From a virus: a stretch of 29,576 nt of DNA. The notes below the pieces were generated by a model. It saw nothing but the letters and a program-made list of their open reading frames with translations, had not been told where the DNA came from and made no database searches. The translations under genes were made by a program, and so were the position numbers. Location of the stretch: the IMG/VR virus record IMGVR_UViG_3300017978_000111, positions 1 to 29,576 of that record; one strand, given 5' to 3'. Below are positions 1-29,576 of the stretch, in pieces (position 1 is the stretch's first letter; every line of letters begins with the position of its first letter).

Positions 1-55
1 AACCGATGAAGAAAGGCAAAATGCAATGAATTATCTTGAACTTTACAAACAGTCA
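1..55. repeat. terminal direct repeat, copy 1 (identical to 29522..29576)
   Basis: All 55 nt (aaccgatgaagaaaggcaaaatgcaatgaattatcttgaactttacaaacagtca) recur exactly at the window end. The ORF starting at 29070 reads through the repeat without interruption. Confidence 0.95.
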
Positions 56-199
56 AAACCAGATAAACAATTCCGTAAAAACCCAGAAACATTTATAAAC
101 AACAAATCTTGGAACGATGAAATCATTAGAACAACACCTAATATTGGTAGAAAACTCACTTACTCTGAACAACAAGCCTCAAACTTATGGAATCTCTAA
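2..199 (+). CDS. C-terminal part of the junction-spanning DUF1376-like replication protein (continues 29070..29576; 2..55 duplicates 29523..29576)
   Basis: The frame of the ORF that runs off the window end continues at 56 (KPDKQFRKNPETFINNKSWNDE...) to TAA at 197..199. The combined product is about 217 aa. Confidence 0.7.
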   Translation, partial: TDEERQNAMNYLELYKQSKPDKQFRKNPETFINNKSWNDEIIRTTPNIGRKLTYSEQQASNLWNL

Positions 200-848
200 A
201 CTTGATTTAGACGAACAAAAGGTTGCAGTTGCTTTAGAAACTATGAGTGTTAGCAGATGCTCACCGATTGAGGTAAAAGAACATTTAAAGACCTGTATTG
301 CTTTAAGCGGATGTCAAACACCTACAATAGAACTATTTCAATTCCTTTGCGAATTTGTTATTAAGAATTATGGAAACTTTAAACTAAAGGAACTTGGAGT
401 AGCTTTTGAACTTTACGCAATGGGGAAATTATCAGTTGACAAAGCGATTATGTTTACCCCTAAATTCTTTGGTGATGTGATGGCAGCTTATAAGCCGATA
501 GCTTTGCAAGTAAGACAAAAAACCTATGTAGAACCGCAACCAATAGAAGTGCCTAAAATTAATGATGATGAAATTATTGAGGCATTGTACGAAAATTGGA
601 ATAAGTCGGCTAAAAGAGGCTGGGAGTTGCTAAATACAATGGCTTTTGATGTACTATGGAAACGAAAGGAACTAAACAAGGAGAATCTAAGTCAAGATAA
701 AGCTCACCAAATAAAGAAAAAGATAATAGCGCATTACAAGGTGATGGCTAAAACACCAAAAGACTTAGAGAAATTAAATAACGAAATTTTTATCAAAAAC
801 GAGTGCAAAAGATATACTTTGTACTTATTTTTACAAAACCAATTATAG
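117..848 (+). CDS. hypothetical protein (243 aa) in the replication module
   Basis: Long ORF from the track with no motif I recognise. The start is uncertain: ATG 117 overlaps the preceding ORF by 83 nt, and an in-frame ATG at 243 is an alternative. Confidence 0.6.
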   Translation: MKSLEQHLILVENSLTLNNKPQTYGISKLDLDEQKVAVALETMSVSRCSPIEVKEHLKTCIALSGCQTPTIELFQFLCEFVIKNYGNFKLKELGVAFELYAMGKLSVDKAIMFTPKFFGDVMAAYKPIALQVRQKTYVEPQPIEVPKINDDEIIEALYENWNKSAKRGWELLNTMAFDVLWKRKELNKENLSQDKAHQIKKKIIAHYKVMAKTPKDLEKLNNEIFIKNECKRYTLYLFLQNQL

Positions 849-910
849 CCACCTCAAGAATTAAATATTTTTAACCAAGATAGTAATTAGGGAACTTGGG
901 GTGGTTTTTT
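849..910 (+). terminator. candidate rho-independent terminator (long-loop hairpin plus T6)
   Basis: ccacctcaag (849..858) pairs with cttggggtgg (895..904): 10 bp including one G-U. T-run at 905..910. The 36-nt loop is unusually large. Confidence 0.45.
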
Positions 911-921
911 AAATTAACAAT

Positions 922-1230
922 ATGTCAATAAATTTTAACAGTACAAGGTGTAACTATTGTGAAAGAATATTTACTGAAAGTAATTATAAAACTAAAGAGC
1001 ATATAATACCATTATCTAAAGGAGGAAATTATCAGCTTGAAAATCTTGTATGGGTATGTAATGAGTGTAATAACTTTAGAGGTAATAAAGATTTACCATA
1101 TTTCTATAATCAAATTGAAGAACTATTGAAAAATAATAGAACTATTAAAATCAAGATATACACTTACAATAGAAATGATTTACAAAATATGTTAAAAAAC
1201 TTGACATACTATAAAAAACACACAATATGA
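922..1230 (+). CDS. HNH endonuclease (McrA-type HNH motif)
   Basis: CNYC...EHIIPLSKGGNYQLENLVWVCNECNNFRGNKD contains paired Cys motifs and the His-Asn-Asn signature of the HNH fold. Confidence 0.8.
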   Translation: MSINFNSTRCNYCERIFTESNYKTKEHIIPLSKGGNYQLENLVWVCNECNNFRGNKDLPYFYNQIEELLKNNRTIKIKIYTYNRNDLQNMLKNLTYYKKHTI

Positions 1231-1346
1231 AACAACTTACATTTATTTACGAACTATTAAAGTTTACACTTATTAGCGTTCCTTTAGCTTGTTGCATTTA
1301 TTTAACGGCACATTTATACTTTGAAATAAAACGATTATTGAGATGA
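1227..1346 (+). CDS. 39-aa hydrophobic micro-protein (not in the ORF track)
   Basis: MKQLTFIYELLKFTLISVPLACCIYLTAHLYFEIKRLLR. ATGA overlap with the upstream stop (1227..1230) and ATGA overlap with the downstream start (1343..1346). It fills the gap exactly. Confidence 0.5.
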   Translation: MKQLTFIYELLKFTLISVPLACCIYLTAHLYFEIKRLLR

Positions 1347-1540
1347 CAGGAATAGACAACAACATTGAGGTTAAATTAATTTATTTAGATACAAAAGAAG
1401 AAATATGGTTTAGGTCAATAGCAAAGGCTATAAGGTTTTTAGGTACTGACTACAAGACCATAATGACCTATATGAACCCAATAAACAAAAAACGCTACAA
1501 GCATAATAACCGATTATGTGTTGTTAGATTGAAAAAGTAA
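1343..1540 (+). CDS. stand-alone NUMOD1/IENR1-like helix-turn-helix protein (65 aa)
   Basis: IWFRSIAKAIRFLGTDYKTIMTYMN resembles the DNA-binding module found at the C-termini of homing endonucleases. No nuclease domain is present. Confidence 0.5.
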   Translation: MTGIDNNIEVKLIYLDTKEEIWFRSIAKAIRFLGTDYKTIMTYMNPINKKRYKHNNRLCVVRLKK

Positions 1541-1543
1541 CCC

Positions 1544-1551
1544 TAATTTTG
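1544..1551 (+). promoter_or_regulatory. TAnnTTTG (Bacteroidota -7 box-like) motif
   Basis: TAATTTTG lies in the 15-nt gap between genes and ends 4 nt before ATG 1556. Confidence 0.25.
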
Positions 1552-1555
1552 CTTT

Positions 1556-1915
1556 ATGCCATTGATACCTTTACCAAAGTTGTTAGAAAAGACCCAAAAG
1601 GTAGTTAATGCGTATATAAGGAAAAGAGATGAAGGATTGCCTTGTATTAGTTGCGGAAGCTACAATGGTAATCAAGCTGGGCATTATTTTCCAGTTAAAG
1701 GTTATTCGGCTTTAAGGTTTAACGAATGGAATATCCATTTGCAATGTGCTGGATGCAATATGTTCAAACACGGCAACCAAGCAATGTACCGAATAGGCTT
1801 AGTAGAAAGGATTGGTGAAAAAGCGGTTAAAGAATTGGAGTTTGAGGCGGTTAACAATAGGCTAAAGAAATGGCAAAGAAGCGAATTAGAAGAAATAATA
1901 GAAAAATATAAATGA
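1556..1915 (+). CDS. ninG: NinG/Rap-like recombination protein
   Basis: PCISCGS...QAGHYFPVKGYSALRFNEWNIHLQCAGCNMFKHGNQAMY matches the lambda NinG family pattern (Cys clusters, GH, LRF, CxxCN). Confidence 0.7.
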   Translation: MPLIPLPKLLEKTQKVVNAYIRKRDEGLPCISCGSYNGNQAGHYFPVKGYSALRFNEWNIHLQCAGCNMFKHGNQAMYRIGLVERIGEKAVKELEFEAVNNRLKKWQRSELEEIIEKYK

Positions 1916-2088
1916 CCTTAGAATCAAACATATTTGAAACGTGCAAAGAGCAAGAAATAGCAGGTTATCCTTGCTATGTTTTTGAGATTGATGGTACTAC
2001 GCACTATGTATTTGGCGAAACACAGGAACAAAGATTTGATTTTATGGCAGATTTAATAAATAAATATGGCGAAAGTAAGCAGCAATAA
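1912..2088 (+). CDS. hypothetical small protein (58 aa, not in the track)
   Basis: ATGA overlap with the ninG stop (1912..1915). MTLESNIFETCKEQEIAGYPCYVFEIDGTTHYVFGETQEQRFDFMADLINKYGESKQQ, ending at TAA 2086..2088. Confidence 0.5.
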   Translation: MTLESNIFETCKEQEIAGYPCYVFEIDGTTHYVFGETQEQRFDFMADLINKYGESKQQ

Positions 2089-2185
2089 CAAAGTCAGCTT
2101 TGGCAAAAGAAAGTGTGGCAAGTACAAAAAGACATCTGGTCCAAAGGATAAACCGGTTAAGCCATATCGTAAACAAGGGCGATGA
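2066..2185 (+). CDS. 39-aa highly basic micro-protein (not in the track)
   Basis: MAKVSSNNKVSFGKRKCGKYKKTSGPKDKPVKPYRKQGR. It ends in an ATGA overlap with the start at 2182 and overlaps the previous ORF by 23 nt. Confidence 0.4.
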   Translation: MAKVSSNNKVSFGKRKCGKYKKTSGPKDKPVKPYRKQGR

Positions 2186-2376
2186 AAAATACTTTAAGTA
2201 AAAGAATATACACCTGTAAGTGCAAATCCATAGTTGAAGGATATGCTTGGGAAAACGAGCTAACTACGATTCAATTTAAGTGCAATAAGTGTGGTAATTT
2301 TGTAGGCTTTGAGCAAATCAAAAAGAAGCCAATTATACAAATGCCATCAATACGAACACAAACAAAAAACAGATAA
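2182..2376 (+). CDS. zinc-ribbon small protein (64 aa)
   Basis: CKCK...CNKCGN four-Cys arrangement. TAATG overlap with the next gene. Confidence 0.55.
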   Translation: MKNTLSKRIYTCKCKSIVEGYAWENELTTIQFKCNKCGNFVGFEQIKKKPIIQMPSIRTQTKNR

Positions 2377-3536
2377 TGAACATCAACGAAATCAAACCTA
2401 ACCCCAACAATCCAAGAATCATCAAGGATGACAAGTTTAAGAAGCTGGTTAAGTCAATCCAAGACTTTCCTCAAATGCTTGAACTTAGACCTATTGTAAT
2501 AGATGAAAACAATATTGTTTTAGGTGGCAATATGAGGCTAAAGGCTTGTATTGAAGCTGGGTTAAAAGATGTACCTGTAAAACAAGCTAAAGAACTAACC
2601 GAAGAACAAAAGAAGGAATTTATAGTAAAGGATAACTTAGGATATGGTGAATGGGATTGGGATGACTTAGCAAACAATTGGGATGAACAATTACTTACCG
2701 AATGGGGTTTAGATATACCAAACTTTGATGCAACTGTATTAGAGGCAGAAGAAGATGACTTTGCCGTTCCAGATGGCGGAAGCGAAACGGATATTGTCTT
2801 AGGCGATTTATTTGAGATAGGCGAACACAGATTACTTTGTGGGGATAGTACAGATAGCGACCAAGTGGCAAAGCTAATGAATGGACAAAAGGCTGATATG
2901 GTATTTACTGACCCACCTTATAAAATAGAAACTGAAGGAGGATGTAAGGGTAGTATTGGTCAAGGATTAAAAAAGCAAGGGAAAGACATAGAATTTATAG
3001 CAAACTTTGAACCAACTGAATTTTTACAAGTATTGCCATTGATATTTGATAAAAATAAATTAAACGCATACATATTTTGCAACAAGGAATTATTACCAGA
3101 TTATTTAGTATGGGCAAGAGATAGTGGTTATTCATTTAATGTTCTAATATGGAAAAAGCCAAATGCCATTCCAATTGGGGATTCACATAGACCAGATATA
3201 GAATATTTACTTCTATTTAGAAAGTCTGCTATATGGAATAATGGATTAAAGGATGTAAACTATTCAAGATGTTTGGAGTTTGGTAGAGAAACAGGATTGC
3301 ATCCAACAATGAAACCAATAGAATTAATTGCAAATGAAATGAAGATTAGTTCAAACGAAAATAGTTTAGTATTTGATTTCTTCTTAGGTTCTGGTTCAAC
3401 AATGGTAGCTTCGCATCAACTTAAACGCAAATGCTATGGTATGGAATTAGACCCAAAATACTGCCAAGTAATTGTAGACAGGATGAAAAAACTTGACCCA
3501 ACCTTGATAATCAAGAAGAATGGGGTAGCTTTGTAA
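2376..3536 (+). CDS. ParB-like nuclease domain fused to a beta-class N6A/N4C DNA methyltransferase
   Basis: N-terminus IKPNPNNPRII...LGGNMRLKA (ParB N-terminal domain). C-terminus has the catalytic VFTDPPY motif followed later by FDFFLGSGST (AdoMet motif I). This order is typical of beta-class enzymes. Confidence 0.85.
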   Translation: MNINEIKPNPNNPRIIKDDKFKKLVKSIQDFPQMLELRPIVIDENNIVLGGNMRLKACIEAGLKDVPVKQAKELTEEQKKEFIVKDNLGYGEWDWDDLANNWDEQLLTEWGLDIPNFDATVLEAEEDDFAVPDGGSETDIVLGDLFEIGEHRLLCGDSTDSDQVAKLMNGQKADMVFTDPPYKIETEGGCKGSIGQGLKKQGKDIEFIANFEPTEFLQVLPLIFDKNKLNAYIFCNKELLPDYLVWARDSGYSFNVLIWKKPNAIPIGDSHRPDIEYLLLFRKSAIWNNGLKDVNYSRCLEFGRETGLHPTMKPIELIANEMKISSNENSLVFDFFLGSGSTMVASHQLKRKCYGMELDPKYCQVIVDRMKKLDPTLIIKKNGVAL

Positions 3537-3559
3537 AATAGTGAAACAAATGTGAAATT

Positions 3560-3907
3560 ATGGCAAATGAACAGAATTTAACCCCATTTAAGAAAGGACA
3601 AGTAGCAAACCCTAATGGTCGACCAAAAGGTGTGCCTAATAGCAAGACAAGACTATTACGTTTATTGGAGTTGGTTACTAAGGTACGCAACCCAGTAACA
3701 GGCGAAGATGAGGAATTTACAATAGCCGAGCAGTTAGATATGCAAATCATAGCAAAGGCAAGAAAGGGCGATTTAAAGGCTTACGAAATACTATTAGACC
3801 GATTAGAAGGCAGACCTAAACAAACAACCGACATCACCGCAGACATAAAGGGTAATGTGCAAATCACAATAGAACCAGATGCAGATTGTCAACCAATTAA
3901 AGATTAA
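3560..3907 (+). CDS. putative terminase small subunit
   Basis: It sits directly upstream of TerL and overlaps it. Basic N-terminus NLTPFKKGQVANPNGRPKG is common in small-terminase-like proteins. Confidence 0.55.
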   Translation: MANEQNLTPFKKGQVANPNGRPKGVPNSKTRLLRLLELVTKVRNPVTGEDEEFTIAEQLDMQIIAKARKGDLKAYEILLDRLEGRPKQTTDITADIKGNVQITIEPDADCQPIKD

Positions 3908-5045
3908 GGCTACTCCAGTCTTTTATGCCAATAAAAAGGCATACGAGGATGGGTATCCGATAATATGCAATGAAGGTGGGTCAAGGTCAAGCAAAAGTTA
4001 TTCCGTTGTTCAGTTGCTAATCCACATAGCTTTAACCAACCCTAATACAAGAATTTCGTGCGTATCACATTCCTTACCACATATTAAGCGAGGTGTTTAT
4101 AGGGATTTCAAAAACATATTGGAGCAATGGAACATTTGGGATGAAAAGGATTTTAGGTACACGGATTTTATTTATACGTTTAAGAACGGCTCATACATTG
4201 AGTTATTTGGATTAGAAGACCCAGATAAAGCAAAAGGACCAGCAAGGGATATACTATTCGTAAATGAGGCAAACCTAATTAGTAAGGCTTTATTTGACCA
4301 GCTTTTAATTCGTACAACAGGACAAGCATTCTTAGACTGGAATCCAGCCGACTTTATTTCTTGGGTATATGAGGTAGCAGATAACCCAAATAACAAGCGC
4401 ATCCATTCTACCTACCTAAACAATATCTCAAACCTTAGTGAAAGCCAAATAAAAAACATTGAGCAATACAAGGACTTACCGGATGACTTTATGTGGAAGG
4501 TTTACGGATTAGGTGAACGAGGGTCAGCAAAGGAAATTATTTATACTCAATGGAAGCAATATGACCAAGCACCAAATGGGGATGTGTTTTACGGATTAGA
4601 CTTTGGTTATGTTCACCCAGCTGCTTTAGTTAAGGTTACGCACTATGAAGGACAAAACTACTTTGAGGAAATAGTTTACCAAAGCGGACTGACTTTAAGC
4701 GACCTATCAAGACTGATTAAAGAAAAGCTACCAGAACGAGCTACAATCTATGCCGATGCAGCCGAGCCTAAGTCTATTGAGGAACTTTACCGACAAGGAT
4801 TTAATATCAAACCAGCGCAAAAGGATGTATGGGCAGGAATAGTTAAAATGAAATCTTATCCAATAAACTTGCACTACAATAGCAAAAACCTAAGAAGGGA
4901 GTTTATGTCTTACAAATGGAAAAAGGATAAAAACGATAACGTAATTGAAGAACCTGTAAAGGCAAATGATGACTTGATGGATGCTTGTAGGTATGCCGTG
5001 TTTACACATTTAACCAAGCCTAAATTTGAGGTGTCGGTATTTTAG
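3879..5045 (+). CDS. terL: terminase large subunit (PBSX-like family)
   Basis: Walker-A-like CNEGGSRSSKSYS, FVNEAN Walker-B-like segment, and a C-terminal nuclease-like region (DDLMDACRYA). Size and position fit. Confidence 0.85.
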   Translation: MQIVNQLKIKATPVFYANKKAYEDGYPIICNEGGSRSSKSYSVVQLLIHIALTNPNTRISCVSHSLPHIKRGVYRDFKNILEQWNIWDEKDFRYTDFIYTFKNGSYIELFGLEDPDKAKGPARDILFVNEANLISKALFDQLLIRTTGQAFLDWNPADFISWVYEVADNPNNKRIHSTYLNNISNLSESQIKNIEQYKDLPDDFMWKVYGLGERGSAKEIIYTQWKQYDQAPNGDVFYGLDFGYVHPAALVKVTHYEGQNYFEEIVYQSGLTLSDLSRLIKEKLPERATIYADAAEPKSIEELYRQGFNIKPAQKDVWAGIVKMKSYPINLHYNSKNLRREFMSYKWKKDKNDNVIEEPVKANDDLMDACRYAVFTHLTKPKFEVSVF

Positions 5046-5056
5046 GATAAATTGTC

Positions 5057-5064
5057 TAACTTTG
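5057..5064 (+). promoter_or_regulatory. TAnnTTTG motif
   Basis: TAACTTTG in the TerL-portal gap, 16 nt before ATG 5081. Confidence 0.25.
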
Positions 5065-5080
5065 TTAAAATTCATATATA

Positions 5081-6460
5081 ATGGGATTACTTGACTTTTT
5101 TACTAAAAGACAAAAACTATCAACTGTACTACCACAAATTCCTTTTAACGGACAAGTAGCAATACAACAAGGGATAATTACTTGGCAAGGTGGCGATAAC
5201 ATTAGTTTCGTAAATGATGGTTATTCAGCAAATGATATAGTTTATTCAATCGTGAAATTAATTGCGGATAAAGCAAAACTTGCTCCATTCCACGTTTACA
5301 AAGTAGTGGATGAAACTTCTGCAAAGAAATACAAGGCTTTAATGAGCCAACCAGATAAGATTGAGAACTGGAAGGATGTTGAAAAGCTACATAAGAAAGC
5401 ATTTGAAATATATACAGGTGATGCAAGATTAAACGAGTTATTAAAATATCCTAACGAGGAAGATACATTTGGCGATTTCGTTGAGGCTTGGTGTACTTTT
5501 AAATTAGTTACAGGTAATTCTTTTGTTTACGCAAAGATGATTGAAGGTGGTAATAACAATGGTAAGCCGTATGAAATGTACGTTTTGCCTTCGCAGTATA
5601 TGTATGTCTTAGCGGACATTCAAAACTTCCCTCCAACGATTAGCGGTTATCAATTAAATTATGGTCCACTTTGGAACTTTACTAAACAAGAGGTACTACA
5701 AGATAAATACATAAACTTACAATGGAATACAACTGGGAATCAACTATATGGTCAATCACCATTGATGGCTGCTGCGAAAAACTTGACTCGTTCAAACGAA
5801 GCCAAGACTGCGGCGGTTGCATCTTTCCAGAATGGTGGTCCAGCTGGAGTTTTATTTATGAATGATGATAGGTTTGACCCTATAAGTGGAACACAACAAG
5901 CACAAGCACTTAAAAGAGCGGTAAGCGAAAAAGGTGGCTCTGCTAACTTTAATTCAATTGCGGTTAGTGGTTATAAAGTTGACTGGAAACAAATTGGATT
6001 GAGTCCTGTTGAATTAGACATCATTGAAAGTGAAAAGTGGGATATGAAAGCACTTTGTAACATTTACGGAGTACCATCTCAATTGTTAAACGATGCTGAC
6101 AATAAGACTTACAACAACCAAAGGGAAGGTGAGAAAGCATTGACAGTTCGTTGTGCGATTCCTTTGTTGGTTGGTATTAGAGATAACTTAAATAGAAAAT
6201 TACATAGTGATTGGGGATATCGTGGAACTGACATTTATGTTGACTTTGACCCAACTGTTTATGGCGAATTAGAAGCTAACAAAGCAGAGCAAGTTGAATG
6301 GTTAGATAAGGCTTGGTGGATTGCACCAAAGCAAAAGATGGATATTATGGGATTAGAGATTCCACCTTACATAGACCAAGCTGAAATGGAAAAATTATAC
6401 ATTCCTTCAAGTTTACAAAGTCCAGATGAATTTCAACCATTAACGCTACCAAATGAATAG
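5081..6460 (+). CDS. portal protein (HK97-like family)
   Basis: 459 aa, immediately after TerL. Sequence is typical of phage portals (..GNSFVYA.., ..YGVPSQLLN..). Confidence 0.8.
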   Translation: MGLLDFFTKRQKLSTVLPQIPFNGQVAIQQGIITWQGGDNISFVNDGYSANDIVYSIVKLIADKAKLAPFHVYKVVDETSAKKYKALMSQPDKIENWKDVEKLHKKAFEIYTGDARLNELLKYPNEEDTFGDFVEAWCTFKLVTGNSFVYAKMIEGGNNNGKPYEMYVLPSQYMYVLADIQNFPPTISGYQLNYGPLWNFTKQEVLQDKYINLQWNTTGNQLYGQSPLMAAAKNLTRSNEAKTAAVASFQNGGPAGVLFMNDDRFDPISGTQQAQALKRAVSEKGGSANFNSIAVSGYKVDWKQIGLSPVELDIIESEKWDMKALCNIYGVPSQLLNDADNKTYNNQREGEKALTVRCAIPLLVGIRDNLNRKLHSDWGYRGTDIYVDFDPTVYGELEANKAEQVEWLDKAWWIAPKQKMDIMGLEIPPYIDQAEMEKLYIPSSLQSPDEFQPLTLPNE

Positions 6461-6827
6461 CCAAGAGATTATTGATAAGTTATTTGATTTAAAGGTTGAC
6501 CTAAAAGCCGACCTTCAAGAGGTTATTGATGAAGTTTACGCAAAGTATCACGAAACAGTAAATATGTCTTACTCGGAGTTAAAGGCTTGGAGTGAAACTA
6601 AATGCTCACGTTTAGCTTCATTAGACAGGAGTCCAGTAAATAGGAACTTAAATTTATTGAGCAAGAAAAAAGCGGATTGGGGTGCAAATGAAGTTAAGTC
6701 GGCAAATAGAACGATTAGCTTTGTTAGTAGAATGAAAAATATGGAGCAAGGTAAACCTGTAAACAAAGAGTGTCCATCTAAAAGGGATATTTCCTTAAAG
6801 AACTGGGCATACAATCCGAACAAATGA
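6453..6827 (+). CDS. DUF3140-like protein
   Basis: VNMSYSELKAWSETKCS...LLSKKKADW...ISFVSRM...SLKNWAYNP follows the DUF3140 pattern as I remember it. Confidence 0.5.
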   Translation: MNSQEIIDKLFDLKVDLKADLQEVIDEVYAKYHETVNMSYSELKAWSETKCSRLASLDRSPVNRNLNLLSKKKADWGANEVKSANRTISFVSRMKNMEQGKPVNKECPSKRDISLKNWAYNPNK

Positions 6828-7705
6828 TTTGGCAAGATTATAGAAAACTATATGCAAACGCAATAAAAACCTATTCGCCTAAGTTCAAGAAAGAACTACA
6901 AAGGCAAGTAGATACTTATTGCGATACCCAAGATTTAAACGCTATAAGCGATAAGAAGATAAAAAAGACCATCCAAAACGTTCATATTGCAATGGGCGTT
7001 AAGATGGCACAAATTGCCGAGAAAAACGTTTCTAAATCGGTTAAAGGTTATTACGGACCAGAGGAATTTAAAAGTAAGCAAACTGACTTGTTTACTTATG
7101 TGATGTTGACTTATCTTGAATTAAAAGGATTAGATAATATAGCTGCTGAAATAACACAAACAACAAAGAACCAAATTCAACAATACTTAATCAAGTCGGT
7201 TGAAGAAGGTTTGACAATGCAAGAAACAATCAAGCTATTAAGAACGGCTGGTATAACGGACTACCGAGCCGAAATGATAGCAAGAACGGAAACAGGTAGA
7301 GCAGCGAACATTGGTTCTATGGTAGGCACGGCTGCAACTGGACTTGTAACTATGAAGGAATGGATAGCAGCGAGGGATAACCGAACAAGGCGAGTGCCAC
7401 GAGATATGTTTGACCATTTTCATATGGATGGAATAAAAGTACCTTATGATGAAAAATTTAATGTTAAAACTAAGAATGGCGGTTTTGAGCAAATGTTACA
7501 TCCTTGCGACCCAAGCGGAAGTGCTGGTGATGTTATCAACTGCCGTTGTACGTTAGGTTATGAAGCCGTAAGAGGAACAGATGGTAAGCCAAAAAGGTTA
7601 CAGGATAACCCACCTATGGGCGATATGGGGTTAGTATGGAATTTAATAAATAACGTGGCTTTGATGCAAATTTCTAACTTAATAAGAGATTTGTTAGCAG
7701 ATTAA
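6824..7705 (+). CDS. head morphogenesis / minor capsid protein (SPP1 gp7 / Mu F-like)
   Basis: ARTETGRAANIG, WIAARDNRTRRVPRDMFDHFHMDG and INCRCTL are hallmark gp7/MuF motifs. ATGA overlap with the upstream gene. Confidence 0.8.
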   Translation: MIWQDYRKLYANAIKTYSPKFKKELQRQVDTYCDTQDLNAISDKKIKKTIQNVHIAMGVKMAQIAEKNVSKSVKGYYGPEEFKSKQTDLFTYVMLTYLELKGLDNIAAEITQTTKNQIQQYLIKSVEEGLTMQETIKLLRTAGITDYRAEMIARTETGRAANIGSMVGTAATGLVTMKEWIAARDNRTRRVPRDMFDHFHMDGIKVPYDEKFNVKTKNGGFEQMLHPCDPSGSAGDVINCRCTLGYEAVRGTDGKPKRLQDNPPMGDMGLVWNLINNVALMQISNLIRDLLAD

Positions 7706-7715
7706 AAAAAATTAA

Positions 7716-7723
7716 TAACTTTG
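7716..7723 (+). promoter_or_regulatory. TAnnTTTG motif
   Basis: TAACTTTG ends 4 nt before ATG 7728. A TTTG lies 22 nt upstream (7690..7693). Confidence 0.3.
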
Positions 7724-7727
7724 TTAT

Positions 7728-8471
7728 ATGAGTAAGATTGAAAACAAAAGCTACAATGATATGATTTTGGATATAGAGCCAGAATCAAGAACAGTAAAAG
7801 CGTGTTGGTCAAGAATTGGGAACGTTGATTTGGATAACGATATTATCGTTGCCGAAGCGTTTACCAAGACTATCAAAGAACGTGGACCAAAGGGCAAGAA
7901 TATGATTTGGTCTTTAGTAGACCACAAAGCTGATATGGCACACACTTTGGGTAAGCCTAAAGAGTTATACATAGAAGGCGATATGCTTGTTGCGGTTACT
8001 GACTTAATAGAAACTGAATGTGGCGAAGATGCAATCAAGTTGTATGAAGCTGGTTTAATCAATCAACACTCAATCGGTTTTAGTACGTTAAAGTCGGATG
8101 TAAACCAAAAGACTGGTGTGCGTACAATTACTGAATTAAAACTATATGAAGGTTCTGCGGTTCTTTGGGGTGCTAATCCAGAAACACCAACATTGGGTTT
8201 CAAGGGTGAGTTCAAAGAAACTAAAGAAAATTTATCAATAAGATTAGAAAACTTAATTAAGGCATTTAGAGGTGGTACATTCACAGATGACACCTTTGCT
8301 TTAATGGAGATTCAAATAAAACAAATACAAGCCGAGTTATTGGCTTTGGAAATTACTGAAACAATCACTCAACCCGCAGAAGCAGTTGAGCCGACACCAG
8401 TGGTAGAAGAAAAGAATAATGAGGAAGTATTAAAGGCAATTAAGCAATTTAACAATCTATTTAAAAAGTAA
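7728..8471 (+). CDS. HK97-family prohead protease
   Basis: LVDHK, NQHSIGF and YEGSAVLWGANPET match the prohead protease (S78-like) pattern. It lies directly upstream of the capsid gene. Confidence 0.8.
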   Translation: MSKIENKSYNDMILDIEPESRTVKACWSRIGNVDLDNDIIVAEAFTKTIKERGPKGKNMIWSLVDHKADMAHTLGKPKELYIEGDMLVAVTDLIETECGEDAIKLYEAGLINQHSIGFSTLKSDVNQKTGVRTITELKLYEGSAVLWGANPETPTLGFKGEFKETKENLSIRLENLIKAFRGGTFTDDTFALMEIQIKQIQAELLALEITETITQPAEAVEPTPVVEEKNNEEVLKAIKQFNNLFKK

Positions 8472-8473
8472 AA

Positions 8474-9565
8474 ATGGAAAATTTAATCAACGAAATGGCA
8501 GAGAACCTTAAAGGTTTTCAAGCTAATGCAGAAGCTCAAATTAAAGAGGTATCTGCACAAGTAACTGTTGTAAAAGACGAGTTACAAAAACAAATCGACG
8601 GACAATTAGCTGCACAAAAGAAAGCTGCTAAGAAAGAAGTTAAATTCATGGATGAGGTTATCTTAGAAAAATTAGATGGTCAATTCGATGCAATGGAAAA
8701 GTCTTTAAAGAACAATGGTAAATTCCGTTTGGATTTATCTGACGTTAAGACTATGACTTTAAGCGGTAACTTAACTGGTGATGCTCAAGCATCTTATGCT
8801 CCAAATCCAGCTATCCAACCTGCTCAAAGTTTAAACTTTAGAGATTTAATCCCAACAGTAAGAAGCGAAAGCGGATTGTATGTTTACTATCGTGAGAACG
8901 CTGGTTTGACTAACAACATCGCTGCTCAAACTGAAGGTTCTAACAAAGGTGAGAACAACTACTCTTTAACAGAAGTTAAAGTTGTAAACGATTACCTTGC
9001 TGGTTTCTCTACTTTCTCTAAGCAAATGTTAAAGTCTTTACCATTTATGACTCAGACTTTACCAAGAATGTTACAAAGAGATTTCTTCAAGGCTGAAAAC
9101 GCTGCGTTCTTCTCAACTGTATCTGGTGCTGCAACTGGTTCAACTACAACTGCTGAAACAGATGATTTATTACAATTGATTGATTACATCGGCAACCAAA
9201 AGACTGCGAACTTTGTTCCTTCTTATGCTTTAGTATCTCAAACACAAATGGGTCGCTTATTGAAAGCAACTATCGCTGCTGGTTACTATGCTGGTTCTGG
9301 TTCAGTTGTTGTAAACCCTAATGGCGGAATCACAATCTGGGGTGTACCTGTTGTATCTGCTTCTTGGGTAACTGATGACAAGGTATTAATCTTTGACGCA
9401 AGCTACTTAGAAAGAGTTGAAGTTGAAGGTTTAGCTATCGAGTTCTCTTACGAGAATGGCGAAAACTTCCAAAAGAACTTGGTAACTGCTCGTATTGAGT
9501 GTTACGAAGACATCAACTTAATGTTGACTACATCTGCTATCTATGCAGATATGGGTAACGTATAG
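8474..9565 (+). CDS. major capsid protein, HK97 fold, with an N-terminal coiled-coil delta domain
   Basis: 363 aa following the protease. Helical, Lys/Glu/Gln-rich N-terminus, then capsid-like sequence. Followed by a strong terminator. Confidence 0.85.
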   Translation: MENLINEMAENLKGFQANAEAQIKEVSAQVTVVKDELQKQIDGQLAAQKKAAKKEVKFMDEVILEKLDGQFDAMEKSLKNNGKFRLDLSDVKTMTLSGNLTGDAQASYAPNPAIQPAQSLNFRDLIPTVRSESGLYVYYRENAGLTNNIAAQTEGSNKGENNYSLTEVKVVNDYLAGFSTFSKQMLKSLPFMTQTLPRMLQRDFFKAENAAFFSTVSGAATGSTTTAETDDLLQLIDYIGNQKTANFVPSYALVSQTQMGRLLKATIAAGYYAGSGSVVVNPNGGITIWGVPVVSASWVTDDKVLIFDASYLERVEVEGLAIEFSYENGENFQKNLVTARIECYEDINLMLTTSAIYADMGNV

Positions 9566-9589
9566 TTCTAAAGGTTTAGTAAATAATGA

Positions 9590-9616
9590 CCCCTACCAAT
9601 TCGGTGGGGGTTTTTT
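9590..9616 (+). terminator. rho-independent terminator after the capsid gene
   Basis: cccctacc (9590..9597) pairs with ggtggggg (9603..9610): 8 bp including one G-U, 5-nt loop, T6 at 9611..9616. Confidence 0.8.
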
Positions 9617-9632
9617 ATTGGAATAAATTAAG

Positions 9633-9640
9633 TAATTTTG
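9633..9640 (+). promoter_or_regulatory. TAnnTTTG motif downstream of the capsid terminator
   Basis: TAATTTTG, 12 nt before ATG 9653. Confidence 0.3.
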
Positions 9641-9652
9641 TAAAAAAAGGGT

Positions 9653-10195
9653 ATGTCTTATAATAATTATATTAATGACTTTAGTGCCGTTCCTATCGCA
9701 CCAATAGTTGAGCCAGTTACTTTAGCAGAAGCAAAATTATATTGCCGTGTTACTACAACCGCTGAAGATACTTTAATTACGTTAATGATTACACAAGCAA
9801 GGGAAGCTATTGAAGTGGCAACAGGATTGAGTTTAATACCAAAAGACATCACTACTTATTTTAACAATGTGAGTGGTAATTTTGAAATTCCTTTTGGACC
9901 AGTTGATTTTGATACGTTTGAGTTGTTTGATATGGAGCAAGACGGATTAGAGGTTACAACTCCTAATTTACAATTAATAGGCAACGAGTTTCCTAAATTA
10001 GTTTCACCAAGATATGCCAATTTAAAGGCTACTTATGAGGCTGGTTATACAACTATCCCTAAAGACCTTAAATTAGCCATATTAGACCAAATCTCTTATG
10101 ACTATGAGAATAGAGGATTAGATGGCGATTCCGGTATTTGTGAAAAATCTTGGAAAGCGTGTCAAAGATGGACAAGAATAAGCCCAATTTTATAA
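9653..10195 (+). CDS. head-tail connector (gp6-like / Phage_connect_1-like)
   Basis: LAEAKLYCRVTTTAEDTLITLMITQAREAIEVATGLSL is the typical connector N-terminal helix pair. Position fits. Confidence 0.65.
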   Translation: MSYNNYINDFSAVPIAPIVEPVTLAEAKLYCRVTTTAEDTLITLMITQAREAIEVATGLSLIPKDITTYFNNVSGNFEIPFGPVDFDTFELFDMEQDGLEVTTPNLQLIGNEFPKLVSPRYANLKATYEAGYTTIPKDLKLAILDQISYDYENRGLDGDSGICEKSWKACQRWTRISPIL

Positions 10196-10196
10196 T

Positions 10197-10538
10197 ATGA
10201 AGTTAGGAAAAGCGAAAGCAAATTACGTTGATGCCAACACGATGACCCGTGAGGTTAAAATCTATGTTGCCACAAGAACAAGTGATGGTCAAGGTGGATA
10301 CACAACCACGTTTGCCCTACAAAGCACTGTTTGGGGCGATTTAAGACCAGATAATCAAGTTCGTGAGGTAGGAGAGGCAGAATTGCAATTTGACCAAAGA
10401 AATAGGCTTTATATTCGTTTTGGAGCTACTATAACAGATTCGGATGAAGTAGAGGTTGAAGGCGATAGATTTACAATACATTCCATTAAGAACGTAGAGA
10501 ACCAAAATAGGTTCTTGGAGTTAATAATTTACAAGTAA
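10197..10538 (+). CDS. head closure / head-tail adaptor protein (SPP1 gp16-like)
   Basis: REVKIYVATRTSDGQGGYTTTFALQSTVWGDLRP follows the adaptor family pattern. Position fits. Confidence 0.6.
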   Translation: MKLGKAKANYVDANTMTREVKIYVATRTSDGQGGYTTTFALQSTVWGDLRPDNQVREVGEAELQFDQRNRLYIRFGATITDSDEVEVEGDRFTIHSIKNVENQNRFLELIIYK

Positions 10539-11068
10539 TGGCATTTAGCGTTAACTTAAATGGACTAAAAGACATTCAAGATGCTTTAAAGAACATTGAT
10601 GGGAAATTAAAGCAAGATGTTGGTGATGAGATTAACGCTTCCGCTTTGAAGATATTAACCGATGCCAAAAGACTTGCTCCTGTTAATTTCGGGCAATTAA
10701 GGAATCAAATAGCTTTAGTACAAGAAAGCCAATTAACATTTGGGGTTGAATCAAAGGCATCTTATTCGCCTTATGTAGAATTTGGTACTGGTCCACAAGT
10801 AAATGTTCCAGCTGACTTTACATCTTATGCAGCACAATTTAAAGGTAAAAAAGGCGGCAAATTCAAGGACTTTGTTGATGCTTTGACTTTATGGGTTAAG
10901 CGTAAAGGCATTGGCGATGGCAAAAATGATAGAGGATTAGCTTATGTTATTGCAAGGAGTATATTACAAAAAGGAATGCGACCTCAACCTTTTTTAATAC
11001 CTTCGTATGAAACGGAAAAGCCAAAATTAATACAAAGACTAAAAAAATTGTTAGATGTTAAATCCTAA
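10538..11068 (+). CDS. HK97 gp10-like tail-component protein
   Basis: DAKRLAPVNFGQLRNQI and YSPYVEFGT motifs. TAATG overlap with the upstream gene. Confidence 0.6.
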   Translation: MAFSVNLNGLKDIQDALKNIDGKLKQDVGDEINASALKILTDAKRLAPVNFGQLRNQIALVQESQLTFGVESKASYSPYVEFGTGPQVNVPADFTSYAAQFKGKKGGKFKDFVDALTLWVKRKGIGDGKNDRGLAYVIARSILQKGMRPQPFLIPSYETEKPKLIQRLKKLLDVKS

Positions 11069-11462
11069 TATAGAAATAAAAAAATGGTTTTATACTAACT
11101 TGACAAGTGCAAGTGGATTGGTTGTTTACGATGGATTTGCTCCAGAAGGTGCAGGTAATGAGTATATTGTAATGACAGGTAGGACATCAAGCCAAGAGCA
11201 AGGCAAAGAAGGATATACAAATAGTATTTCAATCACAGTTGATATTATTACAAAAAATGCTAACTTTGGTTATAAACGTGCTGAAGCTATAAGCGATTTG
11301 ATATTAGAAGATATAAACTCGGATACAACAATAACCTTGTCAAATGGTTTTGGTGCATCAAGTTTAAGTGTAGAAAGTATTAGAAATTTAGATGGCTTAA
11401 ATCCTTTAGATAACGTTTTTAGAGTATTGATAACTTATAACATAATAATAACTCAAATTTAA
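11055..11462 (+). CDS. putative tail terminator / tail completion protein
   Basis: Sits just before the major tail protein. VYDGFAPEGAGNEYIV resembles the DUF3168-type motif. Confidence 0.45.
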   Translation: MLNPNIEIKKWFYTNLTSASGLVVYDGFAPEGAGNEYIVMTGRTSSQEQGKEGYTNSISITVDIITKNANFGYKRAEAISDLILEDINSDTTITLSNGFGASSLSVESIRNLDGLNPLDNVFRVLITYNIIITQI

Positions 11463-11473
11463 AATTAAATAAA

Positions 11474-11923
11474 ATGGCAGAAACAAAAGTAAGCGGTAGA
11501 GATTATATCCTCTTAGCTGACATAAACAATGATGGTACATTCAAGCCTGTTGCTTGTTTGACTACAAACTCTTTAACATCAACTAATGACACAATAGATG
11601 CAACATCTAAGTGTGGCAACGAGTACACTCCAGCACCTTCTTTTTCTCAATCTTTTGAGTGTGAAGGTTTTGCAATTGATGAAACAGGTACACCATCTAA
11701 AGATAGCTACCAACAATTATATACTGCACACGCTGCTAAGACTTTATTCGCAATTAAGATGGGTAAAGCAACTCCAGCTGCAGGTGATATCACTTATGGT
11801 GGTGCTGGTTCTTTAGTGTTTATTAGCGATTTCGGTGTAACTGCTGACGATAAAGATGATGTTAAATTTACTGCAACTTTCGTAGTAAGTGTTCCTCCTA
11901 TTGCACAAACTGAAACTGTATAA
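11474..11923 (+). CDS. major tail (tube) protein, TP901-1/phi13-like
   Basis: GRDYILLADINNDGTFKPVACLTTNSLTSTNDTIDATSKCG...FECEGFAI. 149 aa, upstream of the G/GT chaperone pair. Confidence 0.7.
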   Translation: MAETKVSGRDYILLADINNDGTFKPVACLTTNSLTSTNDTIDATSKCGNEYTPAPSFSQSFECEGFAIDETGTPSKDSYQQLYTAHAAKTLFAIKMGKATPAAGDITYGGAGSLVFISDFGVTADDKDDVKFTATFVVSVPPIAQTETV

Positions 11924-11936
11924 TAAATAAAAAACT

Positions 11937-12290
11937 ATGTACGAATTAAAGACTGACAACAACACAATCCACCTAAAGTGGGGAACTTGGGCTATGAAAA
12001 GGTTTTGCGAATTAGAGAATAAAAATCTAATGCAGCTAATTGAGGTTTTATCTGGAGGGGTTTATGACTTAGATACAATCGTTCATATCGTACAAGCCGC
12101 AGCAGAAAGTGGATGCAAGAGCCTTAAAAAGCCTATTGACTTTGATGAGTTTGAGGTGTGCGAATGGATTGACCAAGTTGGTGGGTTATCTGCAAAAGAT
12201 GGACAATTAGTTGAGTTTATGAAATATATGCAAGACTCAATGACTCCAGATTTAAAGCCAGAAAAGGAAACGGAAGAAAAAAAAAATTAG
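11937..12290 (+). CDS. tail assembly chaperone (gpG-like)
   Basis: Lies between the major tail protein and the tape measure. Acidic C-terminus that ends inside an A10 run. Confidence 0.7.
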   Translation: MYELKTDNNTIHLKWGTWAMKRFCELENKNLMQLIEVLSGGVYDLDTIVHIVQAAAESGCKSLKKPIDFDEFEVCEWIDQVGGLSAKDGQLVEFMKYMQDSMTPDLKPEKETEEKKN

Positions 12291-12595
12291 GGTTTTATAG
12301 TTGGGACTCAATAATTATTCTCGCTATTGAAGTTGGCTTAACGATTAACGAGTTTTGGCAATTGACGTGGCGAGAATTTTTATTATATAAAACTGCTTAT
12401 CAAAACAAAGAGGTAAGGGAATGGGAAAGAACAAGGATGGTGGCTTATTTGATTTATAAAGTAAATACAAGTGAGAAAAGTCCAAAGAGCTTAAAATCGT
12501 TTTTTCCTTTGCCAAGTGATGAAGTTGAAGATGATAAGCCAAAACTGACACAAGAACAATTGGCAAGGACATTAAAGTTGTATGGAGTAAAATAA
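11937..12595 (+). CDS. tail assembly chaperone frameshift fusion (gpGT-like, -1 shift near 12277..12286)
   Basis: The track ORF 12362..12595 (TTG start) is in the -1 frame relative to 11937. That frame has no stop between 12278 and 12362 (KKKLGFYSWDSIIILAIEVGLTINEFWQLTWREF...). Confidence 0.65.
12277..12286 (+). promoter_or_regulatory. slippery A10 run for a programmed -1 frameshift
   Basis: gaag-aaaaaaaaaa-ttag. The zero frame stops at TAG 12288..12290. The -1 frame is open from here to 12595 (checked codon by codon). Confidence 0.7.
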
Positions 12596-12599
12596 TAAA

Positions 12600-14150
12600 A
12601 TGGCACAAGAAACGTTAAAAATTACGATAACCGCAGACAATCAACAAGCGGTACAAAATATTCAACAAACAGTTACCGCAACAAATCAATTGGGTAATGC
12701 GTTTAAAACGTTGCCAAGTACAAGTAATTCAGCTACTTATGCTTTATCAAACTTATCAAGAGTTGCACAAGATGCTCCTTATGGATTTATAGGTATTGCG
12801 AATAACTTAAATCCTTTATTAGAATCATTTCAAAAATTAAAAGTTGAGGCTGGTAGTACAGGTGGTGCATTAAAAGCAATGGCAGGTGGTTTAATTGGTC
12901 CAGCTGGTATTGGTTTAGCTTTAGGTGCAGTTTCTTCTATCATTGTTGCATTTGGTCCTAAAATAGCTGATTTTATAAAAGGAACAAATAAAGCATCTGA
13001 AGCAGAAGATAAATTTGCAAAAAGTTTGAATGATGCAACTGCACAAGCAACTGAAACAGGTGTAAAATTACAAGCATATTTATCAATAAGTGAAAATGCA
13101 AATGTTAGTGAGCAAAAAAGAGCAGAAGCATTTAAGGCAGTTGTAGCTGAATTAGCAAAAGTAAATAGTGCTTATGCATCAACAATTACAACTGTTGACC
13201 AAGCAAGAATAGCAGTTGATTTATATACAAAAGCATTAGTTAATCAAGCCATAGCAGCAAGATTTATTGATGAAATTGCTAATAAAACAATTGCTTTAAA
13301 TGAAGCAAATAAAAAGATATTACAAAGTGGTAGAGATTACTATGATAATTTAGAAAAACAAAAAAATGCATATCAAGGTGTAACTGGTGTTGCAATTGGT
13401 TATCAACTTGCAATATCTAATGCTAAAGATGCAAATAAAGAAGCAAGAGCAGAAGCAATTAGTTTAAAAAATGGGATTATTGATTTAAATAATCAATTAC
13501 TAAATACACTTGCTTTAGATACAAAAAATCCATTTCAAAATTTTGGCAAATCAGTAAAAGAGCAAAGAACTGCAGTTGCTGGTTTATCACAGGACATTAA
13601 AGAAATGATTTACGAGTATGAACACTCGGTACATCCAACAAGGGCGCAAAGAAGAACGGCAACACCTTTATTAAGAACATTTATAGATGCTCCTGCAGCA
13701 AAACAAAATGTATCAGATAAAAATCCAGCTTTTATAAATGCTTATTTAGCACAACAAACAATTAAAAGTAAAGATGCATTAAAGGCTTACAATCAACAAT
13801 TACAATTAGCTAATACAATAACAGATACAATTACACCAGCATTTGAAGCAATGTTTCAAGCTATGGCAAATGGTGAAAATATAGGTAAAGCATTGGAACA
13901 ATCATTTAAACAAATTATTGCTCAATTGACCACAATGATTATTAAGGCTTTAATATTTAAAGCTGTTATGACTGCATTGGGAATACCAACTGTGGGTGGA
14001 GGTGGCGGTGGATTTACAAACTTTAATCCAATTGGCGCAGCTGGTGATGGTGGTGGTGCATTTGTTCTTAGAGGACAAGATTTATTATTAGCTACAAATA
14101 GAGCGCAGAAGGCATCTAATCTTAAAGGACAAAACATTAGTTTAGCATAA
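12600..14150 (+). CDS. tape measure protein
   Basis: 516 aa, helical and Ala/Gln/Asn-rich, with a hydrophobic Gly-rich segment near the C-terminus. Canonical position after G/GT. Confidence 0.8.
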   Translation: MAQETLKITITADNQQAVQNIQQTVTATNQLGNAFKTLPSTSNSATYALSNLSRVAQDAPYGFIGIANNLNPLLESFQKLKVEAGSTGGALKAMAGGLIGPAGIGLALGAVSSIIVAFGPKIADFIKGTNKASEAEDKFAKSLNDATAQATETGVKLQAYLSISENANVSEQKRAEAFKAVVAELAKVNSAYASTITTVDQARIAVDLYTKALVNQAIAARFIDEIANKTIALNEANKKILQSGRDYYDNLEKQKNAYQGVTGVAIGYQLAISNAKDANKEARAEAISLKNGIIDLNNQLLNTLALDTKNPFQNFGKSVKEQRTAVAGLSQDIKEMIYEYEHSVHPTRAQRRTATPLLRTFIDAPAAKQNVSDKNPAFINAYLAQQTIKSKDALKAYNQQLQLANTITDTITPAFEAMFQAMANGENIGKALEQSFKQIIAQLTTMIIKALIFKAVMTALGIPTVGGGGGGFTNFNPIGAAGDGGGAFVLRGQDLLLATNRAQKASNLKGQNISLA

Positions 14151-16117
14151 TGGCATACGGATTAAGATATACAATAACGCAAGAGTTAAGAAATGAAACA
14201 TCATTAATAGTTAAGATATACGAAAAAAGCTATGTTGGTGCAACAGTTACTCCATATATAGGAACAAATGTTTCTTTAGTACCAAATGCTACAAATGAAG
14301 ACCCAATTGCTTCTATAATATCTTCGCAGTTAAATGTGTCTTTTATTATTTCTGACCAAGATGATTACGATAATTTCCCAGACTTATTAAACTTTGATGA
14401 AACAAAATATTACGTTGAATTAGTTATTGATAATGTAATTAAATGGAGAGGTTTTTTACTTAACGATTATGTTCAAGTTCCATTTACAACAGGTAATCAA
14501 GAAGTAAGTATGGCTTGTATTGATGGACTTTCATTTTTAAGATATATATATTATGATGGTGATGTAAATGTAAACTCATTAATTAAATTGATTGACATCA
14601 TAGGTACTTGCTTAAATGCATTGCCATTTGAAGATATGATATTTATTTATGCTTGTTGTTCTTACTATGCAGATGGGATGTTTGATAGAGGCGATGCTGG
14701 TGGGGATGAACCATTTAGTCAAACGTATCAATATAAAAGGGATTTTTATCAATTAGATTATTATACAATTTTAGAGAATATAATTAAGACTTTTGGTTGT
14801 AGGTTATTCCAAGCAAATGGAGATTGGTATATTTTGCCAATGAATCAACAAGCTGACACAATATATTATACAAGATATGTTGTTGAAGATGCGCCAAGTG
14901 TAAGTGGTAATGGTACATTAACAAATACAATAAACATTCAACCTTATCAAGATGGTAATGTTCATTTTGTAAATAATAGTCAAACCAAAATAGTTAGAAA
15001 AGGTTACCCAACTATTGAATCAACTTTGCCGTATGAATATGCTAATAATTATATATATAACGGAACTTTTAAATTTACTACTGGTTCTGGTTCTTCATTA
15101 AGAGCGAATGGCTGGAGTGAGTTTGAGGTTGCGCCATCAAGAGCAACTTTGGTTATATTAAATGAAGACCAATCAAATAGATATGAAGTTTTTTATTTAG
15201 GTGGTAGCACAAATGCTTATATACAAAACTATTTTGCACTACCTACTGCTTATGAATATTTGCCAAAAATGTATGGTACAAGTGCAACTTTATCTTTTGA
15301 ATTACAAGGTGCAAATGCTGGAGATAAAATAAGAGTTTATATAACTGCTTTCATTGGCGGAGTAACTTATTATTTAAAAAGTGATGATACTTGGTCAACT
15401 TCTGTACATTTTAGGGATGTTACATATTCAACATTTAATACTTATGTTAATAACACTATTGATATACCAATGGGTTATTCACAAGATTTAAGTTTAGTTA
15501 TTGAAGGATTAATAGGTGTTAAGTTTGAAGCAGCAAATGGCGCAACAGGTGGATATATAAAGAACGTTAAGCTAACACAAAATGATGCTTCAATTAAACA
15601 GGTTGTATTAACAAGAAACATTGGTGCAACATCACAAATTGCAACAGATATAGACATTCCTTATAGTGCGATTTATCCAAATCAAGGTGCATCACCAATA
15701 GAGAATAATGTAGGTTTATTATTTGATGAAGAAGGTGTTATTTGGAGGGATTGGTACAGATACGGATATCCTCCAGAAGATTTTGGTATGTTGGCTGAAT
15801 TAGTTATGCGCCAATATTCAAACTTATTAAATAAGAATATAGCTACTTTAGAAGGTGATTTGGGAGCAATATCTGGAACAAATGGATTTATTTATCTTGA
15901 TAAAACATATACAATACAAGATTCAAGCACAAATGCTTTGTCTTATAATGGTAAGAAGTTTTTAATAAATAGGCTTACATCAAATCCTTATATGGATGAA
16001 ACAAGCCAAATACAACTTTTAGAGATTACAATGGTTGATAATGCTTCAACTGCTACTATTGATTACATCGGAGATGTTACCATAGAAACTCCAAAAAGAT
16101 ATTTTAATAATGCGTAA
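14150..16117 (+). CDS. distal tail / baseplate protein (Dit/Tal position)
   Basis: 655 aa. TAATG overlap with the tape measure stop. Called from position only; no motif recognised. Confidence 0.45.
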   Translation: MAYGLRYTITQELRNETSLIVKIYEKSYVGATVTPYIGTNVSLVPNATNEDPIASIISSQLNVSFIISDQDDYDNFPDLLNFDETKYYVELVIDNVIKWRGFLLNDYVQVPFTTGNQEVSMACIDGLSFLRYIYYDGDVNVNSLIKLIDIIGTCLNALPFEDMIFIYACCSYYADGMFDRGDAGGDEPFSQTYQYKRDFYQLDYYTILENIIKTFGCRLFQANGDWYILPMNQQADTIYYTRYVVEDAPSVSGNGTLTNTINIQPYQDGNVHFVNNSQTKIVRKGYPTIESTLPYEYANNYIYNGTFKFTTGSGSSLRANGWSEFEVAPSRATLVILNEDQSNRYEVFYLGGSTNAYIQNYFALPTAYEYLPKMYGTSATLSFELQGANAGDKIRVYITAFIGGVTYYLKSDDTWSTSVHFRDVTYSTFNTYVNNTIDIPMGYSQDLSLVIEGLIGVKFEAANGATGGYIKNVKLTQNDASIKQVVLTRNIGATSQIATDIDIPYSAIYPNQGASPIENNVGLLFDEEGVIWRDWYRYGYPPEDFGMLAELVMRQYSNLLNKNIATLEGDLGAISGTNGFIYLDKTYTIQDSSTNALSYNGKKFLINRLTSNPYMDETSQIQLLEITMVDNASTATIDYIGDVTIETPKRYFNNA

Positions 16118-16126
16118 ATTTGTAAT

Positions 16127-16819
16127 ATGGGAGCAGTAATAGGAAATAACGTGATGCTTTATTGGCATAGAACAGATGTTGACCCAGAGGTTGATGTCGC
16201 TTTTGCGTGTAGTACAACTTGCACGTTTAATGTAAGCGTAGATCAAAAAGAGGTAACAAGTCAATCAAGTGCTTGGTTTAGAGAATATAAAAATGATGTG
16301 GCTACTTGGAATGTAACTTGTGATGGATTGATTACTTTGACTGGATTTTCTTATTTGTTTATGTTAGAAAAGCAGTTAGCAAGAGAACCAATAGAGATTA
16401 AGTTTGTAGTGGATAATGGAGTTGATGGTTTGACAATTATTAACGGAACTTGTAATATATCAAGTTTATCAATAAACGCACCACAAAAGGATGTGGCTAC
16501 TTACAATATTAGCCTACAAGGTACAGGTGCATACAATACAACAGGAACGGAAGTTGACCCAAGTGGTGTGATTATAGTAGGTGCAAATCCTGTTAAGACA
16601 AAAGGTTATACGGCAAGTGGTGGCGAAACATCAATTACTTTTGCGGACACAATAGGCTATGCTTGTCTTTACGTTTCAAGAGGTGGTGTGGATGCGCAAA
16701 ACATTTTAACAACAGGAACTCCAACAGGTGATGATGTTAAGTTTATAAGTTCAACAGGGGTTCTTACTTTTGGTAGACCTTTAGAAGATGGTGAGTATAT
16801 TCGCGCACTTTTCCAATAG
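16127..16819 (+). CDS. tail protein with a tube-protein-like N-terminal domain
   Basis: VSVDQKEVTSQSSAWFREYKNDVATWNVTCDGL parallels TNDTIDATSKCGNEYTPAPSFSQSFECEGF in the major tail protein. Confidence 0.4.
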   Translation: MGAVIGNNVMLYWHRTDVDPEVDVAFACSTTCTFNVSVDQKEVTSQSSAWFREYKNDVATWNVTCDGLITLTGFSYLFMLEKQLAREPIEIKFVVDNGVDGLTIINGTCNISSLSINAPQKDVATYNISLQGTGAYNTTGTEVDPSGVIIVGANPVKTKGYTASGGETSITFADTIGYACLYVSRGGVDAQNILTTGTPTGDDVKFISSTGVLTFGRPLEDGEYIRALFQ

Positions 16820-16838
16820 ATATTATAAAAAAAACTAT

Positions 16839-17366
16839 ATGAAGCAAATAACAAATTATCCAAATTACTACGTCAGTCTTGATGGTAAGGTGTTTAATAT
16901 TAAAAAAATGAAATACTTAAAACCATTAATGCGAACAAATGGATATAATGCGGTTTGCATTTATAATGAATTAGGTGGGAAATTTTATTCTATTCATAGG
17001 CTTGTTGCAAAAACATATTTACCAAAAAATGAAGATAAAAGATTTGTTAATCATATAGACGGAGTAAAAACAAATAATTTATTATGTAATCTTGAATGGT
17101 GTACGCATCAAGAAAATATGCAACACGCTTGGGATAATGGATTAAATAAAGCAACCGAAAAAACAAGACAAAATGGTAGAAATACAATTCACATTGCTTT
17201 AAAGGCGGCAAATGAATTGAAAAGAAAGAAGGTAATAGATTTATCAAATGGTAAGATTTATAATTCTACAAATGAAGCTGCTTTTGAATTAGGCTACAAA
17301 AAACCAACTTTGTCAAATTGGCTAAATGGACATAGGGAAAATAAAACAAGTTTAAGATATTTATAA
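16839..17366 (+). CDS. free-standing HNH homing endonuclease (NUMOD4 + HNH_3 + C-terminal HTH)
   Basis: NYPNYYVSLDGKVFN (NUMOD4-like), HRLVAKTY...VNHIDGVKTNNLLCNLEWCTHQENMQHA (HNH_3), IYNSTNEAAFELGYKKPTLSNWLNG (IENR1/NUMOD1-like). ATG 16839 is preferred over the track start at 16788, which overlaps the upstream gene. Confidence 0.85.
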   Translation: MKQITNYPNYYVSLDGKVFNIKKMKYLKPLMRTNGYNAVCIYNELGGKFYSIHRLVAKTYLPKNEDKRFVNHIDGVKTNNLLCNLEWCTHQENMQHAWDNGLNKATEKTRQNGRNTIHIALKAANELKRKKVIDLSNGKIYNSTNEAAFELGYKKPTLSNWLNGHRENKTSLRYL

Positions 17367-17376
17367 ATTTAGATAA

Positions 17377-20300
17377 ATGAGTCAAATTTTAGTTACAGGC
17401 GAAGCAAAGATTAGGGATATACAAGGTCCAGTAGTGGCTAATAGTGGTGTAATAACCGCTTTAGATGGTGCTGCAAATCAATATGTGAGAGGTGATGGTA
17501 CTTTGGCTATTTTCCCTACTTCAAGTGGTGGTGGTAGCTCGGTTTCTTATTATTTAAACGGAAGTGTCAATCAAGGCACTTTTGGTGGCTCTACTTATTA
17601 CCAAATGAGTAGGAACGCAATAGTAGGTACAGGAACTAACTTTTCAACTTCAAGTGATGGTTTGATTGCTCAATTTATTACGGATGCTAATGACCCAGAT
17701 GTGGTGTCTATTCCGAGTGGTAACTGGAACGTTGAGTTCTTTATGAGTGTAAGTGCATCAAGCGGTGCATTAGCTTCTTTTTATGTTGAGATTTACAAGT
17801 ACAATGGTTCTACTTTTACTTTATTAGCGACCAACGTAGCTACTCCAGAGCAATTAACAAACACAACAACTGTTGACGCTTACTTTACAAGTGTGGCTAT
17901 GCCTTTATCTGCAATGGCGGTTACGGATAGGTTAGCGGTTAGAGTATTCGCAAATGTAGCTTCTAAGACTGTAACTCTTTATACTGAAGATAATAGACTT
18001 TGTCAAATTGTTACTACTTTCTCAAATGGTTTGACTTCTTTAAACAACTTAACTGACCAATCACAATATTTAACCACAGGAACAAGCGGAACTGACTTTA
18101 ATATCGTTTCAAGTGGCGATACGCATACTTTTAACCTACCAAGCGCAAGTGCTTCTAATAGGGGTTTAATAACAACAGGAGCGCAAACAATAGCAGGTGC
18201 TAAAGTATTTGATAATCCTATAACTGCAAATTCTGGTATTGGTTTTTTAAATGATGTAATGCCAAATATTACAAGTAATTTATATACAGGTATTGGTGGA
18301 AATAGTGAAGGTATATCAATAATAACAAGACCTTTTTCAACAAACTATACTAATAATTTATACTTTGGTTTAAATAATAATTCATATACATTTCCAGATG
18401 CAACAGGAACAATCGCTTTAACAAGTGATCTTAGTTCATACGTTCCTTATACAGGAGCAACAGGTTCGGTTAATTTAGGTTTAAATAACTTAACTGCAAA
18501 TAATGTATTTGGAGAAACAAGTTTAAATGTTAAAATATTACCAAGCGGTTCTGTTTTTTCAACAGGATATTCTGTTTTATCTTCTTTAGCTGGTAAATTT
18601 ACAATGGCACAAGAAGCTACTGCTGGTAACTTAAAGGCATTTACTTTTGATTTTTCTGCTTGGGCTACAAATACATCAAGAACATATACTCTACCAGACC
18701 TATCAGGTACTTTAGCACTTTTAGAAGGAAGCCAGACATTTACAGGGGTAAAGACATTTAGTGAAAATCCTATTATAAATGGTACTGGAACAAATAGTGC
18801 TTATACAATATTACAAAGTGCTGGAACAAATAAATGGAGAATAGGAAATAATTACGCTGCTGGTGTAAATACTTTTGACATATTTGCTTACGATAATTCA
18901 TCTACTCCATTATCAATCAATAGTAATGGAGCTATGACTTTGTCTGCAAATGTTACTACAACAGGTGCGCAATTTGTTCAAAATGGATTTTATTTAACAA
19001 ATGCAAATGGCGGTTCTCTTGCAGGTTATACTCATATGTGGGGTGCTGATGATGGAATTAATTTTGGATTAAGAAATGGTACTGGCGGAGCAAGGTTTAT
19101 TTTCCCAAGTGTAAATTCTTATATTTACACATTCCCTGCAAGTTCTGGTACTTTAGCCCTTACAAGCAACCTATCTGCTTACCTACCTTTAACTGGTGGT
19201 ACGCTTACTGGTGCTTTAAGTGGTACAAGTGCTACGTTTACTGCAAATACAAACGGAGTTGTTTTAAATGCTGCAACTGGAACAACTAATACTCAATTTA
19301 AAGTAGCCAATACAAGTGGTGATAATTATTTTGGAGTAGCAGCAAGTGATGGTAGTTCATTATTTACGGGTACAACTGCTTATTCTGCATATTTAGGTAC
19401 TAATAATGCAAGGTCATTACATTTAGTTACAAATGGCACTGTTAGGCAAACAATAGATTCTACTGGTGCTGCTACATTCTCAAGTAGTGTAACTGCAGGA
19501 AATGTTTTTAACTCTTTTAGCGGTACTAATGCAGGTTTTGAATTTGGAAATAGTGGTAGTAGTGGTCAATTTGGATTTCTTAAATGGGATAACGCAAGTA
19601 ATTATTTATACTTAGGTCATACTTATGGTGGCGCATATAATAGAAACCTAGTTATCACAAGCGGTGGTAACGTTGGAATCGGAACGAGTAGTCCTGCAAC
19701 AACATTAACTGTATATAAAACAAGGTTATCTTCTTTTTTAACACAAACGCCTAATCATTTATATTTACAAAGTCAAGGATATGACGGAAGCGGTTATAAT
19801 ACTATTGATTTTGGTTCTACTTCTTACGGTGTGCCATTAGCAAGAATAGCAGTTGGATTATTTGGAGATGGTAGTACTATGTCATTTGGTACTTCTAATT
19901 CCTATGCTACAGGTATTACCAATCAAGCAATGACAATCACATCGGGGGGTGATGTATTAGTTGGTACAACAAGTAATGGTAATTCTTCTAAACTTGTTCT
20001 TTTTGGTGGCGCATCTGCTAATACTTTAGAGTGCGTTCATACAGGAACAGCAGATACTTTTAATCTTATTTTTACAAATGGTAATGGATTAGTAGGTTCT
20101 ATAAGAACAAGTGGTAGTTCAACTTCATATTATACAACTTCTGATTATAGATTAAAGAATGACTTAAAAGATTACAATGGTTTAGAGTTAATATCTAAAA
20201 TTAAAACTTACGATTTTGCTTGGAATGTTGATAATAGTAGAAACTATGGTGTAATGGCTCACGAACTTCAAGAAGTAATACCTTATGCAGTTGGTGGTCA

Positions 20301-20409
20301 AAAAGATGCAGAACAAATGCAAGGTGTTGACTATTCTAAAATAGTGCCTATATTAGTTAAAAGCATACAAGAATTAGAAGCAAGAATTAAACAATTAGAA
20401 AATAAATAA
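17377..20409 (+). CDS. tail fibre with a C-terminal S74 intramolecular chaperone domain
   Basis: C-terminus SDYRLKNDLKDYNGLELISKIKTYDFAWN...YGVMAHELQEVIPYAV...VDYSKIVPILVKSIQELEARIKQLE (20140..20409) matches the auto-cleaving chaperone of endosialidase-type fibres. Ser/Thr/Gly/Asn-rich body with internal repeats. Confidence 0.85.
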   Translation: MSQILVTGEAKIRDIQGPVVANSGVITALDGAANQYVRGDGTLAIFPTSSGGGSSVSYYLNGSVNQGTFGGSTYYQMSRNAIVGTGTNFSTSSDGLIAQFITDANDPDVVSIPSGNWNVEFFMSVSASSGALASFYVEIYKYNGSTFTLLATNVATPEQLTNTTTVDAYFTSVAMPLSAMAVTDRLAVRVFANVASKTVTLYTEDNRLCQIVTTFSNGLTSLNNLTDQSQYLTTGTSGTDFNIVSSGDTHTFNLPSASASNRGLITTGAQTIAGAKVFDNPITANSGIGFLNDVMPNITSNLYTGIGGNSEGISIITRPFSTNYTNNLYFGLNNNSYTFPDATGTIALTSDLSSYVPYTGATGSVNLGLNNLTANNVFGETSLNVKILPSGSVFSTGYSVLSSLAGKFTMAQEATAGNLKAFTFDFSAWATNTSRTYTLPDLSGTLALLEGSQTFTGVKTFSENPIINGTGTNSAYTILQSAGTNKWRIGNNYAAGVNTFDIFAYDNSSTPLSINSNGAMTLSANVTTTGAQFVQNGFYLTNANGGSLAGYTHMWGADDGINFGLRNGTGGARFIFPSVNSYIYTFPASSGTLALTSNLSAYLPLTGGTLTGALSGTSATFTANTNGVVLNAATGTTNTQFKVANTSGDNYFGVAASDGSSLFTGTTAYSAYLGTNNARSLHLVTNGTVRQTIDSTGAATFSSSVTAGNVFNSFSGTNAGFEFGNSGSSGQFGFLKWDNASNYLYLGHTYGGAYNRNLVITSGGNVGIGTSSPATTLTVYKTRLSSFLTQTPNHLYLQSQGYDGSGYNTIDFGSTSYGVPLARIAVGLFGDGSTMSFGTSNSYATGITNQAMTITSGGDVLVGTTSNGNSSKLVLFGGASANTLECVHTGTADTFNLIFTNGNGLVGSIRTSGSSTSYYTTSDYRLKNDLKDYNGLELISKIKTYDFAWNVDNSRNYGVMAHELQEVIPYAVGGQKDAEQMQGVDYSKIVPILVKSIQELEARIKQLENK

Positions 20410-20410
20410 T

Positions 20411-20737
20411 ATGAAATATTGGTACATTAATCAATTAGACTGCGTTCCACAAGATGGAAATTTAACTGACTTTGTTGTTGTCGCACATTGGAATCGTAAC
20501 GCTAAAGAAACAATTAACGGAATAGAATACTTTGCTTCGGTCTATGGTTCTCAATCATTCTCAAAGGATGATGTTTCTAACTTTATCCCTTACGAGGACT
20601 TAACCTATGACATTGTTTGTGGTTGGTTGGATGCTTCAATAGATGTTGCTGCTTTAGACCTTAATTTAGATGCTCAAATAGAGAATCAAGTTAATCCACC
20701 TATTGTGGTACTTCCACTCCCATTTTCTAACCCATAG
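20411..20737 (+). CDS. hypothetical protein (108 aa) downstream of the fibre
   Basis: Track ORF, tightly packed after the fibre gene. No motif recognised. Confidence 0.55.
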   Translation: MKYWYINQLDCVPQDGNLTDFVVVAHWNRNAKETINGIEYFASVYGSQSFSKDDVSNFIPYEDLTYDIVCGWLDASIDVAALDLNLDAQIENQVNPPIVVLPLPFSNP

Positions 20738-20756
20738 GAAATTTAAAGTATTTAAC

Positions 20757-20764
20757 TATATTTG
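20757..20764 (+). promoter_or_regulatory. TAnnTTTG motif ahead of the lysis cassette
   Basis: TATATTTG, 17 nt before ATG 20782. Confidence 0.3.
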
Positions 20765-20781
20765 TATATAAAATTAAAACT

Positions 20782-20925
20782 ATGATACAATTAACAACAG
20801 AGCAAATCAAAGAATTAGAAGCCTATTTAATGGAAATCCCAGCAAAGTTTGCTAATCCAATTTTAGGTTATTTGGGCAAAATTGCACAAGAACAAAATCC
20901 ACCACAAGAATCAACTGAAGCGTAA
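20782..20925 (+). CDS. hypothetical small protein (47 aa, not in the track)
   Basis: MIQLTTEQIKELEAYLMEIPAKFANPILGYLGKIAQEQNPPQESTEA. TAATG overlap with the next ORF. Confidence 0.45.
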   Translation: MIQLTTEQIKELEAYLMEIPAKFANPILGYLGKIAQEQNPPQESTEA

Positions 20926-21098
20926 TGGTACATAATAGCAATCAATCGGACTTATTAACTATTGTTAGCGGAACATCCGCATTTATTAGTGTTGCAAATG
21001 TGCAGCCCATAGTTTCTTTAATAGCGAGTTTGATTGCTATTGTTTCTGGTATTTTAGCAGCGAGATATTACATTAAAGCTACTAAAAGATTTAAGTAA
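20925..21098 (+). CDS. holin-like membrane protein (57 aa, not in the track)
   Basis: Two hydrophobic stretches (LLTIVSGTSAFISVA, IVSLIASLIAIVSGILAA) and a basic tail (RYYIKATKRFK). TAATG overlaps at both ends. Confidence 0.45.
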   Translation: MVHNSNQSDLLTIVSGTSAFISVANVQPIVSLIASLIAIVSGILAARYYIKATKRFK

Positions 21099-21631
21099 TG
21101 AAAGAGATAGTAATCGTTCTATTAACGGCGGTTCTAATCTTTTTTGTCGCAAGTGATGCACGATACACCAAAAGTGAACCTGTAATCTTAACAGATACAG
21201 TTTACCAAGAGAAAACTTTTACTAAGTTTATAAAGGGAAATTCAATCCCTTTTGTAGTTTTAGACACAATTTACATAGTTGAAACGGACACAATTACAAT
21301 CGTAAAGGATTATAACCAAGTAAAGGTTTATTCCGATACTATGCGCATAGACTCTTTAGGATACGCATACATACAAGACACAATCAGTCAAAACAAGATA
21401 CAAGGCAGAGGTTTTAGTGCCAATTTTAACTTACCTACGATAACAATTACCAAGTTAATAGAGCAAAAGTCAAAGAACCAGCTTTATTTGGGGTTTATAG
21501 GCGATTTAAAGCATTCTAACGGACAAATTGGTGTTGGCGGTTCAATTGCGCTTAAAACGGCTAAAAATACCTTATATACGGCAACGGCAACAATGAACGG
21601 ATATTCTTTCGGTTACTATAAAAAGTTTTAA
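21098..21631 (+). CDS. N-terminally membrane-anchored protein in the lysis cassette (possible spanin analogue)
   Basis: MKEIVIVLLTAVLIFFVAS anchor or signal. Beta-rich body ending in ...GYSFGYYKKF (aromatic C-terminus). Confidence 0.4.
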   Translation: MKEIVIVLLTAVLIFFVASDARYTKSEPVILTDTVYQEKTFTKFIKGNSIPFVVLDTIYIVETDTITIVKDYNQVKVYSDTMRIDSLGYAYIQDTISQNKIQGRGFSANFNLPTITITKLIEQKSKNQLYLGFIGDLKHSNGQIGVGGSIALKTAKNTLYTATATMNGYSFGYYKKF

Positions 21632-21632
21632 T

Positions 21633-21827
21633 ATGAAAAAGTTTATTATTTCAATGTTTAGTGATGAAGTTGGTGCTATGAGCCACAAAAGGATTTTAGC
21701 TTTCATAGGTGCTATTTGTCTTTATCTAACTTTTATGATTAGTAAAGATGACCATTTAGGGGATTTGGTATTTTATATGACTATGGCATTTGCAGGATTA
21801 ACAACTATTGATAAATTCAGTAAATAA
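21633..21827 (+). CDS. holin-like membrane protein (64 aa)
   Basis: Two predicted transmembrane segments (ILAFIGAICLYLTFMI, LVFYMTMAFAGLTTI). Lies upstream of the endolysin. Confidence 0.45.
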   Translation: MKKFIISMFSDEVGAMSHKRILAFIGAICLYLTFMISKDDHLGDLVFYMTMAFAGLTTIDKFSK

Positions 21828-21913
21828 TGGAAAACAACGAAAAAAGAGCATTTGCAATTGGTTTTGTATTGTGGGTAATTGGATTAGTTTACTTCATAAA
21901 TCAAGTAATATGA
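21827..21913 (+). CDS. 28-aa single-transmembrane micro-protein (not in the track)
   Basis: MENNEKRAFAIGFVLWVIGLVYFINQVI. TAATG overlap upstream (21825..21829) and ATGA overlap with the endolysin start (21910..21913). Confidence 0.4.
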   Translation: MENNEKRAFAIGFVLWVIGLVYFINQVI

Positions 21914-22512
21914 TATCCAAGAAGGCAATTGAAATGATAATTAAGCACGAGGTTGGAGGACGCGCCGTGTATGAAAAAAGATACCAAAAGCCTATTTGGG
22001 CTGGAGGCGATTCGGGCTGCACAATTGGTCTCGGCTACGATTTGGGTTATGTAACCGAAAAGCAGTTCTTTAGCGACTGGCAAGGCTTAAATTTAAACTT
22101 TATTAATGCGTTAAGAAAAGTGGTAGGGATAAAAGGTGAAGCCGTTAAATCAATGATGCGTGGCGAAATACTACAAGTTAGAATTCCATACAATTTTGCA
22201 TACGATGTGTTCGTTAATAAGTCGCTACCTAAGTATTATGCTTTGACAAAGGCTATTTATCCAGAACTTGACACTTTAAACGAGGACACAAGAGGTGCGT
22301 TGGTTTCAATGATTTATAACAGGGGTAATAAATTAAATGGCGATAGGCGAAAGGAAATGAGGGCAATTGTTGACCTTGTAGCAAAAAAAGACTACGAAGG
22401 CATAGCTGACCAAATAGAAAGGTCTAAAAGACTTTGGGAAAATATTTCAATGGATGGGCTTGTCAAAAGGAGGGAGGAAGAGGCTGATTTGATTTTAAAC
22501 TCAATTATTTAA
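21910..22512 (+). CDS. endolysin, lysozyme-like muramidase (T4L/GH24-like inferred)
   Basis: IIKHEVGG...WAGGDSGCTIGLGYDLG (Glu...Asp...Thr-type arrangement) and C-terminal GLVKRREEEADLI. ATG 21910 is preferred over the TTG track start at 21808. Confidence 0.65.
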   Translation: MISKKAIEMIIKHEVGGRAVYEKRYQKPIWAGGDSGCTIGLGYDLGYVTEKQFFSDWQGLNLNFINALRKVVGIKGEAVKSMMRGEILQVRIPYNFAYDVFVNKSLPKYYALTKAIYPELDTLNEDTRGALVSMIYNRGNKLNGDRRKEMRAIVDLVAKKDYEGIADQIERSKRLWENISMDGLVKRREEEADLILNSII

Positions 22513-22513
22513 T

Positions 22514-23140
22514 ATGGCATACGTTTATAGACATATTAGGCTTGATAAAAACGAACCCTTTTATATTGGAATAGGTAGTGATAATTCATATAAAAGAGCA
22601 AATGATAGGCACGGCAGAAATAAAATATGGAATGATATTATTACTAAAACAAATTATGAGGTTGAAATACTATGTGATAATATTAGTTGGGAAGAAGCAT
22701 TAAATAAGGAAATAGAATTTATTTCTATATATGGGAGAATTGATAAAAATAATGGGACTTTATCAAATTTAACTGATGGCGGAGAAGGTGTATTAGGTAT
22801 TATACATAGTGAAAAAACTAAGAAAATATTAAGTGAAAGGTTTAAAGGTACAAAACATACAAAAGAAGCAATAGAAAAAATAAGGGAAGCTGGTAAAAGA
22901 CCTTGTAGTGAAGAAACTAAACAAAAAATAAGATTAGCTAATAAAGGTCATATAATTAACAAAGAGCAAATTGAAAAATTAAGATTAGCAAATACGGGTA
23001 AAAAACATACAGACGCCACAAAAGAAAAATTAAGAAAAGCACATACAGGCAAAAAATATTCATTAGAAACTCGTGAAAAAATTAGAAATGTAGTTAAGGA
23101 GATTTGGAGAAAAAGAAAAGAACTAAACTCACTAACCTAA
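22514..23140 (+). CDS. free-standing GIY-YIG homing endonuclease with a tandem NUMOD3 array
   Basis: YVYRH...PFYIGIG...R..H..N (GIY-YIG core), then six ~15-aa repeats of H/C-S/T-x-E-T/A-K-x-K-I/L-R (about 22805..23086). Confidence 0.85.
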   Translation: MAYVYRHIRLDKNEPFYIGIGSDNSYKRANDRHGRNKIWNDIITKTNYEVEILCDNISWEEALNKEIEFISIYGRIDKNNGTLSNLTDGGEGVLGIIHSEKTKKILSERFKGTKHTKEAIEKIREAGKRPCSEETKQKIRLANKGHIINKEQIEKLRLANTGKKHTDATKEKLRKAHTGKKYSLETREKIRNVVKEIWRKRKELNSLT

Positions 23141-23150
23141 AAATAAACCT

Positions 23151-24191
23151 ATGACAACAACAAAAAAGAAAGGCGGAAGCAAAACAACAATGAGTGGACA
23201 GATAGTCTTGGACTATTTAGCCAAATATCCTCAATGGATGCCGTCTAACACTTTAGCTTCTTTGATTATGAAGGAGCAATCAGCACACTTTGACAATCAC
23301 GAAAACGTACGTTATTTGGTACGTTATTACAGGGGTAAGACAGGTGAAACAAAAAGTGTAAAAGGAACTAACAAGCAATTTATAGAAGATTTTAAACGTA
23401 CTGCTTCAAACTTTGTGCAGCCACCTACTTGGGTAGAAGAAAAGGTTGTTTATTGTTTACCGATAGGAATAAAGAAGATGGGTTTTATAAGCGACCTACA
23501 AGTGCCATTTCACGACCCTAAAGCTATTGAGGTTTGCTTTAAATACTTACAGGAACAAAAGATTGATTCATTATTTATCAATGGCGATTTGGTTGACTTT
23601 TACCAATTGAGTGATTTCCAAAAAGACCCAAGAGTAAGAAAGTTTGATGAGGAATACGAGGCAATAATTGAAATGCTTGGATTTATAAGAGCAAGTTTTC
23701 CTTTGATTCCTATTTACTACAACTTAGATGCAAATCACGAATTTAGGTATGAAAGATATATGCGAACCAAAGCACCAGAATTGTTAGGGTTAAGCGGTAA
23801 GTTTGACATTGAGGAAATCTTAATGCTAAATACTTTTAACATTATTCCAATTAAAAATATAGACCATGTTAAGTTCGGCAAGTTACCTATCATTCACGGC
23901 GATACTACATTTAGAAGGGGAAGCGGTGTAAATCCAGCAAAGACTTTATATGATAGGGTTAAGCAGTCGGCAATAGCTTCGCACGTTCACCAAGTACAAT
24001 CTTACACAACAAAGAATCAATTTGATGAGGAAGTATTTACTTGCTGGACAACGGGCCACCTTATGCATAGCAACGTGGAATATTGTAAGCACGTTGATAA
24101 TTACTCACAAGGGTTTGCGATTTTAGAAAAAGATGTTGAAGGTTACTACTCAGTGCAAAATAAAAGAATCTATAAAAACAAAATTTTCTAA
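23151..24191 (+). CDS. calcineurin-like metallophosphoesterase with an N-terminal ~100-aa extension
   Basis: Ordered motifs DLQVPFHD, INGDLVD, DANHE, IIHGD, ASHVH. The N-terminal region (IVLDYLAKYPQWMPSNTLASLI...) could be a winged helix. Confidence 0.75.
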   Translation: MTTTKKKGGSKTTMSGQIVLDYLAKYPQWMPSNTLASLIMKEQSAHFDNHENVRYLVRYYRGKTGETKSVKGTNKQFIEDFKRTASNFVQPPTWVEEKVVYCLPIGIKKMGFISDLQVPFHDPKAIEVCFKYLQEQKIDSLFINGDLVDFYQLSDFQKDPRVRKFDEEYEAIIEMLGFIRASFPLIPIYYNLDANHEFRYERYMRTKAPELLGLSGKFDIEEILMLNTFNIIPIKNIDHVKFGKLPIIHGDTTFRRGSGVNPAKTLYDRVKQSAIASHVHQVQSYTTKNQFDEEVFTCWTTGHLMHSNVEYCKHVDNYSQGFAILEKDVEGYYSVQNKRIYKNKIF

Positions 24192-24192
24192 T

Positions 24193-24384
24193 ATGAGATA
24201 CCCTAAAAACTTTGCAAAATTGACATCACTACAACAAGAACAATGGTTGGTTGCTAAACTAATTGAGCTTCACGAGTTAGAACAAGACATCAAGTTAACC
24301 TTAGGCAAAATAAGAGGTGGTGAGAAACTTATATTTAAAGAAATAGATAGACCAGATTTAGCTTTATTAAAAGATGAAGATTAA
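24193..24384 (+). CDS. hypothetical small protein (63 aa)
   Basis: In-frame ATG at 24193, just after the upstream stop, is preferred over the track start at 24133. Confidence 0.5.
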   Translation: MRYPKNFAKLTSLQQEQWLVAKLIELHELEQDIKLTLGKIRGGEKLIFKEIDRPDLALLKDED

Positions 24385-24643
24385 AGTTATATATCGCAAA
24401 TTAGGTAGGGAACAGGCTCACGGCATTGCTGAAAGTGATGGTGTTGTTTATATTGACTCACGGCTAAAGGGCAAGAAGCAGCTTGAAATCCTGTTGCACG
24501 AGTGTTTGCATATACTTAATCCAATGGATGACGAAGATGCAATTATTGAGAAAAGCGTAACTTTATGTAAGGTTCTTTGGCAACAAGGATACCGAATGGT
24601 TGATAATTCTAACGATACACCATTGCAAGATGGTTCTAAATAG
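24374..24643 (+). CDS. small HExxH-motif protein (possible minimal Zn-metallopeptidase-like)
   Basis: LEILLHECLHILNP contains HExxH. 89 aa. Last gene before the tandem terminators. Confidence 0.5.
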   Translation: MKIKVIYRKLGREQAHGIAESDGVVYIDSRLKGKKQLEILLHECLHILNPMDDEDAIIEKSVTLCKVLWQQGYRMVDNSNDTPLQDGSK

Positions 24644-24659
24644 TTGTTCGTTCATAGTT

Positions 24660-24687
24660 CCTCACCCCTAAAAAGGTGGGGTTTTTT
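24660..24687 (+). terminator. rho-independent terminator 1 at the end of the late operon
   Basis: cctcacc (24660..24666) pairs with ggtgggg (24675..24681): 7 bp including one G-U, 8-nt loop, T6 at 24682..24687. Confidence 0.7.
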
Positions 24688-24724
24688 ATATATCTTTGGC
24701 TTTCATATTGGAGAACTTAGGTTT

Positions 24725-24758
24725 AGACCCCGATTTATTCTTATTTCGGGGTTTTTTT
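24725..24758 (+). terminator. rho-independent terminator 2 (tandem)
   Basis: accccga (24727..24733) pairs with tcggggt (24746..24752), extendable by 2 bp. 12-nt loop, T7 run to 24758. Confidence 0.7.
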
Positions 24759-24789
24759 ATGTGTCATAAAACGCACTATTTGACACATA
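24758..24789. promoter_or_regulatory. 9-bp perfect inverted repeat (candidate operator)
   Basis: tatgtgtca (24758..24766) and tgacacata (24781..24789), separated by 14 nt. Lies between the late terminators and the early promoter. Confidence 0.4.
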
Positions 24790-24868
24790 TTTATCCCTTA
24801 TAAGTCAAATTGAACCATTTATCCTTATTATTTGCCGTTCATCACATTTTTTTAAAATAATTGGCTTG

Positions 24869-24902
24869 TTTGATAAAGTTATAAGGTTTTACCCTATCTT
24901 TG
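24869..24902 (+). promoter_or_regulatory. candidate Bacteroidota-type early promoter (TTTG ... TAnnTTTG)
   Basis: TTTG at 24869..24872 and TATCTTTG at 24895..24902 (22-nt spacer, slightly long). It is 24 nt upstream of the first early ATG (24927), in the largest non-coding gap. Confidence 0.4.
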
Positions 24903-24926
24903 AATCATAAACCAAAAACAACCAAT

Positions 24927-25055
24927 ATGAACAGACTAAAAACACCACAAGAGAAAGCAAATGAACGCTACAAAGCTGAAAGCATCAAACCGCTTTACGC
25001 ATTTATTATTGTATGCGTGGCATTTTTAATTACCGCAATCCTTCAAAACCTTTAA
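24927..25055 (+). CDS. 42-aa tail-anchored membrane micro-protein (not in the track)
   Basis: MNRLKTPQEKANERYKAESIKPLYAFIIVCVAFLITAILQNL. First ORF after the candidate early promoter. Confidence 0.45.
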   Translation: MNRLKTPQEKANERYKAESIKPLYAFIIVCVAFLITAILQNL

Positions 25056-25058
25056 CTT

Positions 25059-25226
25059 ATGACACCAATTCAATTATTTATTAAGACATTAGAAAACCAA
25101 TTAATTAATATGCCCTCTGGCTATGTAAAAGAAACAGTTGAAGCCTGTTTAAATTTAGCCATAGGAATTAAAGAAAGCTATGAAAACATTAATAACAACA
25201 TTAGTAACGAATCAAATCAAGACTAA
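25059..25226 (+). CDS. hypothetical small protein (55 aa, not in the track)
   Basis: MTPIQLFIKTLENQLINMPSGYVKETVEACLNLAIGIKESYENINNNISNESNQD. Overlaps the next ORF by 47 nt. Confidence 0.4.
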   Translation: MTPIQLFIKTLENQLINMPSGYVKETVEACLNLAIGIKESYENINNNISNESNQD

Positions 25227-25398
25227 TCTGCAAACCGAAGCCGACAACAAAGGCATAACGCTTAGTAAGTTGGTTTATAAAATCCTAAAACAATATGAGC
25301 AAACTAATCTATCAAGAGAAACAACTGAAGTTGCACAAAAGAGCAACAACGCTACTGGAACTGCTAAAACAAGCACAAGGAAGGCAAAATCTATTTGA
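25180..25398 (+). CDS. possible ribbon-helix-helix (Arc/CopG-like) protein
   Basis: NQIKTNLQTEADNKGITLSKLVYKILKQYEQ fits a strand-helix-helix pattern. The low-complexity tail overlaps the next ORF by 104 nt. Confidence 0.4.
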   Translation: MKTLITTLVTNQIKTNLQTEADNKGITLSKLVYKILKQYEQTNLSRETTEVAQKSNNATGTAKTSTRKAKSI

Positions 25399-25591
25399 GG
25401 CTGACCTTGCTGAATGGAGGCGAGGCTTGGATGATACAAGGACAATGATTAGCGAGGAAGATTTACTAATCAAGATTGCAAGGATGAATGACATCCAGCG
25501 CAGAATCCTTAAAAGCTACCATTACTTGATTCTGGACCTTTATACCTTAACCGAAGACTTTATGTTACCAATAAACCTTTTACACTTTTAA
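25295..25591 (+). CDS. hypothetical helical protein (98 aa)
   Basis: Track ORF. The start is uncertain because of the 104-nt overlap; an internal ATG at 25445 is an alternative. Confidence 0.45.
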   Translation: MSKLIYQEKQLKLHKRATTLLELLKQAQGRQNLFEADLAEWRRGLDDTRTMISEEDLLIKIARMNDIQRRILKSYHYLILDLYTLTEDFMLPINLLHF

Positions 25592-25592
25592 T

Positions 25593-25802
25593 ATGAATCC
25601 AAAAGAAACCGCAGAATACTTAATAGCCAAATTTAATTTTATACCAATTAATAATGGATATTCTTACAATGATTTACTTGAAATTAGAAAACAATGTGCT
25701 TTGGTATGTGCTTATGAAGTACAAGGTGAATATCAAATAGAACACGATGCTATAAAATATTTACTTTGGGAAAAAATAATAAAAGAAATAAAAGCATTAT
25801 GA
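25593..25802 (+). CDS. hypothetical protein (69 aa)
   Basis: Track ORF. ATGA overlap with the next gene. Confidence 0.5.
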   Translation: MNPKETAEYLIAKFNFIPINNGYSYNDLLEIRKQCALVCAYEVQGEYQIEHDAIKYLLWEKIIKEIKAL

Positions 25803-26236
25803 GAGAAGTACACAAAACGTATATCGCAGAACTTGAAATAGAGGTTTTGCGAGAAAAGAACAAAAAACTAAAGCAAGAAATAAATCAATTAAAGGATTTA
25901 TTAGACAAACATTTAAACATAAAAACAATAAGAATGGACAAAGAACAACAAAAGGAGTATGCAATTCAAATAGCCGAAAAAGTGTGCAATTATTACCAAA
26001 TTAACTATGGAAAAATGATGTCCAAATACAGGGGCGAGGAAGTTACTTTGGCAAGACAAATGACTATGTACTTTACCAAAGAAAAAACTGAATTAAACGG
26101 CGAGGAAATAGCTAAATTGTTTAACAGGGATAGGACAACAGTATTACACTCAATCCAAAAGATTAAAGGTCAATTGTCAAATAAGTTTGATGATACCATA
26201 AAAAAGGATGTTTTCAACTTAAATGTGCTTATTTAA
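25799..26236 (+). CDS. DnaA domain IV-like DNA-binding protein with an N-terminal coiled coil
   Basis: RGEEVTLARQMTMYFTKEKTELNGEEIAKLFNRDRTTVLHSIQKIK parallels the DnaA C-terminal pattern (R.ia.aRQ.aMyL..elT..sl..IG..Fg.RDHTTVlha..ki). ATG 25799 is preferred over TTG 25766. Confidence 0.75.
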   Translation: MREVHKTYIAELEIEVLREKNKKLKQEINQLKDLLDKHLNIKTIRMDKEQQKEYAIQIAEKVCNYYQINYGKMMSKYRGEEVTLARQMTMYFTKEKTELNGEEIAKLFNRDRTTVLHSIQKIKGQLSNKFDDTIKKDVFNLNVLI

Positions 26237-26287
26237 TTTGGTTATTAACACCAAAGTAGTTAATTTTAAACTCTAAAACCAACCAAT

Positions 26288-27004
26288 ATGAACGAACAAC
26301 AACTGGCTAAAAAGCCACAACTTTCGTACACGAAAGACCAAGTAGAGTTAGTAAAATCGCAGATTGCTCCAGAAGCAACAGTTGATGAACTAAAGCTATT
26401 TCTTTATCAAGCACAAAGGACAGGACTTGATGCATTATCAAGGCAGATTTATTGCATTCACAGGAACGTAAAAACGCAAAACGGATGGTCTAAAAAAATG
26501 ACCATTCAAACAAGCATTGATGGATTCCGAGTAATCGCTGAACGTAGCGGAAACTATGGTGGACAAAGCGAACCTGTATTTGTAGAACAAGATGGTAAGT
26601 TAATTTCTTGTAAGGTATCAGTATTTAGATTTCACGGCGATTTAAGGTATGAAGCAGCCGTTGGAGTAGCTTATTGGGATGAATACTGCCAACGCACAAA
26701 CGAAGGCAAACCAATGGGCTTATGGGCGAAGATGCCACATACAATGCTTAGTAAAGTTGCAGAAGCATTAGCTTTAAGAAAGGCTTACCCACAAGATTTA
26801 AGCGGACTTTATACAGGTGATGAAATGGCGCAAAGTGATGAAAAACCAGCCTACATTAAAACACACGATAATCTTGATGATTTGGAGTTAGCTATTGATT
26901 TATGCATAAGCACAAACGAATTGGCTGAACTTTATACATTGAATCAAGAATTAGCCGACAAAGAAGTAACTAAATTATTTACCAAGAAAAAACAAACTTT
27001 ATGA
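26288..27004 (+). CDS. recT: RecT/Bet-family single-strand annealing protein
   Basis: IQTSIDGFRVIAERSG...WAKMPHTMLSKVAEALALRKAYPQDLSGLYTGDEM matches the RecT-family C-terminal signature. Confidence 0.85.
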   Translation: MNEQQLAKKPQLSYTKDQVELVKSQIAPEATVDELKLFLYQAQRTGLDALSRQIYCIHRNVKTQNGWSKKMTIQTSIDGFRVIAERSGNYGGQSEPVFVEQDGKLISCKVSVFRFHGDLRYEAAVGVAYWDEYCQRTNEGKPMGLWAKMPHTMLSKVAEALALRKAYPQDLSGLYTGDEMAQSDEKPAYIKTHDNLDDLELAIDLCISTNELAELYTLNQELADKEVTKLFTKKKQTL

Positions 27005-27246
27005 CACCATTAACAAGATTATGGGATTTAAGGGAAGCAGTTAAGTTCTGGAATTATAAAGTTGATACAAGCTATCCACAAAACGCATCGGAAATGATTC
27101 ATCAATTAAATTTAGCTAAGTATAAACTTAAGCTTCATAAACAAAAACACTTTCCAGAGTTATTAGAGCAGCCTAAAAGGGATTATGTTCCTTATAAAAT
27201 GTTAGCTGATAAATTTGAAGTATTTGAAAACTATTTAAACGATTAA
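27001..27246 (+). CDS. hypothetical protein (81 aa)
   Basis: Track ORF. ATGA overlap with the recT stop. Confidence 0.5.
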   Translation: MTPLTRLWDLREAVKFWNYKVDTSYPQNASEMIHQLNLAKYKLKLHKQKHFPELLEQPKRDYVPYKMLADKFEVFENYLND

Positions 27247-27248
27247 TT

Positions 27249-27413
27249 ATGCCTTATTCAACTTGCTGCGGCGCACACACCACCTTTGATGAAATTGGAA
27301 TTTGTCCAGATTGTTTAGAACATTGCGACTGGGAGGAGGAAGACGAAGAAGAATTAGAACAAGATAGACAAAACGAAATAGAACAACAACAAATTAATAA
27401 ACACCAAAACTAA
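27249..27413 (+). CDS. Cys-rich small protein with an acidic tail (54 aa, not in the track)
   Basis: MPYSTCCGAHTTFDEIGICPDCLEHCDWEEEDEEELEQDRQNEIEQQQINKHQN. It fills the 27247..27418 gap exactly. Confidence 0.5.
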   Translation: MPYSTCCGAHTTFDEIGICPDCLEHCDWEEEDEEELEQDRQNEIEQQQINKHQN

Positions 27414-27418
27414 AAACA

Positions 27419-27691
27419 ATGATTGTATTAAACATTTGCAAAGAGGAAATTAACTGGAAAGAAGCTAAAAATGGCAAACACTACGCAAACGTAGCTACCG
27501 ACTTTTTAAAGCAACCAGATGAAAAAGGAAACACGCACACAGTATGGAACAACCAAACAATGGAGGAAAGAGCAGAAAAAGCTAAGAAAAACTATTGTGG
27601 CAGAGGTAAGCAAGTTTCTTATAACGCACCAACCGCTAAAAAGGAATTTGCAGTAAACCAACAAGAATCAGAAGACGATTTACCATTCTAA
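27419..27691 (+). CDS. 90-aa protein with an SSB-type acidic C-terminal tip (mini-SSB or SSB-tail mimic)
   Basis: C-terminus ...QQESEDDLPF resembles the bacterial SSB tip (D-D-D-I-P-F). Located two genes downstream of recT. Confidence 0.55.
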   Translation: MIVLNICKEEINWKEAKNGKHYANVATDFLKQPDEKGNTHTVWNNQTMEERAEKAKKNYCGRGKQVSYNAPTAKKEFAVNQQESEDDLPF

Positions 27692-27742
27692 AACAACCCC
27701 ACGTTGGGCGATAACGTAAAGCGCAAATTTAAAACCTACAAT

Positions 27743-28009
27743 ATGATTGGTAAAAAAATAATAATAAATAAAAAACATCCAATGTTGTGTAGAGATGATA
27801 AACCAATAGACATTGAATGTACGATATTAGACAAGATACTTTGTCAAGAAAAAATAACTAAATATGTTGGAACATCTGATGGTTATTATGGTAGAGATGA
27901 ATTATTTAGTGTAATATCAGTTACAAAGTATTTGATATGTTATGATGTATTTGATAGACAAGAATTAGAAATAATTAAACCTAATGAAATAAAAAAAGTA
28001 TTAATTTAA
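27743..28009 (+). CDS. hypothetical protein (88 aa)
   Basis: ATG 27743 is preferred over the TTG track start at 27704. Very AT-rich, no motif recognised. Confidence 0.45.
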   Translation: MIGKKIIINKKHPMLCRDDKPIDIECTILDKILCQEKITKYVGTSDGYYGRDELFSVISVTKYLICYDVFDRQELEIIKPNEIKKVLI

Positions 28010-28020
28010 AACCTACAACT

Positions 28021-28212
28021 ATGAGCCAAAACCAACAAATCGCAAACTACCTAAATAAGGGTAGAAAATTAACCCCAATTGATGCTTTAAACAAGTTCGG
28101 ATGCTTTAGATTAGCAGCACGAATTGCTGACCTTAGAAATGATGGTATGAACATAAAAACAACCATTGTTAAGCTGAAAAATAAGAAGCAAGTTGCTCAA
28201 TATTCAATATGA
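28021..28212 (+). CDS. helix-turn-helix protein (HTH_39-like)
   Basis: LTPIDALNKFGCFRLAARIADLRNDGMNIKT matches the small phage HTH family pattern (..rLaaRI.dLr..G..I.t). Confidence 0.6.
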   Translation: MSQNQQIANYLNKGRKLTPIDALNKFGCFRLAARIADLRNDGMNIKTTIVKLKNKKQVAQYSI

Positions 28213-28967
28213 CACACGCATCATTATTTAGTGGAATCGGAGGATTTGACTTAGCAGCGGAATGGATGGGATGGAAAAATCTATTTCATTGCGAATGGAA
28301 TCCATTTGGTCAACAAGTATTAAAACATCATTTCCCAAATTCAATTAGTTACAATGACATTACTAAAACAAACTTCTCTATTCATAGAGGACAAGTCGAC
28401 ATCCTTACAGGAGGATTTCCTTGCCAACCCTACTCAAGTGCAGGAAAAAGACTTGGTAATGAAGATGAACGCCATCTCTGGCCAGAAATGCTTAGAACAA
28501 TTCAAGAAGTTCAACCACGTTGGGTTGTGGGCGAAAACGTTCTCGGACTTACTAATTGGAATGGGGGATTGGTCTTCAACGAGGTGCAAGTTGACTTGGA
28601 AGCTAAAGGGTACGAAGTACAAGCGTTTATACTTCCAGCTTGTGCCAAAAACGCACCACACCGAAGGGATAGAGTTTGGTTTGTTGCCTACTCCAACCAA
28701 ATCGGATTTTCAACCAAGATGGCAAACGGAAAACTGGGAGGGGAACTCGGATTTACCAAGTGTAATCAACCAAATGTATGGGACACATTCACAACTGAAT
28801 CCGCTATTTGTGGAAAAGATGATGGGCTTCCCACCGAATTGGACTTTATCAGTATTTCAAAATACCGAAAAGAATCTTTAATGGCATATGGAAACGCAAT
28901 AGTTCCACAAGTTGCTTATGAGATTTTTAAGGCTATAAATGAATTTGAATTAATGGTAAATAAGTAG
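28209..28967 (+). CDS. dcm: DNA (cytosine-5)-methyltransferase, short form
   Basis: Motif I LFSGIGGFDLA, IV GGFPCQPYS, VI VGENV, VIII APHRRDRVWFVA, X YGNAIVPQV. There is no recognisable motif IX or TRD in this frame. Confidence 0.85.
   Translation: MTHASLFSGIGGFDLAAEWMGWKNLFHCEWNPFGQQVLKHHFPNSISYNDITKTNFSIHRGQVDILTGGFPCQPYSSAGKRLGNEDERHLWPEMLRTIQEVQPRWVVGENVLGLTNWNGGLVFNEVQVDLEAKGYEVQAFILPACAKNAPHRRDRVWFVAYSNQIGFSTKMANGKLGGELGFTKCNQPNVWDTFTTESAICGKDDGLPTELDFISISKYRKESLMAYGNAIVPQVAYEIFKAINEFELMVNK
28354..28881 (+). CDS. 175-codon ORF nested in the +1 frame of dcm, carrying LLPTPT and MGFPPNWT (motif IX-like) motifs
   Basis: Open from 28324 to TAA at 28879..28881. GLLPTPTKSD at 28678..28707 and SQLNPLFVEKMMGFPPNWT at 28789..28845. 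It is the longest same-strand alternative-frame ORF in the track by more than 2-fold. Whether it is translated is unproven. Confidence 0.5.
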   Translation: MTLLKQTSLFIEDKSTSLQEDFLANPTQVQEKDLVMKMNAISGQKCLEQFKKFNHVGLWAKTFSDLLIGMGDWSSTRCKLTWKLKGTKYKRLYFQLVPKTHHTEGIEFGLLPTPTKSDFQPRWQTENWEGNSDLPSVINQMYGTHSQLNPLFVEKMMGFPPNWTLSVFQNTEKNL

Positions 28968-28986
28968 TATTTTTGTACAAAGGATG

Positions 28987-28998
28987 TAGGATATCCTA
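28987..28998. repeat. perfect 12-bp palindrome TAGGATATCCTA with a third half-site downstream
   Basis: taggatatccta at 28987..28998. atcctac recurs at 29032..29038 (reverse complement of gtaggat at 28986..28992). Lies in the gap upstream of the replication gene. Confidence 0.6.
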
Positions 28999-29011
28999 AC
29001 TAAAACTTATT

Positions 29012-29064
29012 GGCTCAAAGCTGAAACCCTAATCCTACTGGGGTGGATGCCGAGAGCCTTTTTT
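29012..29064 (+). terminator. candidate terminator / structured element after dcm
   Basis: ggctc (29012..29016) pairs with gagcc (29054..29058). Inner gc/gc and atcc/ggat pairings. T6 at 29059..29064. The hairpin is long and imperfect. Confidence 0.45.
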
Positions 29065-29069
29065 ATTTT

Positions 29070-29576
29070 ATGGCTAAAGACCCAGCGGTGTTATTTTACA
29101 CAAGCGATTTTCTTAGTGGCACATTTACAATGGATAATGAACAGGTTGGCAAATACATTAGACTTTTGTGCTTACAACATCAAAAAGGCAAATTAAGTGA
29201 AAAGGATATGCTAAGCATATGTAAAGCATATGATAATGAGATTTGGGATAAATTTAAAGTTGAAGATGGTTTATACTACAATGAAAGAATGTTTAATGAA
29301 ACCATTAGAAGGCAAAAATTTAGTGAAAGTAGGCGAAATAACGCTAAATCACCTAAAAAAGAAAGCACTAGCGAAGCATATGCTGAGCATATGGAAACTG
29401 AAACTGAAAATAGAACTATAACTATAAATGAAAATATAAATATAGATTTTGAATGGTTTTGGAATGAATATGATAAAAAGGTAGGGGATAAGCAAAAGTT
29501 AAAAAAGAAGTGGAATAAATTAACCGATGAAGAAAGGCAAAATGCAATGAATTATCTTGAACTTTACAAACAGTCA
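29070..29576 (+). CDS. DUF1376 (YdaU-like) replication-associated protein, N-terminal part (continues across the junction to 199)
   Basis: MAKDPAVLFYTSDFLSGTFTMDNEQVGKYIRLLCLQHQKG is the DUF1376 signature. No stop before the window end, and the frame continues at 56..199. C-terminal FEWFWNEYDKKVGDKQKLKKKW...ETFINNKSWNDE is a motif common in phage replication organisers. Confidence 0.75.
   Translation, partial: MAKDPAVLFYTSDFLSGTFTMDNEQVGKYIRLLCLQHQKGKLSEKDMLSICKAYDNEIWDKFKVEDGLYYNERMFNETIRRQKFSESRRNNAKSPKKESTSEAYAEHMETETENRTITINENINIDFEWFWNEYDKKVGDKQKLKKKWNKLTDEERQNAMNYLELYKQS
29522..29576. repeat. terminal direct repeat, copy 2 (identical to 1..55)
   Basis: Exact 55/55 match to the window start. 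This fits a circular contig closed by an assembler k-mer overlap, or terminal redundancy. Confidence 0.95.

Follow-up and report, generated by a model that had tools for sequence, protein, structure and literature searches.

How many polypeptides does the dcm gene of this phage encode, and does the one that is annotated suffice to make a methyltransferase? The window (the whole stretch of viral DNA analysed here, 29,576 nucleotides, IMG/VR record IMGVR_UViG_3300017978_000111) contains a gene that can be read in two overlapping frames. At this locus standard pipelines call only the longer open reading frame (ORF), in frame A. A second ORF in the +1 frame, frame B, is nested inside it and carries a string resembling the motif that frame A lacks. 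We weighed four explanations: two subunits of one enzyme, a single polypeptide produced by recoding, a self-sufficient methyltransferase with an overlapping accessory gene, and a decayed or misassembled gene. We consider it quite probable that two nested, separately translated genes at this locus, here termed alpha (frame A) and beta (frame B), together encode an orphan phage DNA (cytosine-5) methyltransferase that is a heterodimer.

Two reading frames at the dcm locus

The coordinates of both frames and of their motifs had been proposed in an initial annotation of the sequence, and all of them were reproduced by ORF listing and motif mapping. The features are as follows:

28209..28967, + strand: putative alpha subunit gene, frame A, 252 aa, with matches to PF00145, phrog_363 and TIGR00675
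28224..28244, + strand: motif I of frame A
28410..28436, + strand: motif IV of frame A (GGFPCQPYS)
28530..28541, + strand: motif VI of frame A
28662..28688, + strand: motif VIII of frame A
28689..28886, + strand: alpha linker, A residues 161–226, variable at three codon positions and with low pLDDT
28890..28913, + strand: motif X of frame A (GNAIVPQV), 3′ of the beta stop codon
28354..28881, + strand: putative beta subunit gene, frame B (+1 of A), 175 aa, wholly inside the alpha gene
28459..28467, + strand: alternative in-frame beta starts, ATG 28459 and ATG 28465 (B Met36 and Met38), directly 5′ of the constrained structured part
28534..28641, + strand: dual-constraint segment, B 61–96 (GDWSSTRCKLTWKLKGTKYKRLYFQLVP) over A 109–144, between motifs VI and VIII, with suppressed third-position diversity
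28678..28707, + strand: single LLPTP recognition-like module of beta (GLLPTPTKSD)
28789..28845, + strand: motif IX of beta (SQLNPLFVEKMMGFPPNWT), read as DDGLPTELD in frame A

Judged by its sequence, frame A encodes a C5 cytosine methyltransferase with motifs I–VIII and X. It contains the large-domain motifs of this class (I FxGxGG, IV PCQ, VI ENV and VIII RxR), passes the TIGR00675 cutoff (E = 3.9e-40, 138.5 bits; cutoff 100.65) and is covered over its entire length by phrog_363 (E = 1.7e-70), and a Pfam search matched PF00145 to residues 1–165 only (E = 2.7e-43, 149.1 bits). Motif X (G228–V235) is invariant across 46 homologues and forms a high-confidence helix in the AlphaFold model of alpha. 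In that model, pLDDT is ~90 over most of residues 1–164 (lower at 74–87 and 146–151) and 85–90 at residues 231–250, and falls below 50 across residues 165–226 (27–50 in the linker). The best Foldseek matches of the model are M.HhaI and M.HaeIII (E ~1e-13), with only ~165 aligned columns, and alpha is accordingly modelled as a protein with no folded small domain. The stretch between motifs VIII and X had been described at the outset as devoid of motif IX, and this holds: the pure frame-A C-terminus gives zero match to PF00145, and frame A does not combine a small domain and motif IX on one polypeptide, motif IX being confined to frame B.

The region separating motifs VIII and X behaves differently in its sequence and in its reading frame. 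In the locus alignment, A residues 157–204 vary at all three codon positions, and the linker ranges from 60 to 190 codons, so that A measures from 250 to 380 aa across loci. Frame A is nonetheless stop-free through the linker in the great majority of loci, with four exceptions. The alpha linker is a passenger reading of beta-coding DNA, which stays open and whose sequence is not conserved.

Frame B is stop-free from 28324, with an ATG at 28354, and the beta ORF (28354..28881) lies entirely within the alpha ORF (28209..28967) in a different frame, the configuration that defines a nested gene. The longest other nested same-strand ORF in an alternative frame of the window is 72 aa (11598..11816), as had been noted. 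Frame B matches phrog_1008 (E = 4e-22) and gave no match in Pfam or NCBIfam. Residues G109, L110, L111 and T113 of its module are invariant or nearly so among 56 family members, and P167, G171 and E172 of the B tail are conserved, reaching the frame's own stop codon. Motif IX, the role of which in C5 enzymes is described in PMC2836561, is carried by beta, in line with the original reading of the frame-B string: a piece joining B109–165 to A215–252 matches PF00145 positions 276–323 (E = 1.8e-4, 21.5 bits, marginally below the cutoff of 22), and the PF00145 score, 149.1 bits for frame A, is 160 bits for a composite of the A core, B113–165 and the A tail. The AlphaFold model of beta alone, built from a 56-sequence alignment, is of low confidence (pLDDT 56). 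A Foldseek search of the PDB with this model returned nothing under E = 4, and a profile search of PDB sequences with beta gave no match; the small-domain role proposed for beta therefore rests on its motifs and on the Pfam composite test.

Selection on the nested frame

That the +1 frame is more than noise, as the initial annotation held, is evident from its stop codons, which number 0 in the +1 frame and 15 in the +2 frame across the B span. Resampling the synonymous codons of A from the codon usage of the window gave a mean of 10.2 stops in the +1 frame and a stop-free frame in 0 of 20,000 trials, and permuting A's own synonymous codons gave a mean of 5.4 stops (probability of zero stops, 5e-5). 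In 10 independent loci, the real sequence scored ~4–11 standard deviations above synonymous-codon permutations of A against the B HMM and exceeded the maximum of 100 permutations in all ten, the permuted sequences averaging 4–8 stops. Because permuting the synonymous codons of A destroys both the B frame and its family similarity, the latter is no by-product of A.

Variation among homologues points in the same direction, and both of the signals proposed beforehand as a check, conservation of the frame-B ORF and suppression of synonymous variation in frame A, were found. Third-position diversity in frame A drops from 0.38–0.51 to 0.26, 0.13 and 0.14 in successive 12-codon windows at B 61–96, a segment modelled as a helix end and a beta-hairpin (pLDDT about 62–72). 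At conserved A residues, synonymous diversity is 0.46 in A-only regions and 0.16 over B 61–96 (p = 1e-7). It is 0.064 over motif IX (p = 6e-7), where the codon-position pattern flips to that of frame-B coding. These patterns indicate that both ORFs are conserved and that each is under purifying selection in its own frame.

Constraint is weaker at the start of beta, extending to ~residue 60, and residues 1–39 have pLDDT <50. The position of the beta start codon shifts between loci (offsets of +145, +175, +130 and others), and a methionine equivalent to the internal beta start of the window is also found in Paenibacillus phage Lily and Lactobacillus phage Lc-Nu. Conservation of the first ~40 residues of beta was considered and rejected as evidence for the subunit, as the codon-position pattern there is that of ordinary frame A; the string QEDFLANPTQ is the +1 reading of invariant motif IV codons with a frame-A diversity pattern, so its conservation is passive. 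No ribosome-binding signal for beta is evident in the window, and a terminator and promoter scan around the gene found nothing exceeding the shuffled background. The TAATG at the end of beta, to which meaning had been attached, was rejected as a re-initiation signal: it is confined to the window and loci L001–L008, with TAGTA, TAGTT or TAAAA elsewhere, and is a coincidence.

A composite reading that is collinear with canonical C5 methyltransferases and matches PF00145 better than frame A could also be the product of recoding, in which a +1 shift just past motif VIII (~28680–28690) and a −1 shift at 28846–28880 would yield a single canonical polypeptide with motifs I–VIII, a recognition segment, IX and X. 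However, frame B is open with an ATG, and B 61–96 is selected in frame B well 5′ of the supposed +1 site. Recoding would never read the 60–190-codon linker through which frame A stays open, nor would it account for a B tail conserved as far as its own stop. The +1 position has neither a stop nor a rare-codon context, frame A simply continues there, and an X_XXY_YYZ heptamer lies between motif IX and the B stop in only 4 of 62 loci, the window not among them; a conserved slippery site where the frame changes, the mark of programmed frameshifting, was not found. The double frameshift, one of the models offered initially, is thus disfavoured, and we regard it as very improbable.

Distribution and variants of the nested pair

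Every one of the 80 viral loci found via frame B has the pair nested in one and the same register (B = A+1), as do 52 of the 53 loci ascertained through frame A alone, so the early guess that the arrangement is widespread was correct. These loci range over Bacteroidota, Proteobacteria, Planctomycetota, Chlamydiia, Actinomycetes, Firmicutes phages, mycobacteriophages and E. coli prophages. Together with the existence of a beta family and the suppressed synonymous variation, this overlap supports the first of the original models, an overprinted gene the product of which would supply the recognition segment and motif IX in trans.

The same distribution bears on decay or misassembly, in which two compensating indels in a formerly canonical gene would have left a meaningless frame-B ORF. 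Frame-fusing or truncating changes do occur, in a few proteins (P0001, P0025, P0062 and P0063) and loci (L002, L036, L046 and L052). Yet the two-frame arrangement is intact in >100 independent loci with alpha identity as low as 36%, purifying selection in frame B is measurable, and for the A protein sequence a +1 frame would be open by chance with a probability of ≤5e-5. The explanation is refuted by this conservation, and we give it practically no credence.

Frame B belongs, over its full length, to a large protein family for which neither Pfam nor NCBIfam has a model. Searches at E ≤ 1e-3 recovered 1919 homologous proteins, mainly of 200–300 aa and without a Pfam domain, and 17,621 clusters at 50% identity. 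In the protein collection, the exact alpha is P0261 and the best beta match is P0001 (65% identity). Beta relatives contain mostly 1–5 LLPTP modules, with a maximum of 10; the beta of the window contains one. E. coli prophage dcm genes share the nested architecture, and the nested ORF was left uncalled by PGAP in both prophage loci examined. A proteobacterial homologue, used as a blastn query against 5,426 E. coli genomes, matched only stretches of 71 nt, which lie inside prophage dcm genes of this architecture; these genes are not known to be M.EcoHK31I.

Two loci depart from this layout. L130 encodes one chain in which motifs I–VIII and X are followed by in-frame PTP modules and motif IX. 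The L136 alpha stops just past motif VIII, and a 660-aa beta containing modules, motif IX and motif X is encoded by a gene that overlaps that of alpha by 428 nt. These rearrangements indicate that beta is a separable module, and the different order of modules in the two loci is a further point against recoding.

We found no description of a broad nested-methyltransferase family in the literature. We tentatively suggest, as a possibility somewhat short of probable, that nested alpha and beta genes may be the rule, and no oddity of one E. coli enzyme, in a very large clade of ‘short’ C5 methyltransferases from phages and prophages across phyla, and that members with 1–10 LLPTP modules could be multispecific. 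The nested-gene design itself is already known from M.EcoHK31I, and its breadth and structural variants are what is of interest here.

A putative two-subunit enzyme and known systems

As a two-subunit enzyme, the locus would work as follows. Alpha would be translated from 28209 and consist of an AdoMet-binding and catalytic large domain (motifs I–VIII), an unstructured linker of ~60 residues and the helix of motif X. Beta would be translated independently from an internal start, either ATG 28354 or Met36/Met38 at 28459/28465, and would comprise a poorly constrained N-terminal tail, a conserved helix–helix–hairpin domain (residues ~40–100), one LLPTP module and motif IX. By binding alpha it would contribute, in trans, the small domain for DNA recognition that is predicted to be missing from alpha; the active enzyme would methylate phage DNA, presumably shielding it from host restriction. 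Independent initiation of beta, association of the chains through the beta N-terminal domain and the need for both chains are inferred by analogy with M.EcoHK31I.

Alternatively, alpha alone could be a sufficient methyltransferase and beta a real, conserved accessory that changes specificity, regulates alpha or has a separate anti-defence function. Every catalytic motif as well as motif X is present on alpha, the variable number of LLPTP modules would fit a specificity adaptor, and loci L114 and L115 contain an additional stand-alone beta-like ORF 3′ of the methyltransferase gene. However, canonical C5 enzymes require the small domain for DNA binding and recognition, and alpha has neither motif IX nor, as modelled, a folded small domain. 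Beta is moreover present in 52 of 53 loci that were ascertained via A. We judge a self-sufficient alpha unlikely.

If alpha does need beta, thousands of ‘dcm’ genes annotated as complete would encode the catalytic half only, and codon-recoded heterologous expression of the annotated ORF would silently destroy the second subunit. M.AquI and M.EcoHK31I are treated in reviews as exceptions among monomeric C5 enzymes (PMC3404938), whereas the window locus and its relatives suggest a large natural C5 family built as two subunits. For the study of overlapping genes, the locus provides a same-strand overlap of >500 nt that is deeply conserved and in which selection on both frames can be measured, along with natural non-overlapped or re-ordered variants for comparison. 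If the nested design is indeed the rule in a very large clade of C5 methyltransferases, the pair would rank among the most widely distributed long overlaps of two same-strand genes known from prokaryotic viruses, and the three existing forms, an AquI-like split with overlap, the nested EcoHK31I-like form and a permuted fusion, could document a route of overprinting. Beta would then be a modular specificity subunit, in which 1–10 tandem LLPTP modules could give multispecific protection.

The closest known system is M.EcoHK31I of E. coli HK31 (recognition sequence YGGCCR), a two-polypeptide enzyme reported by Lee, Kam and Shaw in 1995, as described in PMC2836561 and PMC3404938. Its beta gene is wholly contained in the alpha gene, in a different reading frame (PMC2836561), an architecture shared with the window, the comparison being of published architecture and not of sequence. 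Alpha alone is inactive (PMC2836561), which also argues against a self-sufficient alpha in the window. Full methylation is obtained with alpha and beta on separate plasmids, and activity is abolished when the beta start codons are silently removed (PMC2836561, PMC3404938); this loss and its restoration by separate genes argue against recoding. Deletions at the beta N-terminus weaken association (PMC2836561, PMC3404938), and in both systems the first part of beta would be dispensable or serve association, with internal methionine codons usable as starts. The two differ in that M.EcoHK31I belongs to a restriction-modification system, whereas the window enzyme is a phage orphan with no adjoining nuclease gene. 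For M.EcoHK31I, published work locates the recognition domain in alpha, but the sole recognition-like element of the window (LLPTP) is in beta, and the VIII–X segment of the window alpha is a disordered, unconserved linker. We know of no solved structure of M.EcoHK31I.

M.AquI (CYCGRG), the comparison made in the initial annotation, proved the wrong one, M.EcoHK31I with its nested beta gene being the exact precedent (PMC2836561). M.AquI is likewise divided between its large and small domains, and its activity requires both alpha and beta (PMC3404938). However, motifs IX and X both lie on its beta, and PMC3404938 does not describe its genes as nested, whereas in the window motif X is on alpha, 3′ of the beta stop, and the alpha gene holds the whole of beta in its +1 frame. 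The M.AquI type of division, with motifs IX and X on beta and an alpha ending in the variable region, is not that of the window and is that of L136, in which the two genes overlap.

Paenibacillus larvae phage Lily (LILY_62/LILY_63) has the same nested +1 arrangement. Its alpha is 37% identical to frame A of the window, and its beta ORF, LILY_63, matches the B HMM at E = 6e-27 and is annotated as ‘g62 internal gene’, otherwise as a hypothetical protein; we found no functional study of the pair in the literature. This annotation, made independently, favours beta as a gene in its own right. Lily differs from the window in its Firmicute host and in a Shine-Dalgarno-like element of beta (AGAGGTG, 10 nt 5′ of the ATG). 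Lastly, the multispecific Bacillus phage C5 methyltransferases M.SPRI and M.Phi3TI carry tandem recognition modules on a single polypeptide. By description, these recall the 1–10 LLPTP modules of beta relatives, but they lie in frame on one chain, and the beta of the window has one module.

An open second frame within the methyltransferase gene

The window is a tailed-phage contig (34% GC) whose genes include terminase, portal, tail fibre, RecT and a ParB-fused methyltransferase. Its C5 methyltransferase (dcm) gene is read in frame A, encoding alpha, with a second ORF nested in frame B, encoding beta. The coordinates and frames given for both in the initial annotation hold, as do its motif coordinates and the 72-aa length it gives for the longest same-strand nested ORF after B.

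Reading frames in the window
28209..28967, + strand: ORF A, 252 aa
28354..28881, + strand: ORF B, 175 aa, +1 relative to A, open from 28324
11598..11816: second-longest same-strand nested ORF, 72 aa, +1 frame, inside a 149-aa ORF (11474..11923)

Over the span of B, the +1 frame contains no stops, compared to 15 in the +2 frame. Resampling the synonymous codons of A from window codon usage introduced a mean of 10.2 stops in the +1 frame, with zero stops in 0 of 20,000 trials, while permuting A's own synonymous codons introduced a mean of 5.4 (P(0 stops) = 5e-5). Chance is rejected as the source of the open frame.

Directly upstream of alpha is a 63-aa winged-helix protein (28021..28212; PF14090 HTH_39, E = 4.5e-15), the stop codon of which overlaps the alpha start as ATGA and which could regulate the methyltransferase or act as its partner. 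Downstream, two stem-loops and then a T-run (28981..29065) separate the gene from the next one, which starts at 29073 and weakly matches a primosomal protein (phrog_9327, E = 3.8e-7). Of the two stems, the second (GGCUC...GAGCC) is terminator-like in appearance; the fold was not significant (z = -1.41) and was not called by a terminator scan. In the second DNA methyltransferase of the window (2376..3536; phrog_498, E = 2.5e-83), the N-terminal domain is ParB-like.

Division of the enzyme between alpha and beta

Frame A matched TIGR00675 and, over its full length, the phage methyltransferase family phrog_363, while its PF00145 match (149 bits) spanned residues 1-165 and took in only the first half of that model. 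In an AlphaFold model based on an alignment with 46 homologues, the catalytic domain (residues 1-164) and a C-terminal helix bearing motif X (residues 227-250) were confident and residues 165-226 were unstructured (pLDDT 27-50). The first Foldseek matches, M.HhaI and M.HaeIII, aligned over ~165 columns, corresponding to the large domain alone. Alpha thus comprises the catalytic motifs and motif X without the small domain, and its segment between motifs VIII and X, variable and disordered, is a passenger in which nothing but the absence of stops is maintained.

Frame B had no Pfam or NCBIfam match, and matched phrog_1008 (labelled 'DNA methyltransferase'; E = 4e-22). A 90%-identity protein collection contained 1919 homologues (E <= 1e-3), most of them 200-300 aa long, named 'hypothetical protein' and sharing the N-terminus M..KQTSLFTE. 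A profile built from 56 homologues matched 17,621 of the 50%-identity clusters (E <= 1e-3), or 1,688 when the threshold was tightened to E <= 1e-30. The family is characterized by a conserved block at B 40-100 (including W73, C78, W82-K83 and R91-Q95), a C-terminal motif, SQLNPxFVxEMMGFPxxWT, and one or more recognition-like LLPTPxxxD modules, of which the window's beta has one, the minimum. Across 240 relatives, module number ranged from 0 to 10 (mode 3) and rose with protein length (r = 0.83). The AlphaFold model of beta (overall pLDDT 56) contains helices at 40-51, 58-70 and 134-157 and a hairpin at 80-98, a partial structure that would be expected of a subunit folding on its partner.

The proposal in the initial annotation that motif IX lies in frame B was supported by profile comparison: a composite of A1-160, B113-165 and A215-252 scored 160 bits against PF00145, up from 149.1, with a second matched stretch gained, and B109-165 plus A215-252 matched PF00145 positions 276-323 (E = 1.8e-4), where the pure frame-A C-terminus had no match. 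Beta is the carrier of motif IX and of the only recognition-like element of the pair.

Conservation of and selection on frame B

Among 80 viral loci sampled on the basis of frame B, homologues of A (49-93% identity) and B (40-94%) overlapped in the register B = A+1 in every case, and both ORFs were complete in almost all. Lengths (A, 250-380 aa; B, 165-310 aa) co-vary because insertions fall within the shared middle region. As a control for ascertainment bias, we used 50 cellular-genome loci retrieved via frame A only and three phage records from frame-A tblastn. An uninterrupted +1 ORF matching a B HMM was present in 52 of these 53 loci, which included Bacteroidota, Beta-, Gamma- and Alphaproteobacteria, Phycisphaerales, Chlamydiia, Desulfobacterales, Bdellovibrionales, Actinomycetes, Saccharibacteria, Paenibacillus phage Lily, Lactobacillus phage Lc-Nu and a mycobacteriophage; the arrangement also occurs on Bacillus, Nostoc and Leptospira plasmids. 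In an E. coli prophage dcm, for which alpha alone is annotated in RefSeq, the +1 frame reads ...GLWPTAKA...QLNPQWVEWFMGWPIGWTEL; both elements lie in a gene-wide +1 ORF in the PT62 prophage (L134:2390-3127, WP_230069165.1), and a copy annotated as a pseudogene for an internal stop (L135:2366-3127) has its +1 frame broken at the same spot.

These comparative data rule out decay or mis-assembly, a model raised in the initial annotation, even though a copy is now and then truncated or has its frames fused (P0001, P0025, P0062/63, L002, L046, L052). Five database proteins (P0001, P0025, P0062, P0063 and P0068) have a frame-A start (motifs I-IV or I-VI) followed by frame-B sequence, with differing switch points; their frames were evidently fused by different indels or sequencing errors in other contigs, and they account for the few beta-family matches labelled PF00145.

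In a codon alignment of 64 loci, A codons 1-108 displayed an ordinary frame-A pattern (third-position diversity 0.32-0.51), including the overlap with B 1-60. Across A codons 109-144 (B 61-96), taken 12 at a time, third-position diversity fell to 0.26, 0.13 and then 0.14; codons 157-204 varied freely at all three positions; and codons 205-216, which hold B's motif IX, switched to a frame-B coding pattern, with B's third position most variable.

Synonymous diversity by region, at conserved, degenerate A residues only
A-only: 0.46 (n = 47)
Over B 61-96: 0.16 (n = 28; p vs A-only, 1e-7)
Over motif IX: 0.064 (n = 11; p vs A-only, 6e-7)
Over B 1-60: 0.38 (n = 47; p vs A-only, 0.03)

At ten loci outside the HMM-building set, the real +1 translation scored 35-290 bits on the B HMM, and synonymous permutations of A scored ~4-11 SD lower and gained 4-8 stops in the +1 frame. 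From the codon-position zones, synonymous diversity and permutation scores, we therefore conclude that B is itself under selection, which acts mainly on the LLPTP module, on motif IX and on residues 61-96. The apparent conservation of its first ~40 residues is largely passive: the invariant motif IV codons, for example, give QEDFLANPTQ when read in +1. Conserved frame-B ORFs and suppressed synonymous variation in frame A, which the initial annotation had proposed looking for, are both observed.

The recoding model of the initial annotation, in which double frameshifting through the locus makes one polypeptide, is unlikely. The supposed +1 site comes only after B 61-96, a segment under selection, frame A stays open across the linker that recoding would skip, and the B tail is conserved up to its own stop codon; a -1 slippery heptamer occurred in the right interval in only 4 of 62 loci, the window not among them.

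Structural variants and precedent

Three variants shed light on the evolution of the arrangement. At L136:2676-4983, alpha ends shortly after motif VIII (stop at 3428) and a 660-aa beta (3001-4983) starts inside it with a 428-nt overlap. Motif IX, motif X and some ten LLPTP modules are all read in a single frame of this beta, a layout resembling the split of the two-subunit M.AquI, except that the genes still overlap. An Armatimonadota locus (L130:1965-3698) encodes a single-chain, 577-aa methyltransferase with motifs I-VIII and X, then in-frame PTP-type modules and a C-terminal motif IX, NPDWQEILMGFPPGWT; it has no +1 ORF and is a natural permuted alpha-beta fusion. Lastly, in Sphingobacterium and Edaphocola genomes (L114:2954-3541 and L115:2954-3541), a further ORF resembling beta (195 aa; E about 5e-23 on the B HMM) stands alone immediately downstream of the alpha/beta pair.

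The nested architecture is already known from M.EcoHK31I (1995), for which alpha and beta on separate plasmids gave full methylation, silent removal of the beta start codons abolished activity and N-terminal truncation of beta weakened association (PMC2836561; PMC3404938). From this precedent we infer that beta would be initiated internally, at 28354 or Met36/Met38, would dock via residues about 40-100 and would complete the enzyme; an accessory rather than obligatory role for it is less likely. EcoHK31I is seldom mentioned in the open-access literature, in 2012 it was still grouped with M.AquI as the exceptions (PMC3404938), and our literature searches found no description of the breadth of the nested arrangement. 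Nested ORFs are annotated in some phage records, including that of phage Lily ('g62 internal gene'), where an AGAGGTG element lies 10 nt upstream of the ATG. Because M.EcoHK31I and these annotations precede it, the window pair is a further instance of a known architecture and, compared on published description rather than sequence, fits M.EcoHK31I point by point.
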